Shown here: piece after piece, positions 1-64,000 of the stretch
How the letters are laid out: the number at the start of each line of letters is the position of its first letter
How positions within the stretch are numbered: position 1 is the first letter of the stretch
Origin: a phage
Sequence record: NC_101837.1
DNA: 64,000 nt
Direction: 5' to 3' (one strand)
The notes under the pieces: generated by a model
Databases searched by the model: none
What the model was told of the DNA's origin: nothing
What the model saw: the letters and a program-made list of their open reading frames with translations, nothing else
Translations under genes and position numbers: made by a program

Positions 1-5
1 ACTGC

Positions 6-800
6 TTGCACACAATTAAGTGTAAAGCTAATGCAGTCCTTAATTATCTCGGTATTCCGGAAGATCGGTGCGTGGGGGTACTTGGAGGCACAGGTAATTT
101 CAGACTAGATCTTCCCATGCCGGAAAGATATAAAGCCAACCGTAACAATACTCTTCGACCACTGCTGCTTGGAGATGCAAGACAGTATCTCCAAAAGCAG
201 TATAATGCTCAAGTGATCAACGGTATCGAGGCTGACGACTGGTTAGCTATCCAGCAATTTGAAGGTTGGAACCACTACCAAAAAACAGGTAAGTTCAACA
301 AGTTTATTATCTCTATTGATAAGGACCAAAGAACACTACCGGGGCTTGTGTTCGATCCCATGCGAAACGATAAGGGAGATTTTGTAAGAGAAACCCCTAT
401 GCTGATCGATAACGGTATGGGGAACATCTTCATGAAGCCTAATGGAGAGGTTGGTGGTTACGGAATGCTGTTCTTCGGATACCAAATGCTGTGTGGTGAC
501 TCTGCTGACAACATTAAGCCGTATCAAGGACTTATCGGTAAGGGTAAGTTCGGAGATGCCTCAGCATTCTACCTACTGTCTCAGTGCAGCACTCCAAAGG
601 AGATGTGGGTGGCTATTATTGATCAGTACAAGAAGTGGTTCCCAAAAGGTGTTGTTAAGTATACTGACTTCAATGGTATTGATCGTAGAATTTCCGTAGG
701 TCAGTGGATGAGTATAATTTTTGACTGTTTGTATATGAAGCGAACATTCAATGATCAAACAAAACTTGTTAACGTTCTTAGAAATGTTGGAGCAATTTGA
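6..800 (+). CDS. 5'-3' exonuclease / flap endonuclease, C-terminal part; gene starts upstream of window
   Basis: GIEADD acidic motif and H3TH-like GDSADNIKPYQGLIGKGK; reading frame is open to the window edge. Confidence 0.6.
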   Translation: MHTIKCKANAVLNYLGIPEDRCVGVLGGTGNFRLDLPMPERYKANRNNTLRPLLLGDARQYLQKQYNAQVINGIEADDWLAIQQFEGWNHYQKTGKFNKFIISIDKDQRTLPGLVFDPMRNDKGDFVRETPMLIDNGMGNIFMKPNGEVGGYGMLFFGYQMLCGDSADNIKPYQGLIGKGKFGDASAFYLLSQCSTPKEMWVAIIDQYKKWFPKGVVKYTDFNGIDRRISVGQWMSIIFDCLYMKRTFNDQTKLVNVLRNVGAI

Positions 801-1132
801 TGACTAAAAATTCTGTAGATAACGCAATTATGGAAGCTGTTTTTGAGGATGATCACACAACAGGGGCACTTAAAACAAAAAATACATTCGTTGTTGCCAC
901 AGGTATGTGGCGGTTGTATGAAGATGACACCATTTCATACATCCTGTACACGGATGATTACGCAGATGACCGTGTATGGTCTGCTGTTTTAAAAGAGGAT
1001 TGTGAGCTGATTGAGGGCGAGCGGTTATGCATGTTCACCAGTGTGGAAACAGATGTTAAGCTTTGCTCTCTCGTCTTGTTCAAAGATAAGGCTTATGCTC
1101 CTGATGAAGGAGAGGAGGACGAGGAAGCATGA
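797..1132 (+). CDS. hypothetical acidic protein
   Basis: 111 aa ORF, start overlaps upstream stop (ATGA), acidic C-terminus. Confidence 0.4.
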   Translation: MMTKNSVDNAIMEAVFEDDHTTGALKTKNTFVVATGMWRLYEDDTISYILYTDDYADDRVWSAVLKEDCELIEGERLCMFTSVETDVKLCSLVLFKDKAYAPDEGEEDEEA

Positions 1133-1758
1133 GAGAGCGTCTATTATCCATAGACCAGTCGTTGACACACACAGCTTGCGTTGTATGGGACGATGGAAAG
1201 CCTGTTCATAAGGTTGTGTTACGAACTCAAAGCTCATCTGCAAAAGAGAAGAAACCAGGGACGGTTTCTTTTGCAACAGCTGCTGAGCGTATTGACTGGA
1301 TCTGCAAACAGGTCAGGTATTATATCCACACGTACGGCGTTGACACCGTAGTTATGGAAGGGCTTTCCTTTGGATCACGCGGAGATGCCACACGTGAACT
1401 GGCTGGGTTGTTTTACGGTCTTGAAGTTATGCTTTGGGATGCTTTAGCTGATTGTGAAAATGACGGCCTGTTTAAGGTCCACACAGTGACACCAACAACT
1501 GCCAAAAAGTTTGCTCGTAGTCATCTTCCTGAGGAACTTGCTTTCGAGGAGAAGAAAAAGCTTGACAAAAAGACAGGTAAAGAGCATACTGTGAAGAAAC
1601 CTGTTACGATGGATAAAAAGTTGATGGTTAAGGCCTGCGAAGTATCTGAACCTGGGTTCCTAGATGGGATCAATTTGGTACAAGGTAAGGCCGATCTCGC
1701 AGATGCTTATTGGATAGGCAGGGCGCATCTGGAGGGATTATCGCAAAGCGTAAAATAA
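1129..1758 (+). CDS. putative RNase H-fold nuclease (RuvC-like resolvase?)
   Basis: N-terminal SIDQSLTHTACVVWDD and VVMEGLSFG resemble RuvC-type catalytic strands; weak. Confidence 0.3.
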   Translation: MRERLLSIDQSLTHTACVVWDDGKPVHKVVLRTQSSSAKEKKPGTVSFATAAERIDWICKQVRYYIHTYGVDTVVMEGLSFGSRGDATRELAGLFYGLEVMLWDALADCENDGLFKVHTVTPTTAKKFARSHLPEELAFEEKKKLDKKTGKEHTVKKPVTMDKKLMVKACEVSEPGFLDGINLVQGKADLADAYWIGRAHLEGLSQSVK

Positions 1759-2315
1759 GAAAGAGAGCTGTCAAAGCCCCCGTTCATAACGGGTGGTTAA
1801 AAGATTCTAAGGACATAGCCAACTTTCGAAAAGAATTGTCAGAGGAGCAGGATGGTCTTGATCCGATCTTGTGCGAGCCACTTCGTAAGCCTTGTTTGGA
1901 TCATGACCATCTGACTGGTCGTTGCAGGGGTGTTTTGTCACAATGCACTAATACCTTTGAGGGGTATGTGCTTAAATACTGGATGAAATACTGTAACGAG
2001 TATACAGATTGCAGTTTATCAGAGGCGTTGCGCCGGATGGCTGACTATTTGGAGAAAGACTACAGCGACTTCCCGCTCCACAAAAACTACAGAGATGATA
2101 TGACAAAGTTCTTGAGGAGATGCTCTAAAGCTACGATCATTGCACGAGCAGAATCAGATCTCAATCTTGTCATTAATCCAGAGTGCACCAAGCATGAGGC
2201 TATTGAGTTCTACATGCAAGAGTTTATAAAGAAAACTGAGGAGAGAGATTTCTATGGGGATGAAAAAGGTATTCAATCCTTGCGACTCAGTCCTGATCAG
2301 GATGAAATACCGTAA
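1710..2315 (+). CDS. endonuclease VII-like (HNH-type) recombination endonuclease; true start likely downstream of 1710
   Basis: CEPLRKPCLDHDHLTGRCRGVLSQCTN matches Endonuclease_7 pattern C..C..DHDH.TG..RG.L..CN. Confidence 0.65.
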   Translation: MDRQGASGGIIAKRKIRKRAVKAPVHNGWLKDSKDIANFRKELSEEQDGLDPILCEPLRKPCLDHDHLTGRCRGVLSQCTNTFEGYVLKYWMKYCNEYTDCSLSEALRRMADYLEKDYSDFPLHKNYRDDMTKFLRRCSKATIIARAESDLNLVINPECTKHEAIEFYMQEFIKKTEERDFYGDEKGIQSLRLSPDQDEIP

Positions 2316-2475
2316 CTGGAAAGGTGTTGTTGCAGATCGCTGCGTTACTGAGCCTAATTTATGGTTTGGCTCTACAGAGTATCATAAAGAAGAGCAGTGG
2401 TTGATGCGTGCCTTCGATGTAGACAAGGGCGAATATCGTGACTTCGCTTTAAAAGACATTCTTCAGTTTTACTAA
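2254..2475 (+). CDS. hypothetical small protein
   Basis: 73 aa ORF; overlaps end of previous ORF in another frame. Confidence 0.3.
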   Translation: MGMKKVFNPCDSVLIRMKYRNWKGVVADRCVTEPNLWFGSTEYHKEEQWLMRAFDVDKGEYRDFALKDILQFY

Positions 2476-2487
2476 GGAATCTTAACG

Positions 2488-3471
2488 ATGATGACAAAGT
2501 TAACTCTTGAGCAAATTTTAACACTAAAGCAACAGGGATACACTAATAGACAAATTGCTCGTGAATTTTTAGGCCGTGAGTCACGTGAGAGCTGGATCCG
2601 ACTACAGCTTAAACGTGCACAGGAGAATATGTCAGAGATTGTAGGAGAAGCAACGGAGCGCTTCCTTGAAGAGCACAAAGGTGCTAAAGTTTGGGTGTAT
2701 GATACAGAGACATCTCCAACAAACGGCTGGTTCTTTGGGCACTATAAGACCAACATTCAAACCTGCGGTATTGAAATTATGCCCTACATGCTAACTTTCG
2801 CAGGTAAGTGGTTAGACAGTCCTAGTGTGGTTGACTGCGCTCTTCCCGATTACAAAATGTGGGATGAGGATATTCACAATGATCTCGAATTGATTCAGGA
2901 TTTGTGGTATTATCTAGATAAATGTGATGTCGCAGTAGCCCACAATTCAGGTTTTGACTGTGGGTGGGCCAACCAACGATTTGCATTTCACGGGTTGCCT
3001 CCAACAAGCCCCTACAAAGAGGTTGACACCCTTAAAATGATCAAGAAGGCATTCCGTTTGAATGCAAACACTTTGGAGTATGCATGCAAATACTTCCAAC
3101 TGGCCCGACAGAAACTGATTGATCACACATTTGAAATGTGGATCAAGTGTGTCCATGGTGATCTTGAGGCATTTAAACAGATGCGGGAGTATAATGTTGG
3201 TGATATCCTGTCTCTGGAAGGACTGTATTTGCTGGCTCGCCCGTTTGCTAAGCAGCACCCAAACATGTCATTGTACTATCAAGACGAGGAGCCAAAAGTT
3301 CGTTGTCCACGCTGTGGTGGAGAACACCTTCACGAGGAAGAAGCTTTGGCGTATACTCAACTGAGTGCATTTAAAACATACCGCTGCGAAGGTTGTGGAT
3401 CTGTTGTTCGTGACCGTAACAACATCCGCACCAGAGAAGAAATGAAAAACACCCTGATTCAGATAATCTAA
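2488..3471 (+). CDS. DEDDh 3'-5' exonuclease (DnaQ-like) with C-terminal zinc ribbon
   Basis: Exo motifs YDTETS, AHNSGFDCGW, H..D; C-terminal CPRCGG...CEGCG. Confidence 0.55.
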   Translation: MMTKLTLEQILTLKQQGYTNRQIAREFLGRESRESWIRLQLKRAQENMSEIVGEATERFLEEHKGAKVWVYDTETSPTNGWFFGHYKTNIQTCGIEIMPYMLTFAGKWLDSPSVVDCALPDYKMWDEDIHNDLELIQDLWYYLDKCDVAVAHNSGFDCGWANQRFAFHGLPPTSPYKEVDTLKMIKKAFRLNANTLEYACKYFQLARQKLIDHTFEMWIKCVHGDLEAFKQMREYNVGDILSLEGLYLLARPFAKQHPNMSLYYQDEEPKVRCPRCGGEHLHEEEALAYTQLSAFKTYRCEGCGSVVRDRNNIRTREEMKNTLIQII

Positions 3472-3479
3472 CAATTATA

Positions 3480-3501
3480 GGGAGGCTTGCGCCTCCCTTT
3501 T
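3480..3501 (+). terminator. intrinsic terminator
   Basis: GGGAGGC-ttgc-GCCTCCC hairpin followed by TTTT. Confidence 0.55.
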
Positions 3502-3516
3502 CCTCTTGGAGGCACT

Positions 3517-4335
3517 TTGAGCAAGAAAGAGTCCAACGACAAATACTACACAAACCCTGAGTATGCAGAATATCTTGTTGGTAAAGTAAAAGATAAGTAT
3601 GGGAATTGTGCATACGTTGAGCCTTCTGCTGGAAGGGGTTCTTTTTCAAAACTATTTTCAGAGATACTGTCGTACGATTTAGTACCAGATCCTGAATTTG
3701 AAGGACCAACACCGTGCATTCAGGCAAACTTCTTGGAGGTGCATCCCAAGGCAGATGTCTTCATAGGTAACCCACCATTTGGCAAGAATTCATCCTTAGC
3801 TTGCAAATTCTTTAACCATTGTGCATCATTGCTAGAGCTTGGAGGGGCTATAGCCTTCATCTTGCCACGGACATTTGAAAAAATATTTTTTGCAAACAAA
3901 CTGGACATGTCGATGCACCTTGTCTACAGCGAAAGGTGCCCTAAGAATTCGTTTTTACTTAATGGCAAACCTTATGACGTGCCATGTGTTTTCCAAATTT
4001 GGGAGAAAAAGGCGTGCAATAGGGATCCTGTAGAGATTGGAGAGAATAAGTTATTTTCTTTTAGCACACCAGATGACTACGACTTCTGTGTAAGACGTGT
4101 TGGGTATAATGCTGGAAAAGTATTGGGGGATGATGACCCAAAATCTGAAGAATCAACATATTTCATAAAATCTTTAGTTGACGGTGTTGACAGAGTGTTT
4201 GCTGAATGCTATTCTTCTTTTCAAGAAGAAGCAGGTAAGACTGCTGGAATGAAGAGTATAGGTAAGAAAGAACTACAATACATTTTGGAGACCAGGTATG
4301 ATCAAAAGCATAGACTTGACCAAAGAACTTACTGA
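3517..4335 (+). CDS. DNA N6-adenine methyltransferase (gamma-class); start reassigned to in-frame TTG after GGAGG
   Basis: Motif X YYTNPEYA, motif I YVEPSAGRGSF, motif IV GNPPFG; the ORF-track start lies inside the upstream terminator. Confidence 0.6.
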   Translation: MSKKESNDKYYTNPEYAEYLVGKVKDKYGNCAYVEPSAGRGSFSKLFSEILSYDLVPDPEFEGPTPCIQANFLEVHPKADVFIGNPPFGKNSSLACKFFNHCASLLELGGAIAFILPRTFEKIFFANKLDMSMHLVYSERCPKNSFLLNGKPYDVPCVFQIWEKKACNRDPVEIGENKLFSFSTPDDYDFCVRRVGYNAGKVLGDDDPKSEESTYFIKSLVDGVDRVFAECYSSFQEEAGKTAGMKSIGKKELQYILETRYDQKHRLDQRTY

Positions 4336-4756
4336 TGCAAAAGCTTTTGGTGAGACAGCGGTACAAAGAGGACAGGCGATGGGACTGGCACTACCTTTCG
4401 TCTTAAAAGAGCACTTTACAGATTTTCAACTTATCAAAGGTGATAAGGGAATGCTTATCCTGGAGCATAAGTTGAGTAAGAAACGCTATAAAGTCGTTTT
4501 TAATTCTAAAGCTCCAACAAAACTGGGATTCAGAACTTACAATCTTAACCCATCCTACACTAAGGGTGTTGGAAGGGTAGAACAACAGCATTTCAGTGCC
4601 AGAGCTTCTTTAGCCCCTTTGATGCTAAATTTCTCAGGGGTGGCTTTAGGATACCTTGATAAGAAAAGGGTTCTTCATGTTCGTTTCACAGACTTTGTAA
4701 CGCTTTTAGCTAACAACGAGGTTGATGAGAAGGGACGTGTAAAAACAAACTTCTAA
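4298..4756 (+). CDS. hypothetical protein
   Basis: 152 aa ORF on coding strand of operon. Confidence 0.4.
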   Translation: MIKSIDLTKELTDAKAFGETAVQRGQAMGLALPFVLKEHFTDFQLIKGDKGMLILEHKLSKKRYKVVFNSKAPTKLGFRTYNLNPSYTKGVGRVEQQHFSARASLAPLMLNFSGVALGYLDKKRVLHVRFTDFVTLLANNEVDEKGRVKTNF

Positions 4757-4771
4757 TAACGCATAGTATGA

Positions 4772-4975
4772 TTGGAGACCGAAATGACACTAGAGTTAAC
4801 AATTCCAGACAGCTTTTCAGAAAACTTTATCCCAGAAATGATGAGTAAGATGCGATCATTGCTTGATCAGATTGAGGAGGCTGTTTGGGAAGACGATGCT
4901 GTAGTGGCTAACGAGCTGGTAGATAAGTGTAAAAGTATTATTGATGCAGTTGAAGAATACCACGGAGGTTTTTAA
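4772..4975 (+). CDS. hypothetical small acidic protein
   Basis: 67 aa ORF, stop overlaps next start. Confidence 0.4.
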   Translation: METEMTLELTIPDSFSENFIPEMMSKMRSLLDQIEEAVWEDDAVVANELVDKCKSIIDAVEEYHGGF

Positions 4976-5589
4976 TGGATATTATTGTTCTTAACGCCCC
5001 ACCCAGCAGTGGTAAGGATCACATTGCAGATCTCTTGTTGGAAGCTATTCCTAACTCACACCACCGTGAGGTTAAGGAAATGCTCTTCAGTGTGGCAATT
5101 AAGGCAGCTGGTGTAACTCCTCAACTCTGGAATGCACTTTATGACCGCCACTACAAAGAAGAGCCTTGCCCTTTCTTAATGATAGACGGCAAGCATGTTT
5201 CTCCGCGAGAATGGATGATCCATTGTAGTGAAGATCTGATTAAACCTATCTTTGGTGAAGATGCTTTCGGTAAAGCCGCAGTCGCATCTTTGAAGAAAGA
5301 TTTTCCTGAAAGTAAAGGGGTTATTGTTTACTCCGATGGTGGATTTAAAGAGGAGCTGGCATGCCTTAGCGAGTACGCATACAGCACAGGTGGAGATCTG
5401 TTGTTGTTCCGTATTCACCGTGTAGGATATGACTGGGGAAATGATTCCAGAACCTATCTAAGTCTGGAAAAGAACGGAATAAAAGGGGTTGAGTTTGATG
5501 TTGTAAACCCTGAAGGTGCACCTTGGGAGTGTGCATCGGAGATTGTGTGCAAGTATATTGATGCTAAAGAGGCCCAAGAAGAATGTTAA
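4975..5589 (+). CDS. deoxynucleoside monophosphate kinase-like P-loop protein
   Basis: N-terminus MDIIVLNAPPSSGKDHIADLL resembles phage dNMP kinase N-terminus (..SG..SGKD..AD). Confidence 0.5.
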   Translation: MDIIVLNAPPSSGKDHIADLLLEAIPNSHHREVKEMLFSVAIKAAGVTPQLWNALYDRHYKEEPCPFLMIDGKHVSPREWMIHCSEDLIKPIFGEDAFGKAAVASLKKDFPESKGVIVYSDGGFKEELACLSEYAYSTGGDLLLFRIHRVGYDWGNDSRTYLSLEKNGIKGVEFDVVNPEGAPWECASEIVCKYIDAKEAQEEC

Positions 5590-6176
5590 TCGGAATTGAT
5601 GTAGATTTGACACTGGTAGATTCAGGAACAGCATGGTGGGAGTGGTTGGAGCGTTTGTATGGTCCAGCCAGTAAGACAGTCGCTAAACCTTCTAACGGAC
5701 TGATGTATTACGATCTGTCAAAGTATTGGCCTGATCGCCCCAAAGAAAACATCATAGGGCCTTTTGATTTCTGGAGTGACCCGTTCCTTTACGACTTTCT
5801 TAAGCCTGAAGAGGGGGCTATTGAGGTTATGAAAGATTTGGTGGCTCGTGGTCACAAGCTTGCGTTTATCTCGGTATGCAAGAAAGGTCACCTTGCATCT
5901 AAATCAAGGTTCTTAAAGCGTTGGACCAGTGATTTTATGGATCTGGACGATCACACCCAGGGCCACGGATTCTACGCCACACATTTCAAAGGGAATGTGG
6001 CTGTAGATGTTATAATTGACGACAGGCATGAATACCTGAACCAATTCGCTTCACGACCTGAAGTTATTAAAATCCTAAAAGATACGCCTTATGAGCAATT
6101 CGAGGAGTTAAAGGTCAGTATTGACTATGCCGCTAATAGCTGGTATAAAATAGGAAAGTTTTTAGAAGGTATTTGA
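5583..6176 (+). CDS. HAD-family 5'(3')-deoxyribonucleotidase-like
   Basis: N-terminal HAD motif I GIDVDLTL (DxDxT). Confidence 0.5.
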   Translation: MLIGIDVDLTLVDSGTAWWEWLERLYGPASKTVAKPSNGLMYYDLSKYWPDRPKENIIGPFDFWSDPFLYDFLKPEEGAIEVMKDLVARGHKLAFISVCKKGHLASKSRFLKRWTSDFMDLDDHTQGHGFYATHFKGNVAVDVIIDDRHEYLNQFASRPEVIKILKDTPYEQFEELKVSIDYAANSWYKIGKFLEGI

Positions 6177-6177
6177 A

Positions 6178-6378
6178 ATGGGCAGATGTTCTAAAGGTGG
6201 CGATCCTGTAGTCAGATACGGAGACTGGCTAGAGGTATATAATCTGGAGGGAAAGCTAGTGTATGCTTCCAGGATCACCCAGGATATGTGCTCTGATATG
6301 TTTAACAGGTACCTTGCATTTAAGGCCAACATAAACCCAGACGAAATTTCCAAAATTAAAACAAGGAGAGCTAAATAA
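6178..6378 (+). CDS. hypothetical small protein
   Basis: 66 aa ORF tightly packed between neighbours. Confidence 0.35.
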   Translation: MGRCSKGGDPVVRYGDWLEVYNLEGKLVYASRITQDMCSDMFNRYLAFKANINPDEISKIKTRRAK

Positions 6379-7361
6379 TGCTAAAACTGTGCACTGCAAA
6401 GATTATTGCTGACAGCATTTCCGAGAAAGGTAAGCGTATAACCACTTTTGAGCTAGAGTATCCTAGAATCATTCACTCTGAACTCATGACACACCGAGTT
6501 TTCAGCAGAAACGCCATGTCCTCTCGTGCAGTACCTGTTAACAAAATGCTGCAGCAGGTTGTGGAAAATCCTGCAATGCCAGTTCGTTTTGGTGTAAACC
6601 AGCGAGGTATGGAGGATGGTGGCGATCACGATCAGAAGATCCGTGTAGAGTATACTGATCTTGAGTTCTCTCCTGAAGAGTTCTGGAAAGAAGCTGCCAA
6701 AAATGCAGCCTGGCATGCAGAGAAGTTCGCACTTGCTGGTTACCATAAGCAAGTATGTAACCGCTTAGTGGAGCCTTTTCAGCGCATGAAAACAGTTGTA
6801 ACAAGCACCGAGTGGAATAATTTTTTCCACCTCCGTTGCTGGCACGATGCGGATCCTACGATTCAGATGTTGGCTAATTGTATGTGGGAGGCTCTTGGGA
6901 ATAGCACTCCTGAAATCCTTAAACCGGGTCAATGGCACACCCCATATGTAGAGCACGTTTATTTGGACGGAGAGTTTAACTACGCTGTGCGTGACACAGA
7001 AGGAAAGCTCTGCATTCTCGATACTAAAGAAGCTCTGTCTATCAGTGCTAGTTGCTGTGCACAAGTATCTTATCGAAATATTGACAGCACGTTTGAAAAG
7101 GCAGACAGCGTGGCTAAAAAATTGATTGGTGGGGATCGTATTCATGCAAGCCCTTACGAGCACCAGGCAACACCCATGGATCACGATAACGCAATGGAAC
7201 GTTTAAACTACTACCTGTCTTCATGTGAAATCACACAAGACATCAGTACTTGGCAGGAAGGTGTAACCCATCAAGACCGTGATGGTAAATTCTGGTCTGC
7301 CAACTTTTGTGGGTGGGTTCAGCACAGACAACTGCTTAATAACCACTTCGTGAAAGGTTAA
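6378..7361 (+). CDS. thyX: flavin-dependent thymidylate synthase ThyX-like
   Basis: SELMTHRVFSRNAMSSRA resembles ThyX RHR-x7-S signature (first Arg replaced by Thr); 327 aa is longer than typical ThyX. Confidence 0.6.
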   Translation: MLKLCTAKIIADSISEKGKRITTFELEYPRIIHSELMTHRVFSRNAMSSRAVPVNKMLQQVVENPAMPVRFGVNQRGMEDGGDHDQKIRVEYTDLEFSPEEFWKEAAKNAAWHAEKFALAGYHKQVCNRLVEPFQRMKTVVTSTEWNNFFHLRCWHDADPTIQMLANCMWEALGNSTPEILKPGQWHTPYVEHVYLDGEFNYAVRDTEGKLCILDTKEALSISASCCAQVSYRNIDSTFEKADSVAKKLIGGDRIHASPYEHQATPMDHDNAMERLNYYLSSCEITQDISTWQEGVTHQDRDGKFWSANFCGWVQHRQLLNNHFVKG

Positions 7362-7390
7362 TCCTATCACAGCGATAGGTAACTTTTGTG

Positions 7391-7419
7391 TTGACTAATA
7401 GTATTAGATAATCTATAAT
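7391..7419 (+). promoter_or_regulatory. sigma70-like promoter
   Basis: TTGACT-17 nt-TATAAT. Confidence 0.5.
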
Positions 7420-7459
7420 AATGGCTCACTTTGTTAGTGAGCCAGAAATGGAGACAGAT

Positions 7460-7921
7460 ATGAGTAATGTTATGATTCCTAAAAAGACATTTATTTCAGT
7501 TACTTTGGATTTCCTATCTACCGTTCCCGGGTTTAACGTTCGCACACGAAACGGTCTCCGAGCTGCACTCTTTGCCGTAGGGTTTGATTTAAAAAGTATT
7601 GATGTTCTTCGTGGAAAAAACGTTCGATGCAAAAATAAGCCAACACATTATCGAAAGGCAGATGTATTTGCTGGTGTCATGCGTGCAGACTTTAGATACC
7701 CGCAAATGTATAACGGTGTAGATATTTTAGACGTAGATAAAGCACCCGGTGAGGCAATGCTTGTGCAAGATCTTCCGTATGATATCCCTGTAGAGGATCG
7801 TGTTAATGTAAGAAAGTATACAAAACAATCTGAAAAGGCTGAAGATATTCATATTGTTGATGAACCTTTCAATTTTGAAGATCTGCATCGCCTGGAAAAA
7901 TTATTCGGTATTGAAAGCTAA
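7460..7921 (+). CDS. hypothetical protein (start moved to internal ATG downstream of promoter)
   Basis: ORF 7421-7921; the -10 box ends 1 nt before the first ATG, so internal Met (MSNVMIPKK) with GGAG RBS is more plausible. Confidence 0.4.
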   Translation: MSNVMIPKKTFISVTLDFLSTVPGFNVRTRNGLRAALFAVGFDLKSIDVLRGKNVRCKNKPTHYRKADVFAGVMRADFRYPQMYNGVDILDVDKAPGEAMLVQDLPYDIPVEDRVNVRKYTKQSEKAEDIHIVDEPFNFEDLHRLEKLFGIES

Positions 7922-7931
7922 GGTGGTGAAG

Positions 7932-8162
7932 ATGAGTCATAACTCCAAGTGGAAGGATCTTGGTTTTGCAAGTCGGGCAGAGTATGTTGGTTGGCTTTGG
8001 TTCAATGGCCTGACAAACGATATTAAAATGTATGATGATGTCTATTATGACGAGTATACAGGTAAAATTATAAATATCTCTGTAGAAGAGGATACTTTTA
8101 TCCAGCAAGATACTGATACCTGCCTTGATAAATACGTTAGTGAAGTGGAGGAAGCAAATTGA
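7932..8162 (+). CDS. hypothetical small protein
   Basis: ATG preceded by AAGGTGG RBS; ends at nrdA start. Confidence 0.35.
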   Translation: MSHNSKWKDLGFASRAEYVGWLWFNGLTNDIKMYDDVYYDEYTGKIINISVEEDTFIQQDTDTCLDKYVSEVEEAN

Positions 8163-10474
8163 TCACCAAGGTAATTAAAAGCAACGGATGTGAAGTGGCA
8201 TTCGATCCAGAACGTTTAAATAAGGCAGCTATTTTCGGTGACGACGGTAACGGCAATTGGTCACATATTGCACTGGATGCCTACAAGCGGTTGTATGATG
8301 GATGTACAACCAAAGAAGTTAACCAAGCTATTATAGACTCTTGTGTTAGCCGTAAAGACGAAGCACATTCCCGTATGGCTGGTCGTGTTCTTATTGGTCA
8401 GATTTATAAAGAGGCTTTTGGAGGGTTTACAAAGATCCCTTCCTTACCATCATTTTACAATACCATGGTTGAGAAAGGGTATTGGGAGGATATGGGCTAT
8501 AGCTTTACCGAGCTAAACACTTTAGACGCTGTTATTGACCACAGTAAAGATCTCGGTTATGGCTATGCAGTCCTTAAACAGTTTCGCGACAAATACGGGA
8601 TCAAGGATACTCTTAAAGACACCCTGTTTGAATCTCCCCAGATGATGTTTATGGGGATAGCAATGGCTGTCATGAAGAATATGCCGAAAGAACGTCGTAT
8701 CAACGATGTTGTAAAATTATACACTTATCTGTCCGACTTAAAGATCAATGCCCCGACACCGTACTTAAACGGGCTGCGCACAGGTAAGACAGGGTATGCA
8801 TCTTGTTGTGTAATAAAAGCTGACGATACAGCAAAATCTATTGGTGTGGCACGTGAAGTTGCGTACACAATGACGGTTAACCAAGCAGGTATCGGCTACT
8901 ACTTATCCTCAAGATCTGCAGGCGATGGTGTTCGTGGTAACACTATTAAACATATGGGTAAGATTCCATATTATCGAGGTATTGATGCTGGTGTTAAGGA
9001 GAACAGACAACAATCACGTGGCGGTTCTGCAACAGTATCATTCCTTGCACTGGACCCGCAGATTGATGAGCTAATCCGTTTGAGAAACCCTATGACTGTT
9101 GCTTCAAAAAGAATCAACACCATGGACTACTCCATCGGTATTAATAGGTCGTTTATCAACCGTGTGGCTAAGAATTTAGATTGGATGCTTGTTTCTTATA
9201 AGCACGCTCCTCAACTGCATGAGGGTATCTTCACCATGTCTATGGAGGAGTTCGATGCAGAGGTTGAGCGTATTGCTAAAGATGACAGTATTCCTAAAAC
9301 ATGGATCCGAGCCAGAGATCTTGCTGTTGAACTGATCACGCAGCGTACTGAGGTGGGAAGGCTGTATGTATACTGGACAGATGAGATGAATAGACATACA
9401 CCTTTTAAAGATGTGATCTATTCAAGTAACCTGTGTGCAGAAATAGCCCTCCCGACAAAAGGCTATTCAGATATGCGTAATATCTTCAAGTACGATGCTG
9501 ATGATGGAGAGGTTGCATTGTGCTTCCTGTCATCTCTTGTAGCTGGAAGGGTTACTCCAGAGGAGTATGAGGATGTTGCATACTACACGGTGCTTATGAT
9601 TGACAATGTTATGGAAATCATGACATATCCGTATGAAAATATGGAAAGCACAGTTAAAAAACGCAGATCCATCGGGGTTGGCCTTACCAATGTTGCACAT
9701 TTTATTGCCAGCCACAAGGTTACTTACGGGTCTCCTGAAAGTAAACAGCTCGTTCACGATCTTGCAGAACTTCACAGCTACAGCTTGCATAAGGCAAGTT
9801 TACGGTTGGCAAAAGAGCGTGGTGTCTGCGAGTGGATGCATAAAACAAAATATCCAGAAGGTTGGTTACCAATCGACACCTATAACAAAGAGGTCGATAG
9901 CGTGGTGAAAGATCCTTCTCTTAAACAGGATTGGGAAGGGTTACGTAAAGAAATCATTGAGAATGGTGGGCTACGTAATAGCGTTCTTGAAGCATATATG
10001 CCTAATGAAAGCTCTTCGCTGGCAACAAACACCACTAACGGGGTTTATCCTGTCCGTGAGCACATTATCTTTAAAAAGTCGCCACAAGGGCAGGTGCTGT
10101 TTATCGTTCCTGACTATGATGAGTTGAAAGAGTATTACACCTCGGCTTGGGACGTTGATACTAACGACATGATCGATATGTATGCCGTGATTCAAAAATT
10201 CACAGGTCAGGCAATCAGCGCGGATTTATACATAGACTACACCAAGTTGAAAGATGGTAAAATTTCAATGAAGGAGCAGTTAGGGTACCTTATCCGTGCC
10301 ACTAAATTCGGGATGAAGACATGGTATTATTTAAACTCTAGGGTTGGTGCTGGTGACTCCTTGGCAGAGGAACTTCATGCCAAGAAACAGGCTGAAGATG
10401 AAACCAGAAAGAACTATCCTTTGATTGCAGATAGTTCAGTTGAAGATCCGTATTGCGAAAGCTGTGCACTATAA
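8159..10474 (+). CDS. nrdA: ribonucleotide reductase class I large subunit
   Basis: N-terminal ATP-cone, NLCAEIALPT active-site region, 771 aa; TTG start after GGAGGA. Confidence 0.9.
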   Translation: MITKVIKSNGCEVAFDPERLNKAAIFGDDGNGNWSHIALDAYKRLYDGCTTKEVNQAIIDSCVSRKDEAHSRMAGRVLIGQIYKEAFGGFTKIPSLPSFYNTMVEKGYWEDMGYSFTELNTLDAVIDHSKDLGYGYAVLKQFRDKYGIKDTLKDTLFESPQMMFMGIAMAVMKNMPKERRINDVVKLYTYLSDLKINAPTPYLNGLRTGKTGYASCCVIKADDTAKSIGVAREVAYTMTVNQAGIGYYLSSRSAGDGVRGNTIKHMGKIPYYRGIDAGVKENRQQSRGGSATVSFLALDPQIDELIRLRNPMTVASKRINTMDYSIGINRSFINRVAKNLDWMLVSYKHAPQLHEGIFTMSMEEFDAEVERIAKDDSIPKTWIRARDLAVELITQRTEVGRLYVYWTDEMNRHTPFKDVIYSSNLCAEIALPTKGYSDMRNIFKYDADDGEVALCFLSSLVAGRVTPEEYEDVAYYTVLMIDNVMEIMTYPYENMESTVKKRRSIGVGLTNVAHFIASHKVTYGSPESKQLVHDLAELHSYSLHKASLRLAKERGVCEWMHKTKYPEGWLPIDTYNKEVDSVVKDPSLKQDWEGLRKEIIENGGLRNSVLEAYMPNESSSLATNTTNGVYPVREHIIFKKSPQGQVLFIVPDYDELKEYYTSAWDVDTNDMIDMYAVIQKFTGQAISADLYIDYTKLKDGKISMKEQLGYLIRATKFGMKTWYYLNSRVGAGDSLAEELHAKKQAEDETRKNYPLIADSSVEDPYCESCAL

Positions 10475-10480
10475 TTTTAA

Positions 10481-10500
10481 AGGGGCTTCGGCCCCATTTT
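10481..10500 (+). terminator. possible intrinsic terminator / attenuator between nrdA and nrdB
   Basis: GGGGC-ttcg-GCCCC hairpin followed by ATTTTA. Confidence 0.4.
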
Positions 10501-10512
10501 AGAGGTAGAATA

Positions 10513-11601
10513 ATGGCTGTATTTAATGCTGAGAACACCGCTCATAAAACTGGTGACTATCCGCTGTTTCTGGGACAGCAAATGGGTATGTACGACTCTA
10601 TCAACAAAAAATATCCACAACTGTTTGAACTATACAAAAAACAAAAAGAGCAAGATTGGGCAGAGGATGAAGTGGATTTGTCGCAATCTATTTCAGATTT
10701 TGTAACATGCTCAAAGTCAACTTATGACGTGATGGTGCAGACCTTGATGTGGCAATGGGAGGCTGATAGCGTTGCGGCAAGATCGATCATCTGCCTCTTT
10801 TCACCATTCATCACTAATAGTGAGCTTTTCACTCTATTGATGAAACAGTCAGAGATTGAAGTTCTTCACGCACTAACTTACTCAGAGATTGTTAGACAAT
10901 GCCTCCCTAATGCCCGTGAGATTATAGAAGAGATTCAGGAAAACCAAAACGTTCTGAGCAGATCCGGAGTTATTGTCAAATACATGCAAGAGCTTGAGGT
11001 TATTGGTGCAAAATACCGACTGGATCCTTCTAGTGTTGAAGAAGATGTTGTGCGGAAATGCATTCTTAGAGCGCTTTTTGCACTTTTAGCTCTGGAAAGT
11101 ATTGAGTTTATTGCAAGTTTTGCATGCACTTTCGCAGTAGCTGAACAGGGTATCTTTGTTCAGGTGGCGCAGCTTGTTCAAAAAATCATGCTTGACGAAA
11201 TGCTACATTCGAAAGGTGATTTTGCCATCATTGATATCTTGCTTAATGATCCCGCATGGGAGAAAAGCTTCCTTGAGATAAAGGGGGAGTTAAAAGAGAT
11301 TCTTGATGAAGTACGAACCAAAGAGTACGGTTGGAGTGACTATATTTTCAGCGAAGGAAGAGCGATTATAGGTCTTAACTCACCGTTGCTTAAAGAGTGG
11401 GTTGACTATAACTGCTCACCGATTTATGATTACTACGACATCGACAAAGACTTTGTGCCGCCAACAAAGGACCCGCTACCGTTTATGCAGGTGTGGATGA
11501 AACCTTCATTGCAACAGACGGCGAACCAAGAAATGTCGAACACTGACTACCGCGTCAACACAACTGTTAACGACGCTGAAGAAGAAATTTGGGAGTTTTA
11601 A
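10513..11601 (+). CDS. nrdB: ribonucleotide reductase class I small subunit
   Basis: Di-iron/tyrosyl-radical type sequence with E..H motifs (ALTYSEIVRQ, DEMLHS); start at ATG 10513 rather than ORF-track 10453. Confidence 0.85.
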   Translation: MAVFNAENTAHKTGDYPLFLGQQMGMYDSINKKYPQLFELYKKQKEQDWAEDEVDLSQSISDFVTCSKSTYDVMVQTLMWQWEADSVAARSIICLFSPFITNSELFTLLMKQSEIEVLHALTYSEIVRQCLPNAREIIEEIQENQNVLSRSGVIVKYMQELEVIGAKYRLDPSSVEEDVVRKCILRALFALLALESIEFIASFACTFAVAEQGIFVQVAQLVQKIMLDEMLHSKGDFAIIDILLNDPAWEKSFLEIKGELKEILDEVRTKEYGWSDYIFSEGRAIIGLNSPLLKEWVDYNCSPIYDYYDIDKDFVPPTKDPLPFMQVWMKPSLQQTANQEMSNTDYRVNTTVNDAEEEIWEF

Positions 11602-11604
11602 TAT

Positions 11605-11883
11605 ATGAGCTGCGAAAAATCTTTTTTCATCATCATTTACGGTAAGGATAACTGCCCACATTGTGTCAGAGCAAAAGAATTTGCAATCAGCAAAGGTCTG
11701 CCTTTTGTATATAAGACACTTGGCGAGGGCTACACAAAAGAAGAGCTTATTGAGAAGTGTAGTCCAATCGTCCCCAGAACGTTGCCGCAGATCTTCTTAG
11801 AAAGCGATCTTGACAGTGTCCATATAGGCGGTGCAGACGATTTCATCTCTTTTGTTAAGAATGGTTTTGGAGAGAAAAAGTGA
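11605..11883 (+). CDS. glutaredoxin / NrdH-like redoxin
   Basis: CPHC active-site motif (YGKDNCPHCVRAKEF), 92 aa, between nrdB and nrdD. Confidence 0.7.
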   Translation: MSCEKSFFIIIYGKDNCPHCVRAKEFAISKGLPFVYKTLGEGYTKEELIEKCSPIVPRTLPQIFLESDLDSVHIGGADDFISFVKNGFGEKK

Positions 11884-12743
11884 AAGTTGTAAAACGGGAC
11901 GGTAGAGAAGAGTTTTATAACGGAATTAAGGTGATCAAGGCGGCAGAGTCCGCCTTACTTGAGTCTGGACATACTGAAGAAGAAGCTTACCGGATAGCTT
12001 GTGCAGTTAATGAAGTTGTTGCTAACAATCTACCAACCGACCAGTGCACGATCTCTGTAAAAAATATCCATATCCTTGTTGAAGATGCTCTTATGGATAT
12101 GGGTTTAAAATGTGCAGCCAGAGAATACATCCAGTATAGACAGACAAGAGATAATAACAGAGAGGCAGGTGGAAAACTGCTTGCAGATATTAGTGGCTTC
12201 TTGGATCGAACTTGTGATGAATTTACAAAAGAAAACGCAAATAAGCCTACTAATCATGTACACACTCATCGCGACCTGCTTGCAGGCATCCTTAGCAAAC
12301 ACCTTGCATCAACACAGATCCTGCCAGACCGTGTTTCAGAAGAGCACAATAAAGGCTTCATCCATGTGCATGATCTTGACTACTTGATCAGTCCGTTAAC
12401 AAACTGTTGTTTGGTAAATTATCCAGATATGTTGGAAAACGGATTCAACATTGGCAACGCCCATGTCAGTAAGCCGAAGTCAATAGGGGTTGCAACAACA
12501 ATCCTTAGTCAAATCTCTAGCGCGGTAGCTAGTGCTCAATATGGTGGTCAGACTATGAGCCATATTGATCATTATCTGGCACAGTATGCTGAAGCAACCT
12601 ATGAGAAGAACCTTAAATTTTGCCAGGAACATTGGTTGCCGGATGCTGAAACTGTTGCAATGCAAATGACAGATAAAGACGTGTTTGACAGCATGCAGAC
12701 GTTGCTTTATCAGATCAACACACTAACCTCGGTAAACGGTTAA
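11880..12743 (+). CDS. nrdD: anaerobic ribonucleotide reductase NrdD, exon 1 (3' boundary approximate)
   Basis: N-terminal ATP-cone (MKVVKRDGREEFYNGIKVIK); ORF terminates where structured non-coding RNA begins. Confidence 0.7.
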   Translation: MKVVKRDGREEFYNGIKVIKAAESALLESGHTEEEAYRIACAVNEVVANNLPTDQCTISVKNIHILVEDALMDMGLKCAAREYIQYRQTRDNNREAGGKLLADISGFLDRTCDEFTKENANKPTNHVHTHRDLLAGILSKHLASTQILPDRVSEEHNKGFIHVHDLDYLISPLTNCCLVNYPDMLENGFNIGNAHVSKPKSIGVATTILSQISSAVASAQYGGQTMSHIDHYLAQYAEATYEKNLKFCQEHWLPDAETVAMQMTDKDVFDSMQTLLYQINTLTSVNG

Positions 12744-13027
12744 CAAACTGGCCGTTTTAAAACTCTGCTAACCTCAGTATGAGGGGTCAGCTGATCGCTG
12801 GCTAACGGGGAACGCTAAGGCGAAAGCTATGCCAATCCCGTGACTAGCTTCACAAGGAGTGAGGCGGTTGTAACGACTAACCTTTTGGTGTAGGGATTAT
12901 GGAAGATTCCGAAACGCAGGGGTCTGATTAAGAATCACACGGTGTGATTTCAGGCAAGAGATAGTCTGGCCTTGTGGAAACATAAGGGTGGGGACCGCAA
13001 ACCCCTTTTATCACATTAAGTTTAGGT
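12744..13027 (+). other. putative group I self-splicing intron interrupting nrdD (boundaries approximate, no internal ORF)
   Basis: ~285 nt non-coding insert between two halves of one NrdD; contains GACTA...GCGG (R-like) and AAGATAGTC (S-like) elements typical of the group I core. Confidence 0.55.
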
Positions 13028-14260
13028 TTGGACACTTCGGTCTTTGGTAGAATGATTACCAAAAATTACTTGAAAGTCCACAAAATGGGTCTTGGTGAAG
13101 AACGTATCACACCTGTGTTCCCTAAAGTGCTGTTCTTCCTGGAAGAGGGTGTCAACATGAACCCTGGGGATCCTAACTATGATTTGAAACGATTAGCTCT
13201 GGAATGCTGTGCAGAACGTATCTATCCTGACTTCGTATCTGTACCACTAAATAGAAAAGTGACAGGCTCGACAGATGGCAAAGTAACTAGCATGGGTTGC
13301 AGGAGTTTTCTTAGCAAATACAATGACTTGGAAACAGGCGAGGAGAAATACCTTGGCAGATTTAACTTAGGCGTTGTTAGCCTTAACCTGCCAATGATTG
13401 CGGCAAAAGCTAAGACGGAAGGTGTTGATTTCTTTGCAGTTCTTGACGAATACTTGGATCTTGCATATGAGGCTCACCTTGTAAGGGTTAACCGTCTAAA
13501 AGGAACAAAGGCAGGGCAGAACCCCATCATGTGGTGTGAAGGCGCTCTTGCTCGCCTGGATCCTGAAGAGAGTATTGATAAACTCTTCTATGACGGGTAC
13601 GCTTCCATCAGTATTGGGTATATTGGTGTGTATGAAACCTGTCAGATTTTGGGCAGAGAGGGTGACAAGGCTTTAGCTCTTGGAATCCTTCAGCACATGA
13701 GAGATGCTTGTGAGCGATACAAGAAGGAAAGTAGACTAGCATTTAGCTTGTACGGCACTCCTTCTGAGAGTCTATGCTATAAAGCTGCAACCTGTCTGGA
13801 TCGTGAATATCCGGAAGTGTTGAAGCACGAGCATGAATATCTCACCAACAGTTTCCATCAGCCAGTGTGGATAAATAGCTCTCCTTTTGATAAGTGGGAG
13901 TATGAGGAAGGTTTTGCTATGATCTCCTCTGGTGGCAACATTGGATACGTAGAGACACCTAACCTGAAAAACAACCTGGATGCTTTAGAGGCTCTTGTTG
14001 ACTTCGGGTATAAACATATTATGTATTTTGGTATTAACCAACCTGTGGATAAATGTCTCAAGTGTGGTTTCTCTGGTGAGTTCAGTGCAACAGCTAAAGG
14101 GTTCTGCTGCCCTGCGTGCGGATGCCACGATGAACAATATATCTCAGTGATCCGAAGAGTGTCTGGATATCTTTCCAGTCCTAACTCCCGTCCTTACAAT
14201 AAAGGTAAGCAAGCGGAAGTTATCGAGCGAGTTAAGCACTACGGAAGTTGTGGTTGCTGA
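13028..14260 (+). CDS. nrdD: anaerobic ribonucleotide reductase NrdD, exon 2 (5' boundary approximate)
   Basis: C-terminal Zn site CLKCG...CCPACGC and glycine-radical motif RRVSGYL; frame open upstream of the first ATG back to ~12986. Confidence 0.8.
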   Translation: MDTSVFGRMITKNYLKVHKMGLGEERITPVFPKVLFFLEEGVNMNPGDPNYDLKRLALECCAERIYPDFVSVPLNRKVTGSTDGKVTSMGCRSFLSKYNDLETGEEKYLGRFNLGVVSLNLPMIAAKAKTEGVDFFAVLDEYLDLAYEAHLVRVNRLKGTKAGQNPIMWCEGALARLDPEESIDKLFYDGYASISIGYIGVYETCQILGREGDKALALGILQHMRDACERYKKESRLAFSLYGTPSESLCYKAATCLDREYPEVLKHEHEYLTNSFHQPVWINSSPFDKWEYEEGFAMISSGGNIGYVETPNLKNNLDALEALVDFGYKHIMYFGINQPVDKCLKCGFSGEFSATAKGFCCPACGCHDEQYISVIRRVSGYLSSPNSRPYNKGKQAEVIERVKHYGSCGC

Positions 14261-14297
14261 TACTTGACAAAAGCCACAAGGATGTGGCACTATACAG

Positions 14298-15290
14298 ATG
14301 TTTAGGGAAGTTAGGAAACAAGAAATGGCTAAATTATCAACAGAAGAGTTTATAGAGAAGGCGAAAATCATTCACGGTTATAAATACGATTACACGAAAA
14401 CAGTGTACGTGGATTGCTATGCGAAGGTTTGCATTACCTGCCAAATCCATGGGGATTTTATGCAAGCACCTTGTAAACACTTGCAAGGTCGTGGTTGTCC
14501 TTTTTGTGCAAAACTTTCTCGTGCTGCAAAGTGTAATAAAGGTCTTAAATTTGTAGAAAGGGCCAAAGAAATCCATGGAGATAAATATGACTACTCTCTC
14601 GTATACTACAAGACTTGCAAAGACAGGGTAGAAATAATCTGCAACACTTGTGGAAATCACTTTACACAGACACCTGATAACCATATAAATTTGAAAAGAG
14701 GTTGTCCAGTTTGCAAGGGGTCAAGAATCTCACAAAGTAAAACATCACCACACGAAAAGTGGGTTGAGTCCATAAGAAGTAGAAATCCTTATGTTGAGAT
14801 ATTGGAAGAAATTATTGGGTGGGATAAGAAAGTCCTGTGCTGCTGTAAAGGTTGTAGCCACACATGGTTAACCGTACCAAGCAGTCTTAAGCAGGGACAT
14901 GCTTGCCCTAGATGCGCTAAAACAGGATTTTTATCACACGATAACGGAAAACTCTACATTATGGTTGATGATCCAGAAGTACCTACATTTATGAAAATAG
15001 GGGTCAGTCATAATGAAAGTAAGCGAAGAGACCAGATACTTAAAAGTGCACAAAGATCTAGAGCTGGTATCCGCGATCTTCACATAGTGAAAACGTTGGA
15101 AGGATCAACTGAAAACATGCTGGCTGTAGAAAAATCTATGCACAAAGCCTTCAGTAAATATAAAATAAACTTCCCTGTAAAATTTGATGGTAGTACCGAA
15201 TTCTTTAACTACAGACCTGAAGTGTTCAGTATGGTAGAATCAGCGCACAGAGAGATTTGTTGTAAACATAGGACAGGTAATAACCTGTAG
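14298..15290 (+). CDS. free-standing homing-endonuclease-like protein (T5orf172 / GIY-YIG superfamily C-terminal domain, repeated Cys/His N-terminal modules)
   Basis: Repeated HG(Y/D)KYDY...GCP(F/V)C modules; C-terminal LYIMVDDPE...KIGVS...STEFFNY resembles T5orf172 domain. Confidence 0.45.
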   Translation: MFREVRKQEMAKLSTEEFIEKAKIIHGYKYDYTKTVYVDCYAKVCITCQIHGDFMQAPCKHLQGRGCPFCAKLSRAAKCNKGLKFVERAKEIHGDKYDYSLVYYKTCKDRVEIICNTCGNHFTQTPDNHINLKRGCPVCKGSRISQSKTSPHEKWVESIRSRNPYVEILEEIIGWDKKVLCCCKGCSHTWLTVPSSLKQGHACPRCAKTGFLSHDNGKLYIMVDDPEVPTFMKIGVSHNESKRRDQILKSAQRSRAGIRDLHIVKTLEGSTENMLAVEKSMHKAFSKYKINFPVKFDGSTEFFNYRPEVFSMVESAHREICCKHRTGNNL

Positions 15291-15338
15291 AGCCATATAT
15301 CAACCTTTAAACATGTTATAAACTAAAGGAGGTGCAGC

Positions 15339-15455
15339 ATGTCATCAGGCATTTATAAAATTTGCAAGTGTGGTTGTCGTTGCAATCTTCGTTGGTGCAA
15401 GGCACTGGACGATTTTATTTGGCATTGCCCTGAATGTGATACGGAGTATCTATGA
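15339..15455 (+). CDS. 38-aa Cys-rich zinc-ribbon micro-protein (not in ORF track)
   Basis: Strong RBS AAGGAGGT 7 nt upstream of ATG; CKCGCRC...CPEC; stop overlaps nrdG start (ATGA). Confidence 0.45.
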   Translation: MSSGIYKICKCGCRCNLRWCKALDDFIWHCPECDTEYL

Positions 15456-15925
15456 ACATTGTCGGATACACAGAAGTATCTTACACAGAAGGGCCAGGTA
15501 TTAGAACTGCCTTGTGGGTATCTGGGTGCCCACACGCTTGCCCTGGTTGCTTTAATCAGGCATTTTGGTCAAAAGATAAGGGGAGGGAGTTCACTGAAGA
15601 AGATTTGCAAAAAATCTTGTCAGATCTGGATAACCCGTCTGTGTGCGGTATCTCTCTGCTGGGTGGAGAACCCTTAGCATACTATAATGAGCCAGGTATT
15701 ATTAGCCTGATGGAGAAAATTAAGGAAAAATTTGGTGACAAGAAAACTATTCTTGTATATACTGGGTTCACATTTGACCATATCTCTAGTGATGTTCTTA
15801 AACTGGCTGATATCATCATTGACGGTAAGTATGTAAAAGATTTACCAACCAAGAAACCGTTCCGAGGCAGTGATAACCAAAGAATGTTTAAAAAAGTATC
15901 AGGCGGTTGGGTTCAGGTAGACTAG
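15452..15925 (+). CDS. nrdG: anaerobic RNR activating enzyme (radical SAM)
   Basis: CPHACPGC radical-SAM cysteine cluster near N-terminus, 157 aa, adjacent to nrdD. Confidence 0.85.
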   Translation: MNIVGYTEVSYTEGPGIRTALWVSGCPHACPGCFNQAFWSKDKGREFTEEDLQKILSDLDNPSVCGISLLGGEPLAYYNEPGIISLMEKIKEKFGDKKTILVYTGFTFDHISSDVLKLADIIIDGKYVKDLPTKKPFRGSDNQRMFKKVSGGWVQVD

Positions 15926-15928
15926 TTG

Positions 15929-15958
15929 TTGACAAAGCTTTGTTTAGATAGGTATAAT
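15929..15958 (+). promoter_or_regulatory. sigma70-like promoter
   Basis: TTGACA-18 nt-TATAAT. Confidence 0.55.
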
Positions 15959-15989
15959 TATCGTAAAATGAAAGCAGAGGAGGTGCCAA

Positions 15990-16103
15990 ATGGCTAAAAA
16001 AGCCTTGAAGAAGGCGTACAAGAAAGAGATTGCGCTTGAGCTTAAGAAAAAACACAAGCGTGAAAAGAAACATCATGAAGATGAAGAGGGGGTGCAACAG
16101 TGA
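15990..16103 (+). CDS. 37-aa lysine-rich micro-protein (not in ORF track)
   Basis: ATG after GAGGAGGTG RBS; MAKKALKKAYKKEIALELKKKHKREKKHHEDEEGVQQ. Confidence 0.4.
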   Translation: MAKKALKKAYKKEIALELKKKHKREKKHHEDEEGVQQ

Positions 16104-16450
16104 CACAAGAACGTATCGATTTGGCTAATAAGTTTGTAGACCTCATTTTGCCACGGTTAGTTACTCAACATGCAGATGCTATTTCTACTAATCTTGATGG
16201 CTTACGCCTAATGCTGAATCGCACAGATGACCCTCGTATTCGGGCTGATTTAGAAGCCTCTGCCAACAAACTGGAAAAGTTCTTGCAAGTAGACACGCAA
16301 GAAGCCTTGCACAAGATTATGGTGGAAGGTTTCTCTAAAGAATTTACCATTAAAGAGCTTAAGGAGCTGATCCACCAAGAAGAGATGAATATCCGAGTTC
16401 AGGCTGTTGCAAGCAGCATGGAAGCGGCTATTGAAAAACTGTTGCAGTAA
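16100..16450 (+). CDS. hypothetical protein
   Basis: 116 aa, GTG start 8 nt after GAGGGGG. Confidence 0.45.
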   Translation: MTQERIDLANKFVDLILPRLVTQHADAISTNLDGLRLMLNRTDDPRIRADLEASANKLEKFLQVDTQEALHKIMVEGFSKEFTIKELKELIHQEEMNIRVQAVASSMEAAIEKLLQ

Positions 16451-16488
16451 AAGTACTTGGCACATCTCAATCTGAAAGGAGTCCCAAC

Positions 16489-17277
16489 ATGGGTCGAGCT
16501 AAAGAAACAAAACGCATGCGTGATGAAGCTAGAGAGGCTCGCAAATCTGATCGCCTGCGTAAGGCTGCTGAGAAATTTGCTGACGAAAGAGAGCACACCG
16601 CTCCAGCTCTCCGACCAATGAATAAGAAGCAGCAAAAGTATCTTGATTATCTAGGGTCACGTAAGATTATTATTGTAAACGGCGTGTTTGGATCCGGTAA
16701 GACATTTATGGCATCTGCATATGCAGGTGATCTTCTGCGTAAGAACGAGATTGATAAGATCATTGTTGCACGTCCTTACGTCCAGACAGGAAAGACTTCA
16801 GGATTTAAACCCGGAAATGCAATGCAGAAACTGTGGCCCTATCTTCGAAGCATGATGGACACGATTTGTCGTCGTGTTGGCAAAGGTGCTTTTGCCGCAA
16901 TGCTGGGAGACGGTCAGAACAGTCGTATCGAGATTTGTGAAGTTGAAAGCATTCGTGGTCGTAGTTTCGATGAGCGATGCTTTGTCCTGATTGACGAGGC
17001 ACAGCAAACTAACCCTGAAGAAATGTTGTCAATTATCACAAGGATCTCTGATCAAGCCACCCTTGTAATTATGGGTGATAATAGCCAACGTGACATCCCT
17101 GGTAAATCTGGCCTTGCATGGGTGACGGATTTCTTTACTCGTCATCCAGATCCTGAGGTTGGAATGATCAGCTTTGATAGTCCAGACGATGTCGTTCGTT
17201 CCGGGTTGGGTCGTCAAATCGCACTCAATCTTATTGAGGATCGTGCAAATCATATTTGGACCCCTGTTTCCGAGTAA
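16489..17277 (+). CDS. phoH: PhoH-like ATPase
   Basis: Walker A GVFGSGKTFMA, Walker B-like VLIDEAQ, PhoH-like overall layout. Confidence 0.8.
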   Translation: MGRAKETKRMRDEAREARKSDRLRKAAEKFADEREHTAPALRPMNKKQQKYLDYLGSRKIIIVNGVFGSGKTFMASAYAGDLLRKNEIDKIIVARPYVQTGKTSGFKPGNAMQKLWPYLRSMMDTICRRVGKGAFAAMLGDGQNSRIEICEVESIRGRSFDERCFVLIDEAQQTNPEEMLSIITRISDQATLVIMGDNSQRDIPGKSGLAWVTDFFTRHPDPEVGMISFDSPDDVVRSGLGRQIALNLIEDRANHIWTPVSE

Positions 17278-17321
17278 TACAGAAGGGTGGTTATTCCACC
17301 CTTAAATATCTAAAACAGTTG

Positions 17322-17350
17322 TTGACAAACAGGTAAGCTTTAGATATTAT
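17322..17350 (+). promoter_or_regulatory. sigma70-like promoter
   Basis: TTGACA-17 nt-TATTAT, preceded by GGGTGG-ttatt-CCACCC hairpin. Confidence 0.55.
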
Positions 17351-17380
17351 TATCGGACAAGACAAGGAGAAGGAGATAGT

Positions 17381-17692
17381 ATGGCTACAATACAAGAGAG
17401 ACTGAATAAAATATACTGCCTGTTTGTCTATAACGGCGAGACAATTTTGGCAAATAAAGGATCCAAGAATGTGTGGATCAAGGACAGCGGTGGTAATATA
17501 ATCAACTTAGCGTTGCTACGTGAGCGCCGACACAGATTCTTTATCGAGTCTCGAATTATTGAAAGCAGCACTTGCTACAGAACAGGCGATAAAGTAATTG
17601 TTGACAATGATACGTGGTATGTGGTAGATTGGCAATCATTGAGTTGTGATGCTTCTGACAATCGTAAGTACTCCATAGTGATTGCTAAATAA
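17381..17692 (+). CDS. hypothetical protein
   Basis: 103 aa ORF with AAGGAGA RBS downstream of promoter. Confidence 0.45.
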   Translation: MATIQERLNKIYCLFVYNGETILANKGSKNVWIKDSGGNIINLALLRERRHRFFIESRIIESSTCYRTGDKVIVDNDTWYVVDWQSLSCDASDNRKYSIVIAK

Positions 17693-17752
17693 AGGTAAAT
17701 GTGAATCAGGTTTAAATAAATAGCTTTCAACTTCCAATATTAAGGATTTCTC

Positions 17753-18802
17753 ATGAATTTAACACCTCGCAGCACCATGGTACACGGCATGAAAGAAAAA
17801 CAGAACGGTTTCGAACCTATGAGTAATAAAATGTTTGGTATGCCGGGCGGTATCATGGAAACATACAGCTACCCAACACCTGTTGTTGACCACGTTCTTT
17901 ATATCGACGATTTGGAGGACCTGCAGGATCATATGTCTCGTCTGCAGACGATCCGTATGGCTCAGCCGGAAGAAAGCATTCGTGTGATCATCAATAGCCC
18001 TGGTGGTTGCGTGCACATTGCAATGGCCTATCTGCAGGCATTCCGCGAGTCTCAGGCAAGCGTTGTTGCACATGCTGAAGGGATGTGCTGCTCTGCTGGA
18101 ACAATCTTATGGCTTGGTTGCAAAGAACGTACTGTGGCTCCGGACACAGAATTTATGTTCCACTACTATCAAGGTGGCACTTATGGTAACGGTGTTAACA
18201 TGAATACTCAGGTCAGCTACTGGAAAAAACGTTTTGAACACCTGATCGAAAAATACTACGGTGGGGTGCTGACAGAAGATGAGATCGCATCCATCACAGC
18301 TGGTGGCGAAGTGTGGTTGGACGGAGAAGAGTTGGCAGCACGCACTGGAGCTATTATTCTGGATGAAGGCAACATACAACGCATCCAGAACGGACAAAAA
18401 CCGAAAAAGCTTCTGGCAAAAGGTGATGAAGAAGGCGTGTTAGGTGAAGCAGGTCTTCCGGAGATTCATCAGTGCACATCTTTAGATGAGTTAGTTCATG
18501 CTGTTGAATCTGCAAAAGCGGGTGGTTCGAAAGGTGATGTTCACACTGTGTTCCTGAATCTGCAGATGGAAAGTGGCGAGACCGTCCGAATTGCCCTGGG
18601 TGAGATTACTTCAGAAGATCTGCAGAGATTCTCTGTCGTTGAACTTCAGGATATTCTGTCTCAATTGAAGACTACTCTGAACGGCGGTGAAGAGGTTAAG
18701 GTGAAAGATAAGACTCGCAAGCGTCTTGTGGACAATATTATTAAAACAGCAAAAGAGCTCAATGAAAAAATCCTTGGTGCAGGAATTGTCGAAGAAGCTT
18801 AA
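17753..18802 (+). CDS. ClpP-family serine peptidase with ~150 aa C-terminal extension
   Basis: ClpP-like Ser (GMCCSAGTILW) and His (MFHYYQGG) motifs; acidic/coiled C-terminal tail. Confidence 0.6.
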   Translation: MNLTPRSTMVHGMKEKQNGFEPMSNKMFGMPGGIMETYSYPTPVVDHVLYIDDLEDLQDHMSRLQTIRMAQPEESIRVIINSPGGCVHIAMAYLQAFRESQASVVAHAEGMCCSAGTILWLGCKERTVAPDTEFMFHYYQGGTYGNGVNMNTQVSYWKKRFEHLIEKYYGGVLTEDEIASITAGGEVWLDGEELAARTGAIILDEGNIQRIQNGQKPKKLLAKGDEEGVLGEAGLPEIHQCTSLDELVHAVESAKAGGSKGDVHTVFLNLQMESGETVRIALGEITSEDLQRFSVVELQDILSQLKTTLNGGEEVKVKDKTRKRLVDNIIKTAKELNEKILGAGIVEEA

Positions 18803-18813
18803 ACATTAATTCT

Positions 18814-18838
18814 AAAGCCCTCTTCGGAGGGCTTTTAT
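18814..18838 (+). terminator. intrinsic terminator
   Basis: AAGCCCTC-ttcg-GAGGGCTT hairpin followed by TTT. Confidence 0.7.
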
Positions 18839-18853
18839 GATCTGGAGATTTGC

Positions 18854-19387
18854 ATGACTTGTGCTAGAAAACCTGATGAACAACGTAACGCCTACGATGA
18901 GTATGTGACACCGGAATGGTGTGCAGAAGGGCTGTATGACCTTATTCCGTTCCCAGAAGACTGGACCTACTTAGAGCCTTGCAGGAATAGTGCCTCAGGT
19001 GTGTTCTACTCCCGTATGCCGTTAGGATCTGCATGGGGAGAAATCCAAGAAGGTGTTGACTATCTGAATACAGAATACAACCATGTTGACTGTATTATCA
19101 CCAACCCGCCGTACAGCCTGGCTCGTGAGTTTGTGAACAAGGCGTTGAAAGATGCCGACGTAGTTATTATGCTTTTGCGTCTTAATTTTCTGGAAAGCAA
19201 AGCCAGATTTGAATGGTGGCTTGATAATGCACCTACTACTGTGATCACAATATCTAAGCGTCCATCATTTCAATCAAACGGCAGAACTGACGGGCAAGCA
19301 TATGCATATTTTGTGTGGGATAAGAAAAACCGTTTAGACTTGCCGCCGTTTATGTGGTTGGCACCCCCAGAGGTAGACCTGAAATGA
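18854..19387 (+). CDS. small DNA N6-adenine methyltransferase (phage Dam-like, gamma-class)
   Basis: EYVTPEW, YLEPCRNSASGVF (motif I), ITNPPYS (motif IV); 177 aa. Confidence 0.6.
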   Translation: MTCARKPDEQRNAYDEYVTPEWCAEGLYDLIPFPEDWTYLEPCRNSASGVFYSRMPLGSAWGEIQEGVDYLNTEYNHVDCIITNPPYSLAREFVNKALKDADVVIMLLRLNFLESKARFEWWLDNAPTTVITISKRPSFQSNGRTDGQAYAYFVWDKKNRLDLPPFMWLAPPEVDLK

Positions 19388-19668
19388 AAATGAGTGCTAA
19401 GGACAAATTACACCAGCTAGCGCTAAAACGCCCTGTAACGCTCCCTGACGAGCTTAACTCCATTTATGATGCGATTGTAGGGGAGATACAAAATAAAGCG
19501 TTAGCAGGCTTTCTGGGGTGCGGATTTTCGATAAATCTACCCTCGCATCTCTCAGATTACTTCCCGCACATTGTTGGAGATTTAAGGGCAGGAGGTCTGC
19601 AGGTAGATGTTGTTGGCATCTCCCCAGAGAAAAATAATACGGTTGCCTACTTGACAGTAACCTGGTAG
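19384..19668 (+). CDS. hypothetical protein
   Basis: ATG overlapping upstream stop; 94 aa. Confidence 0.4.
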   Translation: MKMSAKDKLHQLALKRPVTLPDELNSIYDAIVGEIQNKALAGFLGCGFSINLPSHLSDYFPHIVGDLRAGGLQVDVVGISPEKNNTVAYLTVTW

Positions 19669-19704
19669 TTGTGTATTGTTGTTTTCAACAAGAGGGGGTC
19701 ATTT

Positions 19705-19944
19705 ATGTACAAGTCATTTTCAATCTACTCAAGACAGGCGAAACACTACACAGAGATCCTGATCACTCAGAAAAAATCTGTGGAAGGTGAGTGGGAATAT
19801 CACCATAAAATGTTGCGTCCAGACTGGGTTTTTGATAGACTTATTGCTATGATCCCTCTCGGAGAAGTATACCCTCTGACAGCCCATCGCGATGCTTGGG
19901 ATTTAATTGATTACATAGATTCATTTAAGGAGCCTAGATTATGA
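19705..19944 (+). CDS. hypothetical protein
   Basis: ATG after AGAGGGGG RBS. Confidence 0.35.
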   Translation: MYKSFSIYSRQAKHYTEILITQKKSVEGEWEYHHKMLRPDWVFDRLIAMIPLGEVYPLTAHRDAWDLIDYIDSFKEPRL

Positions 19945-20339
19945 AGATTGAGATTACTAAAGAAGGTAAGAAAGTGTCCGGCAACTATGCAACAGTAATT
20001 CGGGATTTAATGTTTGAAGCCACCAAGATCGGTACATCTAAAGTTGGTCAAACTGTTAGTGTGAAAAGTAATATCTCCACAGGAGAGAAGGTATTCATTG
20101 TGGTCAAAGGGCAGGATCCCGTGGAAGGAACAGTGGGCCGAGGTGGCTACCTGTGCATTTCTGAAGAGCCGCGTATGTTAGTGGCTGACGCTACTATGGG
20201 TGGGAAACGTGTGTGCGAGGCGGATGAGGTAATGATTATCCAACCTGTTGATCCAGATGACCCAGCAACTTGGGTGGTAGGAAATGAAATCTTCTCTTTA
20301 GAAGAGTTATCCTTCCCAGCACCGCGCTCTGTTCAGTAA
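19941..20339 (+). CDS. hypothetical protein (possible distant member of small acidic paralog family A)
   Basis: MKIEITKEG N-terminus, VKGQD core, acidic C-terminal region. Confidence 0.45.
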   Translation: MKIEITKEGKKVSGNYATVIRDLMFEATKIGTSKVGQTVSVKSNISTGEKVFIVVKGQDPVEGTVGRGGYLCISEEPRMLVADATMGGKRVCEADEVMIIQPVDPDDPATWVVGNEIFSLEELSFPAPRSVQ

Positions 20340-20376
20340 TAATTTATCTTACCAGGGACGGTAGGTAGGAGGTAGC

Positions 20377-20610
20377 ATGAAAGTTAAATTTCTTACAGAT
20401 TTAGGGTACCCTTCCTTGGTTGACTGTGTTGGTAAAATTGTGGAAGCAAAACGGCTATCTGCAAACGAGAATGTTGTCCTGGTTAAAGGGAAGGATTTAC
20501 TAGCTGCAGGTGCAGAGTCTGGCAGGATCTCTCCTGATTATATGTATTACCTATCTTTAAGTAATCTGCCAGAGCGAGGCGGTAAAGGCCTTGAAGTTGT
20601 GGAGGAGTGA
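20377..20610 (+). CDS. small acidic protein, paralog family A
   Basis: MKVKFL..., VLVKGKDLLAAGA, C-terminal EVVEE. Confidence 0.5.
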   Translation: MKVKFLTDLGYPSLVDCVGKIVEAKRLSANENVVLVKGKDLLAAGAESGRISPDYMYYLSLSNLPERGGKGLEVVEE

Positions 20611-21140
20611 CAGGTATGCTTCTGATTAACTGGGAAGACCTCTATGGGGACAAAGACCCTGTTGCGTTTGTTGATCGTAGGTGGAGATACACTGAAGAAC
20701 AACTGGCGGCAAAAAATCTAACTGCAAAACGCAGAAAGATCATCCAGTGCAAGTACAAATACGCACAGTTTGCTGCAAAAGTGTCTCCACAAATCGAGAG
20801 CTTTGTGCTTAAATTGTATGACGAGTACCTCAAATCCAAATTGGATTTTGTGCAGGTGTACCGTGCACAGGTACGACCAGATACCAACATGTGTAGATGG
20901 AAGGTTGTTTGTGAAGGTAAAGATTTGCCGCTCAGCTTGACAATTGAGTGGCGTTATGGGTATCATGAGTGTGGTCTGTATGATATTTGGGATGTCATTG
21001 TAGATCCTGCTAAGCATCTGAACACAGAGGAGCTGGAATATATCAATAAGGTTATTCTCGATATGTTTTTCAGCTACACACATGAAAACTCTGAGAAAGA
21101 ACGGGATAATTTTCTTGACACCCTCAGCGACCATTTGTAG
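20607..21140 (+). CDS. hypothetical protein
   Basis: 177 aa ORF. Confidence 0.45.
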   Translation: MTGMLLINWEDLYGDKDPVAFVDRRWRYTEEQLAAKNLTAKRRKIIQCKYKYAQFAAKVSPQIESFVLKLYDEYLKSKLDFVQVYRAQVRPDTNMCRWKVVCEGKDLPLSLTIEWRYGYHECGLYDIWDVIVDPAKHLNTEELEYINKVILDMFFSYTHENSEKERDNFLDTLSDHL

Positions 21141-21170
21141 TATACAATTTAACCTACAAAGGGAGGACCA

Positions 21171-21398
21171 ATGAGTATAAATGTTGTGCTAATAGGTTAC
21201 CTGGTAATGTCCGTTATAACAGCGGTATTCTTGACAGGTGTATGCATCGTGTCCAGACGAAGGGTGAAGTTTGATGATTTTATCACCATCATCACTGCTG
21301 CACCTTTTTGGCCTGTTGTTATCTTCATCGTAATAATGTGCCTAGTTGATTACTACAAGAATATCAGGAAGGAGAGTAGGGATGGAGACCGCACCTAA
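21171..21398 (+). CDS. small membrane protein
   Basis: Two hydrophobic segments, GGAGG RBS. Confidence 0.45.
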   Translation: MSINVVLIGYLVMSVITAVFLTGVCIVSRRRVKFDDFITIITAAPFWPVVIFIVIMCLVDYYKNIRKESRDGDRT

Positions 21399-21617
21399 AA
21401 CTATCTATACTGTTCTTAAAGAGATTGCGTTCTACGCAGATCTTAGCCAGGCACCTTTATGGGAAAAGAGCATGTATTTAAAATGGTGCGTTAATTTAGG
21501 GAGACCTTCCAGTGTTTCAAGCCATGTTTATTGAGATGCTATCTGGGATATTGTTACTGGTAGCCATCTTAGGTGGTGCAGTTCTGATGTATAACTATCT
21601 TGAAAAAGGAGACAGCA

Positions 21618-21803
21618 ATGGTAAAAAATAAATCTTTAGAGCAGGCTGAAAACCTTCTCCACGAGCTGGTAAAGGAGTGGAAAGTTGAATACTCAGATTT
21701 TAATGCACGAGAGGGTGAAGATTATTGGCCTACGGAGCGCTCAGAGGGCGAATGGTATCAAGATTTTATAGAGTGGTTATATCAGACGTGCGATGAGGGG
21801 TGA
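21618..21803 (+). CDS. hypothetical small acidic protein
   Basis: ATG after AAAGGAGA RBS (MVKNKSLEQ...). Confidence 0.4.
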   Translation: MVKNKSLEQAENLLHELVKEWKVEYSDFNAREGEDYWPTERSEGEWYQDFIEWLYQTCDEG

Positions 21804-22270
21804 CGATGTTTGTTAAATATGTAAAAACGTGCCTCAACAGTCTTGGCAGAGAGCATTGGTACACCTTGCTTGAAAAAGGGGAAATTTTAACAAAATCTGG
21901 AAAGATAACTTTGATACCTCTTGATAGTAAAGGTAAAGACCCGTCACGACTTGTTATAGATGATTACGTTACAGGTGTGACGTTCGAGGTCTCTGTGGAG
22001 AGGTTAATACGCAGAGCTGGCGGCCCTTATGACCGAAGAGAGTATGTTTTCGATTCCGTTACAGAGATGGGGGAGCATCCGTCTTTAATGTTCAGGATGG
22101 TAATCAGAGATATGAGGTCATCTATAGATAGGATCGTAAAGGACATTAAGGAACCTTTTAGAGTAAAAGTTAAGAAGTTTTTCGATTCTAAGATTAACAT
22201 ACTCGCCGTTGCACTAGGTGTAGTTCAACTTCTGTTAATTTTGCACTATTTTGAACTACTATTTAAGTAG
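21800..22270 (+). CDS. hypothetical protein with C-terminal transmembrane anchor
   Basis: C-terminal ILAVALGVVQLLLILHYF hydrophobic helix. Confidence 0.45.
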   Translation: MTMFVKYVKTCLNSLGREHWYTLLEKGEILTKSGKITLIPLDSKGKDPSRLVIDDYVTGVTFEVSVERLIRRAGGPYDRREYVFDSVTEMGEHPSLMFRMVIRDMRSSIDRIVKDIKEPFRVKVKKFFDSKINILAVALGVVQLLLILHYFELLFK

Positions 22271-22332
22271 TAGTTGAGATATGGCACAAAGGATGTGCCA
22301 TAGTGAAATAAACTAAGAAAGAGGTAGAGAGA

Positions 22333-22680
22333 ATGCCAAAGATTAAAACGTTATTACTGTGGGTAGCTGTTTTAGCTTTTATAGGGTACTGGACTTGGGA
22401 AACTGAATTAAAAGATATCGGATATACCAGTCTTGAGAGCAAGGCGTGCATTGGCATAACCGATGCGTTCAGGCAAAATGCTATGGATCATGAATGTGTT
22501 GATGCAGATATAGATGAGAAACTGTCTAAGGACAAAGATTTTTACCATGGGCATGCTTTACTTGATAGTGGTGACACTGTAGAGTTCTGGTCGTGGTTTC
22601 GTGAAGATGGAACAATAAAAACAGCAGTAAAGATCTCTAACAAAGAGTTAATGCTGTTGCAGCAAAAGGAGGCTCAATGA
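22333..22680 (+). CDS. hypothetical protein with N-terminal signal-anchor
   Basis: N-terminal LLLWVAVLAFIGYW hydrophobic segment. Confidence 0.45.
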   Translation: MPKIKTLLLWVAVLAFIGYWTWETELKDIGYTSLESKACIGITDAFRQNAMDHECVDADIDEKLSKDKDFYHGHALLDSGDTVEFWSWFREDGTIKTAVKISNKELMLLQQKEAQ

Positions 22681-22964
22681 TCTGGATATCCTATGCTGAT
22701 GGTACCATGCTGTATACTGCAGGTACCAGATATGAAGTTCAGGAGAACGATAAAAAATTTATCGTAAAAACATTTGACAAGGACGACAACCTTTTGCTAG
22801 AATTGACTTACAAAGTTGGAGAGGTATCCAATATCCAGTTGGATTGTGGTCATAAAGATAATCCACTCAAAAAACCTGGAGTAGGTAAGGCTTCAGAAGA
22901 ACGTCTGTCTCGTATTGCAGAAAGCGTTTCTCCCCAAAAATCTAAGAAGAGGACTAGAAAATGA
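22677..22964 (+). CDS. hypothetical protein
   Basis: 95 aa, translationally coupled. Confidence 0.45.
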   Translation: MIWISYADGTMLYTAGTRYEVQENDKKFIVKTFDKDDNLLLELTYKVGEVSNIQLDCGHKDNPLKKPGVGKASEERLSRIAESVSPQKSKKRTRK

Positions 22965-23155
22965 AAAACTTACGTTTTAACACTTATTACTACAACACAT
23001 TGAATGATTTGTATTATATTGTTCGAAGTAAAAGTCCTGAAACAGTCCTATTCTGCCGCGAACCTTTCAAAGGGGAGGAAGTAGAGTCTGAGATGAATGT
23101 TAGCCAGATCACCTCTTTGTTGCTCTCAGGCGCAATGGAAGAAGCAATATTCTAA
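22961..23155 (+). CDS. hypothetical small protein
   Basis: 64 aa, coupled start. Confidence 0.4.
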   Translation: MKNLRFNTYYYNTLNDLYYIVRSKSPETVLFCREPFKGEEVESEMNVSQITSLLLSGAMEEAIF

Positions 23156-23173
23156 ACCAGGCAGGAGGGTTTT

Positions 23174-23362
23174 ATGAAGCACTATTGCCTGTCTGGTAGA
23201 ATGGGTGCAGATTGTGATTGGGTTTTCTTAAAACTTGTCAGCATTCGAGAGTTCATCCCAGAGGAAGAGCAAGAAAGCGAGCTGATGTCATGGATCAACC
23301 ATTACGGTAACACTTTTCGGCATGTTAAGGTAGAAGAGTTGCCAAGCGAGGCTGAATTATGA
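23174..23362 (+). CDS. hypothetical small protein
   Basis: 62 aa, GGAGGG RBS. Confidence 0.4.
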   Translation: MKHYCLSGRMGADCDWVFLKLVSIREFIPEEEQESELMSWINHYGNTFRHVKVEELPSEAEL

Positions 23363-23655
23363 AACTTTTTGAGTGGTTTAAAAAGTTTAAATATAAAGCT
23401 GTAGCCATCGTGCCGTGGTCCATTCAGTGGGTTGATGAAGGTGGTCTACCGATACCTGGTGACAAAGATACTGGGTACTGGATTATGATGGAGAACGGGT
23501 TTGGAAAGCGAAAGTATACGTGCACAAACTCTACTCGATCTGCACTTAATAGAGTGCCTGGTTACAAACTTATGGTTGTGTGGAAAATGTCAGGCGTGCC
23601 TCCAGCCAATGCTCAATTTCTTACTGACAATCCGACCACGGTAGAGGGAGATTGA
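23359..23655 (+). CDS. hypothetical protein
   Basis: 98 aa, coupled start. Confidence 0.45.
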   Translation: MKLFEWFKKFKYKAVAIVPWSIQWVDEGGLPIPGDKDTGYWIMMENGFGKRKYTCTNSTRSALNRVPGYKLMVVWKMSGVPPANAQFLTDNPTTVEGD

Positions 23656-23657
23656 TA

Positions 23658-23939
23658 ATGAAAAAGATTAACAGTAGTGAAGTAGAGTTTAAACTTGTCG
23701 GAAAAGGCACTTACTGGGAAGTTCGTCAAAAGGTATATTTGTTCGGTCTTATTCCCTACTGGTCTAAATTCTACTGGGGAGCTAACGAGTTGGGAAGATA
23801 CGCCACCAAATCAATGGCACTTATTGGTATAGCAGAGTACATTGCAGCCCGAGACAGGGTTGGAACCACTTATTACTACACTGCTGACGATATTCGTAAC
23901 AGTGTTTACGTCCCACAACCACCTGATGGAGACCGTTGA
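23658..23939 (+). CDS. hypothetical protein
   Basis: ATG after GGAGGGAG RBS (ORF-track start 23652 is TTG). Confidence 0.45.
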   Translation: MKKINSSEVEFKLVGKGTYWEVRQKVYLFGLIPYWSKFYWGANELGRYATKSMALIGIAEYIAARDRVGTTYYYTADDIRNSVYVPQPPDGDR

Positions 23940-24163
23940 TGAAAGTTAAAGTTTTAGATTCAAGCTTCTATATTGGTCAGGAGCCTTTAGTAGGAAAAGT
24001 GTTTACTGCTGTCCCTAACGAAGATTACCCTGACCTTTTAAAAATAAAAGGAGCAGATCTTATTGCCGCTGGTGCATCTCAGGAATGCTTTGACAGTCAG
24101 TGGACCTATAACTTTGCCCTAGGTGAGGATGTAGAGGTAGTGGAGGACGATCATGAAGGTTAA
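23939..24163 (+). CDS. small acidic protein, paralog family A
   Basis: MKVKVLDSSFYIGQ..., KGADLIAAGA, C-terminal EVVEDD. Confidence 0.5.
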   Translation: MKVKVLDSSFYIGQEPLVGKVFTAVPNEDYPDLLKIKGADLIAAGASQECFDSQWTYNFALGEDVEVVEDDHEG

Positions 24164-24407
24164 AATTCTTGATTCTAACGTCTACTTGGGACAATCCTTC
24201 CTGAATGGAAAGGTCGTTCCTGCGGTATACTTTGAAGGGTTGCCGTGGGATGATCCTGTGCGGCAACATCACAGTTATGTAGGCCACAACGTGGTGTTTA
24301 TCTTGGGATCAGACCTGATCACCGCTGGTGCACCTGAATATTATTTCGGGGAAGAGTCCTACTATGCCTTTGGGGTAGGGTCAGATGCAGATATTGTAGA
24401 GCTGTGA
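24153..24407 (+). CDS. small acidic protein, paralog family A (tandem duplicate of 23939-24163)
   Basis: MKVKILDSNVYLGQ..., GSDLITAGA, C-terminal DIVEL. Confidence 0.5.
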   Translation: MKVKILDSNVYLGQSFLNGKVVPAVYFEGLPWDDPVRQHHSYVGHNVVFILGSDLITAGAPEYYFGEESYYAFGVGSDADIVEL

Positions 24408-24419
24408 TGGGTAACCGTT

Positions 24420-24818
24420 GTGAAAAATAAACTGTTTAAAGTTACAATGAAAATTCGCGGGGCTTGGAGCGTAAAGCAAGGGCGTATCCCAGAATTTGAG
24501 AAAGACTTCTACGTAGTCTCCACCTCGGAGGAGGCTGCATGCTGGCAGGCTGGCTATGCATATGCAAGAACCTGGTACGAAGGATACCAGACTGGTGGCT
24601 ATGACGGAGAAATTATCAGCAAGGGTGTAGAAGAAATTAATGTGTTGACAAGTGAAAAAGTTTTTGTTATAGTGCATCCAGATTCCAGAGTGAAGCATTA
24701 CTGGAATGCCAGAACAAAAACTTGGACACCGTTTGCAGATTCTGCTACACCACTTTTAAACCAGAAAGCTCTTGACTCTGTCCCGAGCTATGGGGTTGTT
24801 GAAGAAAAGCTAAACTGA
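24420..24818 (+). CDS. hypothetical protein, paralog family B (start uncertain)
   Basis: Shares EKVFVIVHP.S...YW......WTP block with 26625-27020. Confidence 0.45.
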   Translation: MKNKLFKVTMKIRGAWSVKQGRIPEFEKDFYVVSTSEEAACWQAGYAYARTWYEGYQTGGYDGEIISKGVEEINVLTSEKVFVIVHPDSRVKHYWNARTKTWTPFADSATPLLNQKALDSVPSYGVVEEKLN

Positions 24819-24835
24819 AACGGTGAGGTACTAAC

Positions 24836-25126
24836 ATGATGGATTTAGTTCTAGACACTGATAACACCGGAGCGTTTAAAAAGGATGGTGTAACAAGCGT
24901 TGACCAATCATTCCCTGCCAAGATTGACTCAAAATGGACCTACAAGTTTGATGGAGAGATCTTCGCAAATGATGAGAAGGTTGTAGATGCTGCAGCCATT
25001 TTGAACGCTCTAGGGTACGACCCTGTGAATTCTTTGATCAAGGATCCTGTTGAGTTTGCAGAGTATGTTCGAAAAATGGCAGATCTTGCTGTGGATATTT
25101 TAAAAACTATCGACAACAATCTGTAA
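24836..25126 (+). CDS. hypothetical acidic protein
   Basis: 96 aa, GGTGAGG RBS. Confidence 0.45.
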   Translation: MMDLVLDTDNTGAFKKDGVTSVDQSFPAKIDSKWTYKFDGEIFANDEKVVDAAAILNALGYDPVNSLIKDPVEFAEYVRKMADLAVDILKTIDNNL

Positions 25127-25132
25127 AAACTG

Positions 25133-25161
25133 TTGACACAACGCTTCAGATTTAGTATCAT
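25133..25161 (+). promoter_or_regulatory. sigma70-like promoter upstream of HPF-like gene
   Basis: TTGACA-17 nt-TATCAT. Confidence 0.5.
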
Positions 25162-25208
25162 TGTTTTCAAAGAGGGTTTGGTTCCCTCTTCTTTAAAAGG
25201 AACACGTT

Positions 25209-25526
25209 ATGCAAATTGAAATCACTGGCAACGTAGAAATCACTGAAGGTATGGTGTCTTTCATTTCCCACAAAATGTCTAAGCTGGAGCGTTTGCATCC
25301 CTCTGCCAACTATGCACGTGTGAGTGTAAAAGTTGAAAATGATCACCAGGAAGTTATGGCGTTCATTTTTGACAATTCTGGAAAAGAAGTTATTGCCAAA
25401 GCTAAAGGCAGTGATGCTTACGAGGCAACTGACCGTATGGTAGATGTTGCAGCACGTCAACTGGCTAAATGCGGTGGAAAGAGAGGTAAGGGGAAAGGCA
25501 AAGTAAAGATTGACTTTAGAGAATGA
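25209..25526 (+). CDS. hpf: ribosome hibernation promoting factor / RaiA (YfiA) family homolog
   Basis: MQIEITGNVEITEGM...KLE...VKVEN...KAKGSDAYEATDRMVDVAARQLAK matches the HPF/RaiA family pattern along its length, as recalled (not computed). Confidence 0.75.
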   Translation: MQIEITGNVEITEGMVSFISHKMSKLERLHPSANYARVSVKVENDHQEVMAFIFDNSGKEVIAKAKGSDAYEATDRMVDVAARQLAKCGGKRGKGKGKVKIDFRE

Positions 25527-25535
25527 GGTGCTACA

Positions 25536-25637
25536 ATGGGTGTGATCAAGAAATTAGTCCCAAATGTAGAGATTGCATGCTTTGAAATTATGTTTGCAAT
25601 CGCAGTTGTAGTTAATGTGTTAGGTTACGGCTATTAA
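25536..25637 (+). CDS. 33-aa hydrophobic micro-protein (not in ORF track)
   Basis: ATG after GAGGTG RBS; one predicted TM helix. Confidence 0.3.
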   Translation: MGVIKKLVPNVEIACFEIMFAIAVVVNVLGYGY

Positions 25638-25663
25638 TATCAAATAATTGAGGAGACCTCTAA

Positions 25664-25933
25664 ATGAAAATTAAATTATTCAAAACTGAGCTGGCAGACA
25701 AAAACTGTGGACTGGTTGAAGGTATGATTGTCGAAGCACAACCAGTTGACTATATGAAGGTGGTTCGTGATGCCCTGGGTGAAGGTTTTGATCTGATGGA
25801 GCCAGCTCTGCGAGAAGATGTTATCGAGATGGCTAAAAAGCACACACCTGAAGGCATGGTGGTGTTTGTTGCACCGGGTAACGGAGAAGAGTTGATTGTA
25901 ACTCCGGATGTGTATGAGATTGTAGAGGAATAA
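25664..25933 (+). CDS. small acidic protein, paralog family A
   Basis: MKIKLFKTE..., C-terminal YEIVEE. Confidence 0.5.
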   Translation: MKIKLFKTELADKNCGLVEGMIVEAQPVDYMKVVRDALGEGFDLMEPALREDVIEMAKKHTPEGMVVFVAPGNGEELIVTPDVYEIVEE

Positions 25934-26024
25934 TCCTGCTTGGATTAGCATACTTCCTCGATAAGGAAGGTTTGTAATTATTTGTGGGAAAGGAATCCCA
26001 ATCTCTTACCAGAGGTGATACTAT

Positions 26025-26288
26025 ATGATTGTTTATTTTAAAACTTCAGGTGGATACCCTGATTCTCAAAGCTTGATCGGAAAAACGTGCACAGCATACT
26101 CACCTCTTGATGAGGAGGTAGGCGATATTCTACGAAATATGTATCGGATTGATCCTCAAGAAGCTTTTGATCAAAACCTTGTATTTGTCAAGGGCTCAGA
26201 CATGAAGTCTTTGGGAGCATTCCCTGAAGCAGATGATGATGCCGTTTATTCGTTCATGACCCCTTTTGAAGCTATGGTTGTTGGGTGA
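26025..26288 (+). CDS. small acidic protein, family A-like
   Basis: VFVKGSDMKSLGA core. Confidence 0.45.
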   Translation: MIVYFKTSGGYPDSQSLIGKTCTAYSPLDEEVGDILRNMYRIDPQEAFDQNLVFVKGSDMKSLGAFPEADDDAVYSFMTPFEAMVVG

Positions 26289-26292
26289 TAAT

Positions 26293-26625
26293 ATGAAAGT
26301 ACGCTTTATTGGTGAAACAATTCCTGTGCATCTCCGGTCGCCTGAGGATTCTGCAGATCTTGCATCTCAAAAGGCGAGAGGTTATGATAAGAAAGTAACC
26401 TCAACTGATGTAGTGCTTGAGGCTACTAGTCTACCTGACCCTGCTGCATTCTTTAATCATTATGGGTACTATTTCAGCAATCTGATGAATATCGGTGAGC
26501 TTGTGTTTATTAGTGGTGGAGAAATTGTTAGCAAGCTTGGCGGCGATCCGGATATCTTTCATGAAACCTGTCCTTTTGCATTTGTAGTAGGTTCAGATGT
26601 GGAAGTTATTGAGGAGGTGCGGTAA
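26293..26625 (+). CDS. small acidic protein, family A-like
   Basis: MKVRFIGE..., C-terminal VEVIEEVR. Confidence 0.45.
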   Translation: MKVRFIGETIPVHLRSPEDSADLASQKARGYDKKVTSTDVVLEATSLPDPAAFFNHYGYYFSNLMNIGELVFISGGEIVSKLGGDPDIFHETCPFAFVVGSDVEVIEEVR

Positions 26626-27020
26626 TGGTAAGCCTATACCGTGTTGAGTATAGCTCAGATACTGTATACAACGTAAGAAGCAAAGATCGCAGCGACAGAG
26701 TGCAAGAAATGTATGTTCTTGCCGACAGTCCGTTATCTGCAGCGTTCAAGGCAGGGGCTCTTGCATCTCGTTGGAAATTTGAAGGTGGATCTTTCTATGA
26801 AGAAACCCTTGAAGATTCTGTTGTTATTTCTTCTGTAGAGGTTTCAGATGACTACGAAGGGAAAAAGTTCGTAATGCGGCACCCACACAGCAACATTGCG
26901 TACTACTGGGATGTTCTGAACAACGAGTGGACCCCAGATCTTCAGAAGGCTACTGTGCTAACACCGTTTTTGGCAGATAAGTTCCCACCAGAAGGTAATT
27001 TATCCGCACTGTTTCAGTAA
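26625..27020 (+). CDS. hypothetical protein, paralog family B
   Basis: KKFVMRHPHSNIAYYWDVLNNEWTP block shared with 24420-24818. Confidence 0.45.
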   Translation: MVSLYRVEYSSDTVYNVRSKDRSDRVQEMYVLADSPLSAAFKAGALASRWKFEGGSFYEETLEDSVVISSVEVSDDYEGKKFVMRHPHSNIAYYWDVLNNEWTPDLQKATVLTPFLADKFPPEGNLSALFQ

Positions 27021-27038
27021 TTTTCTTGCACACAGGTG

Positions 27039-27067
27039 TTGACAACGCCAACCCTGTGTGAAATAAT
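27039..27067 (+). promoter_or_regulatory. sigma70-like promoter with flanking palindrome
   Basis: TTGACA-17 nt-AATAAT; CACAGG...CCTGTG inverted repeat brackets the -35. Confidence 0.5.
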
Positions 27068-27099
27068 ACCTTCATCTTAACAAGACAGGGGACCGATTG

Positions 27100-27357
27100 A
27101 TGAAGATTAAATTGAAAAACCTTGAAACGGCAGAGATTCAGGACGGTGTTGATTTCCGTTCTAAAGATGGTGACATCTTAGAGGTAAATATTCCAACCTA
27201 CGAGCTGATTAAAGGTTTTGGCAACGTTCCGGAAGAGGATATTACAGAAATTCTTATGATGTTGATTCTTGACGGAACTGTGTTTGTAGGTGAAGGTGAG
27301 AACGCTATTGCAATCCCAGGCCATTTTTATGAAGTAGTTGACGAAGAGGTGCTGTAA
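27100..27357 (+). CDS. small acidic protein, paralog family A
   Basis: MKIKLKNLE..., C-terminal YEVVDEEVL. Confidence 0.5.
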   Translation: MKIKLKNLETAEIQDGVDFRSKDGDILEVNIPTYELIKGFGNVPEEDITEILMMLILDGTVFVGEGENAIAIPGHFYEVVDEEVL

Positions 27358-27708
27358 ATGAAAGTAGAAATTACCGGTTTTGATGTGAATGTGGTTCCGG
27401 AAGATATTTTAGCTAAACTTCCAGAAGGTTTTGGTAACGGCGTTGTGGTGGATGCTGTTCCTCCTACTAAAGACATTCTGCTGCAGTATGGTGTAGCAGA
27501 GGAAGATGTCGATAAAGTTCTTACAATGATGGCAATCGATCGTGTTGTCGTTGTTAAAGGTCTCGATAATTTTGAGAGTGATCCACTGATTATTCGTGGA
27601 GATGACTACAAAATCATCGATAATGAAGGCCAAGAGTTCTATGAGCCTTGTGCAGAAGATATTCTTAACTTATTACTGGAAGCAGGCACCGAAGAGGAGG
27701 ACGAATAA
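27358..27708 (+). CDS. small acidic protein, paralog family A
   Basis: MKVEITGF..., VVVKGLD, acidic tail EEEDE. Confidence 0.5.
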   Translation: MKVEITGFDVNVVPEDILAKLPEGFGNGVVVDAVPPTKDILLQYGVAEEDVDKVLTMMAIDRVVVVKGLDNFESDPLIIRGDDYKIIDNEGQEFYEPCAEDILNLLLEAGTEEEDE

Positions 27709-28037
27709 TGAAGATTGACCCGTTACTGAAGGCTCGTGCAGAAAAAGCGTACACCATTAAGTTGACCAACTTGGTTCCTACTTGTCATCCGGATGTAGGT
27801 TGGCCCGAAGGTTTGGTGGAGGGAACTGTAACAGCTGCATACCTTCCTAACATCAAATACCTCATGGAAATCTTGGAGCTGGATGAGGAAACGGCAGAAG
27901 AGTTCCAGTTGGACATGAAACAAAGTGGGACTCTGGTTATTCACGGGTGGTACAATACTAAAGATGCAGAAGACCCTCTGGTAACTTCTAATCTGGCATA
28001 TGAAATCTTAGGGCCTTTGAACCTGGAGGAAGACTAA
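27708..28037 (+). CDS. small acidic protein
   Basis: 109 aa, acidic C-terminus, coupled start. Confidence 0.45.
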   Translation: MKIDPLLKARAEKAYTIKLTNLVPTCHPDVGWPEGLVEGTVTAAYLPNIKYLMEILELDEETAEEFQLDMKQSGTLVIHGWYNTKDAEDPLVTSNLAYEILGPLNLEED

Positions 28038-28324
28038 TGAAAGATCTGGTTAAGATTAAGATTAAAGATACCAATGGAGAACTCAGCCATTTTGGAATTA
28101 ATGATGGTGACGAGCTGATCGCACACCTGCCTACCAAGGAAGTTGTAAGCAAAGCAGTTGCCGGAGAAGAAGATGCAATGCAGGCTGCAGGTGTGGATGA
28201 AAACTATGTAGCTATGTGCATGTGCCGAGATCAGGTTGTTCTGTATAAAGCGTATCGACCAAACGGAGCCACGGAGTGGCTTGTATTCCGACCAGAAGGA
28301 TATGAAATCTTAGAGGCACTATGA
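28037..28324 (+). CDS. small acidic protein, paralog family A
   Basis: MKDLVKIKIK..., C-terminal GYEILEAL. Confidence 0.5.
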   Translation: MKDLVKIKIKDTNGELSHFGINDGDELIAHLPTKEVVSKAVAGEEDAMQAAGVDENYVAMCMCRDQVVLYKAYRPNGATEWLVFRPEGYEILEAL

Positions 28325-28413
28325 TAAATCTTGCCAAGGTTGCAACGGCACTATTAATTATTTGCTGGTCAGTAACCTTAACACTGTGTCTTGTATTTCA
28401 GTAAGGTGCTTAT

Positions 28414-28677
28414 ATGAACATCCTGATGTGGGTTGTAGCAGTGGCGTTTGTTGCATGTTTTTGCTGCTGGGTTGCGGTGAGGATTTCTGTAGCTACCCTT
28501 CGGAAGTTGGGGTTCTCAGAGTGGGATATTAATATCCTTTCTTTTCGCAATGAAACAATCTCAGCCGCCCTACTCTGTAAGAAATTCAAGTGGGAACCTT
28601 GTGAGGTCATGAACTATCTAAGAACGGGTGATATACCTGAAAGATTTAAAAAAGTTCTTGACGGCAATGATAAATGA
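28414..28677 (+). CDS. small membrane protein
   Basis: N-terminal MNILMWVVAVAFVACFCCWVAV TM helix. Confidence 0.4.
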   Translation: MNILMWVVAVAFVACFCCWVAVRISVATLRKLGFSEWDINILSFRNETISAALLCKKFKWEPCEVMNYLRTGDIPERFKKVLDGNDK

Positions 28678-28705
28678 TAGTATAGTGACTAACAAGAGGT
28701 GAGGA

Positions 28706-28843
28706 ATGACTGATTTTACTGAAGCTTTAATGATGGCCTTGTCTGTTTTAGCGCTATCGGTGTGTTTTGGGGCGTTATTCACATCTCTGGTTAAAGTTTT
28801 ACATACAGTATTATTACCCAAGGAGCGCAGTAATGACGAAGAT
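28706..28843 (+). CDS. 45-aa hydrophobic micro-protein (not in ORF track)
   Basis: ATG after AAGAGGTGAGG RBS; TM helix ALMMALSVLALSVCFGALF. Confidence 0.3.
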
Positions 28844-29084
28844 TGACTTAAATGCTGGAGACCATGTTGTTGTCAAATGCATCGGAGATTATCTTGGATT
28901 CACAATCGGCAATACTTACGAGGCGGTAGTGGCGAAGGTTTACCATGATAAAGTCCTCAGTCTTGTATTTGACTGCGATGATGATGGGGATGACCGATAC
29001 GTCTGTGAGGTGCTGGCACGAGACGATAGTGAAGACCAGAAATTCCTGGTTATTGAACTGAACGGTATTTTTGTAGAACGTTAA
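28833..29084 (+). CDS. hypothetical acidic protein
   Basis: ATG after AAGGAG RBS (ORF-track 28767 start unlikely). Confidence 0.45.
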   Translation: MTKIDLNAGDHVVVKCIGDYLGFTIGNTYEAVVAKVYHDKVLSLVFDCDDDGDDRYVCEVLARDDSEDQKFLVIELNGIFVER

Positions 29085-29112
29085 TTTAAAACAACATAAG
29101 GAGACTCTTACT

Positions 29113-29418
29113 ATGGCTAAATCTAAAGTTGAACTGTTCACCTCTCTTCCTTCTGACACTGCAGAGCGTGATCGCCTTCGCAAAACAATCGAAGAACTGG
29201 TAGAACTCCAACTTCAGATTAAAGATCTGAAAGATGCCATTAAGGATATCATTCTCGTTGAGAAGCAGGATCACCTGTATTCTCCTAAATTCATCAAATC
29301 TCTGGTGGCTACCGAGTTCGATATTCGCTATGAGGCTGAAAAACGTCGCGCTAAAATCGAAGAAGAGGTTGAGCACATGTCTGAGGCAGACATTCTGTTC
29401 AAACGCTCTGTAGAATAA
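29113..29418 (+). CDS. hypothetical coiled-coil protein
   Basis: 101 aa, AAGGAGA RBS, followed by strong terminator. Confidence 0.5.
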   Translation: MAKSKVELFTSLPSDTAERDRLRKTIEELVELQLQIKDLKDAIKDIILVEKQDHLYSPKFIKSLVATEFDIRYEAEKRRAKIEEEVEHMSEADILFKRSVE

Positions 29419-29423
29419 TGACA

Positions 29424-29452
29424 AAGAGGGGGGCTTGGGCCCCTCTTTTTAC
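29424..29452 (+). terminator. intrinsic terminator
   Basis: AGAGGGG-ggcttgggc-CCCCTCT hairpin followed by TTTT. Confidence 0.7.
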
Positions 29453-29473
29453 TATCTATGAAGGAGATTTGAG

Positions 29474-29800
29474 ATGGGTATGCCGATTACTGTAAAAGAG
29501 CTAAATGAACGTGATGCAGGTGGTCTATGGCCTGCACGAAAAATCCGCTGCGTCTATATGAAAGAGAATCTTGAACATCTTGATCAACAGGTAAAGGTCG
29601 GCGATATTTTCGAGGTCTTCTATTCCAATCGGCGCAACTGGGAAACCATTCAGCCTTCTGGTTTTGTTCTTGCCAAACTTGACACTGGAGAAGTGATTAT
29701 CCCTGGGTTGGATATTGTCTTCGAAATTATCCAAGAGTGGGATCCGGATAAGATTAGATACGAAGAATTATTCGGTAAAGGTATTATCAAACCTGTGTGA
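29474..29800 (+). CDS. hypothetical protein
   Basis: 108 aa, AAGGAGA RBS. Confidence 0.5.
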   Translation: MGMPITVKELNERDAGGLWPARKIRCVYMKENLEHLDQQVKVGDIFEVFYSNRRNWETIQPSGFVLAKLDTGEVIIPGLDIVFEIIQEWDPDKIRYEELFGKGIIKPV

Positions 29801-29808
29801 GGTGGATT

Positions 29809-30108
29809 ATGTCTACAAAGGCGGCTAAATACTCCTATATGCCATCAACCTCTGCAGAGGTAGACTTTAGTTTCGATGTGTTTCCACTGTTTGAGGTGAT
29901 TCTGGCATACCCAACAATACTATCTACTCCTGAATCACTTGTACCTGTTAAGTTGCAGAACGCTATGCATTCTATGCACTACAACAATAAATGTAGGCAC
30001 AGATGGTGTCAGGACGAGGAAAAAGATTTGGATAGTTTGAGGGATTTTGACAGTCACCTTTTGACACCTTTCAGCTACTCCAACCTTGATAAGCCCTCAT
30101 GGGTATAG
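29809..30108 (+). CDS. hypothetical protein
   Basis: ATG after GAGGTGG RBS. Confidence 0.4.
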   Translation: MSTKAAKYSYMPSTSAEVDFSFDVFPLFEVILAYPTILSTPESLVPVKLQNAMHSMHYNNKCRHRWCQDEEKDLDSLRDFDSHLLTPFSYSNLDKPSWV

Positions 30109-30132
30109 CAAAATATCAAATTTAAGACACCT

Positions 30133-30159
30133 AGGACGCTCTGTGGCGTCCTTTTCTTT
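30133..30159 (+). terminator. intrinsic terminator
   Basis: AGGACGC-tctgtg-GCGTCCT hairpin followed by TTTCTTT. Confidence 0.65.
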
Positions 30160-30321
30160 ATCTGGTGCACGATTGCATACCTTGGACAGATAATCTCGTT
30201 ACAGAGCGTTTAAGAGCTTTCTACAAACAAGTCTCTCTTTCGAGCGTAGCGAGAACGCACGTCCGTTTTGACCCAAATCACCATACGCTCGGATTTTAAC
30301 CAAACCCTCGCGGCGTTTCTG

Positions 30322-30350
30322 TTGACACATTACCGCTCTCGTGATAGTAT
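30322..30350 (+). promoter_or_regulatory. sigma70-like promoter
   Basis: TTGACA-17 nt-TAGTAT. Confidence 0.5.
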
Positions 30351-30468
30351 CCACACATCGTTTGGAGAATATGGGATACACAATGAGAACATTGTCTGAA
30401 GTTTTAGTGGTGATCCTGATGATTATTACGTCCATAGCGGCTGTTGCCGGAATACTCACAGGTGGAAC

Positions 30469-30681
30469 ATGATCAACACACATGCATCTGAAGAGACATC
30501 CAAAGGAGTGACCATATGTCCATTGGCTGAGCCAGTGAAAGGGGAAAACTTCGATTCTGAAGATTCTCCATCTTCGCTCCAGGTAGATCCTGAGGCTGAT
30601 GACTTGACGTGGGGAGACATCGTAGATATCTGGTTCTCTATTATGCCTGAGCACGAAGAGTTCAGAGGTGGTAGACTATGA
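30469..30681 (+). CDS. hypothetical acidic protein
   Basis: 70 aa, AGGTGG RBS. Confidence 0.4.
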   Translation: MINTHASEETSKGVTICPLAEPVKGENFDSEDSPSSLQVDPEADDLTWGDIVDIWFSIMPEHEEFRGGRL

Positions 30682-30803
30682 AGCACCGAGCCCACACAGG
30701 TTCCTCATGCTAAAGCATGGCCTGAAGAGGCAAACGTGCATAATTCCAGCGTATTGGAACGCATAAAACCCTGTTCACACTCTCATTTTCCAGAGGAGAT
30801 TTC

Positions 30804-31019
30804 ATGAAGATAGAAATATTTGGTGGGGCTGACAACACTCGTGGCCTGATTTACCTTGAATTCGATGAATCATACCTGCCAGAGGTGTTAAATATAGACT
30901 CTGTTGCTGAGGCTTTGGGAGTAAACCCTAAAGAACTCCACTCTTGTGCTGAGATCGATGGTTGGGAAGAGACCATGAACATTGATTTCAGTGAAGTAGA
31001 GGATGAACCGCTGGACTGA
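30804..31019 (+). CDS. small acidic protein, family A-like; last plus-strand gene before the non-coding region
   Basis: MKIEIFGG..., acidic C-terminus EVEDEPLD. Confidence 0.45.
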   Translation: MKIEIFGGADNTRGLIYLEFDESYLPEVLNIDSVAEALGVNPKELHSCAEIDGWEETMNIDFSEVEDEPLD

Positions 31020-32549
31020 CACACAATTAGCTGCCCGGCTAAAGTGCTGGAAGCACCTATAACACATCTTTCAACTAAATTTCCTACCACCACAATCACT
31101 TACCTCCCACACATGACTGTTTGCTTGTTTAGTGAGCAGTCATGCCTTGACATTCTTGCCTATCTTGATAAAATTAAGTTCTTCTCTTTTCTTTTACCGA
31201 GTAATTCGGGTTTTCTGTTCTCTTCGGTTTGAAGGGGTATGGAGATACACCTGAGTGAACAGGGTGAACAACCGAACCTTTGGCTATGGCATTAGCATGG
31301 CGAAGCGGACGGGTGACGAAAGAGGGGCCGGAGGACACCAGTCACTGCCATATGATATATGGGTGATAACCTGAAGAGTCTGAATAAGTGTTTAAGTACC
31401 AGTCAGAGGAAAAGGTGAATGGTAGCCGAAGGGGGATGGGGGGTTTCTTGTATCTTTAATTTGTATATTATGTATACACTTGTAAACCAATCTCATCTGA
31501 ATCTGTTTACCACACAAAGCGGATAGAGACAAATATCACCTATTAAACTTGAATTATTTATAGAAAATACCACAACACCAATTAAGTCTTTGATTTTAAA
31601 CACAAATCCTACAGATATTCAACCTCCATATTTAACATACTCGTAACATATTCCATACTCTACCTGTCTGATCAATTTACCCAACTACATCCCCATATTT
31701 TCCCTGTCTGTACTACCCCATCCCCGCCGGGAGTCCCGTCATATCTGGCTTTCCAGCAAATATCACACCCACAAATATCATTGCCTGAAGAGGGTTTCAT
31801 CCCATAATACATGCCTTACATGAAGAGCGCTTCATACACCACGTAAATTTTTTAATTGACCTCCCCGCCGCCGGAGAGGTTGGCTTTTCCCCACACAGAC
31901 CTGAAGAGTCAGCCAGAAATATCTGAACAGGTCCAGTTCTGCCTTGTCATGAGCCGTAGCGACTGGAGTGCTGCCAGGCGGACGGAATGGGAATACTTCT
32001 CATTCTTATAATAATTCTCAAATATCGAGGCAGTGAGGCAAATTAATAGGTGAGGCCGTTCACACAGTGGCACAACATTTGCAATCTATTTTGTGGGGGT
32101 GAATGAGAATACCTATCATTGTGAGAACTGTTATCATTACGGGCAATTTAACATAATACCCATTATGCGCACCACTGGCGATCCATACAGGGATTGATAA
32201 CATGAGTTACAGTTTACGCATATAACAATCATATTTCTTACTATTTGTGTGGGATATAGTTAGCAGCCGATAGATTAGATATTGACCTGTGGACTTCCAA
32301 CCGTCTAGACGTCTAAACGCCCACACAACAAGGATTATACATACATTACTGAATGTAAACAGGGCCGCAAAAATGCTACCATACCAGTTTGTAAATTTTT
32401 CATGCAGCACTTGACAAAGAGAGGAAAAACTTGTCTGACATGCTGGGCATACTTCACACCTTAAACATACTCAACACTGGATACAATAACAATTGTTACT
32501 ATTGCATGCCTCACTGTTCACGTATAGACTATTTGCTCAAAAATGATAA

Positions 32550-32569
32550 GCCATGCCATTCGTTTGCAT
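32550..32569. repeat. 20-bp direct repeat, copy 1 (GCCATGCCATTCGTTTGCAT)
   Basis: Exact 20-mer repeated at 32822-32841. Confidence 0.7.
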
Positions 32570-32654
32570 GATAACAATAACGATCAACAACAATAAAGAC
32601 TGAAATGATAACGTTGTTGATTTGACTGACTAACAATTAACAGGCTAATAATCT

Positions 32655-32798
32655 ATGACATAATATAAAAGCAGGGCAACTATTAGCAGATCTATAGTTG
32701 CCTTGCTTGTTATGTCATGATTAACTAAATACAAGGCAACTATGATCTGATTAATAGTTTGCAGACAAACTATCACGGGGGTGATGGTTACTGCTTTT
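32655..32798. repeat. iteron-like cluster bracketed by an 18-bp inverted repeat
   Basis: ATGACATAATATAAAAGCAG ... CTGCTTTTATATTATGTC arms enclose at least 5 copies of GGCAACTAT / ATAGTT(T)GCC in both orientations. Confidence 0.65.
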
Positions 32799-32821
32799 AT
32801 ATTATGTCGCGACTCCGTCGC

Positions 32822-32841
32822 GCCATGCCATTCGTTTGCAT
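32822..32841. repeat. 20-bp direct repeat, copy 2
   Basis: Identical to 32550-32569; followed by a further ATAGTTGCC copy. Confidence 0.7.
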
Positions 32842-33502
32842 AGTTGCCTTATTGTTACAGATAAAATAATTGTATTGTTAATTATTTCTTATCTTTCTAT
32901 TAGTCATCTAATGATTCCAGTTAGTATAGTAACGTACAGTAAACATTAGACGACTAAAGATTTCTCTGATTATGATAACTTGCCGTGACAATTTCAGACT
33001 GTTTACGAAAAATGTTGACACCTGAGCTGATTTATGTTATGCAATTTAAACGAATAATTATTTTATGCAGGTATTGACTATTCTGTTATCCTATGGTCGG
33101 AATAAATACTTAGCAGGCTATAGAATGGTGAGCGTACGTAAATTCTGAGATCTGTCGGCTATAGTTATACTCGATTTTTCACGTAGAACACGCTTTTTGG
33201 TTTGTGTAAGTGTATGACTTATAAAGATTTTTAGTTGTTGACAAGATATTGAAGATGTGCATCAGGTTAAATTTTGTGCAATAGCTGCATTACGTGCAAT
33301 TTTGGAAGGAAAACGGGTAAAAATAGCACCGCTACCACACAATGAAAGGTTATGCAATAGTTATTTTACATGTATATTTGTACAGTGTGTGGGATTGATG
33401 GCTCGTCAATTATTCCACTTGCCAGGTAGGGCCGTTTATGGTAGGGAGGAAGAGCAGACAAAAAGAAAGGGACCTAAGCCCCTTGATAATTCAGTTAAAA
33501 AA

Positions 33503-33922
33503 TTATAATGATTCGTATATTTCAAAAATCCGATTTGCCAGGTCGTTACGGTACCGGAATTTTTCATCACGTTTGATCATAAGATCTTTATAGCCGTACT
33601 CTTTAAGCACTTCATTAACTTTATGGCGGCACACCTTCATATTATCCTGAGCGTCACCAATAAACCTGTTGCTATGGTGCATGGCTTTAATTTCTTCTTC
33701 CAGGACCAGGGCAACTATGCGGACCGGATCAAGCTGATAGGCGGTAACATCCATGCGGCATTGTAAACGGCTTTTTACGTCTGCCACCGGATATACTGCA
33801 ACCTCTTCCCCGTCAACATTGACAATAATTAGTTTACCATCGATTTCGAATCCTTTCGCCGCCGGACCGTGACAAAAAGCGTTATCAAAGCTATATGCCG
33901 GATTATTAGATTTAATGTTCAT
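33503..33922 (-). CDS. hypothetical protein
   Basis: 139 aa, AAGAGG RBS. Confidence 0.5.
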   Translation of the reverse strand: MNIKSNNPAYSFDNAFCHGPAAKGFEIDGKLIIVNVDGEEVAVYPVADVKSRLQCRMDVTAYQLDPVRIVALVLEEEIKAMHHSNRFIGDAQDNMKVCRHKVNEVLKEYGYKDLMIKRDEKFRYRNDLANRIFEIYESL

Positions 33923-34065
33923 GGTGTTTTTACCTCTTAGTTAATTTTCTTACAACTTCCCTTCAAAAAAGAATATAGCAAAACTGCCGATCCCTGTCAA
34001 CCAGGGATAGCATAATTTTTATGTGATCAAGGGGCTTTAAGCCCCTGACCGTGCACCTTGTTGTA

Positions 34066-34329
34066 TTATTTGTTGCTCATCCAGTTTTCCCAAGCTGCCT
34101 GATAATCTGCCTCACTACGGCGGATCTCTTCTTGCTCTTCAAGTCGGATCTCTTCTTCCAGGTACCCCAAGATGTCAGCCTTTTTGGTCTGGCGTAGCAT
34201 CCAGTCATCTTTTTTGCGAGTGAAGATCTTATAAGCTTTCTCGCAAACCTCTTTTTTGCTACCTTTCTGGACTTCAAGAACACGATAAGCCATATATTGA
34301 ACTAATTTGAGCTGATCAAGGCGTTTCAT
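34066..34329 (-). CDS. hypothetical charged protein
   Basis: 87 aa, AAGAGG RBS. Confidence 0.5.
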   Translation of the reverse strand: MKRLDQLKLVQYMAYRVLEVQKGSKKEVCEKAYKIFTRKKDDWMLRQTKKADILGYLEEEIRLEEQEEIRRSEADYQAAWENWMSNK

Positions 34330-34391
34330 GATGTTTTTCCTCTTTATGTGGTTTTTGTTTAGTGGGCCTTTTGGCCCGTGTCATTATCTTA

Positions 34392-34664
34392 TTACTTACG
34401 GCGGCAGAATTCAAGCGTTTTTAATTGATAATCTTCCTCAGCCTGGAGTACAACCGCCTCGATCATTTCGTTGGCATTGTTGAAGCCATATCCTTTAGCG
34501 AATTCATCCGCACCACCTTCGTGATCATGTTCTGCGTTCATCGCTTCCACGAAATGGAATTCAAGATTATTGAGATAAGGGCTTGATGTTCCGTCCTCTT
34601 TTTCGATGAGATCCCAAATAGCATTGAAACGTGATTCAACTTCTTGGTTAATCCAGCTTAACAT
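34392..34664 (-). CDS. hypothetical acidic protein (start at internal Met with RBS)
   Basis: GAGAGG RBS before MLSWINQ... Confidence 0.5.
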   Translation of the reverse strand: MLSWINQEVESRFNAIWDLIEKEDGTSSPYLNNLEFHFVEAMNAEHDHEGGADEFAKGYGFNNANEMIEAVVLQAEEDYQLKTLEFCRRK

Positions 34665-34767
34665 GGCGTTTTCCTCTCTTCCGGTTGTTGTGTGGGCGCT
34701 TTTGCCCCCTTCGAGATAAATGCTACCCCACCACCTGGCAGATGTCAACGGTTTTTATAGTTTTTAT

Positions 34768-34815
34768 ATAGCAGGCACACCCGGTGATTGTCTCCCCCCC
34801 GTCGCCAGGTGCCTG
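34768..34815. repeat. GC-rich ~48-nt intergenic element (inverted copy of the 43723-43772 element)
   Basis: GCAGGCAC...CCGGTGATTGTCTCCCCC...GGTGCCTGC; reverse complement matches CGGCAGGCACC...GACGGGGGAGACAA.CACC at 43723. Confidence 0.55.
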
Positions 34816-34877
34816 CCGTGAAACAAGTATAACAAAAAACAGGACCATTGCAAGCCCTGTTTTGTAGTTTATAAGGA

Positions 34878-35069
34878 TTATATTTTTTCGCCTATGTAGT
34901 CCGGTCGGTTTTTCTCTGTCATGCGCTTTAGCAATTCTTGCATGTTACTTATGGCTTGTAGTGTATCCCCTTCCAGGCTTGAATCGACATAATCAGGATC
35001 GTCTATGACCTTTCTATGATTATGATAACGCAGTACCGCCAATACCTTTCTAACTTGTTCGATATTCAT
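34878..35069 (-). CDS. hypothetical small protein
   Basis: 63 aa. Confidence 0.45.
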   Translation of the reverse strand: MNIEQVRKVLAVLRYHNHRKVIDDPDYVDSSLEGDTLQAISNMQELLKRMTEKNRPDYIGEKI

Positions 35070-35081
35070 TTTTACCGCTCT

Positions 35082-35216
35082 TTAAAACAAGGTGCCAACC
35101 GTTTCCAATAGATCACTGACTACCAGGACAATACCGATCAGCACATACCTAACCATAAGGAGAAAGAGCGCCAGCGATCCCGCCACAATCCCCAAGGTGA
35201 TGATTATCTTTCTCAT
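35082..35216 (-). CDS. 44-aa hydrophobic micro-protein (not in ORF track)
   Basis: MRKIIITLGIVAGSLALFLLMVRYVLIGIVLVV; start 2 nt after upstream stop. Confidence 0.4.
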   Translation of the reverse strand: MRKIIITLGIVAGSLALFLLMVRYVLIGIVLVVSDLLETVGTLF

Positions 35217-35218
35217 GG

Positions 35219-35503
35219 TTAACGGTTTACGTAAGTTTTCCCGTTTACGGTGATGGGCAGATCCTCCAGGTCTGGATCTTCCTTAAGGTCGCGAGCAAGT
35301 TCACCGCACCGGACACCCTCGAATCCGTAGTACTCTGTCGTGCCGTCCTTAAAAGTTTTAGCGGCAAGGCATAAGCGATAAGTAACCCCGATTCGATTGA
35401 CGGCATGAATATCCGTTAGATTAACCTCTTTTGCCAGCTCTTTAGCCATTACAGGCGCATTAAGTCCAACAACCAGGGCAACCACTGCGATCATCTTTTT
35501 CAT
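35219..35503 (-). CDS. small secreted/periplasmic protein
   Basis: N-terminal signal peptide MKKMIAVVALVVGLNAPVMA-KE, AGAGGA RBS. Confidence 0.5.
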   Translation of the reverse strand: MKKMIAVVALVVGLNAPVMAKELAKEVNLTDIHAVNRIGVTYRLCLAAKTFKDGTTEYYGFEGVRCGELARDLKEDPDLEDLPITVNGKTYVNR

Positions 35504-35594
35504 TGTGTCTATCCTCTTTCTGCTACGTTTAAGGCGGCGGTAACCGCCTGTTTATGCTTTGTTGGTTAATTTTCGGGTATCGGTATAAATTAAA

Positions 35595-35810
35595 CTATGC
35601 TGTACGCTCAACTATAACAACGGTTTGAGGGATCTCACCTTCCACCACTATCAAGGCCTTTTTCTGCGTGATGGATATCTTTACCCGTTGCAGCGTGGCG
35701 GTGAAGTCTTTCATTTCGTCACGTGGTGTTTTAGTGCAATACCAGATCTCAGGCTTGCCGATCTGTAAGTTGCGTAAAAATTCCGTTTTGCCTGTTTTGT
35801 TAGTGATCAT
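35595..35810 (-). CDS. hypothetical small protein
   Basis: 71 aa, GGGTGAGG RBS. Confidence 0.45.
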   Translation of the reverse strand: MITNKTGKTEFLRNLQIGKPEIWYCTKTPRDEMKDFTATLQRVKISITQKKALIVVEGEIPQTVVIVERTA

Positions 35811-35819
35811 TTGCCAACC

Positions 35820-35924
35820 TCACCCGATACCGTTGGAAGACAAGATCACATTAGCCATGGTTGCAATCAGGCCAATACCCAGGGCAATAACCAGGATCAC
35901 CGCATCAATTAATTTCTGTTTCAT
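35820..35924 (-). CDS. 34-aa hydrophobic micro-protein (not in ORF track)
   Basis: MKQKLIDAVILVIALGIGLIATMANVIL...; GAGGAAAAC RBS. Confidence 0.4.
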   Translation of the reverse strand: MKQKLIDAVILVIALGIGLIATMANVILSSNGIG

Positions 35925-36014
35925 TTTGTTTTCCTCTTCTTGTTCCAGGTGGCGGACCATTCCACCGCCTTATGTATTATGCTTTGTAAGATGGTTGTTT
36001 GTTTTCAAACTATT

Positions 36015-36194
36015 TTAACGATAATCATCGTACGCTTTATTAACCTGGCGAATATAACATTCAAAAGCCAGATCAATAGATTTATATTCACGGATATACT
36101 CACCATAGGAAACCACATACATTTCTATAGCTTCCTCATATGCGAGGAGAATAGAATCCAAGCCTACGATCTCAGTCTTTGCAATAATAGCCAT
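36015..36194 (-). CDS. 59-aa hypothetical protein (below ORF-track cutoff)
   Basis: ATG after AAGAGGA RBS. Confidence 0.4.
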   Translation of the reverse strand: MAIIAKTEIVGLDSILLAYEEAIEMYVVSYGEYIREYKSIDLAFECYIRQVNKAYDDYR

Positions 36195-36265
36195 GATTTT
36201 TATCCTCTTTGTGGTTGGTGGGGCTTGCCCCTTTGATTTATATACTACAGTCTTATATGGTCATG

Positions 36266-36499
36266 TCAACTATTTTCAAAAAATTTTTCTGCTGTGATAT
36301 TTTTCCCGGTAGGGTTCGCTACTTTCAAAATTTTATCATGCACTGGACGCCCAAAAGAATAAGCGCCGTACACAGTACACCAATAATCGCCGTCAGGCTG
36401 TACTATTACCGCCGCATAGGGTACGCCTTTTTCGTTTTTGCTGACAAAATAGATCACGTTGCCATTAATAGCCTCGGCGCGTTTAATTTGTTCCATCAT
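36266..36499 (-). CDS. hypothetical small protein
   Basis: 77 aa. Confidence 0.5.
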   Translation of the reverse strand: MMEQIKRAEAINGNVIYFVSKNEKGVPYAAVIVQPDGDYWCTVYGAYSFGRPVHDKILKVANPTGKNITAEKFFENS

Positions 36500-36554
36500 G
36501 ATGATTTGCCTCTCTTTATTTTCATAATTGGGGGCCTTTTCGGCCCCGCCAGGT

Positions 36555-36839
36555 TTATTTGTTGATAGCGTGCAGCGGGAAAGGTACGCCAGGTTGATAG
36601 ATAACTTTTACAACCTCATCAGGGCAAAAGAAATTACAAAATTCACCCTGATAAGCCTCATCCTCTTTTAATTCTTCATCAACATACTGGAAAAAGTAGT
36701 CAATGCTTGGATAATCCTGACCGGGATTATATTCAACCATGGTTAATAACAATTCTTGATCATTCCGTATGATATGCATACCAGCTTTTAAGTATTTGGC
36801 TTCCATTTCTACTACATCGCCAACGGTAACAATAGCCAT
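36555..36839 (-). CDS. hypothetical acidic protein
   Basis: 94 aa, TAGGAG RBS. Confidence 0.5.
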   Translation of the reverse strand: MAIVTVGDVVEMEAKYLKAGMHIIRNDQELLLTMVEYNPGQDYPSIDYFFQYVDEELKEDEAYQGEFCNFFCPDEVVKVIYQPGVPFPLHAINK

Positions 36840-36984
36840 GGTTTTAACTCCTATCTATCCGGTTAATGATTGGAGGCCTCACCGCCCCCCCGACACCCTT
36901 TATTATCCATATTGTAGGACTTGATGCAAGTACTTCTTTAAAAATTTTTTAAGCGCCTTGGGGGCCGCTGTAACGCCAAAATAA

Positions 36985-37011
36985 TAAAGGCTATGCAACC
37001 GCATAGCCTTT
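36985..37011 (-). terminator. intrinsic terminator (minus strand)
   Basis: On minus strand: AAAGGCTATGC-ggtt-GCATAGCCTTT, 11-bp stem, followed by ATTATTTT. Confidence 0.6.
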
Positions 37012-37046
37012 ATGTGATTATATCGCTGCAGGCCCTGCCAGGGGCC

Positions 37047-37397
37047 TTATTTTGCATTCTTTCCTATATTGCCGCTACGGTACCAGCGTTTACGGTGAAA
37101 ATGGTAATAATCACCATCGGCATTAAACATTAGATGATTTTCAATAACCAGCTTACGAAGGTGGGCCGGATCTTGTTCCATTCTTGCCAGATTCTGGCGG
37201 CTGTTACGTAAGCGGATAAATTCCATATTCAGGCCGTTGATTGCAGCATGGATGTCAAAGTAACCACCTTTGAGACGTTCACGCATGGAGTTAAGCTCAA
37301 CACAATATACAGATTTCTCACAAATCAAGGTATTAGCCAGGGCGCGGACCTGGGCAAGGGGGTTAAGCTCATTAAGGTAATATAGTTTTACTTTCAT
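37047..37397 (-). CDS. hypothetical protein
   Basis: 116 aa. Confidence 0.5.
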   Translation of the reverse strand: MKVKLYYLNELNPLAQVRALANTLICEKSVYCVELNSMRERLKGGYFDIHAAINGLNMEFIRLRNSRQNLARMEQDPAHLRKLVIENHLMFNADGDYYHFHRKRWYRSGNIGKNAK

Positions 37398-37414
37398 AAA
37401 ATCACCTGCTGAAA

Positions 37415-37735
37415 TTAGTTTGAGAAAACATCGTTCACAATAGCGATCACAATGCCGCCCACCTTGTCACGGTCAACAATGCACAAATCACCATAGATCA
37501 TGTGGTAGTCTGGATGATCTTTCACGGAATAATCAATGAGTGTTTTCTTGTCATCCAGCTTACTAACTTCCATTCTCATAACGATATGAGAATCATCAAA
37601 GGCATTATTCCGAAAAGTCATAACCTGACCGCCAGGGCACCCGGTGATTTCCACCTCCACGCCGTCTACGATCTGACCATCAAAGAAATAAAGATTATTA
37701 GCCTGGATAAACATGATCATTACTCCTTTTTGCAC
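37415..37735 (-). CDS. hypothetical protein
   Basis: 106 aa. Confidence 0.5.
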   Translation of the reverse strand: MQKGVMIMFIQANNLYFFDGQIVDGVEVEITGCPGGQVMTFRNNAFDDSHIVMRMEVSKLDDKKTLIDYSVKDHPDYHMIYGDLCIVDRDKVGGIVIAIVNDVFSN

Positions 37736-37760
37736 TGATTATTTTAACAGGGTTTAAATT

Positions 37761-37805
37761 TACTTTATTGATGGCCCTGGAGTCAAGGCCATCTAAAAAT
37801 AAATT
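37761..37805. repeat. conserved ~45-nt hairpin element, copy 1 (abuts stop codon of 37806-38006)
   Basis: TTTACTTTATTGATGGCCCTGGaGTCAAGGCCATCTAAAAATAA; GATGGCC/GGCCATC 7-bp stem, 10-nt loop. Confidence 0.7.
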
Positions 37806-38006
37806 TTACAGGCCTACAATCTCTTTAATTCGTTTTACTGCTGCCTCAGCGCCTTGAGGGTAAAAATTATGGTAACCAATCACGCGAGTGATACTAATCG
37901 CCGTTTGATGATCTTCATAATCACCTTTAAAGATTTCTTGACCGTCAATCAGCACGGCAATTTTTTCTTCTTTTTTGAAGTTAATAACGCGGATATTGTT
38001 GCTCAT
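37806..38006 (-). CDS. hypothetical small protein
   Basis: 66 aa, AAGGAGAAA RBS. Confidence 0.5.
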   Translation of the reverse strand: MSNNIRVINFKKEEKIAVLIDGQEIFKGDYEDHQTAISITRVIGYHNFYPQGAEAAVKRIKEIVGL

Positions 38007-38146
38007 TTTGTTTCTCCTTTTGGAACTTTGTCTATGCGGTGGGGAGTGTCTCCCCGTTGATTGTTATTATCCATATTCTGGATCGGATTGCAACACTCAG
38101 GGAGAAAAAAATTTGAAAAGTTAGGCCCCAGGGATCGGGGCCGTTA

Positions 38147-38266
38147 TCAATTACTTACAGCGATAAAATACATCCCTACGCCTAACAATATTTCAAGGGC
38201 GATGATCTCAAGCCATACCATAACACGGCGCGCCTTATCGGTGCGGGGCTTATCCTTGGGTGTCAT
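38147..38266 (-). CDS. 39-aa hydrophobic micro-protein (tentative, not in ORF track)
   Basis: MTPKDKPRTDKARRVMVWLEIIALEILLGVGMYFIAVSN; AGGAGG upstream. Confidence 0.3.
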   Translation of the reverse strand: MTPKDKPRTDKARRVMVWLEIIALEILLGVGMYFIAVSN

Positions 38267-38485
38267 CGTCTCCCCCTTTCCTCCTGTTAGCAGTGACGTG
38301 GTTTGCAATGGCCCCCAGGAGTATTATCACCACGCACATTACAAGAAAAATTATCTCTGTCGTTGTTCGATCCATTGTTATAAAATTCCTTAAGATCAGG
38401 CCTGAAAATAAAGCTTTCGTTATTGAATCCATCCCGCCAGGCGGCTGGCTTCAAATCTTCACTAAAGGGGTTAATTAACGTGGCA

Positions 38486-38857
38486 TTATTTAAACGGCTG
38501 GTCCACATATTTTCTATTCCTCTCAAATAGGCGATCCGCCTCAGTTAAACAAATCTCATGGGCGTGATCTCTGGTTTTAGCTTCATCGAAAACCTGTTGT
38601 GCAAGGCTGCAACGTAGGGAGACTGGAAGATCGCTGTAGTAGGCGTTGACAAATGTTTGAGCGTCGTACAGGTCTGAAAATACTTTACCCTTTCTATTAT
38701 TCCCCTTGTCAACAATTGCAAGGATAACAAGTACAATAGTTGCAACCACCCCCAGGAAAATAGATATAATAAACCATAAAAAAGCGGATCTACCCATCTT
38801 GCCAGCGATCCAGGCGTTGAACAAGGCAACTACTACAGCCAAAATAATAAATTCCAT
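38486..38857 (-). CDS. membrane protein (2 TM helices + soluble C-terminal domain)
   Basis: Start at internal Met MEFIILAVVVALF with AAAGAGG RBS. Confidence 0.5.
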   Translation of the reverse strand: MEFIILAVVVALFNAWIAGKMGRSAFLWFIISIFLGVVATIVLVILAIVDKGNNRKGKVFSDLYDAQTFVNAYYSDLPVSLRCSLAQQVFDEAKTRDHAHEICLTEADRLFERNRKYVDQPFK

Positions 38858-38921
38858 TCTATGTACCTCTTTTGCAGTTCTGTTTAACAATAAGGCGGCA
38901 AATATGCCGCCTGTTACCTGA

Positions 38922-39302
38922 TTAAAAATTATCGCCGTAAATCTTTCCGCTTTCTGCCCACACCACCACGCGGGGCATGTTATCCCATACATCTTGTTTC
39001 AGATTTAACGCGTGCAATTCTTCGGTGGTGCTCATACCGGGCACGGGCTGATTGTATACTGCAAAACGACCGCCTGCATAATCATAGGCCAGAGTTAAAT
39101 CACACTGGATCATCTTTTTGATCATGGCGTTAAGCATAGCGTTAGCCGCGTACTGGTCACGTTTTAAAGGCAACTCTTTGATTAGTTTGCGATAGTTTTC
39201 GATATGGTCGCACACTGTTTCACGTGGAAGATCTTTCATATCTTCACGGAATGTAACCAGGTTAAACATAACGGTGTCAATAGCTTTAGTAGTGTTTTTC
39301 AT
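38922..39302 (-). CDS. hypothetical protein
   Basis: 126 aa. Confidence 0.5.
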   Translation of the reverse strand: MKNTTKAIDTVMFNLVTFREDMKDLPRETVCDHIENYRKLIKELPLKRDQYAANAMLNAMIKKMIQCDLTLAYDYAGGRFAVYNQPVPGMSTTEELHALNLKQDVWDNMPRVVVWAESGKIYGDNF

Positions 39303-39393
39303 GATGTTTTCCTCTTTGTTTTGTGGGGGGGCAAGTCATCTCGCCCCTTGAGTTTTTAATATAGCAGGTTTTTAGATTATTGCAACACTTTAT

Positions 39394-40017
39394 TTATGAA
39401 AAACTCATCTCCCCATATTCATCCACATCAAACCGCCAATCATTGGCTTCAATAAGGCCGATCAGGTTTTCGGTAGTAAACTGTTCAAGATAGGCCTCCT
39501 CCAGGTCTACGTAAACCTTGCGGGATAGCTCCCGTACCGTCTCGGTGATCAGCTCTTCCAGCTCTTCAACTTTGTCCTCTTGCTTGGTGGTCAGGTCTAG
39601 CCAATTAGTATCGATGCACCCTCCTATTGTGTTTTCGTGATGATAATGGCTAAACGGGATACGTTCAACACTGGCTGATAACTCGCCATCGTGCATTGTG
39701 CCGAACAAGTGACGAATTGATCGGAACTTGGTCAGGGCCTTTACTTTACGCAAGAATTTTTCTAAATCCACGTTTTCAGCACTGATTGACGCGCCATCGC
39801 CTTGACACCAAAAGCCGGACCAACGTATTTCGGTATCTTCAAGGCCGTACTCTGGAAAGACATATTCTTTATAGTGTTCAATTACACTTTCTGCAAAAAA
39901 ATTATCCCCGCTGTGTTCTTCTCTTTCGCGGACCATTTCAATAGCTTTTTCTTTTTGTTCGTCGGTCAGCACGTCGAAAGATAAATTGTAACCTGTGGTA
40001 ATGTTAACGGTGGTCAT
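39394..40017 (-). CDS. hypothetical acidic protein
   Basis: 207 aa, Asp/Glu-rich, AGGAGAAAA RBS. Confidence 0.5.
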   Translation of the reverse strand: MTTVNITTGYNLSFDVLTDEQKEKAIEMVREREEHSGDNFFAESVIEHYKEYVFPEYGLEDTEIRWSGFWCQGDGASISAENVDLEKFLRKVKALTKFRSIRHLFGTMHDGELSASVERIPFSHYHHENTIGGCIDTNWLDLTTKQEDKVEELEELITETVRELSRKVYVDLEEAYLEQFTTENLIGLIEANDWRFDVDEYGEMSFS

Positions 40018-40091
40018 GATATTTTCTCCTATTTTCTTTGTTAGTGGCGGGAAGTTTTCCCGCCTGTGTGTTTAAGTATACTTATCGAGAT

Positions 40092-40352
40092 TTACTTGTC
40101 AACACTATTTTTTAAATTATTGTGGCGTAAAATGTTCAAGATCTCTTCAACGTCATCAACACGGCGGCAATTTTTAAACGCTACCAGTTGCCCCAGTATT
40201 TTAATCACTGGACGGCCTTGCCAGTGCCCTTGGAGAAAGCGAGCTTTAACTTTATCGGTGGAACTATCACGCCACCAAATGGCCTTGTTGTTGCAGTAGT
40301 AAAAATTATTCAGGACAACATCAACTTTATCAAAATTTTTTAATTTACGCAT
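40092..40352 (-). CDS. hypothetical small protein
   Basis: 86 aa, AAGGAG RBS. Confidence 0.5.
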   Translation of the reverse strand: MRKLKNFDKVDVVLNNFYYCNNKAIWWRDSSTDKVKARFLQGHWQGRPVIKILGQLVAFKNCRRVDDVEEILNILRHNNLKNSVDK

Positions 40353-40394
40353 GGCGTTTACTCCTTTCTCTCTTTGATGTGGTTAGTATAGCTA

Positions 40395-40422
40395 ACCTGT
40401 TTAAGATGTCAAGCTTTAAATA
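40395..40422 (-). promoter_or_regulatory. sigma70-like promoter (minus strand)
   Basis: Minus strand TTGACA-16 nt-TATACT. Confidence 0.5.
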
Positions 40423-40560
40423 AAATCACTGTCAATGATATTTTTAACGCCATAAAACGGCCCTAAGCGATGTTTTCAGGTTAAAGGGGGGCGATTGCAT
40501 AGGTGGGGCCTTTTTGGCGCTTACAGGGCCAACCGGGGGCGCTATTCGTAGGATAGAAAT

Positions 40561-40585
40561 AAAAAGCCCCGCACAATGGCGGGGC
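40561..40585 (-). terminator. intrinsic terminator (minus strand)
   Basis: Minus strand GCCCCGC-cattgt-GCGGGGC followed by TTTTT. Confidence 0.65.
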
Positions 40586-40593
40586 GTTGGTTG

Positions 40594-40815
40594 TTATTTG
40601 CCTTTGTGGCGGTATCGTTCCGCCTGTCGTTCACGTTCCAAAAGCAGGCCCGGTAATTTGCGATCATAATGATTCCGCCAGATCTTCCCAAATCTTTTTG
40701 GCTTATTCAGTTTATTGTTGCGCTGGCGGCGTTCCGGCAGCTCTTCGGAAGCATGAGATCGCTTTACAATTTTCTCGAAATTAATTTTCATATATTCCCC
40801 CCTTGCTAACTTCAA
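40594..40815 (-). CDS. hypothetical basic protein
   Basis: 73 aa, Arg/Lys-rich. Confidence 0.45.
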   Translation of the reverse strand: MKLARGEYMKINFEKIVKRSHASEELPERRQRNNKLNKPKRFGKIWRNHYDRKLPGLLLERERQAERYRHKGK

Positions 40816-41134
40816 TATTGGCCTGAATAGCCCGGATACGGCGCTTTATAACTTCCTGATCTGTGTGGTCGTATCCCCAAAAGTCTACAATTTTTGCGCC
40901 CCCCGCCTCCAGGCGGTATAGTGTTTCCTGCATTTTGTAAGCCGGGATCGGTCGCGGTGTTACTTGGTCACCTTCTTTATTTTTATACTTTATAATATAA
41001 TCTTCGTTATCGTTGAATGCCCAAAATGGATATTCTGCAAGGGCGGTACTTCCTCTTTCCTTTTTATCCTGGATCTTATTTACAATTAAAGCCGTAGCAA
41101 TAGCGCCAATAATAAAACTTGCCCCGCTGATCAT
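40781..41134 (-). CDS. membrane-anchored protein
   Basis: N-terminal TM SGASFIIGAIATALIV. Confidence 0.5.
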   Translation of the reverse strand: MISGASFIIGAIATALIVNKIQDKKERGSTALAEYPFWAFNDNEDYIIKYKNKEGDQVTPRPIPAYKMQETLYRLEAGGAKIVDFWGYDHTDQEVIKRRIRAIQANIEVSKGGIYEN

Positions 41135-41208
41135 GTACTTTCTCCTTTCATGGTGTTAATAAATTATCTTTATAGATGGCCCTGCAACCAGGACCACCGA
41201 AAAAATAA

Positions 41209-41454
41209 CTATTTCACAATGCCTACAAAACAGATCCCGCCTTCACCTATATAAGCAATATCGGTCACTTTATAACTTGTCAAGATCTGCTTATTTAGTT
41301 CATTAATAAAATCGGTCATTGCGTTGGTGTAGTTGTCTTCCGTGTCTAAGGCATAATCCCAGGTGTACACCTTTTTACGTCCGAAGCCTTTTACCATGAT
41401 ACGGGCGCTTTTGGTGTTGGTAGGGGCATAATATTTGGTGATTAGTGCTGCCAT
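41209..41454 (-). CDS. hypothetical small protein
   Basis: 81 aa, TAGGAG RBS. Confidence 0.5.
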   Translation of the reverse strand: MAALITKYYAPTNTKSARIMVKGFGRKKVYTWDYALDTEDNYTNAMTDFINELNKQILTSYKVTDIAYIGEGGICFVGIVK

Positions 41455-41500
41455 GGTTTTAACTCCTATGCATTAGTTCAGTGTTAACAGTATAAAGTTT

Positions 41501-41545
41501 ACTTTATTGATGGCCCTGGTGTCAAGGCCATCTAAAAATAAGCTT
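41501..41545. repeat. conserved ~45-nt hairpin element, copy 2 (abuts stop codon of 41544-41885)
   Basis: GTTTACTTTATTGATGGCCCTGGTGTCAAGGCCATCTAAAAATAA. Confidence 0.7.
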
Positions 41546-41885
41546 ACTCGTTTTCTTCCAGCTCCGCAAGCTCTTCTTTTGCTTCTTCTAACTCTGTCTG
41601 TAATTCCTGGTATTCTTCATCGTCCTCAATATCCAGGCTGTCGATGTAGTCGCTAAATCCGCAGCGGTAAGCGATAGGATCTAGCTCCTTGAGGATACGC
41701 GACGGAAGAAAAGAAATGTTTCCGATCATAATTTCGCCGTAGATCTCGTCTAACCATTCATCATAGTTTTCGTCGTACTTGTCCTCGTCGATTTCAAAGT
41801 TATCGATCTTATTCTCAAGGTCTGCGATCTGTTTTTTCAGTTCAGCGATCTGCATAGCTTTTTCTGAGGCGGTCATAGTAGTCAT
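41544..41885 (-). CDS. hypothetical acidic coiled-coil protein
   Basis: 113 aa, Glu-rich. Confidence 0.5.
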   Translation of the reverse strand: MTTMTASEKAMQIAELKKQIADLENKIDNFEIDEDKYDENYDEWLDEIYGEIMIGNISFLPSRILKELDPIAYRCGFSDYIDSLDIEDDEEYQELQTELEEAKEELAELEENE

Positions 41886-41937
41886 GGTGTTTTTCTCCTT
41901 TTGTGTGTTCTGGGAAGTTTTCCCGTTTATGTGCTTA

Positions 41938-41965
41938 TTATATCGATTTAAGTTAGCTTGTCAAT
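41938..41965 (-). promoter_or_regulatory. sigma70-like promoter (minus strand)
   Basis: Minus strand TTGACA-16 nt-TATAAT. Confidence 0.5.
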
Positions 41966-42084
41966 TAAAAGTTTAAGAAAAATTTTGCGACACCGTTGGC
42001 GCTACCCATCAACATTTGCGCCAGGATGTACCCAATGATGCAAACGATGATGGTTACCTTTGTGTGCTGGCGTGTAGTGCTCAT
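41965..42084 (-). CDS. 39-aa hydrophobic micro-protein (not in ORF track)
   Basis: MSTTRQHTKVTIIVCIIGYILAQMLMGSANGV...; GGAAAAGGAGGC RBS. Confidence 0.4.
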   Translation of the reverse strand: MSTTRQHTKVTIIVCIIGYILAQMLMGSANGVAKFFLNF

Positions 42085-42120
42085 CTTTAAGCCTCCTTTT
42101 CCGCTCAACTGTGGTTAGTT

Positions 42121-42165
42121 TACTTTATTGATGGCCCTGGTGTCAAGGCCATCTAAAAATAAACT
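42121..42165. repeat. conserved ~45-nt hairpin element, copy 3 (abuts stop codon of 42165-42560)
   Basis: TACTTTATTGATGGCCCTGGTGTCAAGGCCATCTAAAAATAA. Confidence 0.7.
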
Positions 42166-42560
42166 CAATAAGTTTTTAGTACTTTCCCGTCCAATCTGTC
42201 AAGCTGGATCTCGATAGCTGCAGAAAACCTATTGTAAACCACATCGCCCAGGGAGTCCAGCCAATCTATGACGTTATATACCTGCTCTTTATTCTTGCAA
42301 GTCCGGATCCGTTTCATTACGTAAGACGGATCAATATTAGCGCTCTCGTTGTTGTGGTCCTGCGCCTGGCCTGCTGCGCTAGTTATAGATTTTACAACCA
42401 CCTGAAAGGGCTTTAAGGTGCCTTTTGCGTTCATCTCACGCGCTTTTGCGGCGCGGTTGTTATATGTTACACAACGGCGGCAAATGTTGACCAAATGCAT
42501 ATCAATAATTTTTTCATCGTTTGCCAGTTCGTTCATGATGCGGCGTACGTTCTTATTCAT
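42165..42560 (-). CDS. hypothetical protein
   Basis: 131 aa. Confidence 0.5.
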   Translation of the reverse strand: MNKNVRRIMNELANDEKIIDMHLVNICRRCVTYNNRAAKAREMNAKGTLKPFQVVVKSITSAAGQAQDHNNESANIDPSYVMKRIRTCKNKEQVYNVIDWLDSLGDVVYNRFSAAIEIQLDRLDGKVLKTY

Positions 42561-42608
42561 GATCTTTTTCCTTTGTGCTGGCGGGAAACATTCCCGCCTT
42601 TTGTGTCT

Positions 42609-42636
42609 AGTTTACTTAAATTTTGCAGCGTGTCAA
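42609..42636 (-). promoter_or_regulatory. sigma70-like promoter (minus strand)
   Basis: Minus strand TTGACA-16 nt-TAAACT. Confidence 0.45.
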
Positions 42637-42642
42637 TGATTT

Positions 42643-43041
42643 TTATTCGTGGGCGCATGTTACAATGTGTTTTTTATAGCCCAGGTGGTCAGCAAGTGCC
42701 GACAAAAACTCTTCTTCGTAGATCCAGCCGTCGGCAGTGATCCCCATAGCATTTAATGCGCTCTCAAGTGCTGCGTTAGCTTTATCGTAACCGTGACCGC
42801 TCGCCTTGCCGCCAGTATAACCGTACTTATTGTTCTTGTTGTCGTGAATCCAAAACACGCAGTAGTGAGTGTTCCCGCTGGCGGCGGCATAATACCGGAT
42901 CTCAGCTACTTCGTGCAAATTATTGTCATCGTCCAGGCCCACCAGATTATAAGCCTTGTAAAATCCACGATCACGGCGGCAGTTCTTGACATCAGAAAAA
43001 GAAAAGTCCGCATTATCAAAATTAAAGGTAGTGGTTTTCAT
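42643..43041 (-). CDS. hypothetical protein
   Basis: 132 aa, Gly-rich ...GGKASGHGYDKANAALESALNAMG... Confidence 0.5.
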   Translation of the reverse strand: MKTTTFNFDNADFSFSDVKNCRRDRGFYKAYNLVGLDDDNNLHEVAEIRYYAAASGNTHYCVFWIHDNKNNKYGYTGGKASGHGYDKANAALESALNAMGITADGWIYEEEFLSALADHLGYKKHIVTCAHE

Positions 43042-43105
43042 GATTTTATCCTCTTAGTGTCTTTTGTGCTTTTAGTGTATTTGGTGTCGGACTATATGTC
43101 AATAC

Positions 43106-43303
43106 TTATTTTTTATTAAACCAGTGGTTGATCTGTCCTTTTGTCAGGGCGCAACGATTAAGCTGTTGCCGGGTATAGCTCTGACCGCGACGGAATTTAT
43201 AAAGGCCTTGCCCGTTGTTGATGGTTACGTCCACCTGGCAAACCATTTGATCGGTGACCACCTGGCGAGTGTTGCGACGTACTTTGATCCCGTATGCGTT
43301 CAT
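43106..43303 (-). CDS. hypothetical small basic protein
   Basis: Start at internal Met with AAGAGGA RBS. Confidence 0.45.
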   Translation of the reverse strand: MNAYGIKVRRNTRQVVTDQMVCQVDVTINNGQGLYKFRRGQSYTRQQLNRCALTKGQINHWFNKK

Positions 43304-43384
43304 AAATTTATCCTCTTTACTGGTTAGTGCGGTGTTGTTCACCTTGTAGGGTAATAATACCATGATTAACCTTGTTGTCAACGA

Positions 43385-43525
43385 TTATTTTAAATTATTT
43401 TTATGATAGAATCCACCTGCCGCCCCCGCCAGGTTAACCACCATTTTTTCGTACTCTTCTTTATGTTCCCGCGCTTCTGTATCATTAATCACTACATTTC
43501 CCAGGTGAGTAGCATTACCTTTCAT
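43385..43525 (-). CDS. 46-aa micro-protein (not in ORF track)
   Basis: ATG after GAGGAGG RBS; MKGNATHLGNVVINDTEAREHKEEYEKMVVNLAGAAAGGFYHKNNLK. Confidence 0.4.
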   Translation of the reverse strand: MKGNATHLGNVVINDTEAREHKEEYEKMVVNLAGAAGGFYHKNNLK

Positions 43526-43722
43526 TTTTGTACCTCCTCTTCAATTGTTTACCCTACAGTATGGGCCTACCAGGTTTGCAAGATTTCACCCTCTCCCACC
43601 TGGTCAGTTAGGTCCTGCCAGGCTGGCCCCGCCAGGTTGCAGCGGTTAGCGCATCAGGTTAGAAAAATTTTTTGAAAAGTGTTGACAGCGGCCCCGACAG
43701 GTGGCACAATATACCTATCGAA

Positions 43723-43772
43723 AGGACGGCAGGCACCGGTGACGGGGGAGACAACCACCAGGGATGGGCGCT
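43723..43772. repeat. GC-rich intergenic element (forward copy; partial third copy at 43865-43905)
   Basis: CGGCAGGCACCGGTGACGGGGGAGACAACCACCAGGG; related GGCCGGGAGACAATCACCGGGCC at 43877. Confidence 0.55.
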
Positions 43773-44039
43773 GCATAAAATGAGAACGGTTATCATTATC
43801 ATTTAAAAATTTATGCAAAAAATCCTTGCTTTCTTTGTCCTGTGTGATACTATAATAACAAGCCGGGGCAACAGGGGCCGGGAGACAATCACCGGGCCTG
43901 CCCGTTATTCTGCAAACGAGAATGATTATCATTCAAGATTCTAAATGAGAACTCCTCGCATTTAATAAATTTAATTAGCACGCTAATTACCCTCCGTAAC
44001 AATTTACTATAAAATAGTATCCACTAAAATATTCCCATA

Positions 44040-44510
44040 TAGAAATTTTAAAAATCCATTTCTGAAAACGAAAAATCGATTTCGTCCCCAAAAATTTCAG
44101 GTTGAGAGCCGGAACGATTTCCAGAAAATCCGATTCAGAAAACGAAAAACAGGTCGAGTACTGAGAAATTTATCGAGAAAAATTTTCAGAAAATCCAAGC
44201 CCTGAAATGAAAAGTAGATCGAGTACCTGGAAAGCTGCACCGCAACTTCAAGATAGCGGTTAGATTGTTACCATAGAAGGTCAAGGGTAAGTGGAGGAAG
44301 TTCTAGTAGAGGGAGGTTAGCATGTGTGGGAAATCTATAATGGTGGCCTGGAATATGGTGCAAACGATAGGATGAGTTATTCAGCTTGTCGCGCCTACTC
44401 TGAAAAATCCATTTTAGTTTTCGATCCATTTTCTGATTTTCTAAGAATTTTAAAATATCCAGCCCGGTGAAATATCAAAAGGAGGAAATCCATTTTAGAA
44501 ATCCCCCTTA
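44040..44510. repeat. degenerate direct-repeat array (core GAAAATCC(A/G)(A/T)TT, at least 5 copies) in a 1.1 kb non-coding region
   Basis: aaaatccatttctgaaaacgaaaaatcga / cagaaaatccgattcagaaaacgaaaaac / cagaaaatccaagccctgaaatgaaaag / gaaaaatccattttag / ggaaatccattttag. Confidence 0.6.
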
Positions 44511-44538
44511 TACTTGATATGCCAGGAATTTTCAAGTA

Positions 44539-44868
44539 TCAGTTGTCTTTGTTTTTAGGTTTGTACATGCGCAGAGGTATGGTCTTTGTAACATTCCATT
44601 TCCTCAACCCTTCCCAGCTCCAGTTGTGGGCGTGGTATCCGGTTATGCATGCACTACTGGAGTGATCGTAAGCATAAGAGAACGCTAAGCGCACCAGGTG
44701 GGGCCAGTCCTTCCATGGTTGTGGACCGTAAGCTTTTCTCCAACACCGACACAAACTAAATGTCTCAAGAATAGGAAGGATAACAAATCCATACACCGCC
44801 ACCAGAATAGCCAGCGCAATGATTGTCAGGAATACATACCCTGCAGTTGAAATGATGATCTCTGTCAT
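44539..44868 (-). CDS. membrane protein
   Basis: N-terminal TM IISTAGYVFLTIIALAILVAVYGFVILPI. Confidence 0.45.
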   Translation of the reverse strand: MTEIIISTAGYVFLTIIALAILVAVYGFVILPILETFSLCRCWRKAYGPQPWKDWPHLVRLAFSYAYDHSSSACITGYHAHNWSWEGLRKWNVTKTIPLRMYKPKNKDN

Positions 44869-45062
44869 TTGTCCTCCCCTTTCTTACGAATATAGATGTG
44901 AGAGCCTGCCTGTATATAAATTTCTCGACCATCTTCTGCAAAGATATGAAATACACGATCACCTTCGTACTCGATACGAGATATTTTCATAATGGTCTTT
45001 CCACCTGGGATACGGATCTCGTCCCCCACAGCGATGTTCCATGCAGATTTAAGCTTAAACAT
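44865..45062 (-). CDS. hypothetical small protein
   Basis: Start at internal Met with AAGGAAGG RBS. Confidence 0.45.
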   Translation of the reverse strand: MFKLKSAWNIAVGDEIRIPGGKTIMKISRIEYEGDRVFHIFAEDGREIYIQAGSHIYIRKKGEDK

Positions 45063-45300
45063 CTGCACCTTCCTTTGGGAGCTCGAACTCTGGCATAGCC
45101 ATATACGCCACAACAGGGTTGTAATCAAAGTAGAAATGACCGTTAATTATCCCAGTTTTGTGAGCATAGTCACCAGATCCTGCAAGAACAACCTCGCAAA
45201 CTCCGAAATCAACCTTGCCATTCTCATCTGCCATGGCTACAATATACTTTCCTAGAGGCATGTTTTTAACGCCGTCTACAAATGTCCACCCTTTGTTCAT
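45055..45300 (-). CDS. hypothetical protein
   Basis: 81 aa. Confidence 0.5.
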   Translation of the reverse strand: MNKGWTFVDGVKNMPLGKYIVAMADENGKVDFGVCEVVLAGSGDYAHKTGIINGHFYFDYNPVVAYMAMPEFELPKEGADV

Positions 45301-45321
45301 AACTTTATCTCCTGGACTTTC

Positions 45322-45654
45322 TTAAGGTAACCAGTAAACAATTTCGCCTTTCAGTTCCATGTCGTTACCGACATAGATTTTCCAGCCATCCATTTTAGCC
45401 ACTGCAGGAGTGAAGTCCGAAGAACCACTAACCTCTTTCCAAGTCCCGTAGTCAGGTTGCCAGATATAGAATCCACCTTCCTTGTCCCATGCTCCATATA
45501 CCACATCGAGCAGGTTGCCCATTGCAACAATAGTAGGCCGTGGGAATAATACATCTACAGATGCACCACAATTTCGGGTAGATTTTAAATTACAATCCCA
45601 AAAGATGTCTGCCAGTGTGGCGGCAATAGCTTTACGTCTTTCCAATGTTACCAT
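45322..45654 (-). CDS. hypothetical protein
   Basis: 110 aa. Confidence 0.5.
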   Translation of the reverse strand: MVTLERRKAIAATLADIFWDCNLKSTRNCGASVDVLFPRPTIVAMGNLLDVVYGAWDKEGGFYIWQPDYGTWKEVSGSSDFTPAVAKMDGWKIYVGNDMELKGEIVYWLP

Positions 45655-45664
45655 GGCACGATAC

Positions 45665-45856
45665 TCACTTGTTGTTAAGAAGTTCTAAAACTTTCTGTTT
45701 TACTTTGTCAAGGTCTGTGGATTCAAAAACTGTACGATATCCCCAACTTTGCCCATAGGAGTGACTGCAATCCCCGTAGCACCATTGCTCAATTTGATAG
45801 TATTCAAGGAACGGGTGCTGTCTAACTATGATACCATCCCGGTTAAAAATTACCAT
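45665..45856 (-). CDS. hypothetical small protein
   Basis: 63 aa. Confidence 0.45.
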   Translation of the reverse strand: MVIFNRDGIIVRQHPFLEYYQIEQWCYGDCSHSYGQSWGYRTVFESTDLDKVKQKVLELLNNK

Positions 45857-45919
45857 AATACATCACCCTCTGTTAGTTTATGCGTATATTATACACTGCA
45901 GTTTTCAGATGTCAACCTC

Positions 45920-46114
45920 TTACAGATTGCTCCAGTACAATCGGCATTTACATTTTGGGCAATGAGGTTCTTTTATGTAGTAACCGTCAGTCTTTGGAAC
46001 ACTTTTTGGTGCAGTTTTAAGATTGTACCTGGTAAAACATCGGAAGCAGGTTACCTCTCCCACCTGTTGATCGTTGATCCACTCACCGGAGTAAAGTTCT
46101 TTCTTGTTTCTCAT
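45920..46114 (-). CDS. small zinc-ribbon protein
   Basis: CFRC...CPKCKC; start at internal Met. Confidence 0.4.
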   Translation of the reverse strand: MRNKKELYSGEWINDQQVGEVTCFRCFTRYNLKTAPKSVPKTDGYYIKEPHCPKCKCRLYWSNL

Positions 46115-46365
46115 AATTCTCTCCCAAATCCTCTGCAATCTTATACCAAAATCTCCAGCCAGAAAGCACACGGGAACACTTTGAGGATTGAATCTTTACT
46201 TGGCTAGGAAGTTCTTTTTCCGTATGGTAGGTAGAAATACCCTCCTGCAGATTCGAATATAGCTCCTTCGGTTGTATCTACCACAGCAAGAATTAAGATT
46301 TTAGTCTCCACAGTGCTCTCCTCTCTTAGTTGTCGTGGAAACTATATCACCTCAGAAGATGGTCG

Positions 46366-46905
46366 TCAACACTTTTTGTACTCCACCACGACAATATCTA
46401 TGTCGAAAGTGGCAAGGTTAATAACGTCCTCTACGTGTTCCCACTTCAAACCGCCTATGCCGCACCCGATCTTAGGGATGTAGAATGGTAAAGTCGATCC
46501 GCTGAATACTTCATTGACTAGCTCAAAGCCTTTCAGGATTGAGAAATACTCAGCATTAGGTCCTGGGTAGAACTGGGTATATAGATTGATTCCGTAGACA
46601 ATACCTATCGGAGATAAGTGCTCCCATCGGGAGAACGCACCCAGTTTACTTAGGCAACCGTATCTAGTCTCTTTGTCGGCTGACAGTGCTTGAGGAAACT
46701 CACGGGCAATCTGTTTTGCTATACCCTTGCCCATTGTGTGGAAGCAGTTACAACCGTGGATCAGGTGACCAGCACCGCTCTTAAAAAGGGAGATTAAATC
46801 TCCCTCTACAGTATCAATAATCACGGTAAGCCAGCTCCTCTTCCGCAATTTCAAAAAACTCAGTCCAGCACTGTGGCATATTGGAGTTACCGAAGTGGCT
46901 TTCAT
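46366..46905 (-). CDS. macrodomain protein, TARG1/OARD1-like (putative ADP-ribose hydrolase); start uncertain, overlaps upstream ORF
   Basis: GDLISLF...HLIHGCNCFHTMGKGIAKQIAREFP and C-terminal IPKIGCGIGGL resemble the TARG1/OARD1-type macrodomain pattern (GDLF..HC.S.D..MGAGIA..FK..FP) as recalled. Confidence 0.55.
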   Translation of the reverse strand: MKATSVTPICHSAGLSFLKLRKRSWLTVIIDTVEGDLISLFKSGAGHLIHGCNCFHTMGKGIAKQIAREFPQALSADKETRYGCLSKLGAFSRWEHLSPIGIVYGINLYTQFYPGPNAEYFSILKGFELVNEVFSGSTLPFYIPKIGCGIGGLKWEHVEDVINLATFDIDIVVVEYKKC

Positions 46906-47239
46906 AGTAAAGGTTCTTACCGCTAGGAAGGTAGAAATCTGTTACCTCATAAAATCCACAATCGTCGCACTCACCTTCTTCAAACTTGGCCTTAACCTTA
47001 ATACCGAGGAAGGTGAAAAGTTTATGGACATCTTCAGTTTCGAACTCCCAGGGAATGTTGTTTTCCGCATCGGTGTAGAACTGGATCAGCAGACCATTGT
47101 CCAGTTTACCAAAATACTCTGTGAAGTAACTTCCTTCCCAGAAATCTTTATGACAAATAATATCCATGCGTTTGCCCATAATAATGGTGTGAGCGTTTTG
47201 GGCATCGTCACGAATCAGTTTTGGCATTTCATAGATCAT
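46814..47239 (-). CDS. hypothetical acidic protein
   Basis: 141 aa. Confidence 0.5.
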   Translation of the reverse strand: MIYEMPKLIRDDAQNAHTIIMGKRMDIICHKDFWEGSYFTEYFGKLDNGLLIQFYTDAENNIPWEFETEDVHKLFTFLGIKVKAKFEEGECDDCGFYEVTDFYLPSGKNLYYESHFGNSNMPQCWTEFFEIAEEELAYRDY

Positions 47240-47307
47240 CTTAGTTCTCCTGGTTCAACAGGTGGTGGCGCTACAGGAAGATCATAAAACATAGCTATCA
47301 CAGTCTC

Positions 47308-47505
47308 TTACACAGGAATTGCTTCAAACAGGCCGTTATCTATACCGTCCTTCAGATAGAGATTATATTCTATGTCGGTATCTGTATAAAGGGCAGCATC
47401 CAGCATTCTATCTGTGAGTCCATCCATTGGGTGGAGAAACCACCACCCACGCCAGTCAAAGTAACAGCCTGGTGCATCTTCTCTTACACGGATTCGATAA
47501 ATCAT
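47308..47505 (-). CDS. hypothetical small protein
   Basis: 65 aa, AGGAGG RBS. Confidence 0.45.
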   Translation of the reverse strand: MIYRIRVREDAPGCYFDWRGWWFLHPMDGLTDRMLDAALYTDTDIEYNLYLKDGIDNGLFEAIPV

Positions 47506-47601
47506 GGGCAGTGGCCTCCTGTTAGTTATACATCCCAGTTTTCTTCGTTCATCGCGTCCTCCCGTTATATGAAGTTATAATTGCACACCTTTCAACCTGT
47601 G

Positions 47602-48018
47602 TCAACAGAAAACTTCAACAAATTCTTCCACAGTTTTAATGTCGTGGGAAAAAGGTTTACGGCTATAACGGGCAATAGCACTATCAACCACCGCCCGGTA
47701 CTCTAAATCTTCAGAATATTTCATGAAGCATTGTAGCGTCTCTGGACAGATAGCTAAATAGCTCCACCACCCCTCTTCAGATTGGTAGTCAAATCCCATA
47801 CTCTCCAACCATGAAGCATATACGCCTGCACCCTCAAGCCAGTGAGTATTTTCATCCAGAAACTTGTTAATAGACATGTGAGCTTCTAAGCATTTATCCA
47901 GCTCTTTTCCGTTAACCAGCCACGCACTGACCGTGGCGCATCCAAGGTCTACAGATTGAGTTGACAGGTTGTATTGGTCATAGTTCTCAGGTTTAACAAT
48001 GATATCTTCTAATGTCAT
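47602..48018 (-). CDS. hypothetical protein
   Basis: 138 aa. Confidence 0.5.
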   Translation of the reverse strand: MTLEDIIVKPENYDQYNLSTQSVDLGCATVSAWLVNGKELDKCLEAHMSINKFLDENTHWLEGAGVYASWLESMGFDYQSEEGWWSYLAICPETLQCFMKYSEDLEYRAVVDSAIARYSRKPFSHDIKTVEEFVEVFC

Positions 48019-48039
48019 TTTTCAGATCTCCTTATACAA

Positions 48040-48068
48040 AAATGCCCCACCCTTTCGGGCAGGGCTAT
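48040..48068 (-). terminator. intrinsic terminator (minus strand), copy 1 of a duplicated terminator
   Basis: Minus strand CTGCCC-gaaa-GGGTGG (GAAA tetraloop, G-U wobbles) followed by GGCATTTTT; near-identical at 58761-58788. Confidence 0.55.
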
Positions 48069-48080
48069 GTTAGTTATGTG

Positions 48081-48659
48081 TTAAAAGTATTCGTATAAGT
48101 ATCCATCTGGAGCTGGAATTTTTTCATGAATGTAGTAACCAATATATATTCCGGTTTCTCTGCTACAAGAGTTGTGAGATACCCATTCTTTAAGAACGTT
48201 ACCATTCATGTCCAACCTCCTTACATTTTTGCACCGTCTACCGCTGGTGCTTCTATGTAACAGAATATCCTCTGTCTGCTTGTCTTTATTTTCTCCCCAA
48301 GTCGTTAAACGGATATTATCAAAAGAGTACCCTTTGAAATCATCTATCCTGTCACAAGAAGGCTTTTTCCTTTTGTCGTATCCGCTGGCTACCCACTGAT
48401 CATACAACTCTTTGTAACCGTTAAGGTATAGCCACTCCTTAAACTCTTTTTTGGTGTAAGTCGGAGGAGGGTGACCTCTTTGCTTGCTGTTGCACTTTTG
48501 AGCCTTGTACAACACACGTATTACACCTTTTTCTGAAGAGTCTTTAGCAAATTGGTCAGCCTCCCTGCTGGCCTTCTTGCAACACTCTTTGCACGTTGAT
48601 TTGTTACTGGTGTAGAAGTCGGAGGCCTCCTTGTCCTCTCCACAACGTTTGCATTTCAT
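48081..48659 (-). CDS. HNH-like (HNH_3/AP2-type) homing-endonuclease-like protein with N-terminal zinc ribbon; catalytic His apparently replaced by Arg
   Basis: MKCKRCG...CKEC; SCDRIDDFKGYSFDNIRLTTWGEN vs HNH_3 pattern DH.D...NN..NL.L.T..EN. Confidence 0.4.
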   Translation of the reverse strand: MKCKRCGEDKEASDFYTSNKSTCKECCKKASREADQFAKDSSEKGVIRVLYKAQKCNSKQRGHPPPTYTKKEFKEWLYLNGYKELYDQWVASGYDKRKKPSCDRIDDFKGYSFDNIRLTTWGENKDKQTEDILLHRSTSGRRCKNVRRLDMNGNVLKEWVSHNSCSRETGIYIGYYIHEKIPAPDGYLYEYF

Positions 48660-48667
48660 AACTGACC

Positions 48668-49894
48668 TCAGAAAGGGATCGAGTCATCGAACTCATACTG
48701 CGCCGGATTCTGATCCATCGGGTCATCTTCCTCGTCATTTACAGGAGGAGCGTCTACAGTGTTTTGCTGTGGAGCTGCTTCCTGTTTGGCAGCTTGAGGT
48801 TCTTGATGGTCAGTGGACCCAGCACCGTTCTTGATCCAATCGTACAACGGCTCAGCCAGATTAGTCAAGACATCTTTCGCTTCTGCAGTAATTGCCACTG
48901 CAAAATCATCAACTTTCGTTTTCTTGTCAATACGGCGACAAGCGTTCAACACCGCATTACCGACACTGGCACCTACTTCATCTTCAGTTCGGTTGGTGGC
49001 TTGAGCATACTCTTTCTTAAGCTCAATGGTGACTACGTGCAGTGTTTTAGCCACGCCCAGTGGGTCGTCTACCTTAAACCCGCGATCCAGGATGATCTGC
49101 AACGCATTGATGCTATGCCCCGTTTCCACACCGATAGGGTCGTAAGAGGATTTACGCTTGCCACCGGAGCCTTGAGTGCCGTTCTCTGCCTTAGGGGGAT
49201 AGGCTTTGAAACCACTGATAATGTTTCCGGTGTCTTTGTCAACAATGGCTGCAACACGACCACCTACCACCAGGTCTTTAAGCTGCTCATCAGTTACAAC
49301 CATAGCACCTTCGCCAATCTTGTGGTCATTAACAGTAACCACGTTGCCAACAATCTGAGTCACATCGCCATAGATGCGTAAAACGTCCTGATTGGCATTC
49401 TGCTGAGGTTTCTGCTTCTGGCCTTGTGATTGTGCACCTTGTTGCTGTTTTTGCTGCTGAGTCGCTGCTGGAGCCTCTCCTGCACCCAGCTTGACCATCT
49501 TAGCCAGTGAGCCTTTGTAATAGGTCTTACCGTTATGCTCGTTTGCCTTCAAAGGGATATTTACGATCCATCCCGGCGTTACGGTTTCCCACTTGTCATC
49601 AATTTTAACAGAGACAGAGTCTTGATGACCAGGTTTAAGCAGCTTATCACCCATGCTGATCCAGACTTCTTCACCACCTTGAAGCAGGTTATCAGAGGAA
49701 TCCAGTTCAGAAATCAGTAAAGAGATGGTGTGGCTGGACTCAATTTTCTTACCTTGCCACACAGTGGTTTTAATACCTGTTGTAGGATCAGCACCTTTGA
49801 TAGGCTTGATGCTGACGCGTTTAATCATGCCGTGAGCCAGTAAAACAGTTTCACGCGGATTCATCGGGTTAGCGAATTGTTGAATAACGCTCAT
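48668..49894 (-). CDS. putative ssDNA-binding protein with SSB-like acidic C-terminal tip
   Basis: 408 aa; Gln-rich linker (QQQKQQQGAQSQGQKQKPQQ); C-terminus EEDDPMD...EFDDSIPF resembles bacterial SSB DDDIPF tip; N-terminal fold not recognised. Confidence 0.4.
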   Translation of the reverse strand: MSVIQQFANPMNPRETVLLAHGMIKRVSIKPIKGADPTTGIKTTVWQGKKIESSHTISLLISELDSSDNLLQGGEEVWISMGDKLLKPGHQDSVSVKIDDKWETVTPGWIVNIPLKANEHNGKTYYKGSLAKMVKLGAGEAPAATQQQKQQQGAQSQGQKQKPQQNANQDVLRIYGDVTQIVGNVVTVNDHKIGEGAMVVTDEQLKDLVVGGRVAAIVDKDTGNIISGFKAYPPKAENGTQGSGGKRKSSYDPIGVETGHSINALQIILDRGFKVDDPLGVAKTLHVVTIELKKEYAQATNRTEDEVGASVGNAVLNACRRIDKKTKVDDFAVAITAEAKDVLTNLAEPLYDWIKNGAGSTDHQEPQAAKQEAAPQQNTVDAPPVNDEEDDPMDQNPAQYEFDDSIPF

Positions 49895-50259
49895 TATTTG
49901 TCTCCTTGTTCTTCGTTAGTGTTTGCCGTGTGTGCAAACCCTGCTTGAATTAATTTGTCCTGAACTTGAGCCAACAGGCCCATTGCAAAACTTGTGGTCC
50001 CAGAGAGGGCCATCAGCATATCTCGTTGTTGAGCTACCCAACCTAAGGCATAGTCCAAACGACGATATTTTTCTTCTTCACGCAGAGCCTGAAATAATTG
50101 TTCAGCCTCCGGTTGTTGTGTGAGCTCCTGAAGTCTTCCCATGAAAGAAGAAAGCACTAGCAAAAGAGACACTTGATCTTTACTTAACCCTAAGAAAAAT
50201 TCTTGAGGTTGTTCTTGCTCGTTCATCGCAACCGACGCTTGATCGTTCATTTGTTCCAT
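49894..50259 (-). CDS. hypothetical protein
   Basis: 121 aa, coupled to downstream gene. Confidence 0.5.
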   Translation of the reverse strand: MEQMNDQASVAMNEQEQPQEFFLGLSKDQVSLLLVLSSFMGRLQELTQQPEAEQLFQALREEEKYRRLDYALGWVAQQRDMLMALSGTTSFAMGLLAQVQDKLIQAGFAHTANTNEEQGDK

Positions 50260-50342
50260 TATGGAATCTCCGATTTTATTTGAACAACATAGAAGGAGAC
50301 ACTATTTTAGCATCCCCTTCTGCAAATTACAATAGGTATTTG

Positions 50343-50588
50343 TTAGCCAATCACTTCAAAAGTTCCCCAATTCCCGTCCAGCAGGCAGGTGATCGGATCC
50401 CCATCGTCGTCAAAGATTTCAAAGTTTTCAGCATCCAGGATGTGACCCTCGAACACGATACTTTCGTCGCCACCACCAGAAATAACAGCGTATTCCTTAC
50501 CTTGAGTCAAGTTTTGACACCCTTTGCCACCAAAACCTACTTCAACACAACGTACTTTCTGTCCTGCGCGAGCAACTGCTTCAGTCAT
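50343..50588 (-). CDS. hypothetical small acidic protein
   Basis: 81 aa. Confidence 0.45.
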   Translation of the reverse strand: MTEAVARAGQKVRCVEVGFGGKGCQNLTQGKEYAVISGGGDESIVFEGHILDAENFEIFDDDGDPITCLLDGNWGTFEVIG

Positions 50589-50605
50589 CTTAAGGTCTCC
50601 TGATA

Positions 50606-50926
50606 TTAATCGTCAAGTTCAAAATAGATTTTAACAGCTTCATCAAAGATTGGAATCCCGATGTTGTTGATAAGCTGCCAAACTACCATATCTTTACCCG
50701 GATCTGGGAGAATGTCAACCTTTCTCCATGCGCTGTATATCCAGTTCGGACCACCTTCTGCACTAACTGGCAGATTTTCACCAGCCTCCTGCAGATACTT
50801 ATACAGCAAAAGATATTCTGGATACTCTAGAACACTGTCCTCTGTAGTATATAGCAGTTCACGGTATACTTTTAAGAACCCTGCTGGGGTAATGTTTTCA
50901 GTCTTCATTTGCCGCTTCTCCTGCAT
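50606..50926 (-). CDS. hypothetical protein
   Basis: 106 aa. Confidence 0.5.
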   Translation of the reverse strand: MQEKRQMKTENITPAGFLKVYRELLYTTEDSVLEYPEYLLLYKYLQEAGENLPVSAEGGPNWIYSAWRKVDILPDPGKDMVVWQLINNIGIPIFDEAVKIYFELDD

Positions 50927-51290
50927 TCATCAGGTCTGCCATAGCGTCACCTACGAAGAGAACAACCACATCGTTGACAGCGTCAGCATCATCTTTGTTG
51001 ACGTTGCTGAATTTAGGACACACAGCAATGATCATATAGACACCGTTACCAACCTGGACTGTCCGTGTGGTGCACATCATGGCGGTATTTGTGCCTTCTT
51101 TGAAGGCGAAGCCTTGAAGACGCTCCTCTAAAGTGTTACCGGTAGATTTCAGAAGCGCCAGCTCGTCCAAGGCATAGATGATATCTCCGGAAGTTAGTGT
51201 TGCCTTGCCATCAGACACCATAATAACTCCATCAGCACCGTCAAGCTTAGAGGCTTCAAAGATATCAATATCCCAAATATTTTTCATCAC
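50898..51290 (-). CDS. hypothetical acidic protein
   Basis: 130 aa. Confidence 0.5.
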   Translation of the reverse strand: MMKNIWDIDIFEASKLDGADGVIMVSDGKATLTSGDIIYALDELALLKSTGNTLEERLQGFAFKEGTNTAMMCTTRTVQVGNGVYMIIAVCPKFSNVNKDDADAVNDVVVLFVGDAMADLMNAGEAANED

Positions 51291-51547
51291 GCTTCCTCTT
51301 CGTCTAAGGAGTTGAAGATTTCACCGAAGTATTCTAAGACTTCTAGCTCCCGTGTGGTGCAGAAAACACAGTCACCGTTGTCATCCTCGATAACTGCCTC
51401 TTTACCCAGCACATCTACTTCAAGTTTATCGTTCAACAGGACAGCTCCTGTGTAAACTTTGTCGGCTGTGCAGTCCCGAAAAGCAGAGTCCTTCTCCAGA
51501 TAGTCTGGCTTAACCTTGGCTTTAATTCGTTGATATTGTTTGGTCAT
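51287..51547 (-). CDS. small Cys-containing acidic protein, paralog family D (start moved to ATG downstream of promoter)
   Basis: DSAFRDCT...DDNGDCVFCT shared with 51611-51865; AAAGGGGA RBS. Confidence 0.5.
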   Translation of the reverse strand: MTKQYQRIKAKVKPDYLEKDSAFRDCTADKVYTGAVLLNDKLEVDVLGKEAVIEDDNGDCVFCTTRELEVLEYFGEIFNSLDEEEA

Positions 51548-51578
51548 TGCTGTGGTCCCCTTTCGTTTTGATAGGGCC

Positions 51579-51607
51579 ATTATATTAGGCCCCATCGCTA
51601 TTGTCAA
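51579..51607 (-). promoter_or_regulatory. sigma70-like promoter (minus strand)
   Basis: Minus strand TTGACA-17 nt-TATAAT (consensus). Confidence 0.55.
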
Positions 51608-51610
51608 GTA

Positions 51611-51865
51611 TTAATGCTCAGGTTTTACAAAAACCACTTCATTAACAGTGCACCAGACAGAGTCTCCTTCATCATCTTTAAAGGTAAGGCACTGTGCTGA
51701 GTTTTCCAGCTCATCAATCTCTTCTTGTGATAAAGGAGCCCCTTCTTCCAGAAGGGCTTTTACCAGAGGGTTCTCACAAAACTCCGCTTCATAAATTGCA
51801 CCGATTGTGCAATCTTTAAAAGCTCGGTCATTTTCAACGCATTCTGGCTTCAAAGTAATTTTCAT
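51611..51865 (-). CDS. small Cys-containing acidic protein, paralog family D
   Basis: DRAFKDCT...DDEGDSVWCT. Confidence 0.5.
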   Translation of the reverse strand: MKITLKPECVENDRAFKDCTIGAIYEAEFCENPLVKALLEEGAPLSQEEIDELENSAQCLTFKDDEGDSVWCTVNEVVFVKPEH

Positions 51866-51941
51866 CTTAGCGGTTTCCTTAGTTATTTAAAAATCAACGC
51901 TCTGTTTGTGTGAAGCATCTTATATCTAATCTTACTTCTTG

Positions 51942-52313
51942 TCAATGACTATTTTCAATCAGCCACACAGGGTCGAGGTAAATTTGTTGGCGTGTTGCCC
52001 AATGACAAACTTCATTGTACATCTGAACCTCTTTGTCTGTCAATTCACGAATAGGCTCATCTATACCCTCATTTTTGTGGTAATCCCAGTCGGCATCGAT
52101 TTCCCACAGCCATGACTTGTTGTCACCACGCTTACGCACACAGAAGTCACCAGGACGGCCTGCCAGTGCATTTAAGAACTCGTTCTCTGCTCGCTCCTGA
52201 AGAATGCTAAGGAGCAAAACGTTGGAGCATGACCGTAAAATATGCTTCAGCTCGCAGTCATCAATCTCAACTTCAATACGTTGTTTGACTGTGTGGGTAC
52301 CTTTTACTAACAT
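51942..52313 (-). CDS. hypothetical protein (start at internal Met with GAGGAG RBS)
   Basis: MLVKGTHTVKQ... Confidence 0.5.
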   Translation of the reverse strand: MLVKGTHTVKQRIEVEIDDCELKHILRSCSNVLLLSILQERAENEFLNALAGRPGDFCVRKRGDNKSWLWEIDADWDYHKNEGIDEPIRELTDKEVQMYNEVCHWATRQQIYLDPVWLIENSH

Positions 52314-52323
52314 TCTATCTCCT

Positions 52324-52518
52324 CTATACAAACTCTGCAAGTGTTGTGTTGTTCACTGCACCGCAGTAAATGGAGTATCCCAGCCCATTAGGGTGCAGAA
52401 ACCACGGCGTGCCGAAATTATCTTTCACGTAGACATCGCCGTTGCTTGTAAAGGGCCAATATTCTTCACCAAGGGTGAAATACCTGCTCATACCCTCAGC
52501 CAGATACTTTACTTTCAT
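52324..52518 (-). CDS. small protein, paralog family C
   Basis: GTPWFLHPNGLGYSIYCGA motif shared with neighbours; GAAGAGG RBS. Confidence 0.45.
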   Translation of the reverse strand: MKVKYLAEGMSRYFTLGEEYWPFTSNGDVYVKDNFGTPWFLHPNGLGYSIYCGAVNNTTLAEFV

Positions 52519-52742
52519 AGGTCCTCTTCAACAGCTACAAACTTGGCAAGCAGGGTGGTTCCGTAGATATGATACTCACCGTTTGCCAGATGGGAGATAA
52601 ACCAGGCAATCCCTTCCTCGTCTTTAATCATCTTGTTTGCACGAGCTTTATCGTAATAAACCTCGTAGGTCTTTCCTTCTTTAAAGAATGACAGGTCTGT
52701 CATCTTTTCTTCTACAAAAGTAGCTTTAACCAAAGTTGTCAT
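52515..52742 (-). CDS. small protein, paralog family C
   Basis: GIAWFISHLANGEYHIYG; AAGGAG RBS. Confidence 0.45.
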   Translation of the reverse strand: MTTLVKATFVEEKMTDLSFFKEGKTYEVYYDKARANKMIKDEEGIAWFISHLANGEYHIYGTTLLAKFVAVEEDL

Positions 52743-53023
52743 TGATCGGTCTCCTTCTTGTTAAGTCTGAATACTGCAATAATAGCATTCCCAAGGTGCA
52801 GTGTCAAATCATTTCCAAGATACCACAGCATTCCACGGTCATCTTTGATGAAAGGGTAGCAATCTGGTGCCTTCCAGACATTGTACACTTTCCCAACCTG
52901 AAAGAAATCAGGCCCTGTTGGGATTTTAGTGCCTGGCCACACTTGAGATACCTGAACACACTCCACCTGCATAATAACAGGGATAGTCATGGATGTAAAT
53001 GTTTTTGTTGGTTCTACTACCAT
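52739..53023 (-). CDS. small protein, paralog family C (start at internal Met)
   Basis: GMLWYLGNDLTLHLG; AAGAGGAG RBS. Confidence 0.45.
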   Translation of the reverse strand: MVVEPTKTFTSMTIPVIMQVECVQVSQVWPGTKIPTGPDFFQVGKVYNVWKAPDCYPFIKDDRGMLWYLGNDLTLHLGNAIIAVFRLNKKETDQ

Positions 53024-53072
53024 AAAAGTCTCCTCTTTGCTCAACAACACTTCCATGTGTTGATAGTTTACA

Positions 53073-55850
53073 TTAGTGACAATCACCCCAATTACGACCA
53101 CACAGGTATTCACCTGTGATCTGGAACGGGACGCCCATCATTTTAGAAGCTTGCCAGAAGCAATGCACCACCATTTCACCCACAGGGCTCCAGATAAGTT
53201 CAAGCTTTCCGTCATCGTTCAGGATAGGATCGTACACCGTGTTTCCGTCTCTGTCAACCACTTCGTTTCCGTCCTCATCCTTGCGTGCCTTTTTGTACTT
53301 ATGACCGTCGAACACATGAAGTTTGGCCTCCTGCTCTGCCTTAAATGCTTCCAGTTCTTCGATTGTGTCGAAGGTGTACACAGTCTTATACTTCGGTGTG
53401 TCAGGGACTTGAAGCTGATATTCGTCATGGTAATAGATAATACGACGAACACCTTCATCGTACCACCCACGCTTCACCATTTGATGGTGCATGAGTATCC
53501 CAACTAAGTCACACAACGATGCGCCGCCATTTTGTTGGTATGCATTAAGTAAAGAGTGTTTAGATCGGGTCCAGATAGCATGACCATCAAAAGAGTAGAT
53601 AAACTTCTTACCCGTTGCTTCCCAGAATTTCTCCAGATCTTCTTTACGCCCCTTAAGACCAGGGTTGGCATCCCAGAGTGCATCGATTACCCTTTGTCCC
53701 AACTCTGGAGAGATGTCCAGCATATCTGCAACTTTATCTTTTTGTGCCCCATACATAACCCCATACGTGATAGGTTTACCGTCGTTACGAGACACCTCTC
53801 TACCTGCTACTTTTGTATATGCCTCAGCATTGTTTTGGTGTGCGTCCCCGTTACTTACAACATCGTAATACAGGCCGTTGTCGAACTCAAAGGCACCCCA
53901 AGCCCCGATAAGCTGCTCTAAGTTGGACCCGTCAATACCGATCTCAAAGTATCCTGGAGGAACACCCCACAGACTACGCATCTCTTTACCCATAACCACT
54001 TTAGGAGATGGTTTAGGCATGTTTGCACAAATACTGTGTTTCTGTCGGGAAGTGTTTGTTAATCCAGAACTTTTAGCAGGAAGCTTATGGTCAATCTTCA
54101 AACGTGGGTGATTAAGAAGACCAGTATCAACCTTATCCTCCTTGATTGGATCAAGGACCGATCTGCGGTTTCGCAATGATAACCACAAGACGATATCTTT
54201 AGCCATCTCTCCGTTCAATTTTTCAAGATTCGGGCATAGGTGTCCAAACGTATCTTTCAGTTGCGGAGAAGTAATAAGTGCCCTAGCTTTTCTACGTATT
54301 TTCCCGAATACTTCCTTTTTAATCCTTTCGGAGTTAGGAAAGCTTCGGAACTTGTGCACGGTTGTCTGGAACTTAGCATCAGTTTTGTTCCAGAAGTTGA
54401 TAATTAGGTCACAATACTCTGACTCTAAAAGCTCGTCCATATATGCATACACTCGTGCATCAACATCTGCATCAGGTAGAGCTTTCTTCTTGCTGTCTTT
54501 AGTTACATCCTTAGTTCTCCACATTGTCGGAAGCCAACCAGCACTGATCAGGTATCGCTTAATATCGTCCTGATTGCTGATTTTCATAGGTATCTTGCAG
54601 TCAGGCATTCGCTTCTGCTGTAGATCACTTATTGCCTGATCCATTAGCTCTTTAGGTAAAGGTTGTGGTGTGGAGGTGCCCTTGATATAGCCCCTCAAGA
54701 AATCCGCCATCTTGTCAGGGTCTTTACAGCCCATCTCTTCACACCATTTTATCCCCATCTTACTGACATCTCCTGTGGAGGTAAATGCTCGCTTAGGAGG
54801 AGCTTTGAATTCTAAAGCACTCATGTCCACAGGGTAGCCAAGCTTGTCTTTTAACCATTTCCAACCATTATTGGAGATTGTCCCATCCTGGTTAAACGGC
54901 TTTTCAGGGAACTTAGGCCGCTGAGACATTGATAACTCTTTTAAAGGAAGTTGTGGTTCAACACGATCAGCGATCTCTTTCATCCACGCATCGCAGCGGT
55001 CACGTAAAGCAATAGCCCCATCTATGTCGAAATACACACCCTGTCGAGCCTGCAGCTCCATCAGGAAATGCTGCAGCATGCCTCGGCGTAATGCATTCTT
55101 CCAGGTAATCTTCTTGAATCCTTTAGGCTTCTCTTTGGCAGGGTCATACATAAAGTTCTGCATGTCAGATTTGCCGTAGAATACACCTTTTGATTCCGCT
55201 ACCAACTCTTTCCAGAGCAACTCCTGGATGATAACGTCCTCGAACACACGATCCACATATTTCCACAGCGGAAGATCGCGCCAGTCATCAATTTGAACTT
55301 TCTGGTTACCAAGGGCGTAGCCCCATGCCATAAGGCCGTGAGGACCAACAGGTTGCATTTTCTTAGTAACCGGGTTGAATACAGCGTCCGGACAACCTTT
55401 TGGTAAAGGGCGATCAGGCCACAAGATTCGGCTCATAGCCAACGTATCAAACAGGTTAACCTGGTGGTCGTTGATAGTCCCCATGCATTTAGGATCACGG
55501 AACATATCAAAATGAATACCGGATAATCTTTCCATTAGCATAAAGTCATAACTGTAGCAGTTATGGCAGTTCAAAGCTGTTGGTGACCAGTCAGAATTGC
55601 CTGTAAGCCAACCTTCCAACTCCGAAAAATCTGCTATGCGAACTTCAAAATCTTTATAAAGAGTTTTCTTTGCCAGAATGAAGTTCTTAGCCTTTTCTAT
55701 ATCCTCCTCGGAGTAGTGTGTGCGGTCATTTAGAGGAAGGAACAGCATAAAACGGTTCTTATTCAGCTCTTTAAACAGACCGCAGTGATAATAAAGATCT
55801 GGGTCTTCCAGCAAACCGGATGACTCAAAATCGAAAGACCACATACTCAT
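53073..55850 (-). CDS. family A DNA polymerase, T7 gp5-like
   Basis: 925 aa; motif B-like KPITYGVMYGAQ, motif C YYHDE, C-terminus GRNWGDCH resembling T7 gp5 terminus (recalled); AAGGAG RBS. Confidence 0.9.
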   Translation of the reverse strand: MSMWSFDFESSGLLEDPDLYYHCGLFKELNKNRFMLFLPLNDRTHYSEEDIEKAKNFILAKKTLYKDFEVRIADFSELEGWLTGNSDWSPTALNCHNCYSYDFMLMERLSGIHFDMFRDPKCMGTINDHQVNLFDTLAMSRILWPDRPLPKGCPDAVFNPVTKKMQPVGPHGLMAWGYALGNQKVQIDDWRDLPLWKYVDRVFEDVIIQELLWKELVAESKGVFYGKSDMQNFMYDPAKEKPKGFKKITWKNALRRGMLQHFLMELQARQGVYFDIDGAIALRDRCDAWMKEIADRVEPQLPLKELSMSQRPKFPEKPFNQDGTISNNGWKWLKDKLGYPVDMSALEFKAPPKRAFTSTGDVSKMGIKWCEEMGCKDPDKMADFLRGYIKGTSTPQPLPKELMDQAISDLQQKRMPDCKIPMKISNQDDIKRYLISAGWLPTMWRTKDVTKDSKKKALPDADVDARVYAYMDELLESEYCDLIINFWNKTDAKFQTTVHKFRSFPNSERIKKEVFGKIRRKARALITSPQLKDTFGHLCPNLEKLNGEMAKDIVLWLSLRNRRSVLDPIKEDKVDTGLLNHPRLKIDHKLPAKSSGLTNTSRQKHSICANMPKPSPKVVMGKEMRSLWGVPPGYFEIGIDGSNLEQLIGAWGAFEFDNGLYYDVVSNGDAHQNNAEAYTKVAGREVSRNDGKPITYGVMYGAQKDKVADMLDISPELGQRVIDALWDANPGLKGRKEDLEKFWEATGKKFIYSFDGHAIWTRSKHSLLNAYQQNGGASLCDLVGILMHHQMVKRGWYDEGVRRIIYYHDEYQLQVPDTPKYKTVYTFDTIEELEAFKAEQEAKLHVFDGHKYKKARKDEDGNEVVDRDGNTVYDPILNDDGKLELIWSPVGEMVVHCFWQASKMMGVPFQITGEYLCGRNWGDCH

Positions 55851-55908
55851 ATACAGTTCTCCTTAAAGGGGAGGCGGTTGTACTACCCCTCCCACTCTTT
55901 GTTAAACA

Positions 55909-57987
55909 TTAAAAAGGCGTTTCATCATCCTCAAAACCAGGGACCGGGTCAGAGGATGGATCATCGTACTGGAGGTCTTCCTGCGTGTCAACAGGCTTAA
56001 CAGTAGGAGTTACAACCTTATCAGCCACAACCTTGCCCATAGGTGTTTCTACAACTGCATGCTCCTGATCCTCAAACATAGCCTGAGGTCTCCAAACAAC
56101 CTCCCCACCTTCTCCATCTGTAAACATTTGCATTTCTTTGTCCCAGTACCAATTACTGGCATCATGGAACTTACCTGTGTGCGGGTCCATAACCAAAGTG
56201 TCAGCAATACCTAGAGTTTTTGCTGGACGGTTTTTAAGACCTACCAGACGGACACGTCCACGAGAACGATCCACCATTTCTTCGGCCTCGACACCTATGA
56301 CTACCCAACTCAACTGTTCAAGCCCCGCCGATCCTCGCAAATTCTCTTTTCGCACAGGATACCAGAAAGGTAACGGGTTACCATCCTTGTCCTTAGGAGG
56401 CACAATCTCTGTACGTTTGAGGTGAGCGATCACCAAGATAAACACGTTAAACTGCTTACAAAACGCAGCCAGTTGAGTCATAGCCATGTCCAGTTCTTTT
56501 CGCTCATCCTTAACATTAAGCCCTGAAATTACCATGGACAGGTGATCCAGCACAATATAACGGCAATGGTACAGGCAAACCATTTGCTTAAGCTTGGTAA
56601 TCAACTCGTCCACCGGAATAGATCCGAAATGTTTGAACACTTTGATTTTTCCAGCTTTTGCCCATGATTGGTGAATCTCTGCGTGTTCTTGATCAGTTAA
56701 AAACTGGCTAGGATCTTCAACAAACTCTTTAACATCAAACCCTAACTGGTTTGCATACAAGGAGTTAATTGCTTCCTCTGGGTCCTCCTCAAGATGGATC
56801 ATACATAGACGATCATCCTCTTCATAGTCATCAGCCTTCTGGCATGTCGGGTCCATTAGGTATCTTGCAATACAATGTTCCAGTTTTTTAGCTACAGTTG
56901 TTTTACCGCCCCCTGATGGCCCTGTAAGCATTACGAGTGTCCCTTTGTGCAAGCCTTTTAGCATTTTTTGCAGTTTTGGGAACTCTGCGCTGATATCTAC
57001 CCCGTTGGAAGTCTTTTTCCGCAAAGACTCGATAGAGAAGTCTTCTAAATCCGACACAGCATCAGGCACATATTTAACAGGGTGCCGGAACATGTTGACA
57101 ATATCTTCCAGCTTTTTAGCCTTCAGCATGTCACGGATATCTTTTACCCCGTCAGGGTCATTTACTTCACCAGGGTATTCTACGTGGTAAACGTTATCAG
57201 CCATCAAAAATGCTGCGATATTGTGCGTGGCCTCAACACCTTTAATGACGTGTTTTTGCTTCTCTACCTCGTTAGCTGCATCGTTATCCATTGCCAGCAC
57301 AACTGTTCCATAGCTACGGATAAACTTCTCATTGTTTGCAAAAGTATCCACTGCGTTTGCACATCCACAGTTAATTCCAACAAAAGGCAGGCAGGGTTTT
57401 CCTGCCAGATCACCACCGTTGATAACTGCGTCGATCCCGTCCTGGACCTCTTTAGCCCACTGCTTCACCTTTGCCGGGGCTTTAGCGTTGGTGAGAATCC
57501 CTTTTACTTGTATCTGATATGCAGCCTGCCATGCTGCAATAACATCACCTTCCCCCTCACAAACGTTAATCTGCTTACGGTTGTTGGAAGATGCACACAG
57601 CTTTTGACCAAACATCTGGGAGTTGGCCTTTACGATGCCAACAACGGAGAAGTGGCCCCTTTGTTCTTTAGGAATAGTCCAGTCACGCTTTTTGAAACCG
57701 GACAGATTTCCGTAGCGGTCGTAATATGGGAAATATGTTGCAGTGACTGTCACACCGTCTTCTTGTGACAATGCTGATCGCACACCAAAATATTGTGCAG
57801 CCATCAGACCGATATTTTGTTGTGGGACAGGGACAATTTTAGTATTTTCTAAAACAGTCTCTACAGTTTCAACTTCTTTTTCATCACGATAGTCTCGTTT
57901 CACACTTCCCCCACTTTTATACTTAGTTGCTTTCGGGTTTGGCTCACCGAAACGGTTGTATGCAGATGCCATAAATTTACTTCCCAT
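55909..57987 (-). CDS. bifunctional primase-helicase (TOPRIM + DnaB-like), T7 gp4-like
   Basis: TOPRIM CEGEGD and DNDAAN; Walker A LTGPSGGGKTT; 692 aa; AAGGAG RBS. Confidence 0.85.
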   Translation of the reverse strand: MGSKFMASAYNRFGEPNPKATKYKSGGSVKRDYRDEKEVETVETVLENTKIVPVPQQNIGLMAAQYFGVRSALSQEDGVTVTATYFPYYDRYGNLSGFKKRDWTIPKEQRGHFSVVGIVKANSQMFGQKLCASSNNRKQINVCEGEGDVIAAWQAAYQIQVKGILTNAKAPAKVKQWAKEVQDGIDAVINGGDLAGKPCLPFVGINCGCANAVDTFANNEKFIRSYGTVVLAMDNDAANEVEKQKHVIKGVEATHNIAAFLMADNVYHVEYPGEVNDPDGVKDIRDMLKAKKLEDIVNMFRHPVKYVPDAVSDLEDFSIESLRKKTSNGVDISAEFPKLQKMLKGLHKGTLVMLTGPSGGGKTTVAKKLEHCIARYLMDPTCQKADDYEEDDRLCMIHLEEDPEEAINSLYANQLGFDVKEFVEDPSQFLTDQEHAEIHQSWAKAGKIKVFKHFGSIPVDELITKLKQMVCLYHCRYIVLDHLSMVISGLNVKDERKELDMAMTQLAAFCKQFNVFILVIAHLKRTEIVPPKDKDGNPLPFWYPVRKENLRGSAGLEQLSWVVIGVEAEEMVDRSRGRVRLVGLKNRPAKTLGIADTLVMDPHTGKFHDASNWYWDKEMQMFTDGEGGEVVWRPQAMFEDQEHAVVETPMGKVVADKVVTPTVKPVDTQEDLQYDDPSSDPVPGFEDDETPF

Positions 57988-58741
57988 TAATTCTGCTCCT
58001 TACTACAGGCTCGTTTGCTAGGAATACGGCTTTTGCCCAGCCACGTGGTGTGAGGCTTCGAATCATCTTCGTTCTTGCACTCTTTCCACCCAGCTTGGCG
58101 TGTTGCATGGAATACCCGCTAACCGCGTCAACTATTTGCGGGACAGGTTTTGTGGCTGGGATTATAAATCCATTACCTATCCAGCCGCAAGTTATTTTTG
58201 GATAGGCATCACGTGGAGCTATAAATTCAGGAAACCATGGGTTTACATCATCTTCCGGTAAATACCCGCCATAATCCGAAGGGTGAAAACGGTAATCAGG
58301 TTTGCGCCACAGTGTGGACATAACACCCACAGGATTCTCTACATGCCACGGGCAATCGTAAATCTCTCCCATCTCTTCCGCAACCCGAGCATCCTTTACA
58401 GCATTAATTTGGATCATGGGGTCCTTAGCCAGCTTTTTCTTAAAATGTGCAGCACCTGATACCGCTAAATGCGTGCACGGAGGAAATGCAAGAATAAAAT
58501 CTGGAGCCGGATACATGCAAAAAGTTTCCTGAGGGAACCACGGGTCAATCCAATAGTCCACATAGTGAATGTTGGGATGATCGGTGATCACCTCTGCATA
58601 ACTGCCGTGATCAGCGCCTTCTGCATTAAAGCACAGGCACAGGTACCCAGCTTTTGCCCAGTCAATGACTGCACCACCAGACCCGTCAAATAGACTCCAC
58701 ACAACACCTTTGTGGTAGTGTTCTTTGTAGATAAATTTCAA
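57977..58741 (-). CDS. short C5-cytosine methyltransferase-like protein (motifs I, IV, VI present, no obvious target-recognition domain); start moved to TTG after AGGAG
   Basis: SLFDGSGG (motif I), AFPPCTHLAVSG (PC motif), VENPVG (ENV motif); ORF-track GTG start lies inside a terminator hairpin. Confidence 0.5.
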   Translation of the reverse strand: MKFIYKEHYHKGVVWSLFDGSGGAVIDWAKAGYLCLCFNAEGADHGSYAEVITDHPNIHYVDYWIDPWFPQETFCMYPAPDFILAFPPCTHLAVSGAAHFKKKLAKDPMIQINAVKDARVAEEMGEIYDCPWHVENPVGVMSTLWRKPDYRFHPSDYGGYLPEDDVNPWFPEFIAPRDAYPKITCGWIGNGFIIPATKPVPQIVDAVSGYSMQHAKLGGKSARTKMIRSLTPRGWAKAVFLANEPVVRSRINGK

Positions 58742-58760
58742 TTTGCTGTCTCCTAATGCA

Positions 58761-58788
58761 AAAAGCCCCACCCTTTCGGGCAGGGCCT
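58761..58788 (-). terminator. intrinsic terminator (minus strand), copy 2 of duplicated terminator
   Basis: Same CCCCACCCTTTCGGGCAGGGC core as 48040-48068, followed by T-run on minus strand. Confidence 0.55.
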
Positions 58789-58792
58789 AGTG

Positions 58793-59275
58793 TTAAACCC
58801 GGATACCTATTGTATACTCGGTGGATACCAATGTCAAATCTAAATTTAAAATTTCTTGCATCTCATAATATGCGTCCAGGGTTAGATACATTTCCCCATC
58901 CTTTTCTGCATACTTGTCCAAGTGCTTAAGGCATTTCGGATAACTATCGAGTGCAGCTTTCAGACACTCAAATTCTGTGCTGTTAATGAATCCTTCCATC
59001 TTAGCTACCCGTTCTGGAGTAACGATAGCACTGTAGTGAGATTTAGCTTCCTGAATGCAATGGGTCCAAGCATCAACTTTCTCTTCGAAAAGCCCGAAGA
59101 ACTTCTTTTTGGTGAGCTTCAGATTCTTTAAGTGCTTAAGCACTCGGTTGCCGATCACAGCCACATCACGAAACTTAAGGATCACTTTGTCGATATCCTC
59201 GCGGCCTATTTTCACAAAGCAAGCCTCGCACATTTCAGGAGTGGCATAGCCTACTTTCCACATAAAATCTGACAT
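58793..59275 (-). CDS. hypothetical protein
   Basis: 160 aa. Confidence 0.5.
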   Translation of the reverse strand: MSDFMWKVGYATPEMCEACFVKIGREDIDKVILKFRDVAVIGNRVLKHLKNLKLTKKKFFGLFEEKVDAWTHCIQEAKSHYSAIVTPERVAKMEGFINSTEFECLKAALDSYPKCLKHLDKYAEKDGEMYLTLDAYYEMQEILNLDLTLVSTEYTIGIRV

Positions 59276-59287
59276 AACACCCTCCCC

Positions 59288-59683
59288 TTATTCCTGAAAA
59301 GCAACGATATCATATGAACTTGCAGATGATCCTGGTGAAGAATGACTCCAGTCTAGGTCATCAGAGTAGTCAGCGTACTGTGCACCACTACGTAGTTTGT
59401 ATTTTACCCACTTACCTGGTGCAGGGTTTTCACCACCTTCCCATACTTCCCAGCCTTCTGGCAGGCCGTCCTGGGGGTAGTCATCCACCTCACTAATAAT
59501 CTTAGGGTTTGGCACCAAGATCCCTGCAGGCTCTTCCTTCCTGATAAGTGTCCACACAGCGTAGGTGTCTGAGCAGGCGCATGATAGCAAAGTATATCCA
59601 CTATTCAGAACTTCTGCAAGCTCTTTCTCAGCATCTTCCAACTTGGTTAAGTGGTATTGGACAATCTTCACATCTGTAATCAT
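59288..59683 (-). CDS. hypothetical acidic protein
   Basis: 131 aa. Confidence 0.5.
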   Translation of the reverse strand: MITDVKIVQYHLTKLEDAEKELAEVLNSGYTLLSCACSDTYAVWTLIRKEEPAGILVPNPKIISEVDDYPQDGLPEGWEVWEGGENPAPGKWVKYKLRSGAQYADYSDDLDWSHSSPGSSASSYDIVAFQE

Positions 59684-60027
59684 CAGAAACCTCCCACTTC
59701 TTCGGCAAATGCAGCTGCTGTCGTCGCTGCATCAAGATAGGACTCTAGTTCACGGGCTGCACGTTTGTAAATTGAGTGGCGCATATCGTTTGGCAGTTTG
59801 TGGAAGTCCACCTCTTCACCGTTGTGGTAAACATGCACATCAGTGATCTGTCTAAATCCATAATAGTCAACATCAGAATCACGACACTCTGGGTCTGGCA
59901 ACTGGACAACTGCCTGAGCTTCCACAGTGAACATATCGTCAAGTTCAAAATCGATTTCAAAAGTGTATGGTTTATAACGTTTCATCATTTGATTGTACTC
60001 TTTATTGATCAGACTTATCTTTCGCAA
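59683..60027 (-). CDS. hypothetical protein
   Basis: 114 aa. Confidence 0.5.
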   Translation of the reverse strand: MRKISLINKEYNQMMKRYKPYTFEIDFELDDMFTVEAQAVVQLPDPECRDSDVDYYGFRQITDVHVYHNGEEVDFHKLPNDMRHSIYKRAARELESYLDAATTAAAFAEEVGGF

Positions 60028-61327
60028 CTAAGGCCGGGGCAAGTTTGTAATAACGGAAGCCACCACCACCTTGCCAGTTTACAGACTTAGAAATACCACC
60101 TTGATCTTCGCCATCGATCACTTTTTCCAAGCGCGGAATAATATGGGTATGACAATGATCACCTAGCTCGATTGAGATCCAGCGTCTTTTCATCTTATGA
60201 GCTACAGCAGCAGTAGTTCCCGAACCACCGAATGAATCCAATACCAAATCGCCTTCTCGCGTGCACATTTCGAAAATCCGCTTCAAAAGCGCTTCTGGTT
60301 TTTTCCCATTTTTGAAACTAACGCCGCCTTCATTTGCTATTCCATTCCAACTAATGTCTGTCCAAACATCAGTTATTAGTTCCGCAGGTTGCATCTCACC
60401 GTCAATTTCCAAAAGCCTATTGGAGTAAAAGACCATTTGCCTACCATTTGCGATATAAAATCCTTCAACATCCTCATTTGGATGTACATAAACCTTATCC
60501 CTATCTTTCTTTGACTTCTCGATAGTTTCTTTTCTCTTTATTTTAGCACCACCACCAATTGCAACAGATTGAAATACACGTTCTGCATTATCAATTGCGA
60601 ATTGTGCTAATTCATCATCGAATGTATCAGGCAGTTTTTTCTTGGCTTCTTTTGCATCTTTATAGCCATTGGCCTTTGCAAACGCATCGGCAATACTGCA
60701 CCACGTCCAATTTTTATAATGGTCATCCGGGTTTAATAGGTATTTGTTATATCCTGTATCATACCCTTTAGGTATATAGATTTTGTTAAGCGGTTTCTGG
60801 GTGCGATCTTTTGCATATACAAGCAAAAAGTTTGCTGTGGAGAAAACTGTGGCTCCTGTTGCCTTAAATCCCGAAGGGGAATTTGTGGTCATCGATATGG
60901 TATTTAACTGATTTGCACGACCAAAAATCTCGTCCATCAAAACTTTTAAATACGCCATTTCGCAATCATCTAAGTGAACGAATATTACCCCATCATCACT
61001 TAGAAGATTACGAATTATTTCTAACCTATCCCTCATTAAGCCCAGCCAAATGGAATGCTCCAGGCTATCATCGTAATGCTCAAAAGCCCTCCCGGTATTG
61101 AATGGTGGGTCTATGTAAACACACTTCACTTTGCCTGCATACTCTTGCTCTAGCGCCTTCAATGCTAATAAGTTATCTCCAAAAATCAGTTTATTATCAA
61201 AAATATCGTTTTCGGTCACTTTCTGGCTGTGGTAAGATTTGCTAGAATCTTCTAACAAAATGTGTGGCTCTAACTTTTTGCGCTCGTTTTTACCTATCCA
61301 GGTAAGTTCTAATTTGGTTTTGCTCAT
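60002..61327 (-). CDS. orphan DNA methyltransferase, N4/N6 beta-class (Mod-like)
   Basis: N-terminal LTWIGK, motif IV VYIDPPFNTG, motif I DLVLDSFGGSGTTAAVA. Confidence 0.75.
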   Translation of the reverse strand: MSKTKLELTWIGKNERKKLEPHILLEDSSKSYHSQKVTENDIFDNKLIFGDNLLALKALEQEYAGKVKCVYIDPPFNTGRAFEHYDDSLEHSIWLGLMRDRLEIIRNLLSDDGVIFVHLDDCEMAYLKVLMDEIFGRANQLNTISMTTNSPSGFKATGATVFSTANFLLVYAKDRTQKPLNKIYIPKGYDTGYNKYLLNPDDHYKNWTWCSIADAFAKANGYKDAKEAKKKLPDTFDDELAQFAIDNAERVFQSVAIGGGAKIKRKETIEKSKKDRDKVYVHPNEDVEGFYIANGRQMVFYSNRLLEIDGEMQPAELITDVWTDISWNGIANEGGVSFKNGKKPEALLKRIFEMCTREGDLVLDSFGGSGTTAAVAHKMKRRWISIELGDHCHTHIIPRLEKVIDGEDQGGISKSVNWQGGGGFRYYKLAPALVAKDKSDQ

Positions 61328-61388
61328 CGTTTGGTGCTCTCCTTAGTTTTTTGTGGGGAGGAGGCCTCCCCTTTATACTCACATCTTA

Positions 61389-61730
61389 CTACTCAAGGTC
61401 TTCAGAGTCAAGCTCAAAAAGAATCAAACTGTGCATGCCTGCAGATAGATTAACACACCCTGCAACAATAAGGGTCTGATAGTAAGGTTCAGCACCCTCA
61501 ATGTCTTCGTTAAAATCCACAACAAGGTAGTCACCTTTGTTAAAGGTGTATTTGTCCGATGTAAACGCAAAACCTGCCCAGTCCCCTACTGCAGGGTCTT
61601 TATCAGTCACCTTTGTTAACAGTAGATCTTTTTCACGGGATCTTTTAGTAAAATCGTGAATCACAACATCCTTCTCTTCAGGAGTTGGATTGCCACACAC
61701 GTAGTTAACTATATTTCTCCACAAACTCAT
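61389..61730 (-). CDS. hypothetical protein
   Basis: 113 aa, coupled to helicase gene. Confidence 0.5.
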   Translation of the reverse strand: MSLWRNIVNYVCGNPTPEEKDVVIHDFTKRSREKDLLLTKVTDKDPAVGDWAGFAFTSDKYTFNKGDYLVVDFNEDIEGAEPYYQTLIVAGCVNLSAGMHSLILFELDSEDLE

Positions 61731-63097
61731 ACGTCCCCCTCTTCGGCTCTGGTTTCAAAATCTTTCCTGACAATTTTGTCCAAGTCAGGGAATGTTGTAT
61801 TGTAAAACTCTACGACTCGCGGGTCAACAATAATGTCAACTTCTCTTAGTGGACGCAACAAGTTTATTCCTTGTATTGTCTTAACCCGACTCAAAGCAAC
61901 ATACGTCATCCCAGGAGAGAAAGCTCCGTTCTTTCCAAGGTCCAGGTTGTAACAATCTAGCGTAAGTCCTTGACTTTTATGAGATGTTACGGCATACCCA
62001 GATTTCAGAGGAAGTTGCCTGTATGACCCAATCACTACCCTCTCTATAAACTTCTCCATCTTCCTTTCTGCAATGTTGTATCTCTGAGATGGCTTATACT
62101 CGTTATTTTCCCACAACCTCTGCTCTATGTCAACCTGTGTTCCATCTTCAAGCTCTACCACCACCGCCTTGTTCTTAAATTTAACAATTGTGGCACGTGT
62201 TCCGTTAACATAATAAGGTACTTTGTGCGTCGGGTCAACATCGTTGGCGGTTATCATAACTTTCATGCCAATTTTCAACTTCATCTCCTGCTCAACTGGC
62301 AGGGTGGAGGGAAACTTACCCTTCATTTCACCAGTGTATACCTTCTCTGGGGCGTTGATGGCATCATAGAACCTTCTGTTCACTTCCTCTGCTTGTTTGT
62401 TGGTGGCGCAAATTGTGAGAGCGTCTGTTGGTACACCGCCTTTGTAACAGCGAGCATTAAGTTCTGCTACAACCTCTTTTATGCGACGACCCTCACGAAC
62501 ACAGTTGAGCATTGTGGCAAATCGAATAGACTCCTGTCGGAACTGGTCTATTAGGGCTATGTTGTGAAGGTCCAGCTCTTTCCAAGATTCGGTATAGCAA
62601 CACAGGTCCGTATGGTAGAAGTTGAAATAGGCTTCCTTCTCCACAGAAGAGACAACAGGAGGTGCCTGGTAAAAATCGCCAAACAATATGACCTGTATGC
62701 CTCCGAAAGGTTTGTCATTTTTTCGAAGGAAGCGGAGTTTCCTATCCATCTCTATAAACTTATCAGCACGGATCATAGAGATTTCATCGATAATTAGGAT
62801 GGTAAATGCCTTGCTTTTCAAAGGCTTTGCTGTTTTTGCCCTTATTGCGGTCCAGTCTGACTCCATGCTCACACCTGCTGCAAGATCGAAGGTTCGGTGT
62901 GCTGTTGCTCCATTAACGTTTAAAGCGGCTACCCCTGTCGGGGCAACCGTTATGCAAGAGTCTCCATACATCGACTGGATCATGTTGATGAGATACGTCT
63001 TCCCACAACCTGCAGGTCCTGAAACGAAGACATTCTCACCGCTCATGATTGCAACGAGGGCAGCATCTGTGCCTACATCATACTGCCCTTTTTCCAT
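61727..63097 (-). CDS. SF1 DNA helicase, Dda/RecD/PIF1-like
   Basis: Walker A VSGPAGCGKTY, Walker B LIIDEISM, 456 aa. Confidence 0.8.
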   Translation of the reverse strand: MEKGQYDVGTDAALVAIMSGENVFVSGPAGCGKTYLINMIQSMYGDSCITVAPTGVAALNVNGATAHRTFDLAAGVSMESDWTAIRAKTAKPLKSKAFTILIIDEISMIRADKFIEMDRKLRFLRKNDKPFGGIQVILFGDFYQAPPVVSSVEKEAYFNFYHTDLCCYTESWKELDLHNIALIDQFRQESIRFATMLNCVREGRRIKEVVAELNARCYKGGVPTDALTICATNKQAEEVNRRFYDAINAPEKVYTGEMKGKFPSTLPVEQEMKLKIGMKVMITANDVDPTHKVPYYVNGTRATIVKFKNKAVVVELEDGTQVDIEQRLWENNEYKPSQRYNIAERKMEKFIERVVIGSYRQLPLKSGYAVTSHKSQGLTLDCYNLDLGKNGAFSPGMTYVALSRVKTIQGINLLRPLREVDIIVDPRVVEFYNTTFPDLDKIVRKDFETRAEEGDV

Positions 63098-63987
63098 TAC
63101 GCCTCCTCGTAAAGAATGTCGATAGTGTTACCGTCACGATCAACTACATATTCAATAGGGTCTCCATCTTTGCGTGCTTCCGGAGCTACCACAATCTCAT
63201 AGCGGCATGCACGGCACTTGGCGCTATTGTGTTGGTATGGCACACTAACCACATCTGCAGGGTCAACCATGACAGTCATTACAGTGCCGTAGCTCTTTGC
63301 ATACTCTTTGCTGGCGCAGTGTAAGCCATAGGAGCACGCAGCTTCCGGATCATCCTCTACAAAGTTACGAGGCATGGATACAAAAGCACCCTGGTATTGT
63401 GGAACTTTACCACTGTGCCAATCTACCCACTTGCTGCCGTTAAACTGAACCCCTTTGTAGCAAATGATTCGACCATCTTCTGCAATCTGGATATCGTTGG
63501 CCTGCATAAAATCGTAGAGCATGTTTACAGATTTTGCAGAAGGATTGCGTAGCAGGCGAACTAGGAATTTCACATAGCGGTCATCCAGTGTTCCGTCTGC
63601 ATAATCTTTCTCAATTTTCTTTGCAATGGTGGATCGCATCTCTACACCGTAGTAGTAGAGCTTACCATCCTTCATGATCAGGTTGTCTGCAAGTGTGGTG
63701 AACTCATTCTTGCGTTCCAACCAGACAAGGATTTCACCAATTGCCTCGTCATATTCCTGAACAGAGATATGGTCGAAGACTTTCTGGTAAACTTCCTCAC
63801 TTTCACTGCGGCGAATTTCAAAAATACCTTCGTTGCAGGTGATCTGGAGGAGTTCTCCACAAATAACTACTAAAGGCTCGATGCTTCGAGTCTGTTGCTG
63901 AGACACACTGCTCACCACCTCCAGCACCGGATCTTTGACTTCTACTAAAGGTTCTTCTGACTTGATTGCCACCCCAGTGAACCCCAC
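63097..63987 (-). CDS. hypothetical protein (start near window edge)
   Basis: 296 aa, coupled to helicase; no motif recognised. Confidence 0.45.
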   Translation of the reverse strand: MGFTGVAIKSEEPLVEVKDPVLEVVSSVSQQQTRSIEPLVVICGELLQITCNEGIFEIRRSESEEVYQKVFDHISVQEYDEAIGEILVWLERKNEFTTLADNLIMKDGKLYYYGVEMRSTIAKKIEKDYADGTLDDRYVKFLVRLLRNPSAKSVNMLYDFMQANDIQIAEDGRIICYKGVQFNGSKWVDWHSGKVPQYQGAFVSMPRNFVEDDPEAACSYGLHCASKEYAKSYGTVMTVMVDPADVVSVPYQHNSAKCRACRYEIVVAPEARKDGDPIEYVVDRDGNTIDILYEEA

Positions 63988-64000
63988 ACCGTGAACAACA

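Follow-up and report, generated by a model that had tools for sequence, protein, structure and literature searches.

The 408-aa SSB-like protein encoded on the minus strand at positions 48668..49894 of the window, the whole 64,000-nucleotide stretch of phage DNA analysed here (NC_101837.1), is probably the phage's own replicative SSB, the protein that binds single-stranded DNA, and as such it would belong to a non-canonical SSB family. That it may be the phage SSB had been put forward in a preliminary description made from the sequence, and this reading finds support in the predicted structure, in conservation, in synteny and in independent genetics. The protein is real but not new, since a 99%-identical protein already appears in a 2026 preprint (10.64898/2026.04.29.721553); what we report is a rediscovery of that recently described protein. 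Added here beyond the preprint are a view of the whole family, homology tests with a negative outcome, the synteny, the lack of any other annotated SSB and a polymorphism of the C-terminal tip.

The open reading frame claimed in the preliminary description, 48668-49894, is present, starts with ATG and codes for 408 aa; its strand is the minus one, to which all the coordinates that follow also refer. The gene is complete, as judged from the ORF, its translation and a full-length match to phrog_4477, and the protein ends in ...NPAQYEFDDSIPF, after which comes the TGA stop codon at 48668-48670. A Shine-Dalgarno sequence, AAGGAG, is read at 49902..49907, 7 nt 5′ of the ATG. The ribosome-binding site together with the start, AAGGAGACAAATAATGAGCGT, is found in the same form in the cloning primer for Bas52_0087, the protein of the preprint (Table S1 therein). 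Immediately upstream lies a 121-aa ORF (phrog_7310, 49894..50259), whose TAA stop overlaps the ATG of the SSB-like gene, and this TAATG overlap suggests translational coupling of the two genes. The same 121-aa phrog_7310 ORF is directly upstream in all the three-domain family loci examined. A partner gene common to the whole family was considered and rejected, because conservation of the 121-aa gene does not extend beyond the three-domain members; upstream of the short members another gene, of ~130 aa, is conserved, with no detectable similarity to the 121-aa one.

Orthologues of the 408-aa protein are Bas52_0087, rv5_gp209 and bas51_0089. Bas52_0087 (QXV84166.1, from phage RudolfGeigy, Bas52) is identical to it at 404 of 408 positions, with no gaps and the same numbering. 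The preprint in which it is described (bioRxiv, 30 April 2026; 10.64898/2026.04.29.721553) deals with Bas52 mutants able to escape DRT10 (UG17), a defence based on reverse transcriptase. [quoted passage not shown] Expressed alone, Bas52_0087 was not toxic to E. coli and did not trigger DRT10; supplied in trans, the wild-type protein strengthened restriction, which the D252V and Y351C variants did poorly. Over-expression of SbcB (ExoI) weakened the DRT10 defence, and competition with SbcB was suggested by the authors, whose structure calls were made by Phold and AlphaFold2 and who predicted an oligomerisation interface in the helix bundle. Both D252 and Y351 are present in the protein encoded here. 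The recovery of missense escapers only would fit an essential gene.

The AlphaFold2 model, built on a 32-sequence alignment (mean pLDDT 75), contains three confident domains split by disordered linkers and followed by a disordered tail. Domain 1 (residues 1-139; 49478..49894) is all-beta with a predicted OB fold, and its conserved residues are G22, H55, G82, G108, K123 and Y126; we propose that it may be the main ssDNA-binding module. Linker 1 (residues 140-169; 49388..49477) contains 13 Gln in 30 residues, is disordered (pLDDT 24-33) and differs in length even between proteins that are 98% identical (indels in the homologues P0002 and P0005). The Gln-rich flexible linker of the preliminary description is hence real and disordered, but it joins the first and second folded domains and does not directly precede the last one. 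Domain 2 (residues 170-236; 49187..49387) is modelled as a small five-stranded beta-barrel with OB-like strand order, made up of strands 171-182, 185-190, 194-199, 213-219 and 224-232, with a short helix (202-205) sitting between strands 3 and 4; it is named 'OB-fold-2' in the legend to Fig. S6 of the preprint (10.64898/2026.04.29.721553). Domain 2 is missing in the homologues P0052-P0056 and in most family representatives, which form the 260-300-aa majority.

After linker 2 (residues 237-250; 49145..49186), which is Gly/Ser/Lys-rich and disordered with pLDDT <50, comes domain 3 (residues 251-358; 48821..49144), a predicted four-helix bundle of pLDDT 82-96 with helices 253-270, 278-299, 304-321 and 328-355. 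Two motifs characterize it, D252-x2-G255-x3-G259-H260-x2-N263 and G308-x3-G312-N-A-x-L316-N317-A, and G255, G259, H260, N263, G312 and L316 are invariant. Asp252 (codon 49139..49141), a nearly invariant column, is placed by the model just before the first helix of the bundle, and Tyr351 (codon 48842..48844) is placed within the last helix; these are the positions of the Bas52 DRT10 escape mutations D252V and Y351C. Across 101 distant members domain 3 is the best-conserved module, and most profile matches cover it best. We propose that it could act as an oligomerisation or partner-binding module. That the helix bundle and not the OB fold should be the best conserved part is unusual for an SSB. 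The remainder of the protein is a tail, by its composition acidic and Pro/Gln-rich (residues 359-401; 48692..48820; pLDDT 30-45), in which the model has residues 363-402 disordered, and the tip FDDSIPF (residues 402-408; 48671..48691), the counterpart of the FDDDIPF of the E. coli SSB C-terminus (SSB-Ct). The net charge of residues 359-408 is -12.

When the model was compared with the PDB by Foldseek the matches were weak (best E 0.02), and the list consisted almost entirely of OB-fold proteins, among them eIF5A, IF1, D. radiodurans SSB, RPA, the SSB of lactococcal phage p2, 4klk (DUF2815) and LEF-3. Against BFVD, the significant matches were uncharacterised members of the family, and the weaker ones were SSB, DUF2815 and "DNA helix destabilizing protein". 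The structural matches to DUF2815, a group of phage proteins related to T7 gp2.5, were weak in both databases (4klk with E 0.074 in PDB, and E 0.013 in BFVD), and a search of Pfam gave no match to it. The predicted structure supports an OB fold for the protein; on the model, the three-dimensional fold expected of a bacterial SSB would be in place.

At the sequence level the family stands apart. A word-indexed search returned 56 homologues. When 1.84 billion representatives were searched exhaustively with the profile, 238 clusters had E ≤ 1e-3, most of them 260-300 aa long, and 161 of the 238 had E ≤ 1e-10. The match to phrog_4477, a group of unassigned function, has an E of 1.2e-172 and aligns residues 1-408 with positions 1-393 of the 393 of the profile; all 101 distant members match it likewise. 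With phrog_4477 excepted, neither the single sequence nor the 101-member profile had a significant match in Pfam, NCBIfam or the PDB sequences, and the Pfam SSB model matched neither the protein nor any of the 101 members. Alignment of the family profile with the OB domain of E. coli SSB (residues 1-116) by hhalign gave a probability of 0.2%, that is, no relationship. Those matches that members do have to three SSB PHROGs and to NCBIfam PRK09010 fall only within the last 30-50 residues, and the NCBIfam SSB matches cover the last 30-45 residues only and are far below cut-off. Therefore, the sequence-level similarity to SSB is limited to the linker and the tip, and the three "single strand DNA binding protein" PHROG matches were rejected as evidence of OB homology on account of their tail-only coverage. 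Judged by sequence profile, the protein is not a bacterial-type SSB (PF00436 / TIGR00621).

The region shares 99.0% identity with Escherichia phage WalterGehring (Bas51) and 95-98% with ~100 other rV5-like Vequintaviruses. By tblastn the SSB-like protein is found in 236 phage records; among the matches listed, several are unannotated and the annotated ones all read "hypothetical protein". The gene is labelled "putative single-stranded DNA-binding protein" in the Vequintavirus record JLBYU08, and some records of short relatives are already named "single-stranded DNA-binding protein".

The acidic tip resembling that of bacterial SSB, to which the preliminary description had drawn attention, is confirmed: six of the last nine residues are identical to the E. 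coli SSB end MDFDDDIPF, and in the BLASTP comparison of both proteins the aligned part of the phage protein is the tail only. As in bacterial SSB, a disordered linker leads to an acidic tip at the extreme C-terminus, ...YEFDDSIPF, followed by the stop. Translated in six frames, the window contains 323 ORFs of 50 aa or more, and just two of them, the SSB-like ORF and the primase/helicase, have ends with an acidic run plus PF; given the amino-acid composition of the window, [ILV]PF at the end, with acidic residues at two of the three positions before it, would occur at ~2e-5 per protein. The tip is kept by all full-length homologues down to ~30% identity. All 56 close homologues reaching the C-terminus finish with D/E-rich residues and then [IV]PF, and in several members the last residues, EPPMDFDDDIPF, are those of E. 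coli SSB. C-termini were examined for 147 family representatives from the exhaustive search: 106 of them have [ILVMF]P[FWYL] as their end and 10 have one residue or an extension after the tip; most of the others are fragments or have xPF or LDF ends. The residues just upstream of the tip vary freely across the family, which points to selection on the tip itself. The ORF survey and the ~2e-5 frequency argue that the resemblance is not due to chance, and the conservation is the more decisive.

The gene was also said to lie in the replication module, and it does: a family-A (T7-type) DNA polymerase of 925 aa (PF00476, phrog_17/8888; 53073..55850) is encoded upstream on that strand too, and about ten small ORFs lie in between. 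Further upstream, at 55909..57987, is a 692-aa T7 gp4-like primase/helicase with its own acidic end, ...PGFEDDETPF. The order primase-helicase (Toprim/DnaB), family-A polymerase, a few small genes and SSB-like gene is conserved in rV5, WalterGehring, Bas52, a 143-kb metagenomic contig, a 45-kb contig and ESCO5 (Stephanstirmvirinae). The curated genome of the 99%-identical WalterGehring (236 features) includes polymerase, primase/helicase, helicase, DnaQ-like and 5′ exonucleases, EndoVII and ligase, and no SSB is annotated among those features. In distant relatives the last residue of the primase-helicase is Tyr or Phe in every case, and the acidic primase-helicase end in the window lends support to a T7-like logic.

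On the 3′ side, the start of an HNH/EndoVII-like free-standing homing endonuclease gene (48081..48659; phrog_1035, E 3e-32, and BASEL annotation) lies 8 nt past the stop codon of the SSB-like gene; the endonuclease is not part of the SSB function. A terminator-like hairpin found by consensus scan at 48044..48065 (9-bp stem with 7 GC pairs and a T-rich tail), after the endonuclease gene, is possibly the end of the transcription unit. The exact 3′ junction of the window occurs in 19 of 108 Vequintavirus records. In rV5 the endonuclease is 88% identical, has a different 5′ end and overlaps an extended C-terminus of the SSB-like protein; in three other loci (L014, L019 and L028) this position is taken by unrelated CxxC-type ORFs, and no endonuclease follows the gene in Bas52, in locus L008 and in others. 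The 3′ junction of the SSB-like gene is an endonuclease hot spot.

Taking into account these results, we propose the following model for the function of the protein as a replicative SSB. Domain 1, perhaps together with domain 2, would coat the ssDNA made by the phage primase-helicase and polymerase, and the helix bundle would provide self-association or cooperative binding. The acidic tail with its terminal ...DD(S/D)IPF would serve as a recruiting handle, docking in the SSB-Ct pockets of host ExoI/SbcB, RecQ, PriA, chi and others, and/or on the phage polymerase, in the manner of the acidic Phe-ended tail of T7 gp2.5. The host SSB-Ct clients and the phage polymerase are both plausible partners of the tail and do not exclude each other. 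The genetics of the preprint hint at the host-client option, with ExoI. By occupying ssDNA and SSB-Ct partners in infection, the protein would alter host ssDNA processing, and it may be this alteration that the DRT10 reverse-transcriptase defence detects. In this proposal the binding of ssDNA, the oligomerisation and every contact of the tip with a partner are inferred.

A protein of such architecture might instead be an accessory ssDNA factor (a recombination mediator, an annealing protein or an adaptor for primosome or helicase loading), with the host SSB coating the ssDNA and the SSB-like tail letting the phage protein take the place of SSB at particular structures. An OB fold combined with a helical domain is reminiscent of RecO, and the OB fold by itself of PriB; however, RecO and PriB bind the SSB tip and carry none, while a long acidic disordered linker ending in such a tip is the hallmark of SSBs themselves. 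Moreover, the RecO-type layout of N-terminal OB fold, helical domain and zinc-binding Cys motif is not what is found: a zinc finger or Cys cluster is absent, with one Cys in domain 3; and the matches to RecO and PriB are no better than those to SSB and are probably due to nothing more than the OB fold in common. We regard the accessory role as unlikely.

A pure decoy would need no ssDNA binding: the protein would display the SSB-Ct peptide in many copies, and so titrate or redirect ExoI/SbcB, RecQ, RecJ, PriA and UNG away from the host SSB, and as a consequence the ends of the phage DNA would be protected or host repair crippled. The tip does copy E. coli SSB-Ct closely, to the point that the last 12 residues are identical in some members, and the genetics of the preprint tie the protein to SbcB dosage, its authors having proposed competition with SbcB (10.64898/2026.04.29.721553). 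Against this, (i) two OB-fold domains are predicted; (ii) the gene stays in the replisome cluster across distant phages; (iii) no other SSB candidate is annotated in WalterGehring; (iv) over-expression in uninfected E. coli is harmless, when effective titration of the essential SSB interactome should do harm, and (v) phages with natural alleles whose tip is capped by further residues are viable. A role as decoy and nothing else is accordingly quite unlikely in our judgement. As to a tip that resembles SSB-Ct by accident on an unrelated protein, the shortness of the motif speaks for it and nothing else does; at ~2e-5 per protein, and with conservation over ~240 clusters at 50% identity beside a variable upstream region, it is extremely improbable. 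The replicative SSB remains the probable identity of the protein.

The capped alleles deserve separate attention. In rV5 the orthologue gp209 has 423 aa, with APVGLQYGKSRIHAL after the tip, and it is directly behind the Phe codon that the DNA homology between the window and rV5 ends. The tip is free in Bas48, 51, 52, 55, 57, 58 and 59, seven of the ten BASEL Vequintaviruses, and has the capped form …FCDDIPF-APVGLQYGKSRIHAL in the other three, Bas49, 50 and 54; the capped variant of the C-terminal sequence reads ...FCDDIPFAPVGLQYGKSRIHAL. With 15 further residues in rV5, Bas49, Bas50 and Bas54, the carboxylate of the Phe that otherwise is terminal is not free. In canonical SSB-Ct complexes the α-carboxylate of the last Phe is held, and the cap should therefore change partner binding. 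Extensions of 15-16 residues follow the pattern A-P-[IV]-G-L-Q-Y-G-x3-[IL]-[HY]-[AC]-[LM]. Within the BASEL set the cap in Vequintavirus is strictly linked to the rV5-type endonuclease; a similar extension is present in relatives of ~36-42% identity, whether or not an endonuclease gene lies downstream, and its conservation is in the frame of the SSB-like gene itself. The notion that the cap is mere read-through into the endonuclease cassette was rejected as a general explanation, given this own-frame conservation and the presence of the extension without endonuclease in loci L016 and L022. Docking of the cap back on a folded domain found no support either, the cap being disordered in an AlphaFold2 monomer model of the capped protein (pLDDT ~33-35). 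Near-identical phages exchange the cap along with the endonuclease. One could imagine that it buries the Phe carboxylate and so switches access to the host SSB interactome on or off, and that it lets phages tune or evade defences which, like DRT10, sense the activity of the SSB-like protein; we give this scenario little credence. The coexistence of free and capped tips is nevertheless a ready natural experiment.

The protein is the apparent missing SSB of the rV5-like phages (Vequintavirinae), and shorter relatives are present in the phi92-like phages (Stephanstirmvirinae). Both are large, therapeutically relevant groups of E. coli phages in which the gene is almost always "hypothetical" in databases, and the family has no Pfam model and a PHROG without function. 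It joins a recruiting tip of host type to a domain arrangement that canonical SSBs do not share, and it is also the sensed component for a reverse-transcriptase defence, DRT10. If it does bind ssDNA, it would represent a further structural class of phage SSB and a tractable case of a virus copying the hub peptide of the host SSB.

Compared with Bas52_0087, the protein has the same architecture of two OB folds, four-helix bundle, disordered region and C-terminal tip, as seen in our AlphaFold2 model and in the legend to Fig. S6 of the preprint, and the same ribosome-binding site and start sequence; they differ in the tip, which is YEFDDSIPF here and YSFDDDIPF in Bas52, and in the homing endonuclease gene that follows the stop here and is absent from Bas52. 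Between the OB domain of the protein and that of the homotetrameric SSBs of bacteria no sequence homology can be detected. The protein has 408 aa as against the 178 aa of E. coli SSB, with an extra small barrel and the conserved four-helix bundle, and some alleles of the family carry 15 residues after the tip, unlike bacterial SSB. Phages may also encode SSBs of the bacterial type that work for phage partners, such as that of HK620, which has a DDDIPF tip and stimulates Sak4 (PMC5928155). The host-type SSB-Ct tip is common to these SSBs and to the family described here, but the HK620-type proteins are true PF00436 members, and as such the family cannot be recognised from its sequence. The gp2.5 of T7 contacts a basic patch on the T7 polymerase through its acidic tail and terminal Phe (PMC12339929). 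The phage protein has no sequence match to gp2.5, it possesses extra domains, and its tip copies the host SSB-Ct (IPF) and not the end of gp2.5. Nevertheless, both consist of an OB core, predicted in our case, with an acidic disordered tail ending in Phe, and both are found beside a T7-type family-A polymerase and a gp4-like primase-helicase; the combination of acidic tail, terminal Phe and these two replication proteins that would be expected around a gp2.5-type protein is thus present in the window.

A homing hot spot seems to lie at the 3′ end of the SSB-like gene. Only 8 nt past the stop of this gene (junction 48660-48671) is the start of a free-standing HNH/EndoVII-like homing endonuclease gene (48081-48659, minus strand), and the DNA homology between the window and phage rV5 ends exactly past the Phe codon of the SSB-like gene. 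The rV5 endonuclease is 88% identical to that of the window, but the first ~30 codons differ. At the same 3′ position, three other family loci (L014, L019 and L028) carry CxxC-type ORFs distinct from the endonuclease, and in phage Bas52 and locus L008 the position is empty of such genes. The exact junction of the window is found in only 19 of 108 Vequintavirus records.

Some SSB-like alleles continue for 15-16 residues beyond the ...IPF tip, following the pattern A-P-[IV]-G-L-Q-Y-G-x3-[IL]-[HY]-[AC]-[LM]. The sites concerned are the tip end of the window (48668-48691, minus strand), which lacks this post-tip extension, or cap, and L001:10225-10272 in rV5, together with the loci of Bas54 (L037), Bas50 (L038) and Bas49 (L040) and with L012, L016 and L022. 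The presence of the cap is polymorphic among Vequintaviruses that are 98% identical, and it is also conserved in relatives just ~36% identical, some of them at loci without a downstream endonuclease. The cap, predicted by AF2 to be disordered, would mask the terminal Phe carboxylate of the tip. The Gln-rich linker (49388-49477, minus strand) differs in length between proteins otherwise 98% identical, with deletions in the homologues P0002 and P0005, as would fit a low-complexity spacer that undergoes replication slippage and is tolerant of length change.

In the screen of the BASEL phage collection, DRT10 was protective against Vequintavirinae and Stephanstirmvirinae, and Queuovirinae and Markadamsvirinae were likewise restricted (bioRxiv 10.64898/2026.04.29.721553). 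Stephanstirmvirinae is the subfamily with the short SSB-like relatives, composed of OB domain, helix bundle and tip. Protection against both this subfamily and Vequintavirinae, the two whose proteins were compared, fits the idea that DRT10 senses the modules common to them: D1, D3 and the tip.

The stop of a 121-aa acidic ORF of phrog_7310 (49894-50259, minus strand) overlaps the start of the SSB-like gene; at each of the three-domain loci examined, this ORF is the one directly 5′ of the family member. In the short members with two domains, a different conserved gene of ~130 aa is found upstream (e.g. L031:6592-6984), and no similarity was detectable between the two upstream genes, which may encode lineage-specific partner proteins. 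Directly 5′ of the family member on L006, a metagenomic phage contig of 45 kb, lies a gene (L006:7837-8001) that matches Pfam Phage_T7_Gp5_9, T7 gp5.9 being a RecBCD inhibitor; the primase and polymerase genes come just ahead of it. By this gene order, the SSB-like family belongs to a small replication module of T7 style, besides its place in the 140-kb myoviruses.

The family-A DNA polymerase of the window (53073-55850, minus strand) is a single uninterrupted ORF of 925 aa, whereas that of WalterGehring is annotated as two joined pieces flanking a homing endonuclease gene, with a further endonuclease gene just upstream; hence, endonuclease content differs between the phage of the window and its closest sampled relative. 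The rV5 polymerase is annotated in separate pieces.

Sixteen GenBank records (MG0656xx; matches H13-H16, H30, H35 and H41) are titled 'Campylobacter phage', with Campylobacter jejuni as host. Over this region, they share 95-97% identity with E. coli rV5-like phages, and the SSB-like protein that they encode is 98-99% identical. The host label looks doubtful.

The T7 gp4-like primase/helicase (55909-57987, minus strand) also has an acidic tail, ...PGFEDDETPF, with a terminal Phe (last codons near 55912-55935). Tyr or Phe is the last residue in all primase-helicases of the distant relatives (L006, L007, L020, L021, L024, L029 and L031). These ends recall T7 gp4 and gp2.5, whose Phe-terminated acidic tails bind the T7 polymerase.
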